The notes beneath the pieces are model-generated. The model was given only the letters and a program-made list of their open reading frames with translations, was not told the origin of the DNA and ran no database searches. Shown here piece by piece: positions 1-64,000 of a stretch of 64,000 nucleotides of DNA (positions are counted from its first letter, which is position 1; every line of letters starts with the position of its first letter). The stretch comes from Candidatus Margulisiibacteriota bacterium (GTDB taxonomy: Bacteria; Margulisbacteria; WOR-1; O2-12-FULL-45-9; XYB2-FULL-48-7): positions 35,828 through 99,827 of the forward strand of contig JBAZZV010000002.1 in assembly GCA_041658645.1 (NCBI GenBank), read 5' to 3'. The position numbers and the translations under genes were made by a program.

Positions 1-3000
1 GAGCTCCGCCAGGATTATATCAGGCTGTATACCCAGCTGTACGAATATGAATCGGCGCGGATGTTTGCCACCGTCCCGGGAGTGGCGTCAAGAAGCCGTG
101 AGATCAGAGCCGATATCATCAAGCGGCTTGACCGTCTGGTCGCCGCCTACCCGGCGCAGAGCTCCGACGTTCAAGACCTCAAAACCGAATTGACCAAGAT
201 CGATCAGCGGGAAACCGCCCGGCTTCCCCACGAAACCGAACGACTGAATATCCTGTATGAATCGGCTCATCGTTTCGGCTCGGACAAGGATAAAAACCTC
301 CAGTTGCCGGACACCGCTCTCCTGGTACGCTATCACTACGAAAAAGCCAACCATCTTTTAACCAGAGTATTAGAAGATAGTCCCCTCCGTCCGCTGATGA
401 TCGCACTCGTCAACGATATAACCACCCGTACTGATACGCCGCTCGGCCAGATTCTGGAGCAATTCGGCCGGCTCGTCCATGACCTGAAAGAAAATGACCT
501 CAACGCTCTCGGCGAATATTTCTTTATGAGGAACCACTACTCTTCGCTGGGTTACGCCGAGACCGAGATCGAGTCGAAGACTGCGGCGCTCAAAGGCCGG
601 GCCCAGGTCGCGATCAAAAAGATCGAAGATATCTGCAAACGACCGAAAGACCGGTCATTGCAAAACAAACTGACGAATTCGCTCCAGAATTTTGTCAGCC
701 ATTTCTATAATCTTCAAAGATCGTATAACATCTATGCCGCCAACAACAACAAATCAACCATCAACTTTACCGCGGCGAATGACCTTATGCAGAAGATCAA
801 TCAAGCTCTGCCGCCTACCAACAAAGACAGCAAAGAGGTTTTCAGTATTCTGGCCGAATTGCCAGAAGATTATGAGCTTGCCAAGGTTGAACTAAGCAAA
901 AAAGCGGCGAAAGAAAACACCAAAGCGATCGAAGCCGACCCAAGTAATCTTTCCGGCGTCAATGCCAGTCAGTTTGATCGGCGCGCCCAGGAAGTGATGT
1001 TAACTCCCAGAATGCTCGGTTTTCTCGCCGACCAGGTTGGGAGCAGCATCGGCCAAAAGTTTACCGCGGCCGACCTGAAAATTAAATACCCCGAACAAGA
1101 CAAAAAGACCCCGTTTGAGGCGAGCGGGGTTTATCTGGTCAGCCATGACCCGGCGACCAACGACCCAATCTTTACCAGAGTCAACGTTGAGCCACCTGCC
1201 CTTGAAGAGCGGAATTTTTCGGGCACCGCGATCAGGCGCGACCTGCCCGACCTGGTTGACCATGACGGCGCCGCGCTTTTCAATATCGCGACCGCCGGCC
1301 GTTCGCATGCCGCTGGTACATTATCGCTGACCAGTTCGCAAGATCGCTGCGCGGTGGACGGCGTAACCGATGAAACGATCACCGGTTTGCTTGATTTTGC
1401 CAGCCAGGGAGATGCCTATGAGCTCCAGGGCGGGCTCGAATTTACCAGTTATGAACAGCCCGTTCTAACCAGCGTCGCTAAATATCAGGGAGATAACGGC
1501 CTGACCGCGCCGGAACAAGCGCTCCTGATCCGGTTGACAGAACCCGAAGCGCGTTTCAAGCCCGAGGAAGCGGCCAGACTTCGTCAATTAGCGGCCAGAA
1601 TAACTTCTATTGCTCCCACTAACCTGACCGTGCCGGAAGACAAGGCGGCCTTTGCCAGCCTGGCGGGAACAATTCAGAGGCGGGTAACCAATTATCTGGA
1701 ACGCAAACCCGGCCTGACCGGACCGGAACAGGCAACCCTGACGCAAATGCGGGAATATATCAAACAGCATAAGTTCGTCATTCAGGGCCGGACATTTGAA
1801 CACGGGCCGACCGACGAAATACTGGCCCTGATACCGGCAGGCGAACGGGCCGACTTTACCGCCTGCTGGCAAAAAACCATGACCATCTTCAAGCGCCTGA
1901 TGTTCCAACTGCAAAAGATGTCGGTCCAGTCGATGCCGGAGAACGACGTCCCGGATGTCGATTCCGCCTGGTACGCGTATCTCTGGCAGTTGGGCAAATC
2001 GTTCGGTTACGGCACGGCCGACGGTTTCCATGAACTGACCTCGCCGCAAAAGATCCAGAATATGCAGCAAACCGGTTTGCCGCCGGCCATGACCATGGGC
2101 GTTAAGATGCAAATGTATCAGGATCGCTATAGCCGGTGGACCGCTAACGCCGCTTTTTACAGCCGGTTGGAAATATTAAGCGATCCCAACGTCAAAGAAA
2201 CACCCGCCTTTACCTCGCCAGAAATGGATCAGCTGCGGGCCTATTTCAAGGTGACCGATGATCAGCAACTGACCAGCGTCTTTGCCGAAATAAAAGCGAC
2301 CGCAAAAATCGCCAATGATTTCGCCGCTTCTCTGGCCAACCTGCAGGAGCAGAAAAACCGGCTTACCGCGCTGCTTGAAGGCCGGCCAATCAACCGCCAG
2401 GATTTGGACGCGATCAAGCCGGGACTGTTCGACACCTTAAAAGCCGCCGGCTATCTCAACGCCGACGGCAAAGTCCAGTCAAAGTTTGTTGACTCGATCA
2501 ATGTCAATCTGGCGCTGACCGACACCGAGAAAAAACAAACGGTCTCTCTCTTGACCCAATACCAGGGGTTAGAAACCCGCTTGCATAATATTCAGGCAAG
2601 ACTGAAAGATCTTAAGCCAGCGGACGATGCCTCCGATGATAATCTCGCCGCGCTGAAGGGAGTTGGTGATGCCGGGGAAAAAGATTACAAAGAAGTCGCT
2701 CGAAAATTAACAGCTCTCACGCAGATCAGAGATAAAATCAGCGAGCTGGTCCGGCTCTCTGAAAGCTATGCCAAAGATCCGATACAGGTTGTCGCCAGGG
2801 TCGACCGGATCAAACAGCAGATCGCCGACCTGGCCGGCAGTGATAACCTGCGCAAACTCAACGCCAATAACACCTTTGAAAACGACCTGCTAAGCGGCTT
2901 AAGGACCGGCTTAAGCGTCGCGGAAACCCAGGCCGAAAAGCTAACCGGGGCCAGGACCAAATACATGTTCTATCTTGAGTTAAAACAAAAAACGCAAATC

Positions 3001-6000
3001 AGCGTCTCGACCGAAGGAACTTTTTTCTCCGGCGACCGTTTTGACATCAATGATTATGAAGCTCTGCAGGGCAGCGGGTTCAGCCGCCTGCTCGACGATC
3101 GTAGTTTTATCGGCGAGATCACCGCCAGTCTGTTCTCACAGCAGGATTCAAAAATCTTCGGCTACCACGGCCGCGACACTTTTAAAACGCCGCGCCAGCT
3201 TTTGAACGCTTTCTTTTTCGGCACGGTTGACCGAACCATGGTCAGCCCCGCCGGCTGGAACGCGTTAGTCAAATTAGGGCTCATCGATGAACAGGGAATT
3301 CTTGTTTCCCGCTTTAACGTCGAGCGGCAATATTTTACTCTAAATGAAGTGTCAGAAGCGGACGCCGGCCAAGCCTACTCGGCAATGGCCGCCGCCTCCC
3401 ATCAGGGCCAGGAGGGATTCCGGTTAGCCACGACTAACACCGAATTCGGAGAAACAAACGAGAGAACCTTGGCCAAACTGGCGATCACCAAAGTTTTTGA
3501 AAGGATCCCCCAGCCCGGCCAGGCCAATTTCCTGATGCCGTTACTGCTCTATTCGTTCGGCAAACATCATAATTTACACGGGGTCGCGAGCTTGCCCCGT
3601 GAATTAACGACCGCTTTGGGCGGCGTTACCGGGCTGGGTGATCATGCCTATGGACCGGAAACAACTGCCGAACAGATTGAGCTATTAAATAGCACTGCCG
3701 GCCAGGTCTATTATAATTTTGTTTCTTCACTGGCCATGGAATCAAGCCAGATGTCGCCCTACGCTCACCTGGCCGACCAGTTACATTTTTACATGATCTA
3801 TAACAGTCCGAACAGCAGTAATTATCTGCGCAGCCTGGTCCAGCCCGGCGGCGATATTAGAACACAGCTCCGCCTGATCAACCGGAGCCAGGTTGCTGAC
3901 TTCGGTCAGGAAGTCCAAACGATGATCGATACCATCAGGCGCAATCCCTTATTACTTAAGGATTTAAACTTGTTAATGGGCGGCCAATCGGGCCAGATCA
4001 AAAGCGCCTTGATGCGCCGGGTCATTAAAGACGCCAATCTCGATCATGCTTTAATGGGCACAGTGGATCCCGCCGGCGTCACTGCCATTTTCGACAACGA
4101 TAACAGCTGGAAACATTTCTTTGAAAATCCCGATAGCCCCAACCACGGCCGGATCAAATTCAAACTCGATTTCCTCCAGCTGATCCAAATCGCCCAGCTT
4201 GATGAAACCAAGAGAGCACAACTTAGAACACTGTTCGGTAAGTCGTTTGTTTTGCCCCCGCGTGATTATAAAGAACAAATCGACCGTTTGTGGCCCGCTG
4301 GCCGGACGGAACCATTTAGTAATTTCACCGATCCGACCAACGCGCCGGCGGAGCTCGTTGCCCTGTCCCAGGTATTTGAAGACTTGACCAAGCTTTCTCC
4401 CACGGTCAATCGCTCCCGGAACACCGATGACCCGAAACGCCGGGCGCTCTCTTCTCTTAGCCTTTCAGAACGTTTGATCGAATGGGGCGCGCTGAAGGAA
4501 ACCGGCGGTAAAACCCCAAAAAATATGTGTGTGCTGGAAAATGTGGAATATAACCCGAATGGCGGCACGATCAACCGGCCGACTGTCAACTTCGCTTCAC
4601 GCTACTATCGGGACACCAAGACTTGGCTCGGCGAAACCTACGGACCGCAATTTGTCCAGGACGTCTATCAAACCTTTACCGACAAAGAAGCGGCTATCAG
4701 GGTCCTGACCCAGTTCCGCAACCATCTGCTGACGCAAGCCGTTAATTATGGTTGGAAAATGCCGCGCAGTATTGCCACCGGATTAAGCGCTATTATTGGC
4801 GGTTTGATTGAGGCGTATAAAACCGACAGCCCGACCGAGAGGGCCCAAATCCTGGCCAAAGTTTTCGAGCAAGCCGGTTCCACCGGCGCTTCATTTTCCG
4901 GCTACGAAGTTTTCAGCGAAATCTTCTGGGGCAGTTTAAAGGACCACGCGGAACAGGGCAATATCGGGGCGCTGGCCGCGGAAGCGATCTTGATCCCCGT
5001 TATGTTCAGCGCTACCGGATTTACCTCAAAAACCATTTTAGCCTGGGGCAAGAACCAAAAGGTCCGGCTCTGGGATAGAGCGATCAAAAATCGAATGACC
5101 CCGCTGGAAAGGGGCTACGCGATGAGGAATTTGTCGCATATCCTTGAAGGGACCGGCGTAAAAATCCTGACCGCGCTGCCCAGATATGGCCTCGTTGAAC
5201 CTGTTCGCCGCGGTATCAGAGCAGCTAAAGCAGGTGGTACCGGTCCCATCGACCCCCGCCGTCCTCTCCAAATCGAGATCGGCCGGTCAATTGAGATCGG
5301 TGTCGGTAATGATTCCGGCGCCCACGTTACTTCGACCGCCTGGAACCGGGCTAATTATTATGGACGAGGTGTCTGGTGGGGCAATGACGCTGTTACCGGC
5401 GGGATCAGCCACGGTTATCACGCTGCCGGCGACCTGGTTACCTCACTGCCGGGATTTCTCGGTCGATCGGCCCTCACCGCTGTCACAAAACTGGACGATA
5501 AAGCGAAGGTGAAAGATCTATCCGCCGCTGGTGAAATGATCGACCGGCTGCGGAACATCCGCTCCAATCCTGACGGCTTCACACCGATCAACATCACCAG
5601 AGAACGGCCGGAATTCGCTAAAGAAAGAAGCCTGCTGGAACAGAAAATTAAAGCGGGCCAGCCTTTGACCGGCCAGGAACAAGCCCGTCTTCAGCAACTC
5701 ACCAGCGCGGTGAAAAAAGGGAAAGTCTACGTGAAGAACTCCGACCTGTGGCGCTGGATCGAAAACAGCAAGGTTGACGGACTGGCCAACCTGCGCGGTA
5801 AATTCCCGGCTGGCAGCCGCCAGGAATGGAACACCGAAATAGGGCAAATGCGCAAATTCGTTGAACAAAACCGCGCGGCAATCGACGTTCCGGTCGACAA
5901 CGGGAACGTGACCAACGGGGTTAAACTGCTGACCGATCTGGCGCAAAATCCTGACGCTTTAACCCGCGAATATTCCTTCCCGGTCGAAGAGGCCGAAGGC

Positions 6001-8514
6001 AAAATAGTTATCAGAAAATTAAGAGGCGATCAGGTGGCCAGACTGGTGGCAACCGCCGGACAGAACAAGCCAACCCCTTTTGTCGAAGAATTCGGCCTGA
6101 CCGAGCCGGCGGCCGCCCAGATCGTCGGGCAAATCCAAGGTGAATTTCAAGCGGTTGGCCAACCGGCAAGAATGGTCAAACTGGCCGAATCAGCCAACCG
6201 GATGACTTTTCAAAATCCGATCGAAGCGGAATTCCGAAAGATGGGTCTCAGCCACGCCAAGATCAATGATGGGGCCTTCTTAGATGTCGCGCCCGAAGAT
6301 ATTGAAGCGTTCAAAGAAGCGGCTAGAAAAGCTAAAGACAACGGCCTGACCAGCATCGAGATCGAAAGCGGAGTCAGGTTCGGCGGAGAAGGCAGGCCTG
6401 CTCTTCTCGAGCTCATTAAAACACTTAATAACAACCCGCTCAAAAAGATCAATGTTGCCCAGAAACGCAATGGCTACTTTCTTAATGAAACAACTCCTCT
6501 CTCACAACCCAGCGTTGTCGACGCTGCGGAAATCGCTGACCAAGTCAAAGCCGCGCGCCGCGACCTGGAATTGGCCAGGGATAAAGCTTTAGCCAGAATT
6601 GATGCCCAGAATATCACGGCTGACCGCAAAGCGCAGATGAAAACCGAAGCCCTGCACACCTGGGAACGGGAAATGTTCGGTCTGGAAAAGGCGATAGTTG
6701 AAAAACGGGCGCTTGAAGCGGAAATTAAAACAGAGCAAGCCGCCGCCCGCCAGCTTTATGGTGAGATCACAACTTTACGAAAACAATTAAAAACTGTTGA
6801 TAAAAATCCCGCCGAAACCGCCCGTCTCAAGTCGCTGATCGGAGCTAAGACTGCCCAGCTCGAAGGGATCAGACAGCCGCTGGGCATTAAGGTCCGCGCT
6901 TTCACGCGTGCTCACGGCCCCATGATCGCCCTGATCCTCGGCCTTGACATCGCCATGAACTGGCATGAGATTAAAACCGGCGGGGCCGGCCAGGCAGCCG
7001 CCACCGGCGCCGCCGCGCTCGGCGGTTATCTTGCTTTCGCGGCCGGTGAAGAAGCTTTTGTTAATCTCTTTAAGGTCGGCAAAGGAGCGGCCGGACCGTT
7101 GACCGGCGCCGCACTCGGGGTGACCGTTGCCACCCTGCGGCACAAAGAAACTTTGATGGGTGGTGATCGGTCCGCTAAAGCGGCCGCGCTGGCCGACATC
7201 GTTAAAGAAGGAGTCGCCGGTTATCTGGCGGTCAAAGCTGGCGCATTGGCCGCCGCTCCGCTGGCCGAAAACCCGCTTTTAGCCGGAGCCGTGGGACTTG
7301 GGGTTGGCGCCCTGGTTTACGGCGGTATCGAATGGGGTGGCGAAGCGCTCGGCTATAAGCAATGGATCGACAGGACGGTCACCAAAGGCCATCTGGTCGA
7401 TTCGTTCAAAGAAAAAGACAAATTCGGCATCTCTCTCAAAGTCAATAATAATAGCGCCAATCTCCCCTATTTCAACGAACAGAACGAAACCGTGACAGTT
7501 GATGGGCAAGCCGTTAAGATCTCGAAAGCCCAGCAATTCCTGGGGGTCATACAGGCGGCGGTTAATTTCAATAAAATGCGCCCGGCCGAGCGCGCAGAAT
7601 TCATCAGGCAAAACGGCGAATTCGGCCGCCTGCTGGGCCGTTACATGAGGACGATCAACCAGATCAACCAGCTTGAAGTCAACGGGTACGCCGACCTGAC
7701 CGACGAAACGCTCGACCGGGCCAACTCGGCCATTGAACAATATCGCGAGGAACACGGCCTGCGGGATTCTGACGACGGCAATATCAAACACCGTTTTGAT
7801 ATTAAAGTTAACCGGCGTTTCACGCCGGTCAACGACCCGATCACCGGCCAAACGGTTGGACAGCAAGTGCTCTATGACATTGAAGTTACCGGCGCCAGGG
7901 TCAGCCGCGGTTTTGGCCAGGCCGGGATCGATCAACTTTATGAAACAAAAACTTATTCCGGCAACGGGGTTGAAGGAAATCTTGACCGGCTTCTGCAGTC
8001 CTCTATCATCCTGCAAACAGCCGATCCCGAAGCTCCTAATCAATACAATATCGGTCTGAATGAGTTAGCCGCGCATAATATTGCCCTGCCCTTAACCCAG
8101 CTCGATCGCTTCCCGGTCGCCCGGCAGGAATTGGCTTCCCGCCTTAGCCACCTCGGTTATCGAGTAACTGACGACCAGGATCAAATGACGGCCGGCAGTT
8201 TAATGGCGGCCTATCTTGAATTTACAAATGATCAGGGCAATCCGACAACTCCAACAACTATCGCGCTCCCCGGCGGCGCCCAGCCGGTTGGTCCGGAGCC
8301 GGTTTTCATTAACCTTTCCGGCTACCAGCTTGACCCGGCTCTGATCAATGCCGCCCGAAGCCAAGTGAAGCCGCAGGCGCTGTCGCTTAAAACCAATCCG
8401 TTTGTGACTGCCGATAGACGGTCGGTCGCCAGTCCCAAACTTGAGCCAACCGTTTTGCGTAATTTGTTGGGTGAAGATCTCCCGATAACTGCGGATTTGA
8501 ACGTAGCTGGATGA
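1..8514 (+). CDS. Giant uncharacterised protein, 5'-partial. The reading frame is open from nt 1, so the protein exceeds 2,837 aa. It has a Gly/Ala-rich hydrophobic block of several predicted TM helices at about nt 6900-7330. No domain was recognised by eye.
   Basis: An uninterrupted ORF in frame 1 runs from the window edge to the stop at 8512-8514. The first ATG at 61 is internal. Codon usage is consistent with neighbouring genes. The hydrophobic segment reads GGAGQAAATGAAALGGYLAFAAG...AGAVGLGVGALVYGGIEWGG. Confidence 0.8.
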   Translation, partial: ELRQDYIRLYTQLYEYESARMFATVPGVASRSREIRADIIKRLDRLVAAYPAQSSDVQDLKTELTKIDQRETARLPHETERLNILYESAHRFGSDKDKNLQLPDTALLVRYHYEKANHLLTRVLEDSPLRPLMIALVNDITTRTDTPLGQILEQFGRLVHDLKENDLNALGEYFFMRNHYSSLGYAETEIESKTAALKGRAQVAIKKIEDICKRPKDRSLQNKLTNSLQNFVSHFYNLQRSYNIYAANNNKSTINFTAANDLMQKINQALPPTNKDSKEVFSILAELPEDYELAKVELSKKAAKENTKAIEADPSNLSGVNASQFDRRAQEVMLTPRMLGFLADQVGSSIGQKFTAADLKIKYPEQDKKTPFEASGVYLVSHDPATNDPIFTRVNVEPPALEERNFSGTAIRRDLPDLVDHDGAALFNIATAGRSHAAGTLSLTSSQDRCAVDGVTDETITGLLDFASQGDAYELQGGLEFTSYEQPVLTSVAKYQGDNGLTAPEQALLIRLTEPEARFKPEEAARLRQLAARITSIAPTNLTVPEDKAAFASLAGTIQRRVTNYLERKPGLTGPEQATLTQMREYIKQHKFVIQGRTFEHGPTDEILALIPAGERADFTACWQKTMTIFKRLMFQLQKMSVQSMPENDVPDVDSAWYAYLWQLGKSFGYGTADGFHELTSPQKIQNMQQTGLPPAMTMGVKMQMYQDRYSRWTANAAFYSRLEILSDPNVKETPAFTSPEMDQLRAYFKVTDDQQLTSVFAEIKATAKIANDFAASLANLQEQKNRLTALLEGRPINRQDLDAIKPGLFDTLKAAGYLNADGKVQSKFVDSINVNLALTDTEKKQTVSLLTQYQGLETRLHNIQARLKDLKPADDASDDNLAALKGVGDAGEKDYKEVARKLTALTQIRDKISELVRLSESYAKDPIQVVARVDRIKQQIADLAGSDNLRKLNANNTFENDLLSGLRTGLSVAETQAEKLTGARTKYMFYLELKQKTQISVSTEGTFFSGDRFDINDYEALQGSGFSRLLDDRSFIGEITASLFSQQDSKIFGYHGRDTFKTPRQLLNAFFFGTVDRTMVSPAGWNALVKLGLIDEQGILVSRFNVERQYFTLNEVSEADAGQAYSAMAAASHQGQEGFRLATTNTEFGETNERTLAKLAITKVFERIPQPGQANFLMPLLLYSFGKHHNLHGVASLPRELTTALGGVTGLGDHAYGPETTAEQIELLNSTAGQVYYNFVSSLAMESSQMSPYAHLADQLHFYMIYNSPNSSNYLRSLVQPGGDIRTQLRLINRSQVADFGQEVQTMIDTIRRNPLLLKDLNLLMGGQSGQIKSALMRRVIKDANLDHALMGTVDPAGVTAIFDNDNSWKHFFENPDSPNHGRIKFKLDFLQLIQIAQLDETKRAQLRTLFGKSFVLPPRDYKEQIDRLWPAGRTEPFSNFTDPTNAPAELVALSQVFEDLTKLSPTVNRSRNTDDPKRRALSSLSLSERLIEWGALKETGGKTPKNMCVLENVEYNPNGGTINRPTVNFASRYYRDTKTWLGETYGPQFVQDVYQTFTDKEAAIRVLTQFRNHLLTQAVNYGWKMPRSIATGLSAIIGGLIEAYKTDSPTERAQILAKVFEQAGSTGASFSGYEVFSEIFWGSLKDHAEQGNIGALAAEAILIPVMFSATGFTSKTILAWGKNQKVRLWDRAIKNRMTPLERGYAMRNLSHILEGTGVKILTALPRYGLVEPVRRGIRAAKAGGTGPIDPRRPLQIEIGRSIEIGVGNDSGAHVTSTAWNRANYYGRGVWWGNDAVTGGISHGYHAAGDLVTSLPGFLGRSALTAVTKLDDKAKVKDLSAAGEMIDRLRNIRSNPDGFTPINITRERPEFAKERSLLEQKIKAGQPLTGQEQARLQQLTSAVKKGKVYVKNSDLWRWIENSKVDGLANLRGKFPAGSRQEWNTEIGQMRKFVEQNRAAIDVPVDNGNVTNGVKLLTDLAQNPDALTREYSFPVEEAEGKIVIRKLRGDQVARLVATAGQNKPTPFVEEFGLTEPAAAQIVGQIQGEFQAVGQPARMVKLAESANRMTFQNPIEAEFRKMGLSHAKINDGAFLDVAPEDIEAFKEAARKAKDNGLTSIEIESGVRFGGEGRPALLELIKTLNNNPLKKINVAQKRNGYFLNETTPLSQPSVVDAAEIADQVKAARRDLELARDKALARIDAQNITADRKAQMKTEALHTWEREMFGLEKAIVEKRALEAEIKTEQAAARQLYGEITTLRKQLKTVDKNPAETARLKSLIGAKTAQLEGIRQPLGIKVRAFTRAHGPMIALILGLDIAMNWHEIKTGGAGQAAATGAAALGGYLAFAAGEEAFVNLFKVGKGAAGPLTGAALGVTVATLRHKETLMGGDRSAKAAALADIVKEGVAGYLAVKAGALAAAPLAENPLLAGAVGLGVGALVYGGIEWGGEALGYKQWIDRTVTKGHLVDSFKEKDKFGISLKVNNNSANLPYFNEQNETVTVDGQAVKISKAQQFLGVIQAAVNFNKMRPAERAEFIRQNGEFGRLLGRYMRTINQINQLEVNGYADLTDETLDRANSAIEQYREEHGLRDSDDGNIKHRFDIKVNRRFTPVNDPITGQTVGQQVLYDIEVTGARVSRGFGQAGIDQLYETKTYSGNGVEGNLDRLLQSSIILQTADPEAPNQYNIGLNELAAHNIALPLTQLDRFPVARQELASRLSHLGYRVTDDQDQMTAGSLMAAYLEFTNDQGNPTTPTTIALPGGAQPVGPEPVFINLSGYQLDPALINAARSQVKPQALSLKTNPFVTADRRSVASPKLEPTVLRNLLGEDLPITADLNVAG

Positions 8515-8661
8515 TAAGGGGATATTAATGGGCGGGTACAGCGGAAAACAGGCCCGTTGTGGCCCGCCCTTTAATGATCGCCTTCGCTTTATTCTCTTCT
8601 ATTTGACTCGATAGGCCCTCATACCTCGCCAGCCCTTTTTAAAAGTATGTTATAATATTTT

Positions 8662-9561
8662 ATGGCTAAAAAGAAAACTAATTTTATTAACGGGTTTGAG
8701 ATCGAACTAACCAACCATTGCAACGCTAATTGTGTCTTTTGTCCCAGAAAAGCCTTGACCAGATCGAAAGGTTTTATGAGTTGGGATGTTTTCAAGAAAA
8801 TCATCGAAAGGATCCCCGAGTTTGGCGCGGAATTTATTATCTTTTCTGGTTTTGGCGAACCGCTCATGCATCCTGACTGCCTTGACTACATTAAATATTT
8901 GCATGATAACCAGCCGAAAGTCAGAATTGAATTGATAACTAATGGGACTTTTTTGACCCCGGAAAGAACGGATAAGCTCAAAAATATTACGATTGATGAA
9001 TTAACCATCAGTTTTTCCTGCGAAAGCAAAGCCGCATATGAGAAAACCATGAGAAATATTCCTTCGGACCAGATTATCAATAATTTATCTTATCTGTCTA
9101 AAAATGGCGGAGACCTGCTTAATAAAACAATGATCAGGCCCGTGCTAACCAAAATATTTGATTATCCTCAATGGACAGCAATGCAAAACATTCTGGCTCA
9201 CCTGGGTTTTAGGCCGAAAAACTTCGATAAAGCGGTACTTTGTATTAACCGAGGCGGTTATTTGCCGCCCGGCGAAGTATGGGATGAACAATTTCTCAAA
9301 GAAAAGGGAGTGGAATTCTATCCGCCGGAAAATATCTCCTGTTTGATGTGGGCTAATACATTGCAGCTCGCCTGGAATGGGGATGTTCTGCTTTGTTGTT
9401 GCGATATTAACAAAAACACCGACATTGGGAATATCACGACATCAAAGATAGATGATCTTCTGGCAAAGATATTATACTATCGTCATTATAAGTATAAACC
9501 GGAAATCTGCTATCGATGCAATGCCCCTTTTGTTTTCAACGGATTTAAAAAATACGATTAA
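8662..9561 (+). CDS. Radical SAM enzyme with a C-terminal SPASM/twitch-like Cys cluster (299 aa).
   Basis: CNANCVFC is a CX3CX2C radical-SAM motif near the N-terminus. A Cys-rich C-terminus (CLMW...LLCCCDINKN...CYRCNAP) is typical of SPASM-domain maturases. A TATAAT box lies just upstream of the ATG. Confidence 0.8.
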   Translation: MAKKKTNFINGFEIELTNHCNANCVFCPRKALTRSKGFMSWDVFKKIIERIPEFGAEFIIFSGFGEPLMHPDCLDYIKYLHDNQPKVRIELITNGTFLTPERTDKLKNITIDELTISFSCESKAAYEKTMRNIPSDQIINNLSYLSKNGGDLLNKTMIRPVLTKIFDYPQWTAMQNILAHLGFRPKNFDKAVLCINRGGYLPPGEVWDEQFLKEKGVEFYPPENISCLMWANTLQLAWNGDVLLCCCDINKNTDIGNITTSKIDDLLAKILYYRHYKYKPEICYRCNAPFVFNGFKKYD

Positions 9562-9600
9562 GTGGCGGACTCCGCGCTAAAGCCGATAGGGATTATACTT

Positions 9601-10587
9601 TCAACTCGCCTTCCTATAAACAACACCAAAATCCTGGGCGCAACGGATATCCCTGAATTTCTCAAATATTGTGGCAAAAATACCGAGTTTTATGTCCGCG
9701 ATAAATGCCACATATCGATTTTTCATCAGCATTTTTACCATCAAAGCCAGAAATTTAACTACTGGATATTTTTTTTGATAGCCTTCCCCGTAAAATCTCA
9801 AGAAATCATAAAGCGGCACAAACAGATCATAGATCAATTCAACTTTTTCCTCTTTTAGGCCGAGCGCGCGGAAACGATTGAGCGTTTCAGCGGCTCTTTC
9901 CAGCCCAAAATGACCGCTTATCTCGATTACGAAATATTTATGAAAAAGGTCCTTGTCCCTCTTGGCAAAATTGTAGAATAAATTATTCGCATCGGCCTCA
10001 ATGACATGGGCCATAATCCCGCCTGGCTTAAGCACCCGACACATCTCTTTTAATAGCTGGTCTTTTTCAGCGGCCGGAATATGGCCGATCATGTCAGTGC
10101 TGACGACAAAGTCAAAAATATTGTCCTGAAACGGCAAATTAAGAACATCCGCCTGGGCGACCAGCGGGTATATTTTCCTCGAATCCTTGAGGGCGCTCAT
10201 GGCGATGTCAACGCCGATCACCGGCCCGATCTGGCGATAAAAGCTTCTTCCCGCGCCGCAGCCAACATCTAAAACAAAGCCCTTTTTGCCGTTTAACGCC
10301 TTTTTCAGGAACTTTTCGCGGCGCAAGCTCAAGCCAAGTCTTTCCGAAAGATAATACATTATTTTATCGATGAAAGGCGCGCGAGCCGATAGTTCGAGAT
10401 GCATTTTGTAGGTCCATTCTTCGTAGAACTGGCTGGGCGGGTTTGGCGCAAAAATCGGGATGTCTTCGTGGATATTGAAAACGTGACTGTTCTTGCAAAC
10501 TAGTTGGTTCTGCCCGGCCAGTGAAATCTCGGCTTTACAAACCGGACAGATAAACAGATTGGTCAATGAATCAAATTTGTTGGCCAT
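9601..10587 (-). CDS. Class I SAM-dependent methyltransferase with an N-terminal zinc-ribbon (RlmA-like architecture), 328 aa.
   Basis: N-terminal CPVC...18 aa...CKNSH zinc-ribbon. VLDVGCGAGR is SAM-binding motif I. DxxxD/acidic motif II and LKPGG are also present. Confidence 0.75.
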   Translation of the reverse strand: MANKFDSLTNLFICPVCKAEISLAGQNQLVCKNSHVFNIHEDIPIFAPNPPSQFYEEWTYKMHLELSARAPFIDKIMYYLSERLGLSLRREKFLKKALNGKKGFVLDVGCGAGRSFYRQIGPVIGVDIAMSALKDSRKIYPLVAQADVLNLPFQDNIFDFVVSTDMIGHIPAAEKDQLLKEMCRVLKPGGIMAHVIEADANNLFYNFAKRDKDLFHKYFVIEISGHFGLERAAETLNRFRALGLKEEKVELIYDLFVPLYDFLRFYGEGYQKKYPVVKFLALMVKMLMKNRYVAFIADIKLGIFATIFEKFRDIRCAQDFGVVYRKAS

Positions 10588-10653
10588 TGGACGGCATTAT
10601 AACTCTTTTTGCGCTTCTCAGGCAAATGATGATTAATGAGGCAGTAGTTGAAT

Positions 10654-13600
10654 CTAGACCCCGGCTTCCACCAGGTCATCGACTTCTAAGAATCCATTGG
10701 CGGGGCGTGCTTCTTTCTTCTTTTCGTCACGGCCGCGGCCGCTGTCACCGAAGACGCGCGCCGCGATCGGGTTTTCCGGCCTTACGGCCGGCACCTGGCG
10801 GTTGGTTGACGGGGCCTCGGCTTTTTTCTCTTTGGTTTCACGTTTGACGGCGGGAACGTTTGTCTCGGCCGCCTGCACTTCGACTTTGGCCAGGACCACC
10901 GGAGCCGGCTGTTTGATAATTGGAGCCGGGGCTGGCGCTATTATCGGTTGAGCATCTTTCACTACCGTATCAACATTTCTGCCGACCTGGGAATGAGGCG
11001 TTCGGTCAGCGATAGCTGCGTTGGTGGTTTTGAGAACATGCGCCTGGACCGGCGCTTCCTCACGCGCCCTATCGATCAACAGCCGGTACTCATTGATCTC
11101 TTTAAGCTCGGCTTTGGCCGAGCGGTTTTCGAGCTCGCTCACCAGGGTGCCGATCTGCCGCGACAGCTCTTTCCTCTCCGCCTTGATCGCTTCCTGCCTG
11201 GCTCGCAGAACGGCGATCTGTTGATTGATATCTTTGATCTCTTCGACACAGGTAGCCCCGCCCTTCGCTTTCTGAAGGCCATTGATTTTCGCCGTTAACT
11301 CGCTTTCTTCTTTGTTCAATTTTTCTCTTTCATGCAGCTTAACGATAACGGCATCCTTGATCTGAGATGAAGTTAATTTCTTGATGTCATGAACGCCGTT
11401 CAGATCGATCGCCGCGGTCCTGACAAAATTATCGCCCTTAGCCTGTACCGTCCGTTCCAGTTTAGCGATTTGTTGTAATAACGGCTGGGTCGCTCTTTCC
11501 GGCGCCTGCTGCCCCGGCGGCTGAATCGGAGCGGCACTGGGATTATTATTCACAGCCGGTGAAGGCACATATTTATCAACCGGCGGTTTCTGCTCCGTAT
11601 CAGTGAGCTGTGCGGTCCGCGGCGGCTCATTGGCGCTTTTCGCCCGCTTAACAGCGAAATCTTTTATGATCAGCTTTTCACCCGGCTTTTTCTTCTTATC
11701 AAATTCTTTGGCGATCAAGCCTGATATTTTTTCATAAGCTTTTATCTCATTCTTGAGCTGTGAGTTTCTTGTTCCTAAGTCAGCGCTCCTGCTTTCCAAA
11801 TTCACTTGGTTCGTTTTGATCTCTTGTTTAACCTCATCAGGCAGGCCGACAATTTTTAAGCTTTTCGCATTATCCGCCAGTTGCAATTTGATTTGTCCCA
11901 GCTCAACATTGTTTTCGTTGATCTCGGCACTGCGCGGCGTCCAGTCTTCCCGGCGCAGTTTGTCATAAGCCGCCTGAAGCTGTGTAGTATTCATATCCTT
12001 GATTGGTATACCGCCAGCCGATTTGACGACTGATTGCTCCATCTGCTTTTCTGCTAAAGAAAGCGTAGCTGATTCTTGTATCTTCTCGGTCTCATTAATA
12101 TTGGTAGACTTAGCCGCAATTGATTTTTCTATTTCGTTGGCACGGTCAAGATCGCCTTTGCTGTTTTTTGTCGCCGGCTTGTTAGCCGCCGCCTCATTTA
12201 ATAAAGATGCCGCCTGCGGGAGATTGCCGTTCATAGCCGCCGCCACAACCGCACTGGCGGCTGCCTGCGCCTGTTTCAACATTTCCGGATCAATTTGCGT
12301 TTGGTCTAACGGTATTCTATCGATCGTCGGCATGATAGTATCCGCCACTGCGGTCGGCGGCTGTACTGATGGCGCCGGCTGATTGGCGTTGCTCTCGACT
12401 GGCAGTGGCGGAGGTGTGCTTTTTGCCATATCTCTCCCCCAACCAAGCGCATTGACACTGTCATTGATCAGGCCGATAACGAATTTGTTGAAGTCGGCCG
12501 CTATCTTGCGCGCCGCTTCCAACTCGTCCATGCTCAATTCATTTTCGGCCGTAACTTGCTGAAAGCTCGCCTTCTCATTCTCTATTTTGTTGAGCGAGTT
12601 TACGGTACTATTATTCGTGTTTTCATCGTATTTTACCGGCTGGACCTGTTTGGCGTTATCGCCTTTATTGCTGTTGGCCGCGTCGTAGGCCTTTTCAATT
12701 ATGAACGACAGCATATTGTTGGAAACAAGGACTTTGGTCAGGATCGCGGCAATATCTCCGTAACCGATCTTGCCGTCCCAGTTCTCACCGAAGATATTGG
12801 CGACTTTCGCGTCTTTGATCACTTCGATCGGCTTGGCGTTAGAACTGCCGCCCGCCTTTTCCACCAGCTTATCAACCTTTTCTTTGATAAAGTTATAAAC
12901 AGGTTTCATAAGTTTGCCGTCACTATATTGATTCAGCGCCATGAATGTGCTCAAGGCCGAAGTCCCGATCGTGACATACATTTTTTTCGTCAGGTCGTTC
13001 AGCTCGTTCATCCGGTGGGCCAGCTCCTTCACCCGCTGGAAGAGGAGTTTTAAAGTATTGAGAGAGGCGTCGCGCTTATCGTACATCGCCTGGCTAAGCG
13101 GGTCCTGGGCCAGTGAAGTATTGCCAAGCTTGGCAAAGATCCGGTTCTGCGCCTGTTTGACGATGGCCAGAGCCAGATAAATGTTATAGAGATTGCTGAT
13201 CTTGGTCTGCATGGCGTAATAAACTCCGGCATTAGGCGCCACGTAGCCGCCGCCGACCCCCTGAAGCATCCCCCGGTTCATCTGCTGGAGGGCGTCGCGC
13301 TCGCTAGCGGTGATCTGGCTGTCAAACTGGTTAGAGGTGTTCTTGTAAACATTGTCGAGCATCAGCTCAAGATCGCGCTGGCTATCGAGACCGCCAAGCC
13401 CCTGGTGTTGATCATAGATCGCAAAGGCGAGATTGGTACCGATATGTCCGAGTTTTGTCCCCAGCTGGGCTAAGCTGAAAGCACTGTGGAGGGCGGTTCC
13501 GGCTTTGGTCGCCGCGCCGCCGCCCGCGCTGGCCGCTTCCAAGGCGCCGAAAGCCACATCCACCCAGCCGCGCTCGATCGCTTTATCCTGCTCCCGCTTC

Positions 13601-16600
13601 CGGTTATGGACCTGGATCCGGTCGGAAATATAATCTTGTTTGTCGTTAAGAGTGCGGACTTTGACCCGGTGCTGTTCGCTGAACGAGTTGTGCAAGATCT
13701 GCATGTTCGGGTCGTTCAGCCCGACGCCGCTGAAGTTGGCCAGCTGGTTCTGATACTCGGCCAGCATCGCTTCGTAAACCATCAGGAGCGCCATCTCGAC
13801 AAATCTTAGTTTGGTCAAGTTATCCCGGGCGGCCGCTAGCGAAGCGACATCGGTGCCCCATTTGCCGTCACCCGCGCTGACGTGGTTGTTTTCGTTCAGC
13901 CCATCAATGATCTCCTGTCTTTCGCGGTCGATCTTATCAAATACAGTTTTGCCGGTCGTCTTATTAGGATAGAAAGTGTCTTCACCGGGCAGTCTCTTGT
14001 CGTCAACCGGGTGGCCTTGCTCATACGCCAAACTGCCGACCCCGGCGCCCAGGGTCGCCATTCCGCCGGCGAAACCGATAATGACCAACGGCGTGGCCGC
14101 GCCCCAGGTCGCGATAATAGCTATAGCGGCGATCGCCAGACCGATCGTGGTTCCCCAGGCCTTATAAGCCATTGATTCCAATTCCCGATTCCAGGCATTC
14201 AGGCGGTTATGCTCCCTCACTTTATTCTCTATCCCGGACAGTTTGAGCTCAAACCCGAGTTCCTGGGAACGGAAGGTTTCTTCCGCCGCTTCAACGTGGG
14301 AGCTGTCGATCGTCATCAGCGGTTTTTCCAGCCACATGGAGAGGATGTACTTTACCGTCCTGATCTGGGAGAGACCGACCATGGCGATCGCCCGCATCAG
14401 GTTATGGAGACCTTCGAGCCGGGCCCGAATGTCGGCCACCCCTTTTTCATTCAGGTGCTGGAAGCCGTCGTCTTTATTGATGATGATACCGTCATTCAAG
14501 CCGCTGGCGACCAATTCCCAGCCGAGCTCTTCCGCCTTCTGCATGGCCATGCTCGCCTGTATGTTCGGGTCGCCGCCGGAGACCATGTACTGGGCATTGC
14601 CAACGTGATCTTGGCCCATTTGCCGCAAGATCGCGTAAACGTTATCCATATTCACCTGGGTCGGGGCATAAGTCCGGGAAAGCTTGGAATCAAGCATACA
14701 GCCGGTAAAGTAATCGTTGAGCGCGGTAAAGGGATAAGCGAGGAGAAAGCCGCCGCTAATAGTGCCGGCATAAACCGAAGTCAGCATCGCCTCCGCTTTC
14801 TGCGCTTCCACGAACGCGTCAACCATAGTATTGTGCGAGCTGACCATCCCCACCATGGAATTGATCATGATCGAGAAAAGTTCAAGCTCGAATTTTTGGA
14901 GATCGGCCAGCATCTGGTCAAAAAGCTTGAAGTAACCTTCCCCGACCTTGACCCCGGTCATTATATAAAGAATATCGTTTTTCGCCTGTTCGATCGCTTC
15001 TTTGACAATGTAATAAGCCCGCTCAATGTTATTGAGGCCGACCAGGCGCATCCGGGCCGCCAGGATCTTGTCGCGGTCGATGTCCCACTTCGGCGGCGGG
15101 TCGCCCCCCCCGCCTCCGTTAAGGCCGAAGGCGCCGCCGATACTGGCGGCTTCAGGCGAAAGGGCGATCGCGACGATATTGTCGCCGTTAACGCCGTTGG
15201 CGCCCGCGTAGGCGAGCGCTGAATTAGGAGCAAAGATCGAACCCAGGATATAGGCACCCGCCCCGGTTCCACCCTCCCCGTCTGACTCGATGTCGGTCTG
15301 CACCATATTTCCGCTGTTGATGCCGCCCCAGCCGGTTGACGTATCGCCGAACCAAAGCTTCTTCTTGCCATCAGCCACCGGACTGCCCGCGTTCTCTTCT
15401 TCTTGAATATGCTTGATTATTTTGAGGATGGCTTCTTCCAGGATCCGTTCTCTTGCCGCGTCAAAATCCGCCTTCTCCCTTTCGATGTTCGCCTGGCGTT
15501 CTTTTAAATTCGCGTCATATTCCCGCTTGCTGATCTCACCGCCGCTAAAGACATCGCCCAAACCATCGAAGGCAAATTCTTTGAAGACGGTCTTGAAGCC
15601 GAACCATTCGCCGCTCAGCTCATTGAAGCCCGCTTTCATCTGGTCCCAGTCACCGGTAAACATCCCTTCAAAAAAGTCGCCCGCCCCTTCAACGAAGTTC
15701 TCAACCGAATTAGTAAAAGAATCCCACCAACCCGATTCTTCTTCCGCCCTTCTCTTGGCTTCCGCCACTTTGGCCCTATAAACAGCGTTATTAAAGTCTT
15801 CGATCTTTTCCCTCAATTGCATTTCGATCAACTGGACCTTCTGCAAAGCGGTCTGCCGCATTGACGTCACCAATTCGGCCAGCGACAGGTCGGAATCCCG
15901 GCTCGTAAGATCATTATCGTAAAGCATCTGGTACATCGCGCGCCAAACGTTCCGTTTGCCTTCGGCGACCGTCGCCAAAGCGGTCATGATGTTCCAGAGC
16001 TTCATCAGTTCCTCATAGTCCTTTTGCAGGTCCGGCGACTCGCCGGCATAACTGCTGTTATAGGTCGGATCATTGATGTTCCCGTCAACATAGCCGCCGT
16101 GGTCGATCTTGTCTTGTATCTCTTTCTGTTTGGCTTCGATCATCGCGTCAACCGAATAGGCGGCGTCAACCGTCGGATCGCCGGAACCGGTGCCGCCGGG
16201 CGTGGCCGGAATATGATCATCTTCAGTCCCGTCACCCGGAGGCGGTGGTGGTGGCGGCGGCTCGTCCGGCGTCGGCGGCGGCGCATCCGGAGCCGGCGCG
16301 GTTAAAGTTGAGAATATCTGGTTGCATTTGGCGGTGAGGTTGTCGATATAAAAGTTGGTATATAAACTGGTCGTGGTCATATTCGACGGGGCGAACAGCC
16401 GGTCGACTTCCGCCAATATATAATTACCTTTGTCTTTTTTGGCTTCGATCACCGTCGACTGAATTGCCGATGCCTGCTGTTTGAAAGAGTTGTTGATCGA
16501 GGCATTGATCCCGAACGATTCCTGCGGCTTGAAGGAAATATCGTCGACCAGCAAAAACTCGGAAACCGCGTTCGGATTGATATCCTCGCGGATCTCCTCT

Positions 16601-16647
16601 GAATGGATTTTTGGCTGATTGTTTATCTGGGTAATATTGCTTTGCAT
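10654..16647 (-). CDS. Giant uncharacterised membrane-anchored protein 2, about 1,997 aa from ATG 16647. The ORF is open to a TTG at 16749. The N-terminal region is followed by two TM helices at about nt 14030-14170, then a long coiled-coil and proline-rich C-terminal region (PPPPPPPP; PAPAPIIKQPAPVV).
   Basis: Long ORF. The upstream TTG start at 16749 has no RBS (CCTCC precedes it). ATG 16647 (MQSNITQ) is preceded by the sigma-28-like promoter motif at 16654-16686. TM segment: GTTIGLAIAAIAIIATWGAATPLVIIGFAGGMATLGAGVG. Confidence 0.75.
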   Translation of the reverse strand: MQSNITQINNQPKIHSEEIREDINPNAVSEFLLVDDISFKPQESFGINASINNSFKQQASAIQSTVIEAKKDKGNYILAEVDRLFAPSNMTTTSLYTNFYIDNLTAKCNQIFSTLTAPAPDAPPPTPDEPPPPPPPPGDGTEDDHIPATPGGTGSGDPTVDAAYSVDAMIEAKQKEIQDKIDHGGYVDGNINDPTYNSSYAGESPDLQKDYEELMKLWNIMTALATVAEGKRNVWRAMYQMLYDNDLTSRDSDLSLAELVTSMRQTALQKVQLIEMQLREKIEDFNNAVYRAKVAEAKRRAEEESGWWDSFTNSVENFVEGAGDFFEGMFTGDWDQMKAGFNELSGEWFGFKTVFKEFAFDGLGDVFSGGEISKREYDANLKERQANIEREKADFDAARERILEEAILKIIKHIQEEENAGSPVADGKKKLWFGDTSTGWGGINSGNMVQTDIESDGEGGTGAGAYILGSIFAPNSALAYAGANGVNGDNIVAIALSPEAASIGGAFGLNGGGGGDPPPKWDIDRDKILAARMRLVGLNNIERAYYIVKEAIEQAKNDILYIMTGVKVGEGYFKLFDQMLADLQKFELELFSIMINSMVGMVSSHNTMVDAFVEAQKAEAMLTSVYAGTISGGFLLAYPFTALNDYFTGCMLDSKLSRTYAPTQVNMDNVYAILRQMGQDHVGNAQYMVSGGDPNIQASMAMQKAEELGWELVASGLNDGIIINKDDGFQHLNEKGVADIRARLEGLHNLMRAIAMVGLSQIRTVKYILSMWLEKPLMTIDSSHVEAAEETFRSQELGFELKLSGIENKVREHNRLNAWNRELESMAYKAWGTTIGLAIAAIAIIATWGAATPLVIIGFAGGMATLGAGVGSLAYEQGHPVDDKRLPGEDTFYPNKTTGKTVFDKIDRERQEIIDGLNENNHVSAGDGKWGTDVASLAAARDNLTKLRFVEMALLMVYEAMLAEYQNQLANFSGVGLNDPNMQILHNSFSEQHRVKVRTLNDKQDYISDRIQVHNRKREQDKAIERGWVDVAFGALEAASAGGGAATKAGTALHSAFSLAQLGTKLGHIGTNLAFAIYDQHQGLGGLDSQRDLELMLDNVYKNTSNQFDSQITASERDALQQMNRGMLQGVGGGYVAPNAGVYYAMQTKISNLYNIYLALAIVKQAQNRIFAKLGNTSLAQDPLSQAMYDKRDASLNTLKLLFQRVKELAHRMNELNDLTKKMYVTIGTSALSTFMALNQYSDGKLMKPVYNFIKEKVDKLVEKAGGSSNAKPIEVIKDAKVANIFGENWDGKIGYGDIAAILTKVLVSNNMLSFIIEKAYDAANSNKGDNAKQVQPVKYDENTNNSTVNSLNKIENEKASFQQVTAENELSMDELEAARKIAADFNKFVIGLINDSVNALGWGRDMAKSTPPPLPVESNANQPAPSVQPPTAVADTIMPTIDRIPLDQTQIDPEMLKQAQAAASAVVAAAMNGNLPQAASLLNEAAANKPATKNSKGDLDRANEIEKSIAAKSTNINETEKIQESATLSLAEKQMEQSVVKSAGGIPIKDMNTTQLQAAYDKLRREDWTPRSAEINENNVELGQIKLQLADNAKSLKIVGLPDEVKQEIKTNQVNLESRSADLGTRNSQLKNEIKAYEKISGLIAKEFDKKKKPGEKLIIKDFAVKRAKSANEPPRTAQLTDTEQKPPVDKYVPSPAVNNNPSAAPIQPPGQQAPERATQPLLQQIAKLERTVQAKGDNFVRTAAIDLNGVHDIKKLTSSQIKDAVIVKLHEREKLNKEESELTAKINGLQKAKGGATCVEEIKDINQQIAVLRARQEAIKAERKELSRQIGTLVSELENRSAKAELKEINEYRLLIDRAREEAPVQAHVLKTTNAAIADRTPHSQVGRNVDTVVKDAQPIIAPAPAPIIKQPAPVVLAKVEVQAAETNVPAVKRETKEKKAEAPSTNRQVPAVRPENPIAARVFGDSGRGRDEKKKEARPANGFLEVDDLVEAGV

Positions 16648-16653
16648 CTCTAT

Positions 16654-16686
16654 ATATCTATCGTGGTTTGGGGTCAAAAACTTGCA
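16654..16686 (-). promoter_or_regulatory. Sigma-28-like promoter motif: TGCAAGTTTTT-N12-CGATAGATAT, immediately upstream of the ATG (16647) of giant gene 2.
   Basis: Same bipartite motif. It argues for the 16647 start rather than TTG 16749. Confidence 0.5.
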
Positions 16687-16815
16687 TGGAGGGAGGCCTA
16701 TTTTTAGTGGGTATGAAGCCAAAAATATGATATTTTCGAATGCTATCAACCAGGGAGGATGGACGTCAGCTAATTAAGGCCTGTATTAATAAACCACGGA
16801 GGCTAGATTTTTACG

Positions 16816-18627
16816 TCAGCGGTTTAAGCCTAGTTCTCTGGCTCGCTTAAAACACCTTTCAGCTTCGTCTGCTTTTCCTTGCTTTTTAAATACATTCCCC
16901 TTACCATTCCAGGCATCGGCTTCATTAGGATTAATCTCTATGGCTTTATTATAAGCCATAATTGCTTCATCTAATTTCCCCTGGCCGGCAAAAACATCTC
17001 CTTTATGAAACCAGGCACGAGCAAGATTAGGATCAATGTCCAATGCTTTATTAAGAGCTTCAAGTGCTTCAGTTAATTTCCCTTGCTTTTTAAGCACAGC
17101 TCCTTTGTTGCCCCAGGCATTAGCATAATTAGGATTAATTTGTAATGCTCTATTGCAGGAGTCAAGTGCTTCAGACATTTTCCCTTGCTTATAAAGTGCA
17201 ACTCCTTTATTGCTCCAGGCATTAGCATTGTTGGGATTAATTTGCAATGCTTTATTGTAAGCTTCAAGCGCCTCATTTAATTTCCCTTGGTCAGCAAGCA
17301 CAGCACCTTTATTATTCCAGGCACTATCATTATTAGGATTAATTTGCAATGCTTTATTGTAAGCTTCAAGTGCTTCAGACATTTTTCCTTGTTTATAAAG
17401 CACAACTCCTTTACTATTCCAAACAACATCAAGATTAGGATTAATTATTAGGGCTTTATCGTAAGCCATAAGTGCTTCAGTTAATTTACCTTGATTTTCA
17501 AGCACAACTCCCTTATTGCTCCAAATAACCGCATCGTGAGGATTAATTTCCAAAGCCCTGTTGTAAGCCTCAAGCGCTTCAGTTAATTTCCCCTGTCTGG
17601 CAAGTACAGTTCCTTTACCTTGCCAAGCGATCGCATAATTAGGATTAATTTCTAAAGCTTTGTTGTAAGCTCCTAGTGCTTCATTTAAGTTCCCTTGATT
17701 ACGAAGCGCAGCTCCTTTATTGTTCCAGGCGACAGCATAATTTGGATTAATTTGCAGTGCTTTATTATAAGCTTCAAGTGCCTCATTTAATTTCCCTTGG
17801 CCATAAAGCACCTCTCCTTTACCGACCCAAGCAACAGCATAATTGGAATTAATCTCTAGAGCATTATCGTAGGCCGCAAGCGCCCCATCCAATCCCCCTT
17901 GTTTGTAAAGTACATCTCCAATATTCTTCCAGATGACAGGATCACCAGGATTGATTCCCCATGCCCGCTTATAAGCTTCAAGCGCTTTATCTAATTTTCC
18001 TTGTTTTTCAAACACCATTCCTTTACCGTTCCAGGCATTATCATTTTGGGGCCTAATTTGCAATTCCCTATTGTAGGCATCAAGCGCTTCATCTAATCTC
18101 CCTAAAGCATAAAGCACATCTCCCTTCCTTTGCCAGGGAGTAGGACTATCGGGAGAATTAAATTCCGGCCAAGGGGTAACAAAAAAAGGGTAAAGTTCCA
18201 ATGCTGTATTGTAAGCCGCAAGTGCTTCATCTAATCTCCCTAAAGCATGAAGCACATTTCCTTTATGCTCCCAAGCCATTGCATGATTGTCATTCCAGTT
18301 AGGATTATTTTTTAAGGCGTAAATTTTCAGCGCTCTATTATAAGCTTCAAGTGCTTCATCTAATTTCTCTTGTTTCTTAAGTACAACACCTATATTGCTC
18401 CAGATGTCAGGATCATCAGGATTGATCTTTAATGCCTGCTTATAAGCTTCAAGCGCCTCATTAAATTTCCCCTGCTGTGAAAGTGCATTACCTCTATTGT
18501 TCCAGGCATTAATACTGGGAGAGCACCCACTCCCAAGACTTAAAACTCCCAAAGAAAAAACTGCGGCTCGTGCGGCTGTGCGCACCTGTTTTGGCAACAT
18601 TCTTACTCCTAATATTCCTCGTATCAT
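16816..18627 (-). CDS. TPR-repeat lipoprotein (603 aa, about 15 consecutive 34-aa TPR units). It has a signal peptide with a lipobox.
   Basis: N-terminus: MIRGILGVRMLPKQVRTAARAAVFSLGVLSLGSGC (lipobox LGSGC). Repeated W-x-x-KG-x-x-L-x-x-QGK-x-x-EA-x-x-AYNKAL-x-INPN units. A GGAGG RBS lies 9 nt upstream. Confidence 0.85.
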   Translation of the reverse strand: MIRGILGVRMLPKQVRTAARAAVFSLGVLSLGSGCSPSINAWNNRGNALSQQGKFNEALEAYKQALKINPDDPDIWSNIGVVLKKQEKLDEALEAYNRALKIYALKNNPNWNDNHAMAWEHKGNVLHALGRLDEALAAYNTALELYPFFVTPWPEFNSPDSPTPWQRKGDVLYALGRLDEALDAYNRELQIRPQNDNAWNGKGMVFEKQGKLDKALEAYKRAWGINPGDPVIWKNIGDVLYKQGGLDGALAAYDNALEINSNYAVAWVGKGEVLYGQGKLNEALEAYNKALQINPNYAVAWNNKGAALRNQGNLNEALGAYNKALEINPNYAIAWQGKGTVLARQGKLTEALEAYNRALEINPHDAVIWSNKGVVLENQGKLTEALMAYDKALIINPNLDVVWNSKGVVLYKQGKMSEALEAYNKALQINPNNDSAWNNKGAVLADQGKLNEALEAYNKALQINPNNANAWSNKGVALYKQGKMSEALDSCNRALQINPNYANAWGNKGAVLKKQGKLTEALEALNKALDIDPNLARAWFHKGDVFAGQGKLDEAIMAYNKAIEINPNEADAWNGKGNVFKKQGKADEAERCFKRARELGLNR

Positions 18628-18644
18628 TTTATTTACCTCCCATT

Positions 18645-18676
18645 TTTTTATCGGTTACTGTCAGTTTCCTCGCACC
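18645..18676 (-). promoter_or_regulatory. Weaker variant of the same motif upstream of the TPR lipoprotein gene: TGCGAG...N...CCGATAAAAA.
   Basis: The -10 part (CCGATAAA) is good. The -35-like part is diverged. Confidence 0.35.
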
Positions 18677-18683
18677 TTTCATC

Positions 18684-18725
18684 GGTTTGGAAACCGTCCG
18701 CCTCAGGCGGACAGGTTTCCAAACC
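18684..18725. promoter_or_regulatory. 19-20-bp inverted repeat stem-loop (ggtttggaaaccgtccgcc-tca-ggcggacaggtttccaaacc) in the 338-bp non-coding gap between the gene block and the TPR gene.
   Basis: Read directly. There is one bulge and no U-tract, so it is not a canonical terminator. It abuts the TPR gene promoter. Confidence 0.5.
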
Positions 18726-18965
18726 CCTATTCAACTTTCTCTCACAAGTGATTATCATTGGCTTCTGTGGTAAATTTCACGTGATTTTTTTAAATGCGGG
18801 CAAATGGGGTTTGATTGGAAGAAAGCGGTAACGCTTATTCAAAAACTGGATCAGACCGTTTTTACCCTCCCGCTTGCTAACTCACCCCCAACTGTGGCTA
18901 TCAGGAAATCAGAGGATCAGCAAAAAGGATTTCAGGGTAACAGAAATCACACCTATTTTAACTAT

Positions 18966-19286
18966 CTATTTTTTTTCATCAACGTTCTGGCCCAAGCTGC
19001 CTGTGGGAGGGACAAAAGGCTTCCCCGTAGTTCCTGGAGCTGCTCCCTTTGCCGGAGGTTGATCTGTCCCCGGAGTCCCGCTTGGCTGTTTTGGAGGATT
19101 GGCCTCTAACGCCGGCAACGGCCCTTCCCCCGGTTTAGGAGCAAAATGACTGCCAATTGCCCCAGCTAACTGTCCCATGCCGGTGCGAATATCTTGTTGT
19201 GCGCCCGTAATATTCTGTCCCCTTGATTGCCCTGCCTGGGCTCTAAAATTCTTTCCGCCGGTATCACCTAAAGTCGTATAAAGCAT
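18966..19286 (-). CDS. Small Gly/Pro-rich hypothetical protein (106 aa).
   Basis: ORF with an AAGGAGATG RBS. It is part of the co-directional tightly spaced block. Composition is low-complexity, so confidence is moderate. Confidence 0.5.
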   Translation of the reverse strand: MLYTTLGDTGGKNFRAQAGQSRGQNITGAQQDIRTGMGQLAGAIGSHFAPKPGEGPLPALEANPPKQPSGTPGTDQPPAKGAAPGTTGKPFVPPTGSLGQNVDEKK

Positions 19287-19311
19287 TTAAAACATCTCCT
19301 TATCTTTAGCA

Positions 19312-19554
19312 TTACCCTTTGGGATTGGAAGGGGTGTATCTGTCTGGTTGGTCAGCCGGTTTTTCATCCGACTGTGTCGGTAGCATCCTGCCTTTCTCTT
19401 TCCCGCTAGCCTTGTTCCCAACATAACCGGCCAGCCGCTGGGCGGCTGGATCATCAAAAAACGCCGTAGTAAGTTGTTTACCAGGACCGGCCGCGGCCGG
19501 TGTCCACGAGCCGCCGATATAAGTATCTGTATTAATTCCTGCCGCGTATCCCAT
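19312..19554 (-). CDS. Small hypothetical protein (80 aa).
   Basis: ORF whose start overlaps the stop of the upstream gene by 1 nt (translational coupling). No recognisable domain. Confidence 0.45.
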   Translation of the reverse strand: MGYAAGINTDTYIGGSWTPAAAGPGKQLTTAFFDDPAAQRLAGYVGNKASGKEKGRMLPTQSDEKPADQPDRYTPSNPKG

Positions 19555-20543
19555 TACTTATTTGCCTCCTGCGGTACCTCTTGTTTAGGTGACTGGGTAA
19601 CGGTGTTGACTACCGGGGGCTGTTGTACCCCATCCGGAGCCGCCATTCCACCATTATTAATCGAGTGCGGCCAGAATCCACCCCTCATCACATAGCCATA
19701 ATCAAAAGTTCCGTATTGTTTTAACAGACTAAGTTGATTGTTATATCTCTCTAATGCATCTTTGCCTCTTTTTCCGGGTTTTCCTAATTCCTGAAGCATT
19801 TCATTGATCACTTCGGTTTTATCTTTGTCTTTACCCGGCTGGATTTTTGCGATCATCCTTGGAATCACAAAGATCGACATCAGCATTGCCCACTTTTGGT
19901 CCTTGGTTAGATTTTTATCCTCCTGAATTTCCTGCATCTTAGCGCTAATTTTATGATCATAATGATTACTGGACTCATTGCCATATTCTGTTTTGATCCA
20001 AATGCAAGCCTGCTCAAGGGTACCAAAAACTGATTTTCCAGCTTCAATTTGGTCAGCTGAACTGACATAGATAAATCCATGAGTATTATGAACATATTGA
20101 TTAAAAGCGTCGCTAAAGTTATCCACTCTGTTGGAGTAGCCGCTGTCCCGCTGGTGATTAAAAGCTATTTGAGTGTTATGCATCCGATTTATTGCTCTGT
20201 CAAGGTCCGTAACAAGACATTCCGCCGGGCCATCTTTCCTGCCAAGGACTACGGCTTGAAAATTATCTTCACTATCAAATTCGAAACCACGTAAACCATT
20301 CTTTTCCATAACTTTGTTCCAATATTTCATGGTAATTATGCCGCCAGGCGCATTTCTTAAGTCCCGATTGACCTGACCTGCTTTTTCCCGACTACAACCA
20401 AGCAAAGCGGCCATTTTTCGATCAGGATCATATATTGATCGTGTTGATTGGTCAGTACCAATCGGAGCAGTAATCTTCTCATTATTTTTAACCGGTACCG
20501 TTGTACCGTTAGCAGCTGACGCTGATGCTGGATTTACTGGCAT
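19554..20543 (-). CDS. Hypothetical protein (329 aa), member of the sigma-28-motif gene block.
   Basis: ORF overlapping the upstream gene by 35 nt. No signal peptide and no known motif. Confidence 0.6.
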   Translation of the reverse strand: MPVNPASASAANGTTVPVKNNEKITAPIGTDQSTRSIYDPDRKMAALLGCSREKAGQVNRDLRNAPGGIITMKYWNKVMEKNGLRGFEFDSEDNFQAVVLGRKDGPAECLVTDLDRAINRMHNTQIAFNHQRDSGYSNRVDNFSDAFNQYVHNTHGFIYVSSADQIEAGKSVFGTLEQACIWIKTEYGNESSNHYDHKISAKMQEIQEDKNLTKDQKWAMLMSIFVIPRMIAKIQPGKDKDKTEVINEMLQELGKPGKRGKDALERYNNQLSLLKQYGTFDYGYVMRGGFWPHSINNGGMAAPDGVQQPPVVNTVTQSPKQEVPQEANK

Positions 20544-21387
20544 TTCTTGTCCCTCCCCTAAAATTCATCGTCATGATCCCTGCGAGATCATGTTTAACAG
20601 CGCCCTCAACCTTATCCAGCCGAGCGGAGATCGAATCGAGATTTTGCGCCTGGCTGTTTAACTGGGAACCGGCGTCGTCGGAAGTAGAGCTGTCGCCGCC
20701 ACCGGCCGGTGCCAGGCTCTTCACCGTTGCTAACATCTGCCCCATCTCGACCGCCTTCCCCTCTACCTGCCCGATCTTCCTGTCCAGCTCACTGGTATCG
20801 AGTCCAAGACGTTCGGCGCCGGCTTTGATCGCTTTTAAGTCGCCAACGATCTGGCCGGTTTTCGCGATCGCTTGTTTCAGCCGGGCGCGCAGTTCGTTCT
20901 GTTTTTGCTCCACCCGGTGCTGAAGATATTTTTCATCCAACCGTTTCTCTTCTTTCTTGTGCTCAACCTCTTCTTTCCCGGCTTTGGTTGACGGCTTGCC
21001 CATCACCGCGTCGTTGATCCGGCGTTGGGCGGCTAAAATATCGTTTAACAGCTGTTCGGTCAAGGTCGACAGATCGCCCCGCGGAGCAAACTCACCGCTT
21101 AAAGCCGAGCTACCCTCACTCTCGTCGGTTTGCGTGGACTGGACCGCTGCCATATAGTTGCCGACCAGCTGGTCAAAGTCATCCTGGTCCATCTTGCCCT
21201 GCGCGTATTTGAGCAGGTCTTCTTCATTCATTTTATTGGGGTCTTTGGTCTCACCGACATAACTGGAAAGGAGGTCCCCTTTGCCCATCTTCAACAGCGC
21301 CTGCCCGGTCCGGCCCAAAAGCCGGAAGTTCGGGTTACTAAGATTCAGCTTAACGCTGACGTCTAATTGGACTGATACATCACCCAT
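20509..21387 (-). CDS. Hypothetical coiled-coil protein (292 aa).
   Basis: ORF preceded by a GGAGAA RBS and the sigma-28-like motif at 21405-21437. The central region is rich in charged heptads (EEVEHKKEEKRLDEKYLQHRVEQKQNELRARLKQ). Confidence 0.65.
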   Translation of the reverse strand: MGDVSVQLDVSVKLNLSNPNFRLLGRTGQALLKMGKGDLLSSYVGETKDPNKMNEEDLLKYAQGKMDQDDFDQLVGNYMAAVQSTQTDESEGSSALSGEFAPRGDLSTLTEQLLNDILAAQRRINDAVMGKPSTKAGKEEVEHKKEEKRLDEKYLQHRVEQKQNELRARLKQAIAKTGQIVGDLKAIKAGAERLGLDTSELDRKIGQVEGKAVEMGQMLATVKSLAPAGGGDSSTSDDAGSQLNSQAQNLDSISARLDKVEGAVKHDLAGIMTMNFRGGTRNASKSSISVSC

Positions 21388-21404
21388 TGGTTGTTCTCCT
21401 ACCC

Positions 21405-21437
21405 ATATTATCGGAACTAACGGCTAAAAACTTGCAT
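21405..21437 (-). promoter_or_regulatory. Sigma-28-like promoter motif: TGCAAGTTTTT-N11-CCGATAATAT.
   Basis: Upstream of the 292-aa coiled-coil gene (start 21387). Confidence 0.55.
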
Positions 21438-23047
21438 TAATTTATCAGTTTCGTCTCACCCAGGATCCTCTGCATCAGCTTCTTGAGCAGGCCTTCTTTT
21501 TTGTCCAGGGCCGGATTCTTCCCATTGGTTTTCGCCTGTTTGACCTCAACTAGTTCCTTCCTGGCCAGGGAGAAGACCCGGGCGTTGGCTTGGTCGCGCA
21601 GGCGGACAAAATCGGCATCGGAAACCGGCAGGTCCAACCGTTTCAGGTTCTTCAGGAGTCCCTTGAGCCTAGTTTCCACCATCTGGTGGGCGGGGCCGGA
21701 AAGGTCATACAGAGTCGCTCTCTCCAACAGGGCTTCATTAAGCATCTCCACCGTCCGCTGTTTGGCCAGCTCCTGGGCTTCGCCTTTAATTTGCTCGTCC
21801 AGCTGGTCGGTAAAGATACCGAGGCGGAAGATGCCGTTTTTCAGCTTCCTGACCTTGAGCTCGGTCGAGATGGTTGTCAGCAGGTCGCCCTTGATCGCTC
21901 TCTGCATGTAGACCGCTCTCAAGCGATTGACCAGCAGTTCTTTCTCGTCTTTTTCGGTATACTCATAGGGGTTCTTCGGCGGCTGGCGCGACATGTCGCC
22001 CGCGTTGGTATTGACGTTATTGCCGGCCAGGCCGCCGGGCGGATCGAAATAGGTCAAGCCCAGATCGTTCTTTTCTTGCTTCCAGACCCGGTTTGTCCAG
22101 CCGGCAACATCCGCCCCCAGGTTTTCGGCCTTAACCGCGATCTTGGCGAGGGTGGAGAGGTCTTTTTTCCCTTCTTTCATGGTGACGCTGATCAGCTCTT
22201 TTTCCAGCTCCTGCATGAGAAAGTCCTTGATCTCCGCTTTGGCTTCTTTGCCGGCAAAGTCCGACGTCCCCTGGACGCCGTCGTGATAGCCGCCGAAATC
22301 CCAATTGCCTAATTTATCATTTTTAAAGACCTTGCTGGTATAAGCCCAAATCCCGATCTTAGCCGAAGCTTCCTCGACATTTCCTTCGGCCAAAGCGACC
22401 GCCACATACCGTTCCTTGATCCCGTCGGTGATCTGTTTTCTGATCTCATTCTTGATCTTAAGCTTGAGCGCAATGAGCTCTTTCTCCGGCACACCCTTTT
22501 CCAGTATTTTGTCCTTTAAGGTCTTTAATTTGGCGGCCAGGCCGGGATCGTTGCTGACCAAACTTTCTAGTAAAAGTGACGAATATTGCTGGACCAACCC
22601 TTTTAACTCACTGCCCGTGGAATAAGTTTTGACCCCCTGATTGCCGCTGTTCTCTCCTTCCTGCCGGCCTTTCTTTCCTTTATATTTTTCCACGCCGGTG
22701 ATCGCGTCTTCCAGCGCGCTTCTCGAGAGGGCGACCGTGTCCTCCCCTGTTTCGTCCTTGCCCAACATTCTGTCATATTCCTTATCCAGCTTGTTCAACA
22801 CCCCTTTGGTGGAAACGCCGGCTGACAGGCCGATGCTGGGCAATTTACCGAGGGTGTCAAGGATCATATCCATCTTGCCCTTTTTGTCGATCCCGCCGCC
22901 GCTCATGACCTTTTCCAAAATCTCTTTGGCCGTCCGCTTTGTTGCGGTCGTCTTGTCAAGGTTGTGCTTGGGAACTACCGCTTGGTTAAGGATCGCTCCT
23001 TCGTTCAGGGCGACGTTGATCTGCTGATTGTTGACCGTTTGGACCAT
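21437..23047 (-). CDS. Hypothetical protein (536 aa), Lys/Glu-rich, partly coiled-coil.
   Basis: Long ORF. Its start overlaps the stop of the 68-aa upstream gene by 1 nt. Confidence 0.65.
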   Translation of the reverse strand: MVQTVNNQQINVALNEGAILNQAVVPKHNLDKTTATKRTAKEILEKVMSGGGIDKKGKMDMILDTLGKLPSIGLSAGVSTKGVLNKLDKEYDRMLGKDETGEDTVALSRSALEDAITGVEKYKGKKGRQEGENSGNQGVKTYSTGSELKGLVQQYSSLLLESLVSNDPGLAAKLKTLKDKILEKGVPEKELIALKLKIKNEIRKQITDGIKERYVAVALAEGNVEEASAKIGIWAYTSKVFKNDKLGNWDFGGYHDGVQGTSDFAGKEAKAEIKDFLMQELEKELISVTMKEGKKDLSTLAKIAVKAENLGADVAGWTNRVWKQEKNDLGLTYFDPPGGLAGNNVNTNAGDMSRQPPKNPYEYTEKDEKELLVNRLRAVYMQRAIKGDLLTTISTELKVRKLKNGIFRLGIFTDQLDEQIKGEAQELAKQRTVEMLNEALLERATLYDLSGPAHQMVETRLKGLLKNLKRLDLPVSDADFVRLRDQANARVFSLARKELVEVKQAKTNGKNPALDKKEGLLKKLMQRILGETKLIN

Positions 23048-23253
23048 TAAATGCCCCCTCTAAGGCCGGATAAGATCATTTCCCGGCTTCTCTTTTCCTT
23101 CAGCAGTGACACCTTTTTCCCGGTCGTTTTAATAAAGGTGTCGACTTTCTGGATATAGCCGTCCAGTATCTTGATCTTTTTATCCAGGTCGGCGACCTTG
23201 ATCGTTTCTTCTTCCTGGAGTAATTCCGGTTTAATTTCGGCCATATAATTCAC
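23047..23253 (-). CDS. Small hypothetical protein (68 aa) ending in GGI.
   Basis: Short ORF translationally coupled on both sides. Weak on its own. Confidence 0.4.
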   Translation of the reverse strand: MNYMAEIKPELLQEEETIKVADLDKKIKILDGYIQKVDTFIKTTGKKVSLLKEKRSREMILSGLRGGI

Positions 23254-23947
23254 ACAATTCCTTCAGGCCCTTTAGATTGCCGACTTGTTCCGCCAGGTTC
23301 TCCCTGATGATTTGCGCCTGCTCCAGCCGGAGTTCGTGAAGATTGAGTTGGGAGACCGGCTTGCCCAGCCGCTGGGCCTGCAGGGAAAGTTGTTTTTCGA
23401 TCTCGGCCATGATCCGGCGCTCTTTTTTGTTCTTGCCGCCGGAAATGGTCAGCAGGACATAATTCCTGGCGTTTTCCTTAAACAGCAGTTTGTTCTGTTT
23501 TTCGAGATCTTCCAGCGCCTGCCGCCGCAAAGCTTCCAGCTCACCCGGCGAAACCCCGGCCAGCGAGAGGAGAAAACGCAAGGCACCCGCTTTGAAAGAG
23601 TAATATTTCGAGACGAGCAGGTTGGGCGATCCCTGCGCCTGCTGGAGCGCTTTGGTAAAAGCGTCTTTCCAGGTTTCCAGGCTGGCCGCGCCAAAGGCCG
23701 GCGCTTTGACGGCTGCCTGCGTATAAACGACCGCCGAGGCGTAGGAATGGGTGAGCCGCGGCAAACCGGTAAACTCTGAACTGCCCGCCTCTTCCGATCC
23801 GGCGACCTGCGCCAGGTATTTTGACCAGTCGGGAGCGGCTTCCGTCTTGGGGGGCGCTTTTTCCGCCGGCTGTTGGTTGGCTTGCGGTTTGCTCTTCAAA
23901 GCGAACAGCGCCGCTTTATTATAAGCGTTCAGATTGCATTCAGTCAT
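23231..23947 (-). CDS. Hypothetical protein (238 aa).
   Basis: ORF overlapping the GT2 gene stop by 8 nt. No known motif. Confidence 0.6.
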   Translation of the reverse strand: MTECNLNAYNKAALFALKSKPQANQQPAEKAPPKTEAAPDWSKYLAQVAGSEEAGSSEFTGLPRLTHSYASAVVYTQAAVKAPAFGAASLETWKDAFTKALQQAQGSPNLLVSKYYSFKAGALRFLLSLAGVSPGELEALRRQALEDLEKQNKLLFKENARNYVLLTISGGKNKKERRIMAEIEKQLSLQAQRLGKPVSQLNLHELRLEQAQIIRENLAEQVGNLKGLKELCELYGRN

Positions 23948-25031
23948 TTTTTTTCTCCAGGATATTTATCACCGACAGGACTTTTTGATCCGGCTGGGCC
24001 TTATAAGCCTGCCGGAAATTATCCAGAGCCTGCTCTTTATTGCCCAATTTCAGCCAGGCCATTCCCAGCAGGTAATAGGGATAATAATCATAAAGCCGGA
24101 CATTAAGGGGAGCGCAGTTGCCCCCTTTAAGCGGGAAATTGGCTATCGGCTTGAGAATTTCTACCGCCTCCAGCGGCTGATCAGCAGCCAGCAGCAGAGT
24201 TGCTTTTACCACTCTCGGCTCCGGATCAAAAGGATCACGCAGACAAGCGTCAGCGGCCACCTTCATGGCCTGGCCTGTTTGCTGGAGAAGGATAAAACAG
24301 CGCGCTAACTGACAGCGCGCTTTCGTCATGATCTCACCCTCCGGTAAAAACTGAATCGCTTGCTGATAGGTTTCAGCCGCCGGTTGAAATAAGTTTTTCC
24401 TGAAATAGGTATTGGCCAGCAGATAGGCGAATTGCGGATCGTCCGGTTTTTTGGCCAGCGCTTGCTCAAACATGGTCACGCTTCTTTCCAGTTTTTGCGC
24501 TTTTTTCTTCTCGTCCAGGGCGGCAAGGCCGCCCCAGTGATAAATATTAAAATCGATCTCTTTACGGGTGGCTTGTTCAGCAGTGTTCAGCTCTTCATTC
24601 ACCGGCCGGACAAAATGGAAACCCCTGCCGTTTCTGAATATTTTATCCCGTTTGTAAAAGACATCGCTTTTAGTTTCGCCTTTTTGGCATTCCCAGATCC
24701 GGCCGAAGATCAGGTCGGCTGGACCGTCCCGGAGAAACTCCCTTAGTTTTTGGAATTCCCGCGGGGTAACGTACTCATCGGCATCGAGCCAGAGGATATA
24801 TTGGCCGGCGGCGTGTTTTAAGCTCTCGTTGCGGGCGGCGGAAAAGTCATTGGTCCAGGGGAATTCGTAAAGCCCGGCCCCGGCCTCCCGGATGATCTCT
24901 TTGGTCCGATCGGTCGAGCCGGTATCAACAACGATAACCTCATCAGCCCCGGCCATGACCGAAGGCAAGGTTTTGAGGAGATTCTCCTCTTCGTTTTTGA
25001 CTATCATGCAGACAGAAAGTAGCTTTGCCAT
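23940..25031 (-). CDS. Family-2 glycosyltransferase with a C-terminal TPR domain (363 aa).
   Basis: N-terminus LSVCMIVKNEEENLLKTLPSV...VIVVDTGSTDRT...WLDADE is a GT-A/GT2 fold with a DxD motif. C-terminal TPR-like helices. The sigma-28-like motif lies at 25039-25070. Confidence 0.8.
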   Translation of the reverse strand: MAKLLSVCMIVKNEEENLLKTLPSVMAGADEVIVVDTGSTDRTKEIIREAGAGLYEFPWTNDFSAARNESLKHAAGQYILWLDADEYVTPREFQKLREFLRDGPADLIFGRIWECQKGETKSDVFYKRDKIFRNGRGFHFVRPVNEELNTAEQATRKEIDFNIYHWGGLAALDEKKKAQKLERSVTMFEQALAKKPDDPQFAYLLANTYFRKNLFQPAAETYQQAIQFLPEGEIMTKARCQLARCFILLQQTGQAMKVAADACLRDPFDPEPRVVKATLLLAADQPLEAVEILKPIANFPLKGGNCAPLNVRLYDYYPYYLLGMAWLKLGNKEQALDNFRQAYKAQPDQKVLSVINILEKKND

Positions 25032-25038
25032 ACCTACT

Positions 25039-25070
25039 AATATATCGGGTTAAATGGACAATAACTTGCA
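25039..25070 (-). promoter_or_regulatory. Sigma-28-like promoter motif: TGCAAGTTATT-N11-CCGATATATT.
   Basis: Upstream of the GT2-TPR gene (start 25031). Confidence 0.55.
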
Positions 25071-25106
25071 TAAAAAGGGGGGGAACAAGGGAAACAAAGG
25101 CCTGGG

Positions 25107-25292
25107 TTACTCGTCTCCTTTATTCCTCTTGCTGGCTGACTTGGCGGCTGTTTCCACATGCTGTTTGAAGAAATTGGCCATCATTGATTGCTGAAACTTA
25201 GCCAAGGCGGCCTTAGGGTCAAGGTTCTTGCCCCAATCGCCATTATTCAACTTATCGATATTCGCGTTAAGCGGTCCTTCGACTGCGGCCAT
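25107..25292 (-). CDS. Small hypothetical protein (61 aa).
   Basis: Short ORF with a strong RBS (GAGAGGTGAG) and its own sigma-28-like motif at 25311-25343. Confidence 0.5.
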   Translation of the reverse strand: MAAVEGPLNANIDKLNNGDWGKNLDPKAALAKFQQSMMANFFKQHVETAAKSASKRNKGDE

Positions 25293-25310
25293 TTAACTCA
25301 CCTCTCTAAC

Positions 25311-25343
25311 TTTAATATCGTAACCAGAAAGAAAATACTTGCG
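25311..25343 (-). promoter_or_regulatory. Sigma-28-like promoter motif: CGCAAGTATTTT-N11-CGATATTAA.
   Basis: Upstream of the 61-aa gene (start 25292). Confidence 0.5.
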
Positions 25344-25346
25344 TGA

Positions 25347-27425
25347 TCACTTTTTATTTTTCTGCCTTAGCGTTTTGAGATTGTCCGACCGGGCGGCGGC
25401 CGTTTTTTCAACCGCGACCTTCTGCTGTTTGGCCTTTTCGGACGCGGCCTTGGCTTCGCCCGTTTTAGCTCTTGCTCTGGCCGCGCTTTTCGCTTCGGCA
25501 ACAGCCGTTTCCCATTTATCATCCCGAACTTTTTCCTTTTCCTTTTTATAATCTTCGGTTTTTCGCTCATGTCCGTTCCGATTAAATTTATTTATTTGAC
25601 TTATCTGTATCGTATAATCAAGATAAGCCATGGCTTTGTTAAGCAAATTACTGTAAGCCCGGAAATTGTAGGAATTATTATAAAGATTAACCGTGCCCAG
25701 GTCCTCGTTATTCTGCCACAAGTGGGCGGTCGAGTTTCGGCTCAGATTGAAATAGTTCAGACCGACAAACAGACCGCGGGCGCTCCCCCTGACATTCGCC
25801 ACCTGAACATTATACCAAAGCAGATCACTGCCGCCTTCAATAACCGGCAAATCGGTCCAGCTGCCCCCCCCGTCCCAACCTTCGACATTCAACATCCAGT
25901 TCTGCAGATCAGCACCGGGTGAACCCAGCCAAGCTCTATCCTGAAAGTTATAGCCTTCAGAAGAGATAGGATACATGGAAATACCTTCTGATTCGCCTAC
26001 TTTTTTAGGATAATAAACGTTATTCTCTTCCAGGTGGCCGTAAAACTCCGCTTTTAGACTGGTTACCACATGTTTTTTATAGTCATCGTCACTTTTAAAT
26101 CCATTCAAATATCCAGATAGACCACTAACGGCATCTTTAACCGATATATTTCCCTGCTTTAAATCGTCTATAATTTTAGTAATATTGGCCGTTTTGATCT
26201 TGAGGCCGCCCAGCGCATTTAAGACCTGCTCCACGCTGGTCGCGCTGGCCAGGGCATTTTTGGTGCCGGCAAAACTTCCGTTAAATACCCAGCTATTATC
26301 AAACTGGGCAAAAACACTGTCAATCCAGGCTTTATACTTAGTAAATGGAGCTTGCGGATCGCCCCAACCGCCGCCTTTGAAGGGATCAAAGTCGCCATTC
26401 CATCCTCTCCCGGCCGAAAGCGCGCCGATCCATTGCCCGGCGGTATCCCACAGTTCATAGTATTCAGTGAAAAGAAATTGATTAAGCTGGCCCGATTCCT
26501 GCCCCCGCCAGTCGGTCGGCTTATTATCCGACCAGGAAGCTATTTTTTTCATTTTATCAGCGTCAGTCAGCTCGTCAAGGGCACCGTAGGAGAGGGCATT
26601 CTGCGTTACACCATACCCAAAATCATAGCTCTTAGCTTGCGGCCGGTGACTGCCAAAAAGGTCAGTCATGGCGTAAGCGATCCGTCTTTTTGATTCGATC
26701 AGCCCGAGTATCCAGGCGATCCCCTGCTCCGGTCCTGGATTATTACTATTTTGTTTAAAGTTTTCATATACAAATTCATAATAGTTGCGGTTGACATTCA
26801 AACCGGCTTTTTTTTCCTTAAAAAGGGTTGAATAGTCCGGCACATAGCCAAGCTCCGCTCCGGCCGTCCCGGAACCGGTGCGTTTATAGACATAGCTCAT
26901 ATCGTCAAATTCATACGCGTCGATCGCTTCATCTATACTTCCGAGACTGCCATCGGTATACTGGACCTGATTAAATTCATCGTATATCTTGGGGGATTTG
27001 GCATTGCCCACATAATTAAAGTGCTGGAAATCCGAGGCGCCAAAATAATAATCAAGACCGGGAGTTTGTTTTTCTTTATTTATTGTTTTCTCCCCCCAAA
27101 ATTCCAAAGGAACACCGGGCTCTAACTGATCGTTTATCCCGTTGCCATTCGAGTCAGACATAGAAAAACGCAGCTTCATGTGATGCGTGGCGCCGGGTTC
27201 ATCAAGCGTCCCGGCAAGATCCTCACCGCTGATCTTGGAAATTATTCTCTGCGGGGGTAAAAACTTCATCATTTCCTGGAGAAAGTTTACGCGGGAAAAA
27301 AGCCAGCGGCGGCCGCGCACGGTCGTCTCGTTGCCCCAGACCCCTTCTTCGCCAAACGTCCCGTCAACGGGAACGTTGGGGATATAAGGAGCCGGCGCGG
27401 GGGTCATTACATCAAAATCGGTCAT
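25347..27425 (-). CDS. Large hypothetical protein (692 aa) with a Lys/Ala/Glu-rich basic C-terminal tail.
   Basis: Long ORF with an AAAGGCAGG RBS. No signal peptide and no recognisable catalytic motif. The C-terminal about 90 aa are highly charged (KEKEKVRDDKWETAVAEAKSAARARAKTGEAKAASEKAKQQK). Confidence 0.7.
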   Translation of the reverse strand: MTDFDVMTPAPAPYIPNVPVDGTFGEEGVWGNETTVRGRRWLFSRVNFLQEMMKFLPPQRIISKISGEDLAGTLDEPGATHHMKLRFSMSDSNGNGINDQLEPGVPLEFWGEKTINKEKQTPGLDYYFGASDFQHFNYVGNAKSPKIYDEFNQVQYTDGSLGSIDEAIDAYEFDDMSYVYKRTGSGTAGAELGYVPDYSTLFKEKKAGLNVNRNYYEFVYENFKQNSNNPGPEQGIAWILGLIESKRRIAYAMTDLFGSHRPQAKSYDFGYGVTQNALSYGALDELTDADKMKKIASWSDNKPTDWRGQESGQLNQFLFTEYYELWDTAGQWIGALSAGRGWNGDFDPFKGGGWGDPQAPFTKYKAWIDSVFAQFDNSWVFNGSFAGTKNALASATSVEQVLNALGGLKIKTANITKIIDDLKQGNISVKDAVSGLSGYLNGFKSDDDYKKHVVTSLKAEFYGHLEENNVYYPKKVGESEGISMYPISSEGYNFQDRAWLGSPGADLQNWMLNVEGWDGGGSWTDLPVIEGGSDLLWYNVQVANVRGSARGLFVGLNYFNLSRNSTAHLWQNNEDLGTVNLYNNSYNFRAYSNLLNKAMAYLDYTIQISQINKFNRNGHERKTEDYKKEKEKVRDDKWETAVAEAKSAARARAKTGEAKAASEKAKQQKVAVEKTAAARSDNLKTLRQKNKK

Positions 27426-27447
27426 TTTTCAACCTGCCTTTTCTGCT

Positions 27448-27801
27448 TTAACCGCCGGCCATCATTTTGGCGGCCGTTTCGTCATAACTTAGCCGCTTCT
27501 GGAACAAACCCATGGTCATATTGTACTGGTTTTCCAATTGGGAGGTCGCGTAGTTGATCGCCATCAGGCCGCCGGAAGAGGTCTTGTCAACTTCGCCCAG
27601 GCCAAAGACGCTTAAGTCGACAATTTTAATTTCAGAATTTGACGTCTCCAGCGTGATCTTATTCAGTTTTTTGAAAATGATCCGCAGGAACTCTTTGGTA
27701 TCAGCGGCAGAGACCTGGCCGCCCGAGCGCACGCTGTTCTGGGCGGCAAAAACCGACCCGGCTGATTGATTGTTGACCGATTTATCCATTTTTCCCTCCA
27801 T
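27448..27801 (-). CDS. Small protein, paralog B of a pair (117 aa; the start is possibly at 27789). It ends in ...KMMAGG.
   Basis: It shares the core K-[ST]-[AS]-GGL-[FM]-A-[VI]-x-x-x-x-S-x-x-E-[RN]-Q with the upstream 98-aa gene. A GGAGGG RBS is present. The hairpin at 27829-27850 lies immediately upstream. Confidence 0.6.
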   Translation of the reverse strand: MEGKMDKSVNNQSAGSVFAAQNSVRSGGQVSAADTKEFLRIIFKKLNKITLETSNSEIKIVDLSVFGLGEVDKTSSGGLMAINYATSQLENQYNMTMGLFQKRLSYDETAAKMMAGG

Positions 27802-27828
27802 TTAATCCCGACGAACGAAATTAAAGAG

Positions 27829-27850
27829 AGGGGGGAGAATTCTCCCCCCT
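27829..27850 (-). terminator. Intrinsic terminator/attenuator hairpin (9-bp GC stem, AATT loop) followed on the coding strand by CTCTTTAATTT, located between the two paralogous small-protein genes.
   Basis: aggggggag-aatt-ctcccccct with a T-rich 3' flank on the minus strand. Confidence 0.65.
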
Positions 27851-27859
27851 ATAAACCTT

Positions 27860-28156
27860 TTAACCACCCTGGGTTCTCTTATAATCGACGGCCGCTCCCT
27901 TTGTAAGCTCAATTCCCTTTTTCGGAGCCGCGGCTGAAATTGTTTGGGCTCTTTCGTTAAGACTAACTTCCTGGGTAACCGCGAACAATCCACCGGCGGA
28001 TTTCACGTCAACGTCATCCAGCTTCATTTGCGTCAGATGAACCTCACCCCCGTCAACCGATGATTTAGCAATCTGCACGGTGAGCTCGTTTAATTGATTC
28101 CCAAGCTCGGTTAACGCCGTATAAGATTTCTGCAATCCTTCAAGTTCTGTTGCCAT
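27860..28156 (-). CDS. Small protein, paralog A of the pair (98 aa). It ends in ...KRTQGG and is the candidate major structural subunit.
   Basis: AGGAGGTGAAAAGGT RBS. It is followed by an 8-9 bp GC hairpin plus a T-rich tract, which is attenuator-like. It is paralogous to the downstream 117-aa protein. Confidence 0.65.
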   Translation of the reverse strand: MATELEGLQKSYTALTELGNQLNELTVQIAKSSVDGGEVHLTQMKLDDVDVKSAGGLFAVTQEVSLNERAQTISAAAPKKGIELTKGAAVDYKRTQGG

Positions 28157-28189
28157 ACCTTTTCACCTCCTTTTTGCCATACTGTCGAA

Positions 28190-28405
28190 TCAAACCAGCT
28201 GGTTGATCGAACTGCCTGAACCAGCCGGCGGAATTGCCTCTTTGGAAACCGGGCCCGCATCCGTAACTTCCGCGATCTTGAGATCGAGACCGCTCTCTTC
28301 AAATCTCGCCTTAACGAGGCCCTTTAGATCGGAGAGGAGATCAGTAATTTGCCCTGAATTCGCCTGACTATTAAGATTTAAATTACCGATCGTTGAATTG
28401 CCCAT
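28190..28405 (-). CDS. Small hypothetical protein (71 aa).
   Basis: GGGAGCGG RBS. The sigma-28-like motif lies at 28420-28452 directly upstream. Confidence 0.5.
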   Translation of the reverse strand: MGNSTIGNLNLNSQANSGQITDLLSDLKGLVKARFEESGLDLKIAEVTDAGPVSKEAIPPAGSGSSINQLV

Positions 28406-28419
28406 TGTCCGCTCCCACT

Positions 28420-28452
28420 ATACTTATCGTACTCCGAAAGACAAAACTTGCA
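28420..28452 (-). promoter_or_regulatory. Sigma-28-like promoter motif: TGCAAGTTTT-N13-CGATAAGTAT.
   Basis: Upstream of the 71-aa gene and the paralog A gene. Confidence 0.55.
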
Positions 28453-28734
28453 TTAATCTTCTTTCAGCTTTTTCTCGACTTGAGAGATCTTTTTCAGTAT
28501 CTCGTCGAGGCCTTCATCTTGCGCGGCCAAGCCGGTAAAAAAATCAGCGAACAGTTTTTTGTCGGACATGGCGCCGGCAAAGGTCTCCGTCCCGCGGGTC
28601 ACCTGGTCGGCCCGGAAATTCTCGATCAGATTGCGCACAAAAGAGAGGGAAGCCGGTTGATTGCTGGGGGCGTTATCCAGCGTCTTAGGGCTCATTTGCC
28701 TGAACATAGAAGCTGAAATGCCGTCTAATAACAT
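28453..28734 (-). CDS. Small hypothetical protein (93 aa).
   Basis: ORF 12 nt downstream of the OMP gene with a GGAAAGGA RBS. Confidence 0.5.
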   Translation of the reverse strand: MLLDGISASMFRQMSPKTLDNAPSNQPASLSFVRNLIENFRADQVTRGTETFAGAMSDKKLFADFFTGLAAQDEGLDEILKKISQVEKKLKED

Positions 28735-28746
28735 GTTATCCTTTCC

Positions 28747-29694
28747 TTATTCCGGTAAAACCGAGGCCGTTTTCGGCTCGTTTTGGGCGATCGCTTTCCC
28801 AACAACTGTTGGGTTGGATTCGGTTTTTGGCGTGATGGAAACCGACCAGTAATGGACCGGCTCGGCTTTGTCAAGATAAGCGTAATCGACGCCAAACCCG
28901 CCGAGATTGATCCCCAGCCCGGCGGTCGAGCAATCGAGGCCGCGGCCGGCGCGGATCGCCAGCCCCCGGACCGGCTGCCATTCACAGCCAAGCTCTGTCC
29001 CCTCTACCACCCAGGTCACGCTGTTGCCGAAGATCTTGCCGGAAGCGCCAAGCAAGACCGCGCTTTTCCGCTCTTCGACGGTGGTCAGGTTGGGGATGTC
29101 TTTTAAGCCATCCCCGCTGAAGAAGTTCTGCAACGAGAGGCCGAGCGAGAGGTCGCTGTTCGGCTTGAAAACGGTCGCCAGGTCGAGGTCGATGTTCGAG
29201 CCGCCATCCTGGGACAACCCTTTGGCAGTCCCGAGCTTGCGGCTGGAAAACTTGACGTTGGCGCCAACAGAAAGAACACCCATATTGTCGGAGACCTTGA
29301 TCTCTTTATTTAACTCCCTGGCCAGGCTGACGTACAAGGTCTGGGTGGAATATCTGGTCAGGGCCTCGCCATCCCAGCCGATCAGGCTGGCCGCGCTGAT
29401 GATCGGGTCGGTCGAGCCGACATAGCCGATACCGATAGCGCCGAGCGGAGTGTTCTCGACCCCGCCGATCAGCGTATATTCGCGACCCTCCGATAAGCGG
29501 GTAGAAACGAGGACCGCCTCGCTCTGGACCTGGTAGATGCCGGCCGGGTTAATGAAGATGGCATTGGCATCGTCCGCCAGGCCGGCGAAAGCGCCCCCCA
29601 TCCCCATCGGACGGGCTCCCAGATTTTCCTGGGCAAGAGCGGGCACGGCTAACATTATGATGATGGCCAGCAGGGCAAAAGTTTGTTTGCTCAT
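28747..29694 (-). CDS. Outer-membrane beta-barrel protein, PorV/PorQ/FadL-like (315 aa), with a signal peptide.
   Basis: Signal peptide MSKQTFALLAIIIMLAVPALAQ. The N-terminal motif ARPMGMGGAFAGLADDANAIFINPAG is characteristic of the PorV/FadL-like barrel family. Amphipathic beta-strands alternate to the C-terminus. Confidence 0.7.
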   Translation of the reverse strand: MSKQTFALLAIIIMLAVPALAQENLGARPMGMGGAFAGLADDANAIFINPAGIYQVQSEAVLVSTRLSEGREYTLIGGVENTPLGAIGIGYVGSTDPIISAASLIGWDGEALTRYSTQTLYVSLARELNKEIKVSDNMGVLSVGANVKFSSRKLGTAKGLSQDGGSNIDLDLATVFKPNSDLSLGLSLQNFFSGDGLKDIPNLTTVEERKSAVLLGASGKIFGNSVTWVVEGTELGCEWQPVRGLAIRAGRGLDCSTAGLGINLGGFGVDYAYLDKAEPVHYWSVSITPKTESNPTVVGKAIAQNEPKTASVLPE

Positions 29695-29703
29695 TCCACT
29701 TGT

Positions 29704-29733
29704 TTAATCGGGGCGAAGAGGGGAAAACTTGCG
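29704..29733 (-). promoter_or_regulatory. Sigma-28 (FliA/SigD)-like promoter motif upstream of the OMP gene: CGCAAGTTTT-N12-CCCGATTAA.
   Basis: One of seven instances of a bipartite motif with fixed spacing. It lies 10-35 nt upstream of the ATG. Confidence 0.5.
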
Positions 29734-29742
29734 CGGGTTCTG

Positions 29743-30834
29743 CTAATATATCGTGTCAGGCTTTAAGCGGGACATTTTCGGGACATCCGAATCGGGCCGG
29801 ATAACACAGCGGTTGGCGATGACCCCGCCGCTCCCGACCTTCGCCCCGCGGCCAATATGGCAAAAACTGCCGATAACGGAACCGTCAACCTGGGCGCCGG
29901 CGGAGACGACCACATCGGCCCAGAGGACCGAACCGGTAATGACCGCGCCGTCACCGATCACGCATTTGTCGCCAATAACCGCGTCCTTGACATAGACATC
30001 CTTCCCGACCTGACAGCGGTCGCCGATAATGACCGCCCCCTCGAACCTGGCTGACGGCTCGATCTTTTCCCGCTCCCCGACCCAGGAAGAGCTGGAGAGT
30101 TTTTTCCCCGGTATCCTGATCTGGAGCGCCCCTTTCAAGGCGTCGTAATTGGATTGAATATATTTCTCCAGCCCGCCGACGTCGTTCCAGTATTCCAGCA
30201 TCTTATAACCGTAAATGGCCGCTTGGTCGGCCACCAGGCGCGGGAAGAGCTCTCGGCCGAAGTCGTGAAAACCGTCCGGAATAAGCGGCAATATCTCCGG
30301 CTCAAAAACGTAAATGCCGGTATTGGCCAGGTCGCTTAAGGCGTCCGCCGGTTTTGGCTTTTCCTGAAAGCCGATTATCCTGCCGCTCTCATCCTGGATC
30401 ACGACCCCAAACTCGCTGACGTCACTCACCTGGCTTAAAGCGATCGTGGCCAGCGCCTGCTTCTTTTTATGGTGCTCAACCAGCTTGGTCAGGTTGATAC
30501 TGGTCAGGGCATCAGAGGAAAGGACAACAAATGTCTCATCGATCCGGGCGATGCGGGCCATCTTTTTCACCCCGCCCGCGGTGCCGAGAAGCTCTTCTTC
30601 GAAAGAATAGTTCAGATTGACCCCGAAAGCGTCGCCGTCGCCGAAGTAGTTCTCGATCTGCTCCGGGTGATAGTGGATATTGGCCGTGATCTGGTCAAAC
30701 CCGTGTTTCTTGAGGAGCTCGATATTATGCCGCATCGTCGGCAGGTTGACGATCGGGGCCATCGGCTTGGGGATCGCGAGCGTCAGCGGCTCCAGGCGGG
30801 TGCCGTAGCCGGCGGCCATGATGAGCGCTTTCAT
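29743..30834 (-). CDS. Sugar-1-phosphate nucleotidyltransferase with a C-terminal left-handed beta-helix (mannose-1-P guanylyltransferase / GCD1-like).
   Basis: MKALIMAAGYGTRLEPLT is the NTP-transferase G-x-G-T-R motif. C-terminal hexapeptide repeats (VIGDKCVIGDGAVITGSVLWADVVV). Confidence 0.8.
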   Translation of the reverse strand: MKALIMAAGYGTRLEPLTLAIPKPMAPIVNLPTMRHNIELLKKHGFDQITANIHYHPEQIENYFGDGDAFGVNLNYSFEEELLGTAGGVKKMARIARIDETFVVLSSDALTSINLTKLVEHHKKKQALATIALSQVSDVSEFGVVIQDESGRIIGFQEKPKPADALSDLANTGIYVFEPEILPLIPDGFHDFGRELFPRLVADQAAIYGYKMLEYWNDVGGLEKYIQSNYDALKGALQIRIPGKKLSSSSWVGEREKIEPSARFEGAVIIGDRCQVGKDVYVKDAVIGDKCVIGDGAVITGSVLWADVVVSAGAQVDGSVIGSFCHIGRGAKVGSGGVIANRCVIRPDSDVPKMSRLKPDTIY

Positions 30835-31325
30835 CCGCGGTCGATCTTCCTGATCCGGCGTAGATGCCGGGCCTCGCCGGAAAACTGGGTCTTTAACCAG
30901 AGGGCTACTATTTTCAGCGCTTTGGCCGGCTGAACAGCGTGCCCGCCAAGACAGAGGACATTAGCATCACCATGTTCGCGGCTCTGCTTAGCGGTGTACT
31001 CACTGTAGGCATTGACCGCCCGGACCCCCCGGACCCGGTTGGCAGTGATCGTCACCCCTACTCCGGAACCACAAACCAGAATGCCGCGGGTGAACTTCTT
31101 TTTGGCGACCGCCCGGGCGACCGGATAGGCATAATCCGGGTAATCGCACGACTCGTCGGAGTACGTCCCAAAATCCTTGAAGACGATCTTCTTACCGGCT
31201 AAATATCGTTTAATCGCCTCTTTCAGTTTAAAGCCACCGTGGTCGGAACCGATTGCTATCTTCATAAACTTACCCCCAAAATGTAGGGACAGGGCTTGTC
31301 CCTGTCCGAATTTTCGGACAACCAC
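30831..31325 (-). CDS. rpiB: Ribose-5-phosphate isomerase B (RpiB/LacAB family).
   Basis: MKIAIGSDHGGFKLKE ... GILVCGSGVGVTITANR are the RpiB signatures. Confidence 0.85.
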   Translation of the reverse strand: MVVRKFGQGQALSLHFGGKFMKIAIGSDHGGFKLKEAIKRYLAGKKIVFKDFGTYSDESCDYPDYAYPVARAVAKKKFTRGILVCGSGVGVTITANRVRGVRAVNAYSEYTAKQSREHGDANVLCLGGHAVQPAKALKIVALWLKTQFSGEARHLRRIRKIDRG

Positions 31326-31336
31326 AAGGGTTGTCC

Positions 31337-32035
31337 CTACAATAATCCTTTCATTTCAGCAACAGCTTGCTTCAGCCCAACCACCACCGAGCGGGCGATG
31401 ATCGAAAAACCGATATTGAGCTCTTCGATCCCGGGAATGGCGGCAATCGGTTTGACGTTGTTATAATCGAGACCGTGACCGGCGTTGATCCGGAGCCCGA
31501 TCAGCCTCGCCTGCTGGGTCGCCACGCCGATCCGCTCTAAGTCCCGAGGCGATCCGATCCGGGCGTATTTCCCGGTATGCAGTTCGATAAAATCAGCCAT
31601 CAAGACCGCCGCCTCTTCCACCTGCTTCTTATCCGGCTCAATGAACAAGCTAACTAATATTCCAGCAGCTTGCAATTTTTGAATAATCTTCCTTATTTTG
31701 AAGTTTGAAGTTTGAGGTTTGAGGTTGAGTCCCCCCTCCGTAGTCAATTCCCGCCGTTTCTCTGGCACCAAGGTCACCATCTCCGGCTTGAGCTTGAGGG
31801 CGATCTTCTGCATCTCCGGCGTCGCCGCCATTTCGAGGTCGAGCCGGGTCGGCAATTCCCTTAAGCGGAAAACATCTTTGTCTTTGATGTGGCGGCGGTC
31901 TTCGCGCAGATGGCAGACTATCCCGTCAGCGCCGCCGGCGATCGCTTCAGCCGCCAGGGCGACCGGATCGGGAGTTGTTTCCTGTCGCGCCTCCCGCAAG
32001 GTGGCAATGTGGTCGATGTTTACGCCGAGTTTCAT
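31337..32035 (-). CDS. pdxJ: Pyridoxine 5'-phosphate synthase.
   Basis: MKLGVNIDHIATLREAR...GADGIVCHLREDRRHI...AGHGL are canonical PdxJ motifs. Confidence 0.9.
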   Translation of the reverse strand: MKLGVNIDHIATLREARQETTPDPVALAAEAIAGGADGIVCHLREDRRHIKDKDVFRLRELPTRLDLEMAATPEMQKIALKLKPEMVTLVPEKRRELTTEGGLNLKPQTSNFKIRKIIQKLQAAGILVSLFIEPDKKQVEEAAVLMADFIELHTGKYARIGSPRDLERIGVATQQARLIGLRINAGHGLDYNNVKPIAAIPGIEELNIGFSIIARSVVVGLKQAVAEMKGLL

Positions 32036-32508
32036 AATTGTTTGTGGATCAGGCAGACGGCGTACGCCTTCATTCCTTTCTTCGTCCCGGTAAAGCCGAG
32101 CTTTTCTTCCGTCTTCCCTTTGATATTGACCAGGTCGGGGGTAATGTCGAGGGCGGCGGCGATGACCCCTTTCATCGCTTCGATATAAGGGGCAAATTTC
32201 GGCTCTTCCGCCACGACCGTGGCGTCAATATTATTGATGAAAAAACCGCGGGCCCGGACCAGCTCGCGGACGAACTCCAGCAGTTTAACGCTCGGAATAT
32301 TCTTGTAATTCTTGTCGCCGGGAGGAAAATGCCGGCCGATATCTCCCTCGCCGAGCGCCCCGATCAACGCGTCGATGACCGCGTGGAGGAGAACATCGCC
32401 ATCGGACCAGCCGAGCAGGCCAAAGCCGTGCGGGATCTCTACCCCGCCAACGACCAGCGGGCGACCCTTGACCAACTTATGAACATCGTAACCAATACCT
32501 ATTTTCAT
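32032..32508 (-). CDS. ispF: 2-C-methyl-D-erythritol 2,4-cyclodiphosphate synthase.
   Basis: MKIGIGYDVHKL...GHSDGDVLLHA are IspF motifs. The ORF extends further upstream, but the conserved start MKIG at 32508 gives the canonical 159 aa. Confidence 0.85.
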   Translation of the reverse strand: MKIGIGYDVHKLVKGRPLVVGGVEIPHGFGLLGWSDGDVLLHAVIDALIGALGEGDIGRHFPPGDKNYKNIPSVKLLEFVRELVRARGFFINNIDATVVAEEPKFAPYIEAMKGVIAAALDITPDLVNIKGKTEEKLGFTGTKKGMKAYAVCLIHKQL

Positions 32509-32528
32509 GGCCTTATTATACCGTAAAT

Positions 32529-33152
32529 CTAATATCCCTTCAAAAAGTAGAGGACCGCGGAGACATATTCCCAAACGACAAAAGAAAGGTCCTCGTGCCT
32601 GGTCCACCAGCGTTGGGAATTGAATTGCCGGTCCGGGGCCGGCCAGACAAGGACCGAGATCCCCTCCGGCCGATAAAGTTTGCGGAAGACTCTGGCCGCC
32701 CGCCCGGAATGATAGCTCGACGTGACCAGGATGACCCTGCGGGCACCGCTCCCCTTGACCAGCGGCAGGGAATATTTAGCGTCTTCGATGGTCGAGCGTG
32801 ACTCCCCCTGGGTGATGATCGCCGCCGCCGGCACGCCGAGAGCGATCGCCTGCTTCTTCATCCAGTCGGCATAGGTCAGCTGCCAGGCGAGCGGTCCGCC
32901 CGACATTAATATCAGTGGCGCGTAACCAGACTTATACAGCTTGACCCCCTCAGCCACTCGCTCCCCATTAGCGTCACCAGCCAGGACCAATATCAGGTCG
33001 GCTTTGGCCAAAGTGTCGCGGACGACCAAACGGTCAGCCATGTACTGTAGAAAATACGGGTGGACCAGGGCGAGCGCCAGGAAGGAAAAGAGGATTAACA
33101 GGAAACCTGCGACTAAACGTCGCGGTTTCCTGTTTTCGTGACTATTTTTCAT
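32529..33152 (-). CDS. YdcF/ElyC (DUF218) family envelope protein.
   Basis: N-terminal TM helix. LVLAGDANGERV...ILMSGG matches the DUF218 pattern. Confidence 0.7.
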   Translation of the reverse strand: MKNSHENRKPRRLVAGFLLILFSFLALALVHPYFLQYMADRLVVRDTLAKADLILVLAGDANGERVAEGVKLYKSGYAPLILMSGGPLAWQLTYADWMKKQAIALGVPAAAIITQGESRSTIEDAKYSLPLVKGSGARRVILVTSSYHSGRAARVFRKLYRPEGISVLVWPAPDRQFNSQRWWTRHEDLSFVVWEYVSAVLYFLKGY

Positions 33153-34288
33153 CGCGGCAGGCGGAAGAGCGAACGGAGGATGAACTTAGGGTTTTTGGCC
33201 ATCCCCATCAGTAGAGTGCCGATCGTCGGGTAGGTACGGGGATTGGAAGCGAGGCTCCAGATGACCGAAGAGTGGTTCTCGAAATCGCCGATCTGCTCGA
33301 TCAGCCGGGCATTGTCCCGGACATATTCAAATAGTTTTTTCAGGATATCGTCACCCATATTTTCCAGGATATAACGGAGGAGAAGGCAAACCTTGATCTC
33401 CTGTTCGAACTCTTCGCTCCAGCGGGCGGTATATTGCGCCAGGTTACCTTCGCGGATCGAGTCGACCAGCAGTTCGGCCGACTTCATCCCGTAATAAATC
33501 CCGCCCGAGGTGATCGGCTTGACCTGGCAGGCGGCATCGCCGACCAGCGCCGCGTTCCCCCGGACCAGCTCACAGTTACCGATCGGGATCGCCCCGGCAT
33601 TTTTTTCGATGATCTCCCCGGTCAGGCCGTTCTTCTCCATGTAATTGTTAAGTTCCTGGTAAGGATTGTTGCAGATCGTCCCGAGGCGGACGACCCCATC
33701 CCCTTCCGGGATCAGCCAGGTAAAGAGGGAAAAAGGTTTGATATAACTGACCGTGACCTGGTCTGTCCGCTCTGCTTCCATCTTGACCCGGTACTGGTAG
33801 CCGCGGTAGAGCTTCATGTCGGAAGTAAAACCGAGCGCCCGGCGCACCCGGGAGTTCGGGCCGTCGGCGCCGATCACCAGGTCGGCAAAATACTCGCCGT
33901 TGTTGGTTTTCAGGAGGTAGCCGTCCCTGATCTGGTGAATATCCTGAAGCTCGGTGCTAAACTCGATCTCGAGCTTCTGGCTCATTTCCTTATCAAAAGA
34001 GGCGCGATCGACGATCAGGGCGACCCCCGGCCGGCGGAGCTCAAAGCTGATCTCGTTAAAAGAGACTTTCGCCCCGTCAATTGTGTTGACGACCGACTTG
34101 CGGGAAACGGGGAGGCGCATCTCTTCGAAGATCCCCTTGCCGACGATCCCGGCGCAGGAGACCGGTTTGCCGACTTCAGGGTGCTCTTCGAGAATGACCG
34201 GGTTGTAACCGTAATGTTTGAGCAGTTGCGCGGTGTAGCAACCGACCGGCCCCGCTCCGACCACGATGATCTTGAGGTTCTTTTTCAT
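33149..34288 (-). CDS. FAD-dependent geranylgeranyl reductase family oxidoreductase.
   Basis: IIVVGAGPVGCYTAQLL Rossmann GxGxxG. Length and conserved GD/ALVGDAA-type motif are typical of the GGR/ChlP family. Confidence 0.75.
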   Translation of the reverse strand: MKKNLKIIVVGAGPVGCYTAQLLKHYGYNPVILEEHPEVGKPVSCAGIVGKGIFEEMRLPVSRKSVVNTIDGAKVSFNEISFELRRPGVALIVDRASFDKEMSQKLEIEFSTELQDIHQIRDGYLLKTNNGEYFADLVIGADGPNSRVRRALGFTSDMKLYRGYQYRVKMEAERTDQVTVSYIKPFSLFTWLIPEGDGVVRLGTICNNPYQELNNYMEKNGLTGEIIEKNAGAIPIGNCELVRGNAALVGDAACQVKPITSGGIYYGMKSAELLVDSIREGNLAQYTARWSEEFEQEIKVCLLLRYILENMGDDILKKLFEYVRDNARLIEQIGDFENHSSVIWSLASNPRTYPTIGTLLMGMAKNPKFILRSLFRLPR

Positions 34289-34348
34289 CTCCGGAATAAA
34301 TATTATAGCCTATTTGCGGCCGTGAGTAAACCCTGCTAAAATAAACCC

Positions 34349-36769
34349 GTGCGCCGCCTACTTTCACTATTGTCCTGTGCTCTGCTCATTAGCGGCTCCA
34401 GCTGGGCCTCGACCGGGATAATTTTTGACCAGGCCGGAAATTGCCTCCGGTTCACCGCGACGACCGAGGTTACCCTGGCCAAGTCACTAGATGGCGGCCA
34501 AACTTTTGGCCCGGCCCGGACCCTCTACCAACTCTCGCCAGAAGCCGGTGCCGCCAGCCTGAACCTGGGCCAGGACGGAGCCACGATCCTGACCTATCTC
34601 ACCAGCGGTGACGCTTATTGTGCCGTGGCCCAAAATAATAGCGCCTGGTTCGCGCCGCCGGTCAAGATCTCGGTCGAAGCGGTCAGCGCGGCAACCATCA
34701 CTACCGACCAATTCGGACGGGTCCACGGCTTAATCGTCACCCGGAACCACGGGAAGCGACTGCTCTACGCCAACCTCCCCCAGCTGGCTTCCCTGGAGGC
34801 AAGCTTCGAAGCAAAAGTGGTGACGGAAACAGGTGACGATATCATCAACCCGCTCCTGACCCTTTCCCCCTGGGGAATAGCCGTCGCCTGGCAGACCCAT
34901 TATCTGGAGCGGCAGGAAACATTCCTGAAGATCTCGCTCGATGGCGGCCAAACTTTTGGCCGGACGAAAACGGTCGCTTTCGGCGGTGACCTGGCCGGGC
35001 TGGCCTTCCGCGGGGACAAATGGCTGTTGGTCAGCAACGGGCCAACACCGCTCTTTACTCCGCTCCCCGAACCACCGGTCAAGGCGGCCTTACCGCTCAT
35101 TCTTTCCCCAACCAAAGACCAGGCGCTCAATACTCTGACCCCGGAGGTCGTTTTCGCGACGCACAGCCTCGACCCGGTCATCTGCCGGCTCGACCTTTCG
35201 GCCGACCGTTCTTTTCCCAAGAACAACACTTATAACTTTGAATTCATCACCCAGCCGACACCGGAAGCGGTTTACCGCCTCCCGGTCGATCTGATCGACA
35301 GCCCCTATTTCATCCGACTGGCGCTTTTTGACGGCTATACGACCGGCGCCTATTCTTCGCTGGAAAGTTTCCGCATTGACCGGTTGCCCCCCCGGATCAC
35401 CCTCCTCGCCCCGACCGCCGAAAGCAGCGACAGTTTTGAAATAACCGTCAGCGGCCAGATCGACGGAACGGCCCGCTTGACCTTGAACGGCCAGATCATC
35501 ACCACCGAAGCGGATGGCTCTTTCAAGACAGGGTTGACTCTCTCTCCAGGCAACAATCCACTCCTCCTGGTGGCGACCGACGAAGCACTTAACAGCAGCC
35601 AGTTGGCCAGGACCATCACCTTCTCCTCCGACCGCCCCCAGCTTAGCTTGCTGAAACCGAAAGCCGGTGACTGGTTCAAGCCCGGTTCCGCCTGCCTGAT
35701 CGAACTTACGGTCAAAGACCTGCAGGGAGATATTGAAGATGAAAGCGAAGCGGAGCTCCGCTTTAACGGACAACTGCTGGAAGACAAACTAACTTATGAC
35801 CAACAGGCGGGTAAACTCTCCGGCTTTATTACGCTCCCCCAGGAGCTGCTCGACGGCCAGAACCGGGCCAGCGTTAGCTTGCGCGACGCCGCCGGCAATA
35901 CTGGCGAAAAAGAATGGCTGGTCAACCTCGACCATCTCCCGCCGGTCCTGACCCTCGTCTCCGGCGAGGCCGCTTATAGCCGGTCGCCCTGGATCATCAC
36001 CCTCCCCCTGACTGATGAGGGAGCGGGGATAGATCCGCTGGGGACGATCGTCAGGTTGGCCGGAATTTCACTGGAGGTCAGCCCAAGCGGAGAAGTCTAT
36101 GCCAAAACCTTCTTGCTCGACGGCAGTTATGAAGTGGAAGTCATGCCGCGCGATCGGATCGGCAACAACGGTCCGGCCCAGAAATATCCCCTGATCGTTG
36201 ATACCCGCTCGCCCAGCCTGCGGATCGAAAGCAGTGAAGCCGTGGACGGCCAACCGTACATTTTACTGAAAGGGGAAGCGGAGGACGATCACCTCGGCCT
36301 GATCAGCATTTACAATAATGACCGGCTGGTCGATTCTTTCCAGCCGGACGACCGCCATTTTGTCCGCCAGACGCCGCTGGAGGGAGGGAACAATAGTTTC
36401 CGGATCGAAGCGGCCGACCGGGCCGGAAATACGACGGTCAGCAGTTTCACCATTCTCACCTCGGTCCAGGCGGCCGCGCTGGTCAATCGTGCCGGCTACG
36501 CCCCTAATCCGTTCTCACCCCGGTCAGACGGCGAGCTCGCTTTCACCTACAACCTCTCCGCCCCGGCCGAGTTGAAGTTTTACCTTTTTGACCTAAGCGG
36601 AGCGCTCGTCTGGAAAAAGGAGTTGTCTAACGCGACGGCCGGCGTTGTCCGCTGGAACGGGCGGGACCATTTTGGGGGAGTGGCACCGAACGGGGTCTAT
36701 ATATATTTACTGCAAGTATCGGCCAACGGGAGCACGGAGATAAAACGGGGCAAGGTGATAGTTCTCTAG
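34349..36769 (+). CDS. Secreted cell-surface protein (806 aa) with N-terminal BNR/Asp-box repeats, Ig-like repeats and a C-terminal FlgD-Ig/T9SS-type sorting domain.
   Basis: Signal peptide MRRLLSLLSCALLISGSSWAS. Two Asp-boxes (SLDGGQTFG). C-terminus YAPNPFSP...FYLFDLSGALVWKK...GVVRWNGRD..GVYIYLLQV matches the FlgD Ig-like / Por secretion tail pattern. Confidence 0.75.
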   Translation: MRRLLSLLSCALLISGSSWASTGIIFDQAGNCLRFTATTEVTLAKSLDGGQTFGPARTLYQLSPEAGAASLNLGQDGATILTYLTSGDAYCAVAQNNSAWFAPPVKISVEAVSAATITTDQFGRVHGLIVTRNHGKRLLYANLPQLASLEASFEAKVVTETGDDIINPLLTLSPWGIAVAWQTHYLERQETFLKISLDGGQTFGRTKTVAFGGDLAGLAFRGDKWLLVSNGPTPLFTPLPEPPVKAALPLILSPTKDQALNTLTPEVVFATHSLDPVICRLDLSADRSFPKNNTYNFEFITQPTPEAVYRLPVDLIDSPYFIRLALFDGYTTGAYSSLESFRIDRLPPRITLLAPTAESSDSFEITVSGQIDGTARLTLNGQIITTEADGSFKTGLTLSPGNNPLLLVATDEALNSSQLARTITFSSDRPQLSLLKPKAGDWFKPGSACLIELTVKDLQGDIEDESEAELRFNGQLLEDKLTYDQQAGKLSGFITLPQELLDGQNRASVSLRDAAGNTGEKEWLVNLDHLPPVLTLVSGEAAYSRSPWIITLPLTDEGAGIDPLGTIVRLAGISLEVSPSGEVYAKTFLLDGSYEVEVMPRDRIGNNGPAQKYPLIVDTRSPSLRIESSEAVDGQPYILLKGEAEDDHLGLISIYNNDRLVDSFQPDDRHFVRQTPLEGGNNSFRIEAADRAGNTTVSSFTILTSVQAAALVNRAGYAPNPFSPRSDGELAFTYNLSAPAELKFYLFDLSGALVWKKELSNATAGVVRWNGRDHFGGVAPNGVYIYLLQVSANGSTEIKRGKVIVL

Positions 36770-38130
36770 TAAGCGCCGCTGCCGGTCAAGACGACCGGGA
36801 CCGTCCGCAGCAGTATTTTGATGTCCAGCCAGAGCGACCAATTTTCGATGTAATAAATATCCAGCCGGACCATGTCGTCGAACGGCAGGAGCGACCGTCC
36901 GGAGACTTGCCAGGGGCCGGTTATCCCGGGGCGGACCCGCAGCCGCTTCAACTGCCAGGCATTATACTTGGCGACCTCGCGCGGCAGCGGCGGGCGCGGA
37001 CCGACCAGGCTCATGTGCCCGAAAAAAACGTTCAGTAATTGCGGCAACTCGTCGATGCTGTAGCGGCGCATAAAACGGCCGAGCGGCGTGATCCGCGGAT
37101 CATCTTTTATCTTAAAGAGGTGCCCCTCCGTTTCAGAGAGCCCGGCCAGTTCCGGCAATCGCTCTTCGGCATCCTTGGCCATCGAACGGAACTTGAACAT
37201 CGGAAAATTCTGGCCGTCCAGACCAACCCGCGGTTGGGAAAAAAAGACCGGACCGGGCGAGGTCAGTTTGACCAGCACGGCAAAGGCCAGCAAGACCGGG
37301 GAGATCAGCAGGAGGCCCAGCGAGGAGGCGGCGAGATCGACCCCCCGTTTCAACAGCGCGTTGAAGCCCTTTAACCGTATCTCGGAAACGGTCAGGAGCG
37401 GGACGCCCGCCAGTTCATCGACGTCAACCCGGCTGGCGATCAGCTCGAGCAGGCCAGGGACGATCTTGAACTCGACCCCCAGGCGCTCACAGTCGGTGAT
37501 GATATCGAGGATCTTCTCGGCAGGAAGCTGCGAGCTGGCGATCAGGACCTCTTCCACCTTCAACTCGCCGATCATTTGTTTTATCTGGCTGTTCAGTCCC
37601 GGTCTGGCCGGATCGTCATCGACAAAACCGGCCAACCGGTAACCGAGACCAGGGTCTTGTTCCATCTTACGGGCCAGCAATTGTCCCATCTCCCCAGCCC
37701 CGACGATCAAAGTATTTCTCAAGCCGACCCCTTTCAGCCGCATCGCCCTGGCCAGGGCAAAGCCGATCAGCCGGGTGCCGGTAAAGAGGACCAGCGCTAT
37801 CCACCAGGCGTTGAAAACGACCAGGCGGGAGACCCAGAATTCACGGTTCAGGAAGAGGAGACCAAGCAGGAGGAGGCTGGCCAGGGTGACCCCGCCAAAA
37901 ATATTGGCGACCTCGTCAACTAACGCCGTGAATTTTTTATTATCGTAGAAGCCGGTCAACTTGAAGATCGCCAGCCAGATCAAGGTAATGAACAGGAGAA
38001 CGTTAAAATATTTTTCAATGACCGGCAGTGAGGCCGGGGTGACAAAAAGGAGTACCTTGAAACGCAAATAATAACCGAGCAGGAAAGAGAGCACGATCAG
38101 GACCGCGTCGCCCAGCGCTTTGAAGATCAT
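36766..38130 (-). CDS. Polyprenyl-phosphate hexose-1-phosphate transferase (WbaP/CpsE family initiating sugar transferase).
   Basis: Four N-terminal TM helices, an NAD-binding-like LIVGAGEMG, and the C-terminal bacterial sugar transferase signature PRPPLP...RVRPGITGPWQVSGRS. Confidence 0.85.
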   Translation of the reverse strand: MIFKALGDAVLIVLSFLLGYYLRFKVLLFVTPASLPVIEKYFNVLLFITLIWLAIFKLTGFYDNKKFTALVDEVANIFGGVTLASLLLLGLLFLNREFWVSRLVVFNAWWIALVLFTGTRLIGFALARAMRLKGVGLRNTLIVGAGEMGQLLARKMEQDPGLGYRLAGFVDDDPARPGLNSQIKQMIGELKVEEVLIASSQLPAEKILDIITDCERLGVEFKIVPGLLELIASRVDVDELAGVPLLTVSEIRLKGFNALLKRGVDLAASSLGLLLISPVLLAFAVLVKLTSPGPVFFSQPRVGLDGQNFPMFKFRSMAKDAEERLPELAGLSETEGHLFKIKDDPRITPLGRFMRRYSIDELPQLLNVFFGHMSLVGPRPPLPREVAKYNAWQLKRLRVRPGITGPWQVSGRSLLPFDDMVRLDIYYIENWSLWLDIKILLRTVPVVLTGSGAY

Positions 38131-40328
38131 TTGACCCGTTCCAGGGCCTTGAAGACTTCAATATTGTCCGGAAAGCGGCGGTTCATCTCGCCAAAGATCC
38201 GCCGGGCATTATCCAGCCGCCCGAGGCGCCGGTTCAGCTCCTCCACTTTCATGATCGGCCCGGGGAGCGTCGGGTTGACGCTGAAAGCTTTCTCGTACTG
38301 GACCAGGGCTGCGGCTGGTTTCCCCTGCCGCTCCAGCAAGAAACCTCTTGTCTCATAAGCCTCGGCATAGTAGGGATCGATCTTCAGGGCGATCTCGTTG
38401 TTCTGCCAGGCTCGCTGGAAATAAACCGGGCCATTCCGTTCACCCAGCGCCAGACAAAGCCGGGCCAGCATATAAAAATTATCGGCGTTATAGGGATCGA
38501 TCTTGGTCCCGTATTCTAAGTACCTGGCAGCTTCAATGGTATTGCCCATATTTAGATTGGCGATCCCGAGATGAGAAACGGTCGTCCCCTCGAACGGTTG
38601 GATGGCCAGGGCTTTTTTCAATTCCTCCGCCGCCTGCGGCAAGGCTCTCATGTCGAGCATGGTCTTGCCCGCTTTAAAGTAAATGTCCGAGCGGAAAGAG
38701 AAAAAAGAGCAATAGACCAGCCCAACGCCGGCCAGGGCGACCAGGGAAACCCAGAGCCAGGGGATCTCGTCGACATTCAGTTTCTGCCGGGGTTCCGGGC
38801 TCGCCTCTTCACGGCCAACGACCATCACCACCCCCATCATCATCCAGAAAAGCGAAGTGATCGCGACCACGCCAAAACTGAACTGGTTCTGAATGAGATA
38901 AGCCAGGCTTCCCGCCATTAAGCCGGCCAACATCAACCGCTGGTTGTCGCTCGCCCCCCGGAGCTTGCTCCAACCGGTCCGAAAGACCAGGGCGATGATC
39001 CAGAAGTACAGGGCAAAACTGATCAGCCCCTTGGTCACCGGGACGTCGCAAGTCTCGTTATGGCAACGGTCCTGCTTGACATGGAAGGTCTCCTTGAAAC
39101 GGAAGAGGTCGGTCTCATAACGCGGAAAGACCATCTTAAGGACCTCGGGCCCGACGCCAAAAAGCGGGTTATCGGCCATAATGCCAAAAGCGCTTTTCCA
39201 GGTCTCGCCGCGCGAACCGGCCGCCCCTTTCAGTTCCAGCTGGCTGGAACTTACCCCCGAGGCGGAGATCTCTTCCTTGGCCGAGATCTCCCCGGCGAAA
39301 CGTTCAATGGGGGAATACTCCGTCCGGAGCATGGTAAAAGCCGTGATAGACACGATCACCACTCCCAGCAGCGCTAGCTCACGCCAATTCTTGAAGAGCC
39401 AGTGCCGGCCGGCCGCCAGGGCAAAAAGGACCGCCCCGGTCCCGAACCCCATATAGCCGCCGCGACTCTGGGTAAAATTAAGACAAATGAACATCGCCGC
39501 CAGGCAGATCACCCAAAGCACATCCTGGACCAGCGGATGGAGCTTATCGTAATTGAAGGCAAAAAGGACCGCCCCGGCCGTGACCAGCCCCCAGCCCAGG
39601 TACCAGACCAGGACATCCTGGGCGTCGAGGGTGTAGAGCATGACGATAAAAGTGACCTGGGAAAAGAAGAAATAACCGAGCGGCGCCAGCTGGCCGGTCC
39701 AGTCGATCTTTTTCGGGAATTGTTTCTCTTCCAGCAATAAGACCAGGCCGAGGAAGAAAGCCATCAGGACGTAGGCCGCCAGGAAGTTCGGCTGGCCGAT
39801 CGTGCCGATGACCCGCTGCCAGGTGATCACCCCACCCCACATGTACGGGTCGATCTCCTGGCGCTGGATCACGCCATAAACCGACATCAGGGTGGCGGAA
39901 GAAACTACCGCGGTGAACAGCCGCTTGATCTGGGCCGAATTATGGACGAAATTCGTTACCAGCAAAAAGAGCAGGCCGAAAATATACCAGGTGGTCAAAC
40001 CTTCGAAGCGCCCGTAAAAACCGGTCAAACTGATGTAGACCTGGACCGAGGTCAGGGCGGCGACCGTGGTCGTCAAGAGATAAGCAGCTATCGGCCAATC
40101 CAGGACGGTCCGGAAAAAACGATGTTCCCGGCGGACCAGCAGTTTGATCGCCCAGGCAGACATGGTCACGACCACAAAGACCCGGAGCCAGGCGATCTTG
40201 GCCCCGGAAAAAACGATGCCGAGCCGCCGGTCAAAAATGGTTGGGACCAGGAAGACGATCACCAGCAGGCAGACCTCGATCAGCGCGTCGAACGAGAAGA
40301 ACTTATTATCGGCCGAACTTTTCTTCAT
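38127..40328 (-). CDS. O-antigen ligase-like (Wzy_C) polytopic membrane protein fused to C-terminal TPR repeats (733 aa).
   Basis: Ten or more TM helices with the Wzy_C motif FTQSRGGYMGFGTGAVL. C-terminal about 200 aa of TPR repeats. Confidence 0.75.
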   Translation of the reverse strand: MKKSSADNKFFSFDALIEVCLLVIVFLVPTIFDRRLGIVFSGAKIAWLRVFVVVTMSAWAIKLLVRREHRFFRTVLDWPIAAYLLTTTVAALTSVQVYISLTGFYGRFEGLTTWYIFGLLFLLVTNFVHNSAQIKRLFTAVVSSATLMSVYGVIQRQEIDPYMWGGVITWQRVIGTIGQPNFLAAYVLMAFFLGLVLLLEEKQFPKKIDWTGQLAPLGYFFFSQVTFIVMLYTLDAQDVLVWYLGWGLVTAGAVLFAFNYDKLHPLVQDVLWVICLAAMFICLNFTQSRGGYMGFGTGAVLFALAAGRHWLFKNWRELALLGVVIVSITAFTMLRTEYSPIERFAGEISAKEEISASGVSSSQLELKGAAGSRGETWKSAFGIMADNPLFGVGPEVLKMVFPRYETDLFRFKETFHVKQDRCHNETCDVPVTKGLISFALYFWIIALVFRTGWSKLRGASDNQRLMLAGLMAGSLAYLIQNQFSFGVVAITSLFWMMMGVVMVVGREEASPEPRQKLNVDEIPWLWVSLVALAGVGLVYCSFFSFRSDIYFKAGKTMLDMRALPQAAEELKKALAIQPFEGTTVSHLGIANLNMGNTIEAARYLEYGTKIDPYNADNFYMLARLCLALGERNGPVYFQRAWQNNEIALKIDPYYAEAYETRGFLLERQGKPAAALVQYEKAFSVNPTLPGPIMKVEELNRRLGRLDNARRIFGEMNRRFPDNIEVFKALERVK

Positions 40329-41403
40329 ATTTCTCCTTAACGAAAGCTGCCAGCTGGCGGCTGAAATGCCGTTTATCGAACTTCAGGGCGTGCGCCCGGA
40401 CCCGCGACTTGTCGAACAACTTGAACTTAAACCTCTGCAGGGTCGAAACCAGCGCGGCCGGCGTCGGCTCGTCAAAGAAGAGCCCGGTCTCATCCTCGAT
40501 GACCGTTTCCAGCGCCCCGCCGGCCCGGTAAGCGATGACCGGCCGGCCACAAGACATCGCCTCGACCGGCGTGATCCCAAAATCCTCTTCGCCGGGAAAG
40601 ATCAGGGCCCGGCACTCCGCCATAAGTTTAGCGACTTCAAAATCCGACAACCTGCCCAGGAACTCGGTATTGCGCCCCGCCAGCCGCTGCAGACGCCCCT
40701 TATCGGGACCGTCACCGACTATTTTCAAGGGAAGGTCGAGCTCTTTGCAGGCCGCGACGGCGAGCTCGACCCTTTTATAGGCGTTCAACCGCGAGACCAG
40801 CAGGAAGTGGTCCCGCTCGATCCCCGCCGGCTGGAAGAAATCAGTTTCCACCGGCGGGTAAATTATAGCAGATTCACGACCGTAAATCTGCTTGATCCGG
40901 TCCGCCACCACCCGGGAAATGGCGATAAAATGATCGACCGAGGCGGAATTGCGCCGGTCCCATTGTTTGATCGGCTCCAGGAAAAACGGGAGAAGCTGCT
41001 TGATAAAGCCGGGGAACGGTTCGTTCCGGACATAATCATCATAGCGCCAGCCAAAACGCATCGGGGTGTAACAATAACAGACATGCAGCTGGCCCGGCTG
41101 CTTTCTCACCCCCTTGGCAAAGGCTGAACTCGAAGAGAGGATGACCTCATAGGCCGCCAGGTCGATCCCCTCAAAGGCCAGCGGATAGATCATAAAGTAG
41201 AGTTTGAACAGTTGATGGACAAAAGGGAGCCGCTGCATAAAAGTGGTCCTGATATCCATCCGCCGGAAAGGTTCCGGCAGACGGTCCGGGGCATAGATCG
41301 AAGTGTAGAGCGGCGCGTCCGGGTAAAGCTCGTGCAGGACGGCCACCACGCGTTCCGCTCCCCCGAACTGGCTTAAAAAATCATGGACCAACGCCAACTT
41401 CAT
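40306..41403 (-). CDS. Family-4 (GT-B) glycosyltransferase.
   Basis: LLVSRLNAYKRVELAVAAC...FPGEEDFGITPVEAMSCGRPVIA is the GT4 EX7E-type motif. Confidence 0.8.
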   Translation of the reverse strand: MKLALVHDFLSQFGGAERVVAVLHELYPDAPLYTSIYAPDRLPEPFRRMDIRTTFMQRLPFVHQLFKLYFMIYPLAFEGIDLAAYEVILSSSSAFAKGVRKQPGQLHVCYCYTPMRFGWRYDDYVRNEPFPGFIKQLLPFFLEPIKQWDRRNSASVDHFIAISRVVADRIKQIYGRESAIIYPPVETDFFQPAGIERDHFLLVSRLNAYKRVELAVAACKELDLPLKIVGDGPDKGRLQRLAGRNTEFLGRLSDFEVAKLMAECRALIFPGEEDFGITPVEAMSCGRPVIAYRAGGALETVIEDETGLFFDEPTPAALVSTLQRFKFKLFDKSRVRAHALKFDKRHFSRQLAAFVKEKYEEKFGR

Positions 41404-42383
41404 TTTGGATAGTTCTTTAGCCTCGCCAGGTCAGCCGTCACCATCATCTTGACCAGTTCGGCAAACCTGACCTTCGGCTGCCAGCCGAACTTCTGTTGGG
41501 CTTTGGCGTAGTCGCCGCAGAGCAGATTGACCTCGGCCGGGCGGAAGAACTTGTCGTCCACCAGGAGATATTTGGCCGGGTCGAGGTCCAAAGTGCGGCA
41601 GGCCAGCTCGGCGAATTCCCGGACCGAGTGGGTCTCCCCCGTGGCGATCACGTAATCGTCCGGTTTGTCCTGCTGCAGCATCTGCCACATCGCCTCGACA
41701 TAATCACCGGCAAACCCCCAATCGCGCTTCGCCTCCAGGTTACCCAGGCGCAGCTCCCGGTCCAGGCCTAGTTTTATTTTAGCCACTCCGTTACTGATCT
41801 TCCTGGTCACGAACTCAAAGCCGCGGCGCGGCGACTCATGATTGAATAAAATGCCGCTGGCGGCGAATAAGTTGTACGCCTCCCGATAGTTCCTGGTCAG
41901 GTCGAAACCGGCCACTTTGGAAATGCCATAGGGCGATCTGGGGTGGAAGTGGGTCTGTTCATTCTGGGGTGATTCATTGACCAGGCCGAACATCTCCGAC
42001 GAGCCGGCAAAATAGAAGCGGCAAGCCGGGCAGCGCTCCTTCAAGGCGGAGAGGACATAATGCGTTCCATTTAGGTTAATGTTGATAGTGGAGAACTCAT
42101 CTTCAAAAGAATAACTGACAAAGCTCTGCGCCGCCAGATGATAACACTCGTCCGGCATTATTTTTTCAACTGTCTTAAAAATGCTGGCGTAGTTCTCGAG
42201 GGAAGCCGAGTGCAGCTGCAACCGGTCATAGATGTGCCGCAAGCGCCACATGCGGTGCTCAATGTCCTCAAAAGCGACCCGGCGGACAATACCATGGACC
42301 TCATATCCTTTGGCCAGTAATAATTCCGAGAGATATGAGCCATCCTGACCGGTGATACCGGTGATCAACGCTTTCTTTTTCAT
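41400..42383 (-). CDS. gmd: GDP-mannose 4,6-dehydratase.
   Basis: KKALITGITGQDGSYLSELLLAKGYEVHGIVRR...YGISKV; short-chain dehydratase. Very close to Gmd consensus. Confidence 0.9.
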   Translation of the reverse strand: MKKKALITGITGQDGSYLSELLLAKGYEVHGIVRRVAFEDIEHRMWRLRHIYDRLQLHSASLENYASIFKTVEKIMPDECYHLAAQSFVSYSFEDEFSTININLNGTHYVLSALKERCPACRFYFAGSSEMFGLVNESPQNEQTHFHPRSPYGISKVAGFDLTRNYREAYNLFAASGILFNHESPRRGFEFVTRKISNGVAKIKLGLDRELRLGNLEAKRDWGFAGDYVEAMWQMLQQDKPDDYVIATGETHSVREFAELACRTLDLDPAKYLLVDDKFFRPAEVNLLCGDYAKAQQKFGWQPKVRFAELVKMMVTADLARLKNYPK

Positions 42384-43486
42384 CTCTTTGCTCCCCCCCT
42401 GTCTAAATGATAACCTTTCTCCAGCATGAGATCAAAACTCCGCCGCGCCTGGTCGCAGAGCCTCCGGCAGTGGAGTTCGAGCTCCAGTCTCCGGTCGAGC
42501 GGCCGCAGCAGGAGTTCGGCCAGACGGTCGGGGAATTCCGCCCCGGCGCTGACCTCAACGCACGGTTGCTCAACCAACCGGGCGAAGGAGCTGACTTTCG
42601 GATCATACGACAAAGCGAGACAATTAACCTTGGCTAGCGTGGCAAAGATCACGGCGTGCAGCCGCATCGCCACGACCAGGTCAAAATGCGGGAACATGGC
42701 GAGCATCTCTTCCGGCCGGCAGAGGCGGTAAATGACGTGATAGGGAACGGTCAGGCGGTCGATAACCTTGCGGGCCATCCCCATATCCTCGGGACACTGG
42801 AAAAGCAGAAAAACCGGCTGGCGGCGCGGTGATCTGTTCAGTTCCGCCGCGATCTCTTGGGCCAGCCTGTTTTCCAGCTCTGATTGGCCTTTCAACCCGC
42901 GCAGGGCGAGCCCGACCAGTGGCACGCCGGCCGGCACCCCTTCCAGTGCCAGGACCTTCCGGCCTTCGACCAGCGGCGGCACAGTGTCGAGCAGGGTCGG
43001 ATCGGCAGTCACGACGATCTCCGGGCGGCCCACCCCCAGCCGTTCCAACTCCTGGCGCGACTCGTCATCGCGCAAGGTGATCAGGTCAACCCGGTTCAGG
43101 ACCACTCTGGCCAGGAGACGGTTGAGCCGTCCGCGCAGCGGGCCAAAACCCTGGGCCAGGATAACGACCCGGCGGCCCAGCCGCTTGGCTAACCAAACCA
43201 GGCCAAGATAATAAAGGAAACTGCGCCGGCTGGTCGCGTCCTGAAAAAGGGTCCCCCCCCCGCTGACAAAAATATCCGCCTGGCGAAGCTCCCGGATGAT
43301 CCGGAACAAAGAGTAACGCGGTATCGCCCTGACCCGGTTCAACTCGGCCGTCAGTTGGGGCGCGGCGGAGAGGACACAGATCTCGGCGTCAGGGACGCGG
43401 CTGGTCAATTCATTAAGGATCGCCTGGAGGACCGCTTCGTCGCCGACATTGCCAAAACCATAATAGCCGGATAGAACTATTCTCAC
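42380..43486 (-). CDS. csaB: Polysaccharide pyruvyl transferase CsaB-like.
   Basis: MRIVLSGYYGFGNVGDEAVLQAIL is the diagnostic CsaB N-terminus. The length of 368 aa fits. Confidence 0.8.
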   Translation of the reverse strand: MRIVLSGYYGFGNVGDEAVLQAILNELTSRVPDAEICVLSAAPQLTAELNRVRAIPRYSLFRIIRELRQADIFVSGGGTLFQDATSRRSFLYYLGLVWLAKRLGRRVVILAQGFGPLRGRLNRLLARVVLNRVDLITLRDDESRQELERLGVGRPEIVVTADPTLLDTVPPLVEGRKVLALEGVPAGVPLVGLALRGLKGQSELENRLAQEIAAELNRSPRRQPVFLLFQCPEDMGMARKVIDRLTVPYHVIYRLCRPEEMLAMFPHFDLVVAMRLHAVIFATLAKVNCLALSYDPKVSSFARLVEQPCVEVSAGAEFPDRLAELLLRPLDRRLELELHCRRLCDQARRSFDLMLEKGYHLDRGGAKR

Positions 43487-45390
43487 GAATGCTCACCCGA
43501 GTCAGCCACAAAACGGCTGGCGATGAACCAGGCCACCCAGCCGACGATCAGGCCAAGGACCAAACCGTTAAAGGTCCGGACAAGGGAGATCATGAGCGGC
43601 GTATGGATATGGGAGAAAGTATTGAAGACCGAGATCGGCGCGATCACCCCGACCGCCGCCAACAGCCAGAGCCATTGCGGCTTGCCGCGAAGAACAAAAA
43701 AGGCGGCCAGCATCAGGGCGGGATAACCGATCAGGAATTCTTTGGTCCGGGGACGGACGAAAAGGAGGATTTCCAATAAGTTCCGGAAGCTTTTTTCGAC
43801 CGCCGGGACCGGCAGGCTGAAGTTCCCCGAACGGGCGACCAGCACGGCCAGCGCCCCCAGACCGACCACCCCCAAACCGACGGCTAGTAAACTGACCTTG
43901 GTCCGGAGCAATTCGGTCAGGCGTTGCCGAATATCCCCCTCACCTGTCTTCAGAATAAAATAGGCCAAGACGACCGCGACCGGCAAGATCAATGCCGCCT
44001 TGACCGCCGGGAAGACCTCGACCCCGCTCATAAAACGGAAGTCGGCCAGCAGGCCGACCATCAGAAAAATGCCGACAGCCGTTTCCGCCAGGACATTCAG
44101 GATCGAAAAAGCGCCCTGCAGGAAACCGGGGCCGAACTTCTTGATCGGCCGGCCGAAGGTGGCGATCACCGCGTAAGACGGGAAGATCGTCGCCGCCGCG
44201 AAGGCCAGCCCTTTTTGTAGGAGTAGACCATACCCGGAGGTCACTCCGAGAAATATTCCTTCGATCAGGAGCAGGCAAAGAAGATAAAGCAACCAGATCG
44301 GCAAAGTGACAAAAAGGTCGAGGAGAAAAACCGCCCCGATCACCACGCCGCCACCAAGGACCAGGATCTCCCACTGGTTCAGGCTAAGCCGGTCCGTCCG
44401 CCCCACCGGGCCAAGCTGAAAGCCGGCTGCTTCCAGGCGCGTCTTTAATTCGCCGAAGTACTTCAAGTTGTAAGCGACCGGATAAGCCTCGATCTGCGGC
44501 GGGAGAAAAGGACGGAGATAGATCAAGCGGACGCCGCGTTCCCGGGCGGCCCGGACAAAACGGTCAAGCGCCTCTTCCTTGTCCAGCTTGATCAGCTCAT
44601 CTTTGGGAACGCTATGGACGCGCACCGCCTCTTCCCCCATCAGTTTCTTTAACTGGCTGTCGCCATCCTGCTTGACGATCTCAATGTAGCCGTATTTAAG
44701 CTTGAATTTTTTCAGCGCTTCAGCCAGCGCCGGGATGGCGTCCGGAGAGCCGAGTATCTCCTCACCGTCAAAAATGACCAGGCCGTAAGCTTTAAGCGCT
44801 TCGATCTTCCCTTCGATGTTGCCAAGATGGTAACGCGGATCGTTCCAGACCCGCGGCACGATGAGGAAACCCTTCCCCTCCAGGTACTTGCGCTGTGACT
44901 CGGAGATCCCCAGGCCAAGCACCCGCAGTTCTTCTTCCAGTTCGTCAACCTCGAGGATTTCTTTACCGAGGAACTTGAGCGGCCGCTCACCGAGCGCCAG
45001 CTTCAGCTGATTGTAGACCCGCTTCCGCACCTGGCTGTCCGGGGCATAGATGTAGACACGGTCGGGCTTAACCTTCCCCTGGAGCGACTTGAAACGGATG
45101 ATCCCCGTCCCTTTGGCGTAATAAAGTTCACCGGCGGCATTGGCATCGGGCAAGGTCTGTTCAAAAAGCCCGATATCGGTAATGCCGAGCTTTTTGATCT
45201 CCAGCAGGACGCTGTCGAGCGACTTCTTCTCATAGGCGGCCATTCGCTTGATATCGTTCAGGTCCATCACCAGTTCGACTGACTTCCCGCCCCGTTCCGC
45301 GAGGAAACGGCTAACCCCGAGGAAAGCGCCCAAAAGGACCGCGGCACTTAGCAACAGAACAAGAAAACCCCGGCCAATCTTATCGATCAT
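43483..45390 (-). CDS. Large polytopic membrane protein (635 aa), of the kind commonly found next to csaB (DUF5693-like).
   Basis: N-terminal TM helix, a soluble middle domain, then about 8 C-terminal TM helices. Translationally coupled to csaB and prfB. Confidence 0.6.
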   Translation of the reverse strand: MIDKIGRGFLVLLLSAAVLLGAFLGVSRFLAERGGKSVELVMDLNDIKRMAAYEKKSLDSVLLEIKKLGITDIGLFEQTLPDANAAGELYYAKGTGIIRFKSLQGKVKPDRVYIYAPDSQVRKRVYNQLKLALGERPLKFLGKEILEVDELEEELRVLGLGISESQRKYLEGKGFLIVPRVWNDPRYHLGNIEGKIEALKAYGLVIFDGEEILGSPDAIPALAEALKKFKLKYGYIEIVKQDGDSQLKKLMGEEAVRVHSVPKDELIKLDKEEALDRFVRAARERGVRLIYLRPFLPPQIEAYPVAYNLKYFGELKTRLEAAGFQLGPVGRTDRLSLNQWEILVLGGGVVIGAVFLLDLFVTLPIWLLYLLCLLLIEGIFLGVTSGYGLLLQKGLAFAAATIFPSYAVIATFGRPIKKFGPGFLQGAFSILNVLAETAVGIFLMVGLLADFRFMSGVEVFPAVKAALILPVAVVLAYFILKTGEGDIRQRLTELLRTKVSLLAVGLGVVGLGALAVLVARSGNFSLPVPAVEKSFRNLLEILLFVRPRTKEFLIGYPALMLAAFFVLRGKPQWLWLLAAVGVIAPISVFNTFSHIHTPLMISLVRTFNGLVLGLIVGWVAWFIASRFVADSGEHS

Positions 45391-46477
45391 CCCTTTTCAC
45401 TCCTCTCAATGAAGCTTCGATAAAAGCGTCCAGATCGCCGTCGATTACCCGTTGGACATCGCCCACTTCCACGCCGGTCCGGTGGTCCTTGACCATGGTA
45501 TAAGGCTGAAAAACATAAGAACGGATCTGGTTCCCCCACTCGATCTTTTTCTTTTCGCCCCGCAGTTCGTCGATCTTCTCTTTCTGCTGGGCCAGCATCA
45601 TTTCGTATAGTTTGGCCTTCAGGAGGCGGAGGGCGATGTCGCGGTTAACAAGTTGAGAGCGGTCAGATTGGCTCTGGGTAACAAGCCCGGTCGGCAGATG
45701 GGTGATCCGGATGGCTGAACTGACTTTGTTAACATTTTGTCCCCCCGGACCGGACGCCCGGTAGGTATCCACCCGCAAATCGTTTGGATTGATCTCGACT
45801 TTAAGGTCGTCTTCGATCTCCGGTATGACCTCGACCGAAGTAAAAGAAGTATGTCTTTTCCCTTCCGAGGAAAAAGGAGATATCCTGACCAGGCGATGGA
45901 CACCTGATTCCGCTTTCAAGTAACCATAGGCGTAAGGGCCGGTCACGACCAGGGTGACGTTCTTGAGTCCCGCTCCGTCGCCGTAGGAGATATCGGGCAT
46001 TTCCACGCCGTAGCCTTTGGTCTCGCACCAACGGGTATACATCCGCAGGAGAATTTGCGCCCAGTCCTGCGCGTCATCCCCGCCCGCCCCGGCATTGATC
46101 GCTAAAATAGCGTTATTGCTGTCGTACTGGCCAGAGAGCAAAGTCGCCAGCTCGAGCTCTGCGGCTTTCTTTTCCAGAGCATGTAATTCGGCAGCCAGAT
46201 CATTAAGATCAGCTTCCCCAGCCAGCGAAACCAGCGTCTTGAGGTCATCTAACCCGGCGCGCAGGGTAGCGAAACTGTTCAGCTCTTTCTCAATAGCTTT
46301 CTTTTCTTGGAGCAAACCTTTGGCCCGGGCCTGGTTCTCCCAGAGCTTCGGATCGGCGGTAGCCGCCTCGATCTCGGCCAATCGTTTTTGTTTCGCTTCG
46401 ATCGCCACTGTTTTTTCAATCTCCCGGCTCTTCTCGGCCAGACGGCCCAGCTTATCTTTTAATTCTTCAGGCAGCAT
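45380..46477 (-). CDS. prfB: Peptide chain release factor 2. It is encoded in a single frame, without the programmed +1 frameshift.
   Basis: SPF tripeptide ([20 protein letters not shown]) and GGQ ([12 protein letters not shown]). 365 aa in one ORF. The start overlaps the secA 3' end by 19 nt. Confidence 0.9.
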
Positions 46478-48960
46478 TTCTTATATTTCTTGCCGGAGCC
46501 GCAGGGACACGGGTCGTTCCGGCCGACCTTCTCGGCAACCCGGGTCGGCGCGCGTCCCCCCTCTTTCGGCGGAGCTCCGTAGCTGACGTTCCGGCGCTTC
46601 GGCGCCGCTTCTTCTTGCCCGCTGATCTGGACTTTTAAGATCATGCCGATGACCTGCTCGCGCACGCCGCGCATCATCTCCCCGAACATGCCGTACCCTT
46701 CCATCTTGTATTCGATCAGCGGGTCCTTGCCACCCCAGCCGCGCAAACCTATCCCCTCGCGCAACACATCCATATTGTGCAATTGCTCGATCCAGGCGGC
46801 ATCGATCACCCGCAAGAGGACCAGCCGCTCCACCTGGCGCATGTTGTCCGGCCCGATAGCCGTTTCCCGGTCGGCGTAAGCCTGCTGGAGCATAGCCAGC
46901 AAAGCGTCTTTGATCTCCTCCCGTTTCCCCCGCTCTTTGAGCTTGTCGAGGCCGATCACCGGAATAACCTCGTTGACCGCCTTGAAGAGCCCGTCCCAAT
47001 CCCATTCTTCCGGACTGATCTTTTCCGGCAGGAAATCGTTTTGCCATTCGCCGGCCGTCTGGCCCATCATTTCCAGCACCTTCGCCCGCAACTCTTTCCC
47101 TTCCAGGATGCGGCGGCGGAGGGCGTAGATCGTCTCGCGCTGTTTGTTCATGACGTCGTCAAACTCGAGGACCTGCTTGCGAATGCCGAAATGGTATTGC
47201 TCAACCTTCTTCTGGGCGTTCTCGATCGCCCGGGAGATCAAGCCATGTTCGATCGGCACATCTTCTTCGATCCCGAGCCGCTCCATCATCCCGGAAACCC
47301 GGTTGGAGCCGAAAAGTTTCATCAATTCATCCTCGAGCGAAACGTAGAAGCGGGTCGACCCGGCGTCACCCTGCCGGCCGGCCCGGCCGCGCAATTGGTT
47401 GTCGATCCGCCGGCTTTCGTGCCGCTCGGTGCCAATGACGTGCAAGCCGCCCAGCGCCGGTACCCCTTCGCCCAGAACGATATCGGTCCCGCGGCCCGCC
47501 ATGTTGGTCGAGATGGTGACCGCCCCCGGCTGGCCCGCCCGGGAGATGATCTCCGCCTCGCGTTCGTGGTGCTTAGCATTAAGGACGTGGTGCGGCACAC
47601 CCCGCCGCTGCAGCATTTCGGCGACCAGTTCGGAATTCTCGATCGAGATCGTCCCAACCAGGACCGGCCGCCCTTTTTTGTGCCACTCGGCGATCTCGCC
47701 TACCACCGCGCGGAATTTGGCCCGCTTGTTCTTATAGACCAGGTCGGAATGGTCGGTCCGGACCATCGGATGGTGGGTCGGGACCTCCAGCACTTCCAGT
47801 TTGTAGATCTTCCAAAACTCCCCTTCTTCGGTCTTGGCGGTACCGGTCATGCCGGACAGTTTCTTGAAGAGCCGGAAATAGTTCTGGAAAGTGATCGTGG
47901 CCAGGGTCTGCGACTCCTGCTGGACCTCGACCCCTTCCTTGGCCTCGATCGCCTGGTGGAGTCCGTCGGAATAACGCCGACCGACCATCAGGCGGCCGGT
48001 GAATTCGTCGACAATGATAACCTCGCCGTCCTTGACGACATAATCGATGTTCTTCTGGAAGAGATGCCAGGCGCGCAGCGAGGAGAGGATCTGGTGGGCC
48101 AGCTCGATATGCCCGATGTCGAAGAGGTAATCGAGGTTAAGCATTTTCTCGACCTTGCGCGTGCCATGTTCGGTCAGCACGGCATTCTTGGTCTTTTCGT
48201 CGGTCGTGAAATCGGTGCTCCGGTGCAGTTTTTTGACCACGTCGTTGGCCTTGAGATAATTGGTCACGCTGTCTTCAACCATGCCGGAGATGATCAGCGG
48301 GGTGCGGGCCTCATCGATCAGGATGCTGTCAACCTCGTCAACGATGGCGTAATGGAGGTCGCGCTGGACACAGTCCGAAAGCGAGAGGGCCATGTTATCG
48401 CGCAGATGGTCGAAACCAAACTCGTTGTTGGTGCCGTAGGTGACATCACAGGCATAGGCCAGCTTGCGCTCCGGCGGCTCCATGTCGTGCTGGACACAAC
48501 CGACGGTCAAGCCGAGCGCCCTGTAGATCGGCCCCATCCATTCCATGTCGCGATGGGCCAGGTAATCGTTGACCGTGACGACGTGCGTCCCCTTCCCCTC
48601 CAGGGCGTTGAGATAAATGGGGAGAGTGGCGACCAGGGTTTTTCCTTCACCGGTCTTCATTTCGGCGATCTTCCCCTGGTGGAGGACGATCCCGCCGATC
48701 AGCTGGACATCGAAGTGGCGCAGGCCGGTGGTCCGGCAGGAAGCTTCGCGCACCGCGGCAAAAGCGGCGGGGAGGAGGTCATCGAATGTTTTTCCAGCGG
48801 CTAGCTCCCGGCGGAACTCCGCGGTCTTGGCACGCAGTTCTTCGTCGGACAGTTTTTTCAGTTCGGGTTCGAAAGAGTTGATCTGGTCGACCAGCGGCTG
48901 GAGCGAACTTAATTTTCGCTCAGCGCCAGCGTTAAATAACTTGGTGAGCCATGGCAGCAT
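46459..48960 (-). CDS. secA: Preprotein translocase ATPase SecA.
   Basis: Walker A GEGKT, DEAD-like [19 protein letters not shown], and C-terminal zinc finger [13 protein letters not shown]. Confidence 0.95.
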
Positions 48961-48966
48961 GCGAGG

Positions 48967-49356
48967 TCACAGCTCTGACTCGGGGGCCGGGGTACCGAAA
49001 CCGGGGATCTTCAGCCGGGCCAGGAACTTAAAACGGGCCCCCCGGCGGCGTTTCTCATCGAGGTGTTTTTCCTTATGTTTCTCAACTTGTCGTTTGGCTT
49101 CCTGCAAGGCCAGGTCGAAAGCGGCGTAGATGTCCTTGGCCCCTTCGCTCGCCTGGATATTTTTGTTCCCGGCCAGCCAGATGCGGAGCTCCGCTACCTG
49201 GCTCCGGTTAAGGTCACTAATTTTGCGCGCCTCCAGGATGACCTCAACTTTCTGGATATTCTTGAAGAACTCCTCAAGTTTCGCGGCTTTTCCCTGGACA
49301 TAATCCCTGATCGCCGGGGTAAGATCGAAATTGCGGCCGGATATCGTTATCTGCAT
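48967..49356 (-). CDS. hpf: Ribosome hibernation promoting factor (HPF/RaiA family).
   Basis: MQITISGRNFDLTPAIRDYV...KLEEFF matches the sigma-54 modulation protein / S30EA fold. Confidence 0.85.
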   Translation of the reverse strand: MQITISGRNFDLTPAIRDYVQGKAAKLEEFFKNIQKVEVILEARKISDLNRSQVAELRIWLAGNKNIQASEGAKDIYAAFDLALQEAKRQVEKHKEKHLDEKRRRGARFKFLARLKIPGFGTPAPESEL

Positions 49357-49385
49357 GTTGTTTTCCTCCCGTGCTTATTGTAACA

Positions 49386-50015
49386 CTATTCCACGGCTCG
49401 CGACAAGGCCAGGACTTCGACCCGTTTGGCCCCCGCCGCCAGGAGGATACGGGCGCATTCGGCAACCGTGGCACCGGTGGTAAAGATATCGTCCAGGAGA
49501 AGGACCCTGCGGCCATTTAGCGCCGGCGGATCAACGGCCTGGAACGCCCCTCTGACGTTAACCGACCTCGCTTCCCGGGGAAGGTTGAACTGGGCGTGCG
49601 TGTTGCGGACCCGCGCCAACGCGTTCTTGACCGGTAGTTCATAATAGCGGCCAATAACCTTGGCCAGCAGTTCGACCTGGTTAAAACCGCGTTCCCGCTC
49701 CCGTTTCTGATGCAACGGGACCGGGACGAGCCAATCGATCTCTTTGAGCTGCAGCGACTCCACCTGCGCCAGATATTTGACCAGGACCACCCCCAGCGCC
49801 TCGGCCAGTTTTTTCCGCCGCTGGAATTTGAGCCGATGGAGCGCGTCCCGCACCACTCCGCCGTAGACCGTGGCGGAATGGATGCCAAGCTGCGGCTTCA
49901 TGAACTTGATCTGGGTAAAACAGGCGGCGCAAAGCGGCTCCGGGCCGCTCTGGCGGCAAACCTCACAGCGCGGAGGGAAGATCAGGTCTAATAAATTTCC
50001 GAATAAATTGCTCAT
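49386..50015 (-). CDS. comF: ComF/GntX family phosphoribosyltransferase-domain protein.
   Basis: N-terminal CxxC...CxxC zinc finger and C-terminal PRTase motif VLLLDDIFTTGATV. Confidence 0.8.
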   Translation of the reverse strand: MSNLFGNLLDLIFPPRCEVCRQSGPEPLCAACFTQIKFMKPQLGIHSATVYGGVVRDALHRLKFQRRKKLAEALGVVLVKYLAQVESLQLKEIDWLVPVPLHQKRERERGFNQVELLAKVIGRYYELPVKNALARVRNTHAQFNLPREARSVNVRGAFQAVDPPALNGRRVLLLDDIFTTGATVAECARILLAAGAKRVEVLALSRAVE

Positions 50016-50048
50016 TAATTAGTCATTAGTCATTCGTCATTAGTCATT
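50016..50048. repeat. Heptanucleotide tandem repeat (TAGTCAT)x4 in the divergent comF/regulator intergenic region.
   Basis: ttagtcattagtcattcgtcattagtcatt read directly from the sequence. Confidence 0.8.
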
Positions 50049-50057
50049 GAATACAAT

Positions 50058-50073
50058 TATACCATATGGTATA
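50058..50073. promoter_or_regulatory. Perfect 16-bp palindrome TATACCATATGGTATA, a candidate operator in the divergent promoter region of comF and the AlbA_2/HTH regulator.
   Basis: Read directly. It is located 12 nt upstream of the regulator ATG and is followed by a TATTAT box. Confidence 0.5.
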
Positions 50074-50084
50074 TTATCCCTAAC

Positions 50085-50708
50085 ATGACCTGGGATGACA
50101 TACTCGAGCTGCTCGAACAGGGTGAAGGCCAGTCGGTCGAATTCGAGAAGAACATTCCCGCCGAGGACGACATCGCCCGGGAAATGGTCGGTTTCTCCAA
50201 CGCCGACGGCGGCCGGCTTGTCTACGGCATCGACGACAAGAACAAGCACCTGATCGGCATCGAAACGGACGGCCGGCTGGAAGAGACCCTCAAGAACATC
50301 GGCCGGAACCATGTCTCCCCCGCCATCACCCCCACGGTCGAGATCATCGAGAAGTCCGACAAGAAGATCCTGGTCATCAACGTCCCCGAAGGGCTTGACA
50401 AACCGTACCGCACGGACGAGATCTGTTATGTCCGCGACGGTAACCTCTCCCGCCCCGCCAAGGAGAACGAGGAGAAGGAAATGACCAACCCCTGGTCGGG
50501 CAAGGGGCTGAACAAGCGCCAGATCCGGGCGCTGCAGCTGATCGGCGAGCACGGGACGATCACCAACCGGGAATATCGCGAGGCTTTTAACGTTTCCCAC
50601 AAAACGGCCCACTTGGAGATGACCCTGCTGGAAGACAAGCGGCTGGTCAAGTCCGAAGGGGCCGGCCGCTCCACCCGCTATATCATTGTCGCGCCGCGCG
50701 AAGAATAG
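50085..50708 (+). CDS. AlbA_2/Schlafen-like DNA-binding domain protein with a C-terminal wHTH (putative transcriptional regulator; such proteins are often annotated as RecG-related).
   Basis: N-terminal ...EGQSVEFEKN...VGFSNADGGRLVYGIDD matches the AlbA_2 pattern. C-terminal LNKRQIRALQLIGEHGTITNREYREAFNVSHKTAHLEM is an HTH. Confidence 0.7.
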   Translation: MTWDDILELLEQGEGQSVEFEKNIPAEDDIAREMVGFSNADGGRLVYGIDDKNKHLIGIETDGRLEETLKNIGRNHVSPAITPTVEIIEKSDKKILVINVPEGLDKPYRTDEICYVRDGNLSRPAKENEEKEMTNPWSGKGLNKRQIRALQLIGEHGTITNREYREAFNVSHKTAHLEMTLLEDKRLVKSEGAGRSTRYIIVAPREE

Positions 50709-50722
50709 AAAGGAAGAAAAAA

Positions 50723-51460
50723 ATGAGGAAGCCCATTATTGCCGGGAACTGGAAGATGTACAAGACCGCGACCGAATCAGTCGACTTCATTAACGCCCTC
50801 AAGCCCCACCTGAAAGAGAGCTACGATTGCACCGTGCTGATCTGCGCCCCCTACACTAACCTGAAAGATTGCAGCGTCGCCGCCAACGGGAGCACTGTTT
50901 TTATCGGGGCCGAGAACCTCTACTGGGAGGATGAAGGGGCGTTCACCGGCGAGATCTCCGCGCCAATGCTCAAAGCAGTCGGTTGCACTTACGTCATCAT
51001 CGGCCACTCCGAGCGCCGGCAGTTTTTCGGCGAGACCGACGAGACGGTCAACAAGAAACTTAAAGCGGCCATCAAACATAATCTTAACGCGATCGTTTGC
51101 GTTGGAGAAACGCTAGAGCAGAGAGAAAAAGGAGAAACATTCAAGGTCATTGAAAATCAGATCAAAAATAGCCTGCATTCATTAGACATTAGTCATTGGT
51201 CATTAGTCATTATTGCCTACGAGCCGGTCTGGGCAATTGGTACCGGTAAAACAGCTACTCCGGAGCAAGCCCAGGAAGTTCACGCTTATATTCGAAAATT
51301 ATTACCGAAAGACGTTGCTGCGGACATCCGCATCCTCTACGGCGGGTCGGTCAAGCCGGATAACGTCAAAGAATTGATGGCCAAACCGGATATCGACGGG
51401 GGATTGGTGGGCGGAGCGAGCTTAAAGGTTGATAGTTTTATAAAGCTGATCAAGTATTAG
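50723..51460 (+). CDS. tpiA: Triosephosphate isomerase.
   Basis: IAGNWKM, IIGHSERR, AYEPVWAIGTG and GGASLK motifs. An internal (TAGTCAT)n heptamer tract encodes HSLDISHWSLVI. Confidence 0.9.
   Translation: MRKPIIAGNWKMYKTATESVDFINALKPHLKESYDCTVLICAPYTNLKDCSVAANGSTVFIGAENLYWEDEGAFTGEISAPMLKAVGCTYVIIGHSERRQFFGETDETVNKKLKAAIKHNLNAIVCVGETLEQREKGETFKVIENQIKNSLHSLDISHWSLVIIAYEPVWAIGTGKTATPEQAQEVHAYIRKLLPKDVAADIRILYGGSVKPDNVKELMAKPDIDGGLVGGASLKVDSFIKLIKY
51176..51212. repeat. Second (TAGTCAT)n heptamer array (4-5 units) located inside the tpiA coding sequence.
   Basis: cattcattagacattagtcattggtcattagtcatt read directly. It belongs to the same unit family as the array at 50016-50048. Confidence 0.8.
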
Positions 51461-51462
51461 TC

Positions 51463-51900
51463 TTAATTTTTTCGCCCGCAAACCGCCACGGTTGAGATAT
51501 ACTTTTCTCCAGTCGGATCAAAATAATTTTGCCTGCCGCAGTCAAACAATCTAATGTTCAGCAATGAACCATTAGCCATAATCCCAACGATGACGCCATT
51601 TTCTTTATCGATCTTAACATTTAAAGCCTGGGGATCAACACATCTTAGCTTGTAATCCGTATAGGCGTTATTTTTAGCGATATTTTCAGCAATATAATCT
51701 CCCATCATAGAATCCATCTCAATTTCCCCTTCCCCCCGCCCGACACACCCATGCTTTTTCCCGGCAGCCACTATCATGGTATTCGTTTTTTCAATAAACC
51801 TTTGCCAGCCGGATTTACCTGGCAAACAGCCTGTAGAGAGCCCTAAAGCCAGGACCGGAACCATTCGAATCATATTTCTTGCAATTCTTTCTAAATTCAT
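51463..51900 (-). CDS. Small lipoprotein (145 aa).
   Basis: Signal peptide with lipobox LSTGC. Confidence 0.55.
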   Translation of the reverse strand: MNLERIARNMIRMVPVLALGLSTGCLPGKSGWQRFIEKTNTMIVAAGKKHGCVGRGEGEIEMDSMMGDYIAENIAKNNAYTDYKLRCVDPQALNVKIDKENGVIVGIMANGSLLNIRLFDCGRQNYFDPTGEKYISTVAVCGRKN

Positions 51901-52478
51901 TATTCTTCCGCTTTTATATAATTTAAAACCGCATCAGCAATACTGTTCTGCGGTTCTTCACAAGTAGATTGCCAGATGTTAATCTGAGGTCTCATCCCGT
52001 TAGGTATAATCGCCCCTGCTTCTACTCTTTGTCCAATTTGTCCTTGAGGATCGAATTTTATAACTTCCGTTTCTGAATACATCGACGGGGCCGGCGGAGG
52101 GACCGCTTCTCTTTCAGCAACATCAGGGATATCAAGTCTAAACTCATCGACAACTCTTGCGGGCTTAAGTTTATCGGCATTGTCTAACAAAACTAATATA
52201 TTATATCCTCTTTGCGCCAAGTCCCGAGATCTTTGATCATTTTCACACGACATAGGCGAAATTATCATCCCTTCTATTGCTGCCCTTTCTTCACGGGAAA
52301 AGGATTGTCGATGGTTATCCATATAATTAACCAGTCGGCGGAGTTTATTTAATCCCAGCTTGCCCGCTCCTGCCTCCGCTTCATAAGATGCTAAATTTGG
52401 CCGGATAGACAGCGCGCTCTTAAGACCTGACCAGGAAACACGATAAGGAACATGATTACAGATCCGATTAAATATCAC
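51900..52478 (-). CDS. Hypothetical protein (192 aa).
   Basis: ORF translationally coupled to the downstream lipoprotein gene. No motif recognised. Confidence 0.5.
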   Translation of the reverse strand: MIFNRICNHVPYRVSWSGLKSALSIRPNLASYEAEAGAGKLGLNKLRRLVNYMDNHRQSFSREERAAIEGMIISPMSCENDQRSRDLAQRGYNILVLLDNADKLKPARVVDEFRLDIPDVAEREAVPPPAPSMYSETEVIKFDPQGQIGQRVEAGAIIPNGMRPQINIWQSTCEEPQNSIADAVLNYIKAEE

Positions 52479-52525
52479 TGTATTATTCGCTCCAAAACAT
52501 TATGATCGATCGCGGCCACAACCTC

Positions 52526-54007
52526 TTATTTATCCCCTCCGGCGCAGTAAACGAAATTGAAATAGCTCTGATAATATTTCGACCCCGACTGTATCGACTG
52601 GCTGCCATAAGCCAGAGCATAGCCATCGGCGGTCGAAGCGATCTGGGGAGGATCGTAATAAAAATTCCCATCCGTCTGCGCAACCGTCTGCGGAGAGCCG
52701 ATCAAGGTCAGATCTTGGGAAACGCGCGTAAATAAAACCGATCTCAAGCCGCTGTTGTCCTGCGGCCCGCTGGCGGCAACCCAAACCAGCCCAAATTCCT
52801 GCCGCTCCGGGCTCCAGACGATCGAAGGATCGAGGTTGCCCGCCGCCGAATCGGTAATGGTAACGTCTTTGGTTATCTGGCCGTTGCCCGATAAACCGGT
52901 TAAGTGCAGTTCGCTGTGGTCCCAGGCAATTTTCTTCGACCAGACGATCGCCGATTTATCGCCGGCTGACGCGATCGCCGGCATCGTCCCTATCCCGTAG
53001 TGGGGCGGCAGCAAAGGATGAATATTCAAACCGCTCGCGATAAGGATTTTGGGTTCGATCGGCACTCCCTCTTTGGTGATCATTTTTGCGTAAATCCCCG
53101 TATTTGCCGAAATCGGCAACGCATAATCGGTCCAGGTGATCGCAAAGCCCGCGGTCGTAGCCGCGATCGATGTCCCGGTCCGATTGTATGAATACTCCTC
53201 ATTGTTGGTTATGTTGATCTTTTCTCCCAGCGGCTTCCCTGACTTCGCTAACCGCAAAAAGTATATTTCAGGCGTACTAAGCCCGCCGTCCGGCCCAAAC
53301 TCTCTATCGTTCCACAATAAACCGTAACAGCCGCAGGCCTCCGACCAGGCGAGCGAAGGGTTATTGTCGCCAAACTGGAGCGTAAAAAGCTTCTGGCCTT
53401 GATCGAGTTTCTCGCCGGTTTGAGAAACGGAGAAGAAAGAGAGGTCCATCCCCTCGTTTCCCCAGACAACCCCGAATTTCTCGCCGTCCCAGGCCAGTGA
53501 GCTCGCCACAAACGTATTCATACTGAATGAACCCTGAAATTCCGTTTCCTTGTTTGTTTCTCCCAAGACCGTAAAAGGCCTGAAGCGGTTGCTGAAAACA
53601 TTATTTCTCATGTCGATCCAAGTCGCCGCGTAGGCTTGGCCATTTGAGGCCAGGGCCGGCATTAACTGCCTGGCCAGAGGATCGGCGGGATCGGCCGCCA
53701 GCGGAACTTCACCGGGGCCACAGACATGCGGCTTTGTATCAGGCTGAACATCGGGCATTATATCGGGTTGAACATCGGGCAGATTAATATCAAAGGGAGC
53801 ATCGGGAATATGGATATCCGGAGTAACATCGGGCTTATTAACATCCGGGATGACGGCATCCGGAACATGGTTATCCGGAACATGAATATCCGGCAGGCCG
53901 GCGTCTTCAGGCAATTGAACTATATTTTCATTATTGCCGATCACTTTCCCGCCGCAGTTAAGCAGTCCGGCCGCAACCAATCCCGCCCCTACGATCGTTC
54001 TTAGCAT
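52526..54007 (-). CDS. Secreted lipoprotein with N-terminal Pro/Asp-rich PD(x)3 repeats and a C-terminal beta-rich domain. The probable start is MLRTIVGAGLVAAGLLNCGG.
   Basis: Lipobox LLNCGG. Repeats IHVPDNHVPDAVIPDVNKPDVTPDIHIPD are encoded by imperfect 12-nt DNA tandem repeats at about 53720-53900. Confidence 0.65.
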   Translation of the reverse strand: MLRTIVGAGLVAAGLLNCGGKVIGNNENIVQLPEDAGLPDIHVPDNHVPDAVIPDVNKPDVTPDIHIPDAPFDINLPDVQPDIMPDVQPDTKPHVCGPGEVPLAADPADPLARQLMPALASNGQAYAATWIDMRNNVFSNRFRPFTVLGETNKETEFQGSFSMNTFVASSLAWDGEKFGVVWGNEGMDLSFFSVSQTGEKLDQGQKLFTLQFGDNNPSLAWSEACGCYGLLWNDREFGPDGGLSTPEIYFLRLAKSGKPLGEKINITNNEEYSYNRTGTSIAATTAGFAITWTDYALPISANTGIYAKMITKEGVPIEPKILIASGLNIHPLLPPHYGIGTMPAIASAGDKSAIVWSKKIAWDHSELHLTGLSGNGQITKDVTITDSAAGNLDPSIVWSPERQEFGLVWVAASGPQDNSGLRSVLFTRVSQDLTLIGSPQTVAQTDGNFYYDPPQIASTADGYALAYGSQSIQSGSKYYQSYFNFVYCAGGDK

Positions 54008-54266
54008 GCTTTTATTGGGCGCTGAAAAAGACCCCCTAACCTCCCTAACAACAGATCTGGTTAAAAGAGGCGCCATTTGCCGAACTGCTCCTAATAAACT
54101 CATTTTTTACTCCCCGGGACTGACTTATATGATCGAGGTCCAATTCAGTCCGGATATATATCCATGTGATCACAATAAAATTTCACCTTATTTAATATTA
54201 ATTTTTATGATAGAATAAAAGTTGGTCGGACCGGCTGATCTTATTAAATGGTAAAAGGAGAAAAAA

Positions 54267-55247
54267 ATGGCAAAGAAATTATACGAAGAATTGGGACTCG
54301 TCAATACCAGGGAAATGTTTAAAAAGGCGATGGCCGGGAAATACGCGGTGCCGGCCTACAACTTTAATAATATGGAGCAGCTGCAGGCGATCATCGGCGG
54401 CTGTGCCGAAAGCAATTCGCCGGTCATCATCCAGGTCTCGAGCGGCGCCCGGAAATACGCCAACCAGACCCTCCTCCGCTACATGGCCCAGGGAGCAATT
54501 GAGATGTGCCGGAAAGACCTGAAGAGCAATATTCCAGTCTGTCTCCACCTTGACCACGGCGATACTTTTGAACTCTGCAAATCGTGCATCGACTTCGGTT
54601 TCTCTTCGGTCATGATCGACGGCTCCAGCCACACTTACGAGGACAACATCAAGCTGACCAAGCAGGTCGTGGAATATGCCCGCCAGTTCGACGTCACGGT
54701 CGAAGGCGAGCTCGGTGTCCTGGCCGGCATCGAAGATGAGGTCAAAGCGGAAAAGCACACCTATACCGACCCGGCCCAGGTCGAGGATTTTGTCAAACGG
54801 ACCGGCGTTGATTCCCTGGCCATCTCGATCGGCACCTCGCATGGCGCCTACAAGTTCAAGGTCAAGCCGGGGGAATCGGTCCCCCCGCTCCGCTTCGATA
54901 TTTTAGCCGAAGTGGAAAAGAGATTGCCCGGCTTCCCTATTGTTCTGCACGGCGCCTCTTCCGTCGTCCAGGAATATGTCCAGATGATCAATAAGTTCGG
55001 CGGCAAGATGGATAACGCGGTCGGCATCCCCGAAGAACAGCTCCGCCGGGCGGCCCAATCGGCAGTCTGTAAGATCAACATCGACAGCGACGGCCGCCTC
55101 GTTATGACCGCGGTCATCCGCAAGGTCTTCGCCGAACAGCCGGGTGAATTCGATCCCAGAAAATATTTGGGACCGGCCAGAGAAGAACTAAAGAAATTGA
55201 TCGTGGCTAAGAACACGAACGTTCTCGGATCGGCGGGAAAGGGATAA
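54267..55247 (+). CDS. fba: Class II fructose-1,6-bisphosphate aldolase.
   Basis: YAVPAYNFNNMEQ..., LHLDHG, SIGTSHGAYKF and GASS are class II FBA zinc/catalytic motifs. Confidence 0.9.
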   Translation: MAKKLYEELGLVNTREMFKKAMAGKYAVPAYNFNNMEQLQAIIGGCAESNSPVIIQVSSGARKYANQTLLRYMAQGAIEMCRKDLKSNIPVCLHLDHGDTFELCKSCIDFGFSSVMIDGSSHTYEDNIKLTKQVVEYARQFDVTVEGELGVLAGIEDEVKAEKHTYTDPAQVEDFVKRTGVDSLAISIGTSHGAYKFKVKPGESVPPLRFDILAEVEKRLPGFPIVLHGASSVVQEYVQMINKFGGKMDNAVGIPEEQLRRAAQSAVCKINIDSDGRLVMTAVIRKVFAEQPGEFDPRKYLGPAREELKKLIVAKNTNVLGSAGKG

Positions 55248-55352
55248 CTCACCCCCCATCCCCCTCTCTTCCTAAGAGAGGGGGTGAAAACGCTCTTGAA
55301 AACTGAAGCCACCCCTTCTCTTAAAAAGAGAAGGGGGTCAGGGGGATGAGTT
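55248..55352. repeat. About 105-bp palindromic intergenic repeat element, copy A. It contains two GC hairpins (cccctctctt-NNNN-aagagagggg and ccttctctt-NNNN-aagagaagg) and also has inverted ends.
   Basis: About 95% identical to 56578-56683. It lies between the fba stop and the pfp RBS. Confidence 0.85.
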
Positions 55353-55368
55353 AAGAAGGAGCTAACAG

Positions 55369-56577
55369 ATGAAAGTTAAATTTCAAGGCAAAGAGATCAA
55401 TATCAAACGGATCGGCATCCTGACCGGCGGCGGCGATTGCGCCGGGCATAACGCGGTCATCGTCGGCCTCTTGCGCCGGATCAACCAGGCGAACCTCACC
55501 CTGCCGAAAGACGAGCAAATGGAGCTGGTCGGTTTACTTGAGGGGTGGAAGTCATTGACCCGCGATCCGGGGACCGAGCTCGACAAGATCGTTAAACCCT
55601 TGAGCCTGATTGATATCGAGGAATCTTTCACAGTAGCCGGCACTATTCTCAAGTCCTCCCGCACCAACCTCTTCTCCAAAGCCAATCTGGAAGCGAAAGC
55701 CCCGGAGAAAGCAATGGAGGCCTTGAAAAATCTGAAGATCGATTGCCTTTGTGTGCTGGGTGGTGACGATACGCTCGGCGCGGCCGGGAAACTGGGCCAG
55801 CAGTTCGTTTTCCCGATGTTCGGCGCCCCCAAGACTATGGACAACGACGTCTACGGGACCGAAATGACCTACGGCTTTGAATCGGCCGTCGAAGAATCGG
55901 TCCACTTTATCGAGAATATCCGGACGACCGCCGAATCCCATAATCGCTGTTTTATCGTTGAACTTCTCGGCCGCCATGCCGGCTGGGTCGCCATGTGGGC
56001 CGGGATCGCCGGCGGCGCCGAGGTCACCCTCCTCCCCGAAGAGGTCCTCGATATGGATAAAGTGATCAAGCAGGTGGAAAAGTCGATCGCCAAAAAGCAG
56101 CACTGCATTGTCGTTGTTTCTGAAGGGGCCCGTTTATTTGACACCCACTATCCTGACGAGATCAATAAGAAACACCAGAAGATGCTGGAAACGGTGATGG
56201 CCGATCCGAAATACGCCCTGGTCAAAGCGCGCCACGAGATGCCGAAGAAAAAAGACTCGTTCGGCAACGAACAGCTCGGCGGGATCGGCGAATATATTTT
56301 CGCTATCCTGGAAAAGCACACCAAGGGGTTTGAATACCGCTATCAGAACTGCGGCCACGCCATCCGCGGCGGGGTCGCCCATGTGATGGACCGGATCCTC
56401 GGTCTCCGCTATGGCGACGCGATCTTCAGTTTCATGAAAGAGGGAGTTTTTGGGGTCTATCCTGGCCTGGAGAACGACGTGATCATGTCGCGCAACCTGT
56501 TAGACGTTAAAGGCGGGCGCTTCGTCCCGCAAGACCATCAGCTCTACTCGATGCGCAACGCGGCCGACTACTATTAA
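55369..56577 (+). CDS. pfp: Pyrophosphate-dependent phosphofructokinase (PPi-PFK).
   Basis: GILTGGGDCAGHNAVI. GGDDT and PKTMDND (Asp104/Lys124 equivalents) are diagnostic of PPi rather than ATP dependence. Confidence 0.85.
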   Translation: MKVKFQGKEINIKRIGILTGGGDCAGHNAVIVGLLRRINQANLTLPKDEQMELVGLLEGWKSLTRDPGTELDKIVKPLSLIDIEESFTVAGTILKSSRTNLFSKANLEAKAPEKAMEALKNLKIDCLCVLGGDDTLGAAGKLGQQFVFPMFGAPKTMDNDVYGTEMTYGFESAVEESVHFIENIRTTAESHNRCFIVELLGRHAGWVAMWAGIAGGAEVTLLPEEVLDMDKVIKQVEKSIAKKQHCIVVVSEGARLFDTHYPDEINKKHQKMLETVMADPKYALVKARHEMPKKKDSFGNEQLGGIGEYIFAILEKHTKGFEYRYQNCGHAIRGGVAHVMDRILGLRYGDAIFSFMKEGVFGVYPGLENDVIMSRNLLDVKGGRFVPQDHQLYSMRNAADYY

Positions 56578-56683
56578 CTCACCCCCCATCCCCCTCTCTT
56601 AAAAAGAGAGGGGGTGAAAACGCTCTTGGAAACTGAAGCCTCCCCCTTCTCTTTCTAAGAGAAGGGGGTCAGGGGGATGAGTT
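56578..56683. repeat. About 105-bp palindromic intergenic repeat element, copy B, positioned as a bidirectional terminator between the convergent pfp and pfkA genes.
   Basis: Near-identical to copy A in direct orientation. The two hairpin loops (cta/aaaa) are swapped relative to copy A. Confidence 0.85.
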
Positions 56684-56693
56684 AGAGAGTGAG

Positions 56694-57668
56694 TTACGTG
56701 GCCAACATATTCGCCAGCTTGTAGGCGGCGAGATCGATCTTCTTCTTGCGGCGGATGATCTCTTCGGTCGGTGTTTCGATGATCTTGTCCGACTGGATCC
56801 CGACCATCAGCGCTCCTTTACCCTCGATCAGCAACTGCACGGCCCGCGCCCCTAATTTACAGGCGACTTCGCGCGACAGCGCCGTCGGCGACCCGCCCCG
56901 CTGGATATGGCCGAGGATAGAGACCCGGACGTCCAGGGTAGTCTTCTTCTTCAAAGCCGCGGCTACATCGTGCGCTTTGGCCGCCCCTTCCGCCACCACC
57001 ACGATAAAACTGGATTTACCGCGCTGTTGGCCGTAGCGGAGCTTTTGGCCGATAGCGTCCAGGTTAAAGGCCACTTCAGGGATGATGATCGCTTCGGCCC
57101 CGGCCGTCAGACCGACGTCAAGAGCGATGAAACCGTTATACCGCCCCATCACTTCGATGACAAAGACCCGCTCATGAGAAGTGGCCGTATCACGGATCTT
57201 GTCGATCGCTTCGACCGCCGTATTGACCGCGGTGTCAAAGCCGATGCTGTAGTCGGTGCCGTAAATGTCGTTATCGATCGAGGCCGGGATATTGATCGTC
57301 GGCAGATCGTATTCCTTGTAAAGTTCGTGCGCGGCGCGCAACGAGCCGTCGCCGCCGATCACGACCAGCCCTTCAATATTATAAGCGCGGAGGTTGTCGA
57401 ACGCCTTCTTGCGCATCGCTTTCTGGGCGAACTCGGGACAGCGGTGGGTATGAAGGATCGTCCCTCCCCGGTTGATGATCCCGCCGACCGTGCTAAGTTC
57501 CATGTTAATGATCTTGCCGTCGATCATCCCCTGCCAGCCCCGTTCAATGCCGTAGATCTTCAAGCCGTTATAGATCGCCGTCCGCACTACCGCCCGAATG
57601 GCGGTATTCATCCCCGGCGCATCGCCACCTGGCGTCAGAACTCCGATAGTTTTAATTTTCTTACTCAT
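56694..57668 (-). CDS. pfkA: ATP-dependent 6-phosphofructokinase.
   Basis: GVLTPGGDAPGMNTAIR, GGDGS and PASIDNDIYGTD (Gly104/Gly124 type). Confidence 0.9.
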   Translation of the reverse strand: MSKKIKTIGVLTPGGDAPGMNTAIRAVVRTAIYNGLKIYGIERGWQGMIDGKIINMELSTVGGIINRGGTILHTHRCPEFAQKAMRKKAFDNLRAYNIEGLVVIGGDGSLRAAHELYKEYDLPTINIPASIDNDIYGTDYSIGFDTAVNTAVEAIDKIRDTATSHERVFVIEVMGRYNGFIALDVGLTAGAEAIIIPEVAFNLDAIGQKLRYGQQRGKSSFIVVVAEGAAKAHDVAAALKKKTTLDVRVSILGHIQRGGSPTALSREVACKLGARAVQLLIEGKGALMVGIQSDKIIETPTEEIIRRKKKIDLAAYKLANMLAT

Positions 57669-57744
57669 GTTTCCCCTCCCGCTTCGGAATTATATCGCAT
57701 TGGACGATTAAATCAATCCCACACTTTATGTTGTATAATAAACT

Positions 57745-58311
57745 ATGTACCAATACGTCGTCTTCAACAAACCGTACGGGGTCCTCTGCCAGTTCAGCGA
57801 TGAGCTTGGCCGGCCCACCCTTAAAGATTATATCCCACTGGCCGCGGTCTATCCGGTCGGCCGACTGGATATAGACAGCGAAGGCTTGCTCCTGTTGACC
57901 GATGACGGGGGGTTGAACCAACGCCTGGCCAACCCCAAACATAAACAGGAAAAGGTCTACTGGGCCCAGGTCGAAGGTCTCCCCACTCCGGAGCAACTGG
58001 CCAAACTAGCGCAAGGGGTAATAATAAAAGGGAGAAAAATCCTCCCCGCCCGGGCCAAACTATTAGACCAGGAACCGACCCTTTGGCCAAGACCAACACC
58101 GATCCGTTTCCGGAAGAATAAACCGACTAGCTGGCTGGAATTAACGATCACCGAGGGAAAGAACCATCAGGTCAAAAGGATGACCGCGGCGGTCGGCCTC
58201 CCCTGCCTCCGCCTGGTCCGGATCGCCATCGGGCCGCTCCAGCTCGGCACCCTACAGCCGGGGGAGTATAAATTGGTCGACCGATATGATAAAATTTTAA
58301 AACAGGAGTGA
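57745..58311 (+). CDS. Pseudouridine synthase, RsuA/RluE family (no S4 domain).
   Basis: YVVFNKPYGVL...VYPVGRLDIDSEGLLLLTDDG contains the catalytic Asp motif. Confidence 0.8.
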   Translation: MYQYVVFNKPYGVLCQFSDELGRPTLKDYIPLAAVYPVGRLDIDSEGLLLLTDDGGLNQRLANPKHKQEKVYWAQVEGLPTPEQLAKLAQGVIIKGRKILPARAKLLDQEPTLWPRPTPIRFRKNKPTSWLELTITEGKNHQVKRMTAAVGLPCLRLVRIAIGPLQLGTLQPGEYKLVDRYDKILKQE

Positions 58312-59858
58312 TGATCATGGCAAAAAAGATCAAGATATTCGACACAACTCTTCGGGACGGCGAACAATCGCCCGGCGCCTCGCTCAACCCTGAAGAAAAA
58401 ATGGAGATCGCCCGCCAGTTGGCCAAACTCAACGTCGACGTAATTGAAGCCGGCTTTGCCATCTCGTCCCCCGGCGATTTCGACTCGGTCCAGGCGATCG
58501 CCCAGCAGATCAAGGGCCCCTATATCTGCAGTCTGGCCCGCGCGAAAAAAGAAGACATCGACCGTGCCTGGGAGGCGGTCAAACACTCTGCTAAACCGAT
58601 GATCCACGTTTTTCTCGCCACCTCGCCGATCCATATGGAGAAAAAACTGCGCATGACGCCGGAGAAGGTCTACGAAACGGCGGTCAAGATGGTGAAACAT
58701 GCAAAGTCGCTCTGCCCCAATGTCGAATTCACTTGCGAGGATGCCGGCCGCTCGGACCACGAATTCCTTTATAAAGTGATCACTGGCGTGATCGAAGCCG
58801 GGGCCACCATCATCAACGTGCCGGACACGGTCGGTTACACAACCCCCTGGGAGTACGGCCAACTGGTCGAGAATATCATAAAGAACGTGCCGCTGATTAA
58901 AGAAAAGAACGTCACGATCTCCGTCCATTGCCACAACGACCTTGGCCTGGCCACCGCCAATTCGCTGGCGGCGATCAAAGCCGGAGCCACCCAGGTCGAA
59001 TGCACGCTCAACGGCCTCGGTGAACGCGCCGGGAACGCCGCGCTCGAAGAGGTCGTCATGGCGCTCAAGACCCGCCAGGACTATTTTGACGCCGAAGTAG
59101 CGATCAATACGAAAGAGATCTATAAGACCAGCCGGATGGTCAGCAACCTGACCGGCATCCTGGTCCAGCCCAATAAGGCGGTGGTCGGGGCCAACGCTTT
59201 CGCCCACGAAGCCGGGATCCACCAGGCCGGCGTACTGATCGATCCCAATACCTACGAGATCATGCGGCCGGAAGATATTGGCCTGACCGAGAACAAGCTC
59301 GTCCTCGGCAAGCATTCCGGCCGGCACGCTTTCGCCGACCGGCTGAAAGATATGGGGTACGCTCTAAGCGAAGCCAATCTGGAAAAGGCCTTTAACAAGT
59401 TCAAGGAGATGGCCGACCGGAAAAAAGATATCAGCGACCGCGACCTGGAAACGATCGTTGCCGACGAGGTCTATATCGTGCCGGAGACCTACTCGATCGT
59501 CAGTATCGAGACCAGCTCCGGGACCGACCGCCAGCCCGAAGCGAAAGTAACTTTATCATTCAAAGGGGAAAAGATCTCAACCAAGGAAGGGGGAGTTGGC
59601 CAGGTCGACGCGGTCTATCGCGCCATCGATAAGCTGACCCGGCTCCAGCCGCAACTGGTCGACTATTCCATCCAGGCGATCACCGGAGGGACCGACGCGC
59701 AGGGGGAAGTGATGGTCAGGATCAAGGATGGGGAGACGATCTACGGCGGCCATGGCACAGCGCTCGACGTCATTATCGCCAGCGCCAAGGCTTACCTCGC
59801 GGCAATTAACCGGCTAATCTTTGCCCGGGCGAACAACCTGGCGCGGAATATGGATTAA
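58308..59858 (+). CDS. leuA: 2-isopropylmalate synthase / (R)-citramalate synthase family (LeuA/CimA).
   Basis: IFDTTLRDGEQSPGASL and HCHNDLGLATANSLAA, plus a C-terminal LeuA-dimer regulatory domain. Confidence 0.85.
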   Translation: MMIMAKKIKIFDTTLRDGEQSPGASLNPEEKMEIARQLAKLNVDVIEAGFAISSPGDFDSVQAIAQQIKGPYICSLARAKKEDIDRAWEAVKHSAKPMIHVFLATSPIHMEKKLRMTPEKVYETAVKMVKHAKSLCPNVEFTCEDAGRSDHEFLYKVITGVIEAGATIINVPDTVGYTTPWEYGQLVENIIKNVPLIKEKNVTISVHCHNDLGLATANSLAAIKAGATQVECTLNGLGERAGNAALEEVVMALKTRQDYFDAEVAINTKEIYKTSRMVSNLTGILVQPNKAVVGANAFAHEAGIHQAGVLIDPNTYEIMRPEDIGLTENKLVLGKHSGRHAFADRLKDMGYALSEANLEKAFNKFKEMADRKKDISDRDLETIVADEVYIVPETYSIVSIETSSGTDRQPEAKVTLSFKGEKISTKEGGVGQVDAVYRAIDKLTRLQPQLVDYSIQAITGGTDAQGEVMVRIKDGETIYGGHGTALDVIIASAKAYLAAINRLIFARANNLARNMD

Positions 59859-59861
59859 GAG

Positions 59862-60095
59862 CTACTCTTCGACCGTGATACAGGTCAGGGTACGGGCGAC
59901 ACAACCGGTCGCCTGGATCTTCTTGACGATGAAATCGCCCAGCGACTTGAGATCGGGCGTTTCCACGAAAGCGATCACGTCGTAGGGCCCGGTCACCAGG
60001 TGGACGGTTTTCACCCCGGCTAACCCCTTGATCGTGTTGGTCAACTCGATCGCCTTCCCCGGCAACGCTTCGACTAGAATATAAGCTTTGGTCAT
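59862..60095 (-). CDS. Stand-alone Lrp/AsnC ligand-binding (RAM) domain protein (77 aa).
   Basis: AYILVEALPGKAIELTNTIKGLAGVKTVHLVTGPYDVIAFVETPD matches the AsnC_trans_reg fold. Confidence 0.65.
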   Translation of the reverse strand: MTKAYILVEALPGKAIELTNTIKGLAGVKTVHLVTGPYDVIAFVETPDLKSLGDFIVKKIQATGCVARTLTCITVEE

Positions 60096-60150
60096 TTAAA
60101 AACACCTCCTCTCTTTTCAAAGTATACCATTAGGTGATATAATTTCAACA

Positions 60151-60783
60151 ATGCAAGGCTTTTGGCAAAAAACCGGTTCGTATTTCCTGCGCGGGCTGAT
60201 CGCGCTTCTGCCGCTCCTGGTCACCCTCTGGTTGATCACGATCGTTTTTCAGTTCGCCGACGGGATCCTCGGCTGGCTCTTTGCCGCACTTTTTGGCCAT
60301 CAGATCCCCGGCCTGGGCATCATCACCCTGATCGCCATAATTTTCCTGACCGGTTTCCTGGCCACTCATGTTTTTGGTTCTAAACTGATCAAGGTCGGCG
60401 AGAACCTGCTTTATCGGATCCCGATCGTTAAAGGGGTCTATTCTTCCGCCAAACAGGTCAATGATGTCCTTTTCGTCCACAAGACGACCGATGAATACCG
60501 CAAGGCCTGCATCGTGGAATATCCGCGCAAAGGGGTCTGGTCGGTCGGTTTTGTCACCTCTGATGCCGCCCCGGAGATCGAAACAAAGGCCAAAGAGAAG
60601 ATGATCAATGTCTTTATCGCCAACACCCCCACTCCCGCGACCGGTTTCCTGATCATGGTACCGGCCCGCGAGGTCATCCTGCTCGACATGAAGATCGAGG
60701 ACGCTTTCAAATATGTTATCTCCGGCGGGGTCTTGAAACCGGCCGACCTCTCCCAGGAGCTCCCGATCAAGAAAGAATCTTAA
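60151..60783 (+). CDS. DUF502 family membrane protein.
   Basis: Two N-terminal TM helices and a conserved LYRIPIVKGVYSSAKQV motif. An upstream sigma-70-like promoter TTTCAA-N17-TATAAT lies at about 60100-60135. Confidence 0.75.
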   Translation: MQGFWQKTGSYFLRGLIALLPLLVTLWLITIVFQFADGILGWLFAALFGHQIPGLGIITLIAIIFLTGFLATHVFGSKLIKVGENLLYRIPIVKGVYSSAKQVNDVLFVHKTTDEYRKACIVEYPRKGVWSVGFVTSDAAPEIETKAKEKMINVFIANTPTPATGFLIMVPAREVILLDMKIEDAFKYVISGGVLKPADLSQELPIKKES

Positions 60784-60786
60784 CCG

Positions 60787-63624
60787 CTAAAGACTGAAAG
60801 TAAAATAAGTCGTCTCCTGGCCGCCGTCGTCCAACCCTTTAGCATAACCAAGCTTGAAAAGGAGCGGCACGCCGCCGAACATCGTGTTGGCCTCGAGATG
60901 AAGTTCACCGCCGATCCCTCGCTTGAACTTGAGTTGAGCAAGCGGTTGGAACGAATTACCCCCCAGATCGAAAAAGAGCGCTCCCCAAAGCCGGTCGATA
61001 AAGGTGAACCCATACAGGAAACCTCGCTCCGTATAACCCAGCGGGAAACGATATTCGAGCGACATGGAGGCCCCTTTGTTCCCCTTGTCCAGGCCGTAAG
61101 GATACCCGCGGACCGACAGGTACCGCCAGGTCAGATTTCCTTGCTCTAACCGGTCGCCCTGGCTGTAATAACCGCTTAATCGGCTGGCCAGAACATGATG
61201 AGGGAACAACGTTTTACTATAAGAGCTCAAGGCCCCGCTATAATTGGTAAATTTATAGTCGCTCTGCAGTTCCGGCAGGAATCTTTCAACCTTCAGCGCA
61301 ACATCGATCCCATCTTCCGGGCTGATCGACTTAGCGTAAACCCGGGTATTCAGATAGCGCCAGTAAGCGTATAGGGCGGTCAGGTTGCCGGTATTTGGCC
61401 TTGGAACAAACGCGTCGAGACTGCTTATATTGGTCAGGTTTAGGTTTTCCAGGCCAACAGTCAGTATTTGTTTGTCGTATTCGGAAAAGACCCGATTAGA
61501 AATGAACGAGCAGGCCAGCACCCCTTCCTGGTCCCTCTCCCAATATGTTGTCCCGCCTAAAGAGTAAGCCGTAGAATAATCGGTCAGGACCGCCGTGATC
61601 TGCGGCTGAAATTGGTTATTGACGTAATAAAGGGTATAAGCCGGCCGGCCGATAGTAAAATCGTAGCCAAGCGTGGCGTAATAATAATGCTGCTGCAGCG
61701 GATCAAAACTGCCGATATAGACCGAGGTCTGTGCCCCGTTCTCGTTATAATACGAATCCGGGATCCAGAAGAGCGGCCGCAAGGTTGGCCAGGGATTATA
61801 ATCGTGGGTCGGATATTGGTTTGTGTCTCCCGTTAAATTATCATTCTTTTCCAACCTGGGCCAGGCATCAACCGCGACAGGAACGCTTTTCCACTTGGAC
61901 GGCTCAATATCCAGCAGCGCGATATCGTAGCCCCGTGAGGAATAAGAAACGTAGGCCAGCTTCTTGCCGTCCGGAGAGACGTCCGGCATCAGCGCCCCGC
62001 CCAAAACATTCGTGACCTGATACATTCGGCCGGTCGGCAAATGATAGGCGTAAAGATTAACGATCCCGGTCCGGTCGGATTCAAAGTAGGCGTAATCGCC
62101 GCCGGGCGAGAAGGTTGGGTTAGCCTCGCTGACCGGAGCTTCGGGCGAGCCCTGCCGGCCGGTCAAAATTCTCTCGTCCCCAGTCCGCGGGTCGATCAGC
62201 ACGATCCGCTGTTCGCCCCGCCCGGTCAGTTTCGCCGCGACGATCGTTTGACCATCCGGCGAGAAAACTGGGGAAAAGTAGTTGGAGCTACCCTCATTGG
62301 AACCTGCGAGTAAACCTCGCGGTTCCAATTCTCTTTCAAGCCCCATAAACATCAAGCGCTTAGTTCCTTTATCATTCTTGGCAAAAACAACCTTACTCCC
62401 ATCCGGGGAAACGCCAGGGTCGCTCGCCCGCAAGCCATTAGTAAGTTTGGTCAGACGCCCGGAGGAGAGCTCATAACGGTAGAGGTCTTTGAATATGTAA
62501 AAGTTCCGGTAAGTATCGCCTTTGGACAAATAGAGCGCCAAACCGTCCGGCGAAAAAGAATAATTGTCGTCGTAGAACATTCCTTCCAGCACCTTGGTCG
62601 ACCCTCCGCCCGCTGCGGCGATCCGCCGGAGTTGCGGATAATCGTCGGCATTGCGCTGGAAATGATAAATGTATCGGCCATCTTTGGACCATTTTGGCTT
62701 CAAGTTATTATATCCAGTGGCGGTCAACAAGCGGGGAACGGTCAATTGACCAAGGCTTTTTTTGACCGCCCCGTATCTTAGCCGGGAGTCGGCCAGCCAG
62801 TCCGACCAGAGCTGGCCAAGCGACTTTTGGTAGAGGGCGACAAAGGCCCCGTCGATCCCGGCGGAATAAAGATAATCGCCGTAGATGTGGGCCAGCGCGG
62901 TCAAACGCTCTTCGCGGTATTGACGGGCCAGATACTCCAGAAAATTGACCCCGTAGAGATAGCGGAGCGTCCCCTGCGGCCAGAGGACCGTCTCGACCGC
63001 CGCCTGATCGATCGATTTAACGTTATCTTCCAGCACGTCCATCCGCATCATCATCTCCCAGCGGGGATCGCGGCCGCGGCCGGCATTGGTGTACTGCGTC
63101 TCCATGTAAGTCGCCAGCCCCTCGGTCATGAACCACGGCTCCAAGGCATTGGGAAAGATGTTCCGGCCAAAGATCGCCCGAAGCAGAGTAAAACCACCCT
63201 CCGCCAGGTCGAGATGGACCGCGTGGACGTATTCGTGCAGGAAGAGATAGCGTAAATAGTTGTCGTATTTATAAGGAGCCAAGTTGCCGCTCAAGTCGGT
63301 CAGGTAGAGGGTGATACAAGGGTACGGAAAAACGGTCGTGAAGCCGTTCCCGTAATCGGTAATATCCAAGAGGACAACCTGGGTTTTCATCTCCAGCTTG
63401 GAGCGGAAAACTCCGGTGATCGTCTCGTTGACCTCTTCGGCGACCTCCGCCAGGCGCCGGGCCGTCCCGGCCAGTTCAGGGTAATAATGGATCGAAAAGT
63501 GCGGCGTTTCCAAGGTTTGCCATTTCAGGGACGGGTCAAGCCAGGTGGCGGCTGAAACCTCAAACTTCAAACATCCAACTTCAAAACAAATGACAAATAC
63601 CAATAACCAAGATCTAAACTTCAT
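60787..63624 (-). CDS. Outer-membrane or secreted multidomain protein (945 aa): an N-terminal HExxH metallopeptidase-like region, TolB-type beta-propeller repeats, and a C-terminal beta-barrel-like domain ending in an aromatic residue (FTFSL).
   Basis: Signal peptide MKFRSWLLVFVICFEVGCLKFEVSAA. HEYVHAVHLD (HExxH). Repeated SPDGxxxV/A blades. The C-terminal F-x-F-S-L is an OMP-like signature. Confidence 0.65.
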   Translation of the reverse strand: MKFRSWLLVFVICFEVGCLKFEVSAATWLDPSLKWQTLETPHFSIHYYPELAGTARRLAEVAEEVNETITGVFRSKLEMKTQVVLLDITDYGNGFTTVFPYPCITLYLTDLSGNLAPYKYDNYLRYLFLHEYVHAVHLDLAEGGFTLLRAIFGRNIFPNALEPWFMTEGLATYMETQYTNAGRGRDPRWEMMMRMDVLEDNVKSIDQAAVETVLWPQGTLRYLYGVNFLEYLARQYREERLTALAHIYGDYLYSAGIDGAFVALYQKSLGQLWSDWLADSRLRYGAVKKSLGQLTVPRLLTATGYNNLKPKWSKDGRYIYHFQRNADDYPQLRRIAAAGGGSTKVLEGMFYDDNYSFSPDGLALYLSKGDTYRNFYIFKDLYRYELSSGRLTKLTNGLRASDPGVSPDGSKVVFAKNDKGTKRLMFMGLERELEPRGLLAGSNEGSSNYFSPVFSPDGQTIVAAKLTGRGEQRIVLIDPRTGDERILTGRQGSPEAPVSEANPTFSPGGDYAYFESDRTGIVNLYAYHLPTGRMYQVTNVLGGALMPDVSPDGKKLAYVSYSSRGYDIALLDIEPSKWKSVPVAVDAWPRLEKNDNLTGDTNQYPTHDYNPWPTLRPLFWIPDSYYNENGAQTSVYIGSFDPLQQHYYYATLGYDFTIGRPAYTLYYVNNQFQPQITAVLTDYSTAYSLGGTTYWERDQEGVLACSFISNRVFSEYDKQILTVGLENLNLTNISSLDAFVPRPNTGNLTALYAYWRYLNTRVYAKSISPEDGIDVALKVERFLPELQSDYKFTNYSGALSSYSKTLFPHHVLASRLSGYYSQGDRLEQGNLTWRYLSVRGYPYGLDKGNKGASMSLEYRFPLGYTERGFLYGFTFIDRLWGALFFDLGGNSFQPLAQLKFKRGIGGELHLEANTMFGGVPLLFKLGYAKGLDDGGQETTYFTFSL

Positions 63625-64000
63625 GGAATGTTATCCCAAATACTTCCTGGAAGCCTTTCACTAGCGCGGTCGAGAGCTCCTCAACCGATGGTGTCCGGCC
63701 GAGGAGCTCCTCAAGGCTGATCGCGTTGAGCAAATCGTGGCTCTTTTTCAACAACTCGAAGGCAGAAGACGGTGTTGGGCAAACGAAGATCGAACCTTGC
63801 TGCAACAAAGCTACTTTTCCCCTTTTCTGCGCGCTGCCAACGATCTTTCGCCCGTCAACAACTATCTCATATTCTGCCGGATAAGAGAAACATAAACTCC
63901 TCACCCCTTTCTTTCGACTATCGTCGAAATTCATTCCCCTCTCCATCGGAGATGGAGAGGGGTGCCGAGCGCCAGCGAGGCGGGGTGAGGATTGCGCAAC
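63614..64000 (-). CDS. Lipoate/octanoyl-protein ligase family (BPL_LplA_LipB) gene, 5'-partial. The ORF is open to the window end.
   Basis: GRKIVGSAQKRGKVALLQQGSI matches the K-I-x-G-S-A-Q motif of LplA/LipB. The reading frame continues without a stop to nt 64000. Confidence 0.6.
   Translation of the reverse strand, partial: VAQSSPRLAGARHPSPSPMERGMNFDDSRKKGVRSLCFSYPAEYEIVVDGRKIVGSAQKRGKVALLQQGSIFVCPTPSSAFELLKKSHDLLNAISLEELLGRTPSVEELSTALVKGFQEVFGITFHEV

What the first reader, a model, noticed from the sequence alone, without database searches (positions are those of the whole stretch)
55248..56683. PPi-dependent PFK gene bracketed by two direct copies of a ~105-bp double-hairpin palindromic repeat, next to a convergent ATP-PFK
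Copies at 55248-55352 and 56578-56683 are about 95% identical. Each contains two GC-rich hairpins with swapped loops and inverted outer ends, which is REP/MITE-like. They exactly flank pfp, which carries the GGDDT/PKTMDND signature of PPi dependence. Immediately downstream and convergent is a canonical ATP-PFK (GGDGS / G124). A related hairpin (cccctctccatcggagatggagagggg) lies at 63944-63970. The arrangement suggests pfp was acquired or mobilised as a cassette between repeat elements. The repeats also serve as terminators (bidirectional for copy B). Two PFK types side by side implies switchable ATP/PPi glycolytic control.
Basis: seen in the sequence. Interest (0 to 1): 0.6.

Follow-up and report, generated by a model that had tools for sequence, protein, structure and literature searches.

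The report
Mobile palindromic repeats flanking pfp gene
Two copies of a small hairpin-forming mobile repeat inserted on either side of an old, vertically inherited phosphofructokinase gene (it is not an imported cassette), and the repeat belongs to a family spread over many bacterial phyla that almost always surrounds a small nuclease gene of unknown function (DUF559).

Summary
Two direct copies of a ~109-nt palindromic unit lie at 55245-55353 and 56575-56684, with 101 of 110 aligned positions identical. Each starts on the TAA stop codon of fba or pfp. They are the only copies in the 64-kb window.

The cassette interpretation is refuted. The pfp gene has 71-94% identical orthologues throughout Margulisiibacteriota/Saganbacteria. 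TIM-fba-pfp synteny is kept in all relatives examined. Seven relatives have an fba-pfp spacer of only 3-17 nt with no repeat. No relative has a repeat after pfp. Removing each unit together with one flanking TA restores the ancestral stop-codon/ribosome-binding-site junction. Two other lineages carry a solo half-unit at the same fba-pfp junction.

The unit belongs to a family with conserved AACTCA(C/T)CCCCC termini and CCCCCT(T)CTCTT hairpins. I found it in more than 50 genomes from at least 12 phyla. In those loci the only recurrent neighbouring gene is a ~115-aa DUF559 (Vsr-like) nuclease. In the reciprocal test, 70 of 80 DUF559 loci chosen by protein similarity alone carry family half-units within 250 nt. 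The repeats are therefore REP/MITE-like non-autonomous elements with a probable, apparently undescribed, DUF559 partner. No canonical terminator feature is present. PPi-dependence of pfp rests on motifs only.

The parts
55245..55353 (+). Copy A of the palindromic unit. It comprises a C-type half (55245-55287: TAACTCAC + CCCCCTCTCTT hairpin), a 26-nt spacer, and an inverted T-type half (55310-55353: CCCCTTCTCTT hairpin + ATGAGTTA). Its first three bases are the fba stop codon.
56575..56684 (+). Copy B, in the same orientation and architecture as A. Its first three bases are the pfp stop codon. It ends 9 nt before the stop codon of the convergent pfkA.
54267..55247 (+). Class II fructose-bisphosphate aldolase (fba). 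It has the same length as in relatives, so the position of its stop codon is unchanged by the insertion.
55355..55361 (+). GAAGGAG ribosome-binding site of pfp, directly after copy A. In relatives without the unit it follows the fba stop codon directly.
55369..56577 (+). The 402-aa PFK ('pfp') with GGDD / PKTMDND motifs. It is ancestral at this position in the clade.
56694..57668 (-). ATP-dependent 6-phosphofructokinase (pfkA), convergent with pfp.
63899..63990 (-). Diverged relative of the unit: CCTCACCCC ... CCCCTCTCCATC/GATGGAGAGGGG hairpin ... GGGGTGAGG. It is inserted in frame in a lipoate-protein-ligase-like gene that runs off the window end.

Best explanation
The two repeats are non-autonomous copies of a small palindromic mobile element of the REP/REPIN or MITE type. 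They inserted separately, after the fba-pfp-pfkA arrangement already existed, at the TA of the stop codons of fba and pfp. Copy B is most likely a local copy of A. This part is shown by comparison with relatives.

The element belongs to a cross-phylum family. Each half-unit has an AACTCA(C/T)CCCCC head followed by a CCCCCT(T)CTCTT/AAGAGA(A)GGGGG hairpin. Two halves in inverted orientation make a unit. This is shown.

The family is tightly linked to genes for a ~115-aa DUF559 nuclease (Vsr-like, PD-(D/E)XK). These genes sit between or beside half-units, much as RAYT genes sit among REPs. The association is shown.

I infer that this nuclease acts on the hairpin-bearing ends and is what propagates both its own gene and the short units in trans. 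The chemistry is unknown.

At this locus the insertions split a formerly tight fba-pfp junction of 3-17 nt. They place very stable hairpins between fba and pfp and between the convergent pfp and pfkA. These may act like REPs on mRNA stability or read-through. That is inferred and untested.
For: Structure and significance of the units.

Late insertion:
- The fba-pfp spacer is 4 nt in L122 (pfp 94% identical), 17 nt in L124, L126, L211, L218 and L220, and 3 nt in L213. None of these has a unit.
- The window sequence minus the unit and one TA reads TAAGAAGGAGCTAACAGATG, against TAAGAAAGGAAGAATAGGATATG in L124. The predicted ancestral pfp stop, TAG, is what L124 has.
- No relative has a unit after pfp. 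L215-217 carry only a solo half at the fba stop, and L222-224 carry a solo half 2 nt after it. The two sites therefore have different histories.
- The pfp orthologues (71-94% identical) are, where named, from Margulisiibacteriota/Saganbacteria/WOR-1, with one labelled Omnitrophota and a few only 'bacterium'.

Family:
- An exact-pattern scan found 119 stretches in about 55 MAGs of at least 12 phyla, some on contigs of 1-3.5 Mb. My arithmetic gives about 0.3 expected by chance.
- Two half types are strictly linked: ACTCAC with C5TCTCTT 48:0, and ACTCAT with C5TTCTCTT 51:1, Fisher p = 5e-28.
- 24 of 161 TAA termini serve as the stop codon of an ORF of at least 100 codons, against 7-8 in the other two frames.

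DUF559 link:
- It is the only neighbour family shared across genomes in the pattern-derived loci: 6 loci by ORF clustering and 8 by tblastn.
- Reciprocal test: of 80 metagenome loci chosen by DUF559 protein similarity alone, 70 have a half-unit within 250 nt and 55 have one on both sides.
- 125 strong hits lie within +-300 nt of the ORFs (72 kb), against 2 in the other 227 kb. Flanking genes differ between loci.
- The ORFs keep invariant D61, D74 and H78.
- An independent survey found DUF559 CDSs enriched (odds ratio 14) among genes associated with inverted repeats (PMC9881135).
Against: - No DUF559 gene is present in the 64-kb window or in the seven Margulisiibacteriota/Saganbacteria loci that carry the family. 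A partner in this genome is therefore not shown.
- Only two copies are seen in 64 kb and none in 4 x 21 kb of relatives. Multi-copy status in the source genome is unproven.
- The orientation of the half-units next to DUF559 is mixed: +- 18, -- 14, -+ 9, ++ 7. No family-wide target-site duplication or target motif was found. A classical TIR cut-and-paste transposon therefore does not fit well.
- A PD-(D/E)XK nuclease alone is not a known transposase.
- The association could run the other way, with the nuclease gene homing into the palindromes.
- Both copies flanking one gene has only about a 4% chance for two random sites in 64 kb (my arithmetic). I attribute this to local copying without proof.
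Confidence: 0.72

Rival explanations
1. pfp is a cassette. The two direct repeats are the ends of a composite mobile unit (MITE pair or integron-like) that brought pfp in or can move it.
For: Two direct, 92% identical copies exactly bracket one gene, and they are the only copies in 64 kb. In some other genomes DUF559 genes are bracketed by two complete units in the same way.
Against: TIM-fba-pfp synteny holds in all 10 relatives' pfp variants looked up, with pfp 73-94% identical and mostly no repeats. Orthologues are, where named, almost all from the same clade. The A site is occupied without the B site in L215-217 and L222-224. Removing each unit on its own restores a normal junction. The attC core sites RYYYAAC/GTTRRRY are not present at the ends.
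Confidence: 0.03
2. The hairpins are host regulatory elements kept by selection at this operon. They would act as intercistronic mRNA stabilisers or attenuators that uncouple fba from pfp expression and insulate the convergent pfp/pfkA transcripts. Their mobile origin would be secondary.
For: Units or solo halves occupy the same fba-pfp junction in three lineages that are separated by empty-site relatives. The folds are very stable, -63 to -71 kcal/mol. The ribosome-binding site is preserved right after copy A. REPs are reported to stabilise upstream mRNA and to supply stop codons (PMC3733652).
Against: No T-run or terminator call is present. At least seven relatives do without any element. 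No expression data exist. Recurrent occupation can equally reflect an insertion hot spot, since the target TAAGAAAGGA resembles the unit's own TAAGAGAGG arm.
Confidence: 0.2
3. The direction of dependence is reversed. The short palindromic units are the homing targets of a free-standing DUF559 homing-endonuclease gene that inserts into them, and the units spread by some other, unidentified means.
For: Vsr-like nucleases are established homing endonucleases (PMC2677866 and PMC3239194; PMC3424549). In 18 loci the ORF lies between two inward-facing halves, giving 455-714-bp units. That is what insertion into the centre of a unit would produce.
Against: Many loci have outward-facing or same-direction halves next to the ORF. 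No second enzyme family recurs next to the units. No RAYT-like motif was found.
Confidence: 0.2
4. The two copies arose by a local duplication or gene conversion of an intergenic hairpin. They would not be a mobile element at all.
For: There are only two copies in the window, they are close together, and they are 92% identical.
Against: The same head-plus-hairpin sequence occurs in more than 50 genomes of many phyla in unrelated contexts. Both insertions have precise boundaries at TA.
Confidence: 0.02

Closest known systems
REP/REPIN elements and their RAYT (Y1 HUH) transposases
   Same: Each short unit has an unpaired conserved 'tag' followed by a stem-loop. Two such halves in inverted orientation form a ~100-nt long hairpin. 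The elements are extragenic and their termini often supply stop codons. Solo units and clusters both occur. The partner gene is small and immediately flanked by the repeats in variable orientation.
   Different: The tag is AACTCA(C/T), not GTAG or CGTC. The associated gene is a DUF559 PD-(D/E)XK nuclease, not a Y1 transposase, and no RAYT motif was found in 119 loci. The same repeat sequence is shared across phyla, whereas REPINs are lineage-specific and vertically inherited.
Bacterial MITEs (Correia/NEMIS of Neisseria, Nezha, RUP, ERIC)
   Same: The units are 60-130 bp, non-coding, and have terminal inverted repeats. They insert next to genes. The two window copies are flanked by TA, as Correia elements are. 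They fold into stable RNA hairpins. Longer relatives with the same ends carry an ORF.
   Different: There is no DDE transposase partner. No family-wide target-site duplication was found. There is no sequence similarity to these families. Half-units occur alone and in tandem arrays.
Vsr-like homing endonucleases (I-Bth0305I / EDxHD family) and free-standing homing endonuclease genes
   Same: They share the same nuclease superfamily clade (Vsr, DUF559, DUF2726; PMC3424549). They are small selfish genes found in many contexts.
   Different: Known members reside in group I introns or between split inteins. They are not flanked by dispersed palindromic repeats, and no short non-coding derivatives are known.
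Rickettsia palindromic elements (RPE)
   Same: The diverged copy at 63899-63990 is inserted in frame in a conserved enzyme gene and adds a peptide loop.
   Different: The sequence family and host range are different. The two pfp-flanking copies are intergenic.

Membership tests
REP/REPIN-RAYT system | Conserved unpaired GTAG or CGTC tetranucleotide next to a 20-40-nt palindrome | tested here: not met
   The head is (T)AACTCA(C/T)CCCCC and contains no GTAG or CGTC. The criterion is taken from PMC3733652.
REP/REPIN-RAYT system | Two REPs in inverted orientation forming a long hairpin (REPIN) | tested here: met
   Two halves fold as one hairpin, z from -6.5 to -8.2. The same architecture appears in other genomes.
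REP/REPIN-RAYT system | Associated Y1 (HUH) RAYT gene flanked by the repeats | tested here: not met
   No HUH...NPxRAGL-type ORF was found in the window or in the loci fetched up to that call. The recurrent neighbour is DUF559 instead. Whole genomes were not searched.
MITE | Terminal inverted repeats, small size, no coding capacity | tested here: met
   Termini are TAACTCAC... and ...ATGAGTTA, and the units are 109-110 nt.
MITE | Target-site duplication | tested here: inconclusive
   Both window copies are flanked by TA, and the empty sites of relatives fit a TA duplication. Across the family the outer base is variable and no duplication is evident.
MITE | Autonomous relative with the same ends that encodes a transposase | tested here: inconclusive
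   455-714-bp units with the same ends enclose a DUF559 ORF. However, end orientation is mixed, and DUF559 is not a known transposase.
MITE | Many copies per genome | not testable with these tools
   There are 2 copies in 64 kb. The rest of the source genome is not available. Other genomes show 5-15 exact-pattern loci each.
Integron attC / gene cassette | R''(RYYYAAC)...R'(GTTRRRY) core sites, with cassettes absent from relatives | tested here: not met
   The flanks GGGATAAC/GTTAAGA and TATTAAC/GTTAGAG do not fit, and the pairing runs inward from AAC/GTT. The pfp gene is syntenic in relatives.
Intrinsic (rho-independent) terminator | GC-rich hairpin followed directly by a T-run | tested here: not met
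   None of the terminator-like sites called lies at either unit. The sequence after the hairpins is GATGAGTTAAGAAGG or GATGAGTTAGAGAG.
DUF559 / Vsr-like PD-(D/E)XK nucleases (partner gene in other genomes) | Match to PF04480 and to a solved member, with conserved acidic and His residues | tested here: met
   PF04480 matches at E = 1.2e-23. PDB 3HRL matches at E = 1.5e-20. D61, D74 and H78 are invariant.
PPi-dependent phosphofructokinase | Asp at E. coli position 104 (GGDD) and Lys at position 124 (PKTxDND) | tested here: met
   The protein reads GGDDT and APKTMDND. That these residues indicate PPi use is established knowledge recalled by me, not tested here.
PPi-dependent phosphofructokinase | Score above the cut-off of a curated PPi-PFK model | tested here: not met
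   The protein is below all NCBIfam cut-offs. Its best match is TIGR02483 PFK_mixed at 276 bits against a cut-off of 430.

The most novel reading that the evidence does not exclude
DUF559 is a very large family known only as 'endonuclease domain-containing' or 'Vsr-like' protein. In this reading it is the mobility nuclease of a previously unrecognised class of tiny (about 0.5 kb) selfish elements with hairpin-bearing ends. The short palindromic derivatives of these elements, including the two units flanking pfp, have spread with near-identical end sequences through at least a dozen bacterial phyla. This would be a REP/RAYT-like partnership built on a PD-(D/E)XK nuclease instead of a HUH or DDE enzyme.
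Probability: 0.4. Interest if true: 0.8.

Novelty: new variant of a known kind. Interest (0 to 1): 0.6.

Why it matters
For this locus, the result removes a tempting story of horizontal acquisition of PPi-PFK as a cassette. It replaces it with ordinary intergenic colonisation of a conserved glycolytic gene cluster.

The wider point is more interesting. The repeat gives a concrete genomic context, and so a testable function, for DUF559. The search here returned at least 7,263 protein clusters, none with an informative name. The literature I could search contains no link between DUF559 and repeats.

If the nuclease mobilises these units, it would be a new enzyme-repeat partnership alongside RAYT-REPIN and transposase-MITE. 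It would also be unusual in that its end sequences are conserved across phyla. The recurrent presence of units at the fba-pfp junction in three lineages offers a natural experiment on whether such hairpins tune operon expression.

Tried and rejected
- Rfam: the only hits are sub-threshold matches to eukaryotic miRNA-precursor models, that is, generic long hairpins.
- Weaker matches to the terminus at 18878, 22604 and 25294 are chance. No hairpin follows them, and 2.6 such matches are expected.
- Full-text search for the terminus sequences returned only primers.
- A general TA target-site duplication is not supported family-wide.
- I considered that a conserved T:G mismatch in the outer stem could be the signal for a Vsr-like nuclease. 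The window units have a C-type plus a T-type half, which fits. However, many DUF559-flanking pairs are C-type on both sides, so the idea is not general.
- A motif search for a RAYT partner found nothing.
- Pairs of ends 0.3-6 kb apart enclosing a gene gave only two cases in the genome loci. One of them, L102, led to DUF559.
- Phage carriage: 1 match in 2.9 million viral contigs.
- The first clustering of neighbouring ORFs used a minimum of 150 aa and found only generic families (kinases, T9SS proteins, SDRs). It missed DUF559 because of the length cut-off.
- An integron attC reading was rejected on the core-site test.
- Loop inversion as the origin of the 'swapped loops' does not fit, because the spacer keeps its orientation.

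Full report
**What is there**

Reading 55000-57000 and the repeat search show two direct copies of a palindromic unit. Copy A is at 55245-55353 and copy B at 56575-56684.

- Each copy begins with TAACTCACCCCCC and ends with GGGGGATGAGTTA, so the termini are inverted repeats.
- Each contains two perfect hairpins. The first is CCCCCTCTCTT-NNN-AAGAGAGGGGG and the second is CCCC(C)TTCTCTT-NNN-AAGAGAAGGGG(G). This gave 4 matches, against 0 in 100 shuffles.
- The two halves are also complementary to each other, so the unit folds as one long hairpin. Energies are -63.8 and -62.6 kcal/mol on the + strand and -70.9 and -69.4 on the - strand, with z from -6.5 to -8.2.
- A and B are identical at 101 of 110 aligned columns. 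Six of the nine differences sit in the two 3-nt loops.
- The first TAA of A is the stop codon of a class II fructose-bisphosphate aldolase gene (54267-55247). The first TAA of B is the stop codon of a 402-aa PFK gene (55369-56577).
- A convergent ATP-PFK gene (56694-57668) ends 9 nt beyond B.
- A profile HMM of the half-unit finds only these four halves in the 64-kb window.
- Rfam has no family for the unit.

**The cassette idea fails**

The window is identical to two ENA metagenome contigs.

The PFK has orthologues of 71-94% identity. Where named, these are from Margulisiibacteriota, Saganbacteria or WOR-1, apart from one labelled Omnitrophota and a few labelled only 'bacterium'.

I fetched the locus for ten such orthologues. 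TIM-fba-pfp is conserved in all of them.

- Seven have no unit. The fba-pfp spacer is 4 nt (L122, pfp 94%), 3 nt (L213) or 17 nt (L124, L126, L211, L218, L220).
- Deleting copy A plus one TA from the window gives ...GGGATAAGAAGGAGCTAACAGATG. This aligns with ...GGCTTAAGAAAGGAAGAATAGGATATG of L124.
- Deleting copy B plus one TA gives a pfp ending in TAG. That is the stop codon L124 actually uses.
- No relative has a unit after pfp. That position is variable. It holds nothing, an extra ORF, a HicAB pair or a PIN/HTH pair.
- L215-217 (pfp 90%) carry a solo half-unit exactly on the fba stop codon. L222-224 (pfp 73%) carry one 2 nt after it.

The gene is therefore ancestral here. The two insertions have separate histories, and the fba-pfp junction has been colonised repeatedly.

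**The family**

I scanned one genome per species with the exact pattern TAACTCAYCCCCCN{2,3}CCCCCTYYYYT. It returned 119 stretches, where I calculate about 0.3 expected by chance.

- The hits are in about 55 MAGs. These include Margulisiibacteriota/WOR-1/Saganbacteria, Bacteroidota, several Patescibacteria, Cloacimonadota, Spirochaetota, Calditrichota, KSB1, Ignavibacteriales, Fibrobacterota, Sericytochromatia, Proteobacteria and others.
- Some hits lie on contigs of 1-3.5 Mb.
- Units range from about 57-nt single hairpins, through 90-130-nt double hairpins, to longer forms. Solo halves and tandem arrays also occur.
- Loops are hypervariable while heads and stems are conserved.
- Two half types are strictly linked. 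ACTCAC goes with C5-TCTCTT (48:0) and ACTCAT with C5-TTCTCTT (51:1), Fisher p = 5e-28. The window units are C-half plus inverted T-half.
- The terminal TAA is the in-frame stop of an ORF of at least 100 codons in 24 of 161 ends. The control frames give 7-8. REPs behave similarly (PMC3733652).
- No family-wide target duplication or target motif emerged.
- Only one match exists in 2.9 million viral contigs.

**The partner gene**

One long 'unit' in L102 encloses a 122-aa ORF that is a DUF559 protein (PF04480, E = 1.2e-23).

Homologues lie directly beside units in 8 of the pattern-derived loci. Among ORFs within 150 nt of a unit, DUF559 is the only family shared across genomes. An earlier clustering with a 150-aa cut-off had missed it.

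For the reciprocal test I aligned six of these proteins and retrieved 80 metagenome loci by protein similarity alone.

- 70 loci have a half-unit within 250 nt of the ORF, and 55 have one on both sides.
- 125 strong hits fall within +-300 nt of the ORFs (72 kb). Only 2 fall in the remaining 227 kb.
- Flanking genes differ among loci.
- Median gaps between the nearest half-unit and the ORF are 42 nt upstream and 29 nt downstream.
- The nearest halves face inward in 18 loci. A separate tally at slightly looser settings found 33 such ORF-enclosing pairs of 455-714 bp. Other orientations are common. This looks more like RAYT genes among REPs than like a strict TIR transposon.

The proteins keep invariant D61, D74 and H78. 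Their only solved relative is 3HRL, an 'endonuclease-like protein'. DUF559 is classed with Vsr and the I-Bth0305I-type homing endonucleases (PMC3424549).

The subfamily is large. At least 7,263 clusters matched, and many are on very short contigs. A full-text search for DUF559 found no paper linking it to repeats or mobility. One survey lists DUF559 CDSs as enriched among genes associated with inverted repeats (PMC9881135).

**Mechanism**

Shown:
- Insertion of the units occurred after the gene order was established.
- The insertions have precise TA-flanked boundaries.
- The units belong to a dispersed cross-phylum family.
- The family is statistically overwhelmingly associated with DUF559 genes.

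Inferred:
- DUF559 recognises and cuts the hairpin-bearing ends and so propagates the units in trans.
- Copy B arose from A by local copying.
- The hairpins affect transcript stability or read-through.

No T-run follows either unit, and the terminator scan calls nothing there.

No DUF559 gene is in this window or in the seven related-clade loci that carry the family. The partner for this genome is therefore unproven.

**The other claims**

The hairpin near the window end is at 63936-63962. It is the core of a diverged unit (63899-63990) that lies in frame inside a lipoate-protein-ligase-like gene.

- A relative without it (L124) has a shorter loop.
- Another relative (L126) has a version of the same element in the opposite orientation, also in frame.
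- Because the hairpin is palindromic, both encode ...SPSP/SMMERG....
- Its subterminal TGCCGAGCGCCAGCGAGGCGGGGTGAGG resembles the right end of the Margulisiibacteriota unit in L003.

The PFK has GGDD and PKTMDND. It falls below every curated NCBIfam cut-off, so PPi use is a prediction only.

The ATP-PFK has Ala, not Gly, at the position of E. coli G124.

Noticed in passing
window 63899-63990 (gene 63614 to beyond 64000, - strand; L001 18246-19016): A diverged unit of the same superfamily is inserted in frame in a lipoate-protein-ligase-like gene and adds about 26 residues relative to L124. L126 has the element at the same site in the opposite orientation, also in frame. L124 lacks it. This is RPE-like behaviour.
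   Followed up: partly
window 31282-31341: A different ~60-nt double-hairpin palindrome, TGTAGGGACAGGGCTTGTCCCTGTCC...GGACAACC..GGTTGTCCCTACA, lies between two minus-strand genes. It carries GTAG/CTAC at its ends, like a classical GTAG-tagged REP doublet (REPIN).
   Followed up: no
L215 2708-2750; L222 2433-2475 (fba-pfp junction of relatives): Solo C-type half-units sit at the same fba-pfp junction in two other lineages. The empty target TAAGAAAGGA resembles the unit's own TAAGAGAGG arm, which may explain a hot spot.
   Followed up: partly
L082 6167-8000, L087, L030, L161, L163 (other genomes): Tandem arrays of half-units occur in direct orientation, with periods of about 104 nt, 267 nt or about 60 nt. 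Some lie on both sides of a DUF559 gene.
   Followed up: no
L081 7250-7666; L084 2969-3376: Some DUF559 ORFs have lost their own stop codon and read into the adjacent unit. This adds tails such as ...THPPAPSLHEERG.
   Followed up: no
downstream of pfp in relatives (L122 11250-12197, L126 11206-11868, L213 4213-4965, L218 3716-4160, L222 3703-4402): The pfp 3' flank is a variable spot. It holds unrelated small genes, including HicAB and PIN/HTH toxin-antitoxin pairs and a DUF6036 gene. pfkA is therefore not always adjacent to pfp.
   Followed up: partly
L209 203-722 and L210 167-686: In one population carrying the P0005 pfp variant, the fba-pfp spacer holds an unrelated ~520-bp insert with its own terminator-like hairpin. 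Another population with the identical pfp protein (L211) has the 17-nt spacer.
   Followed up: no
window 53736-53845 (inside ORF 52526-54103, - strand): Four imperfect tandem copies of a 24-27-nt period lie within a 525-aa ORF that has no Pfam match.
   Followed up: no
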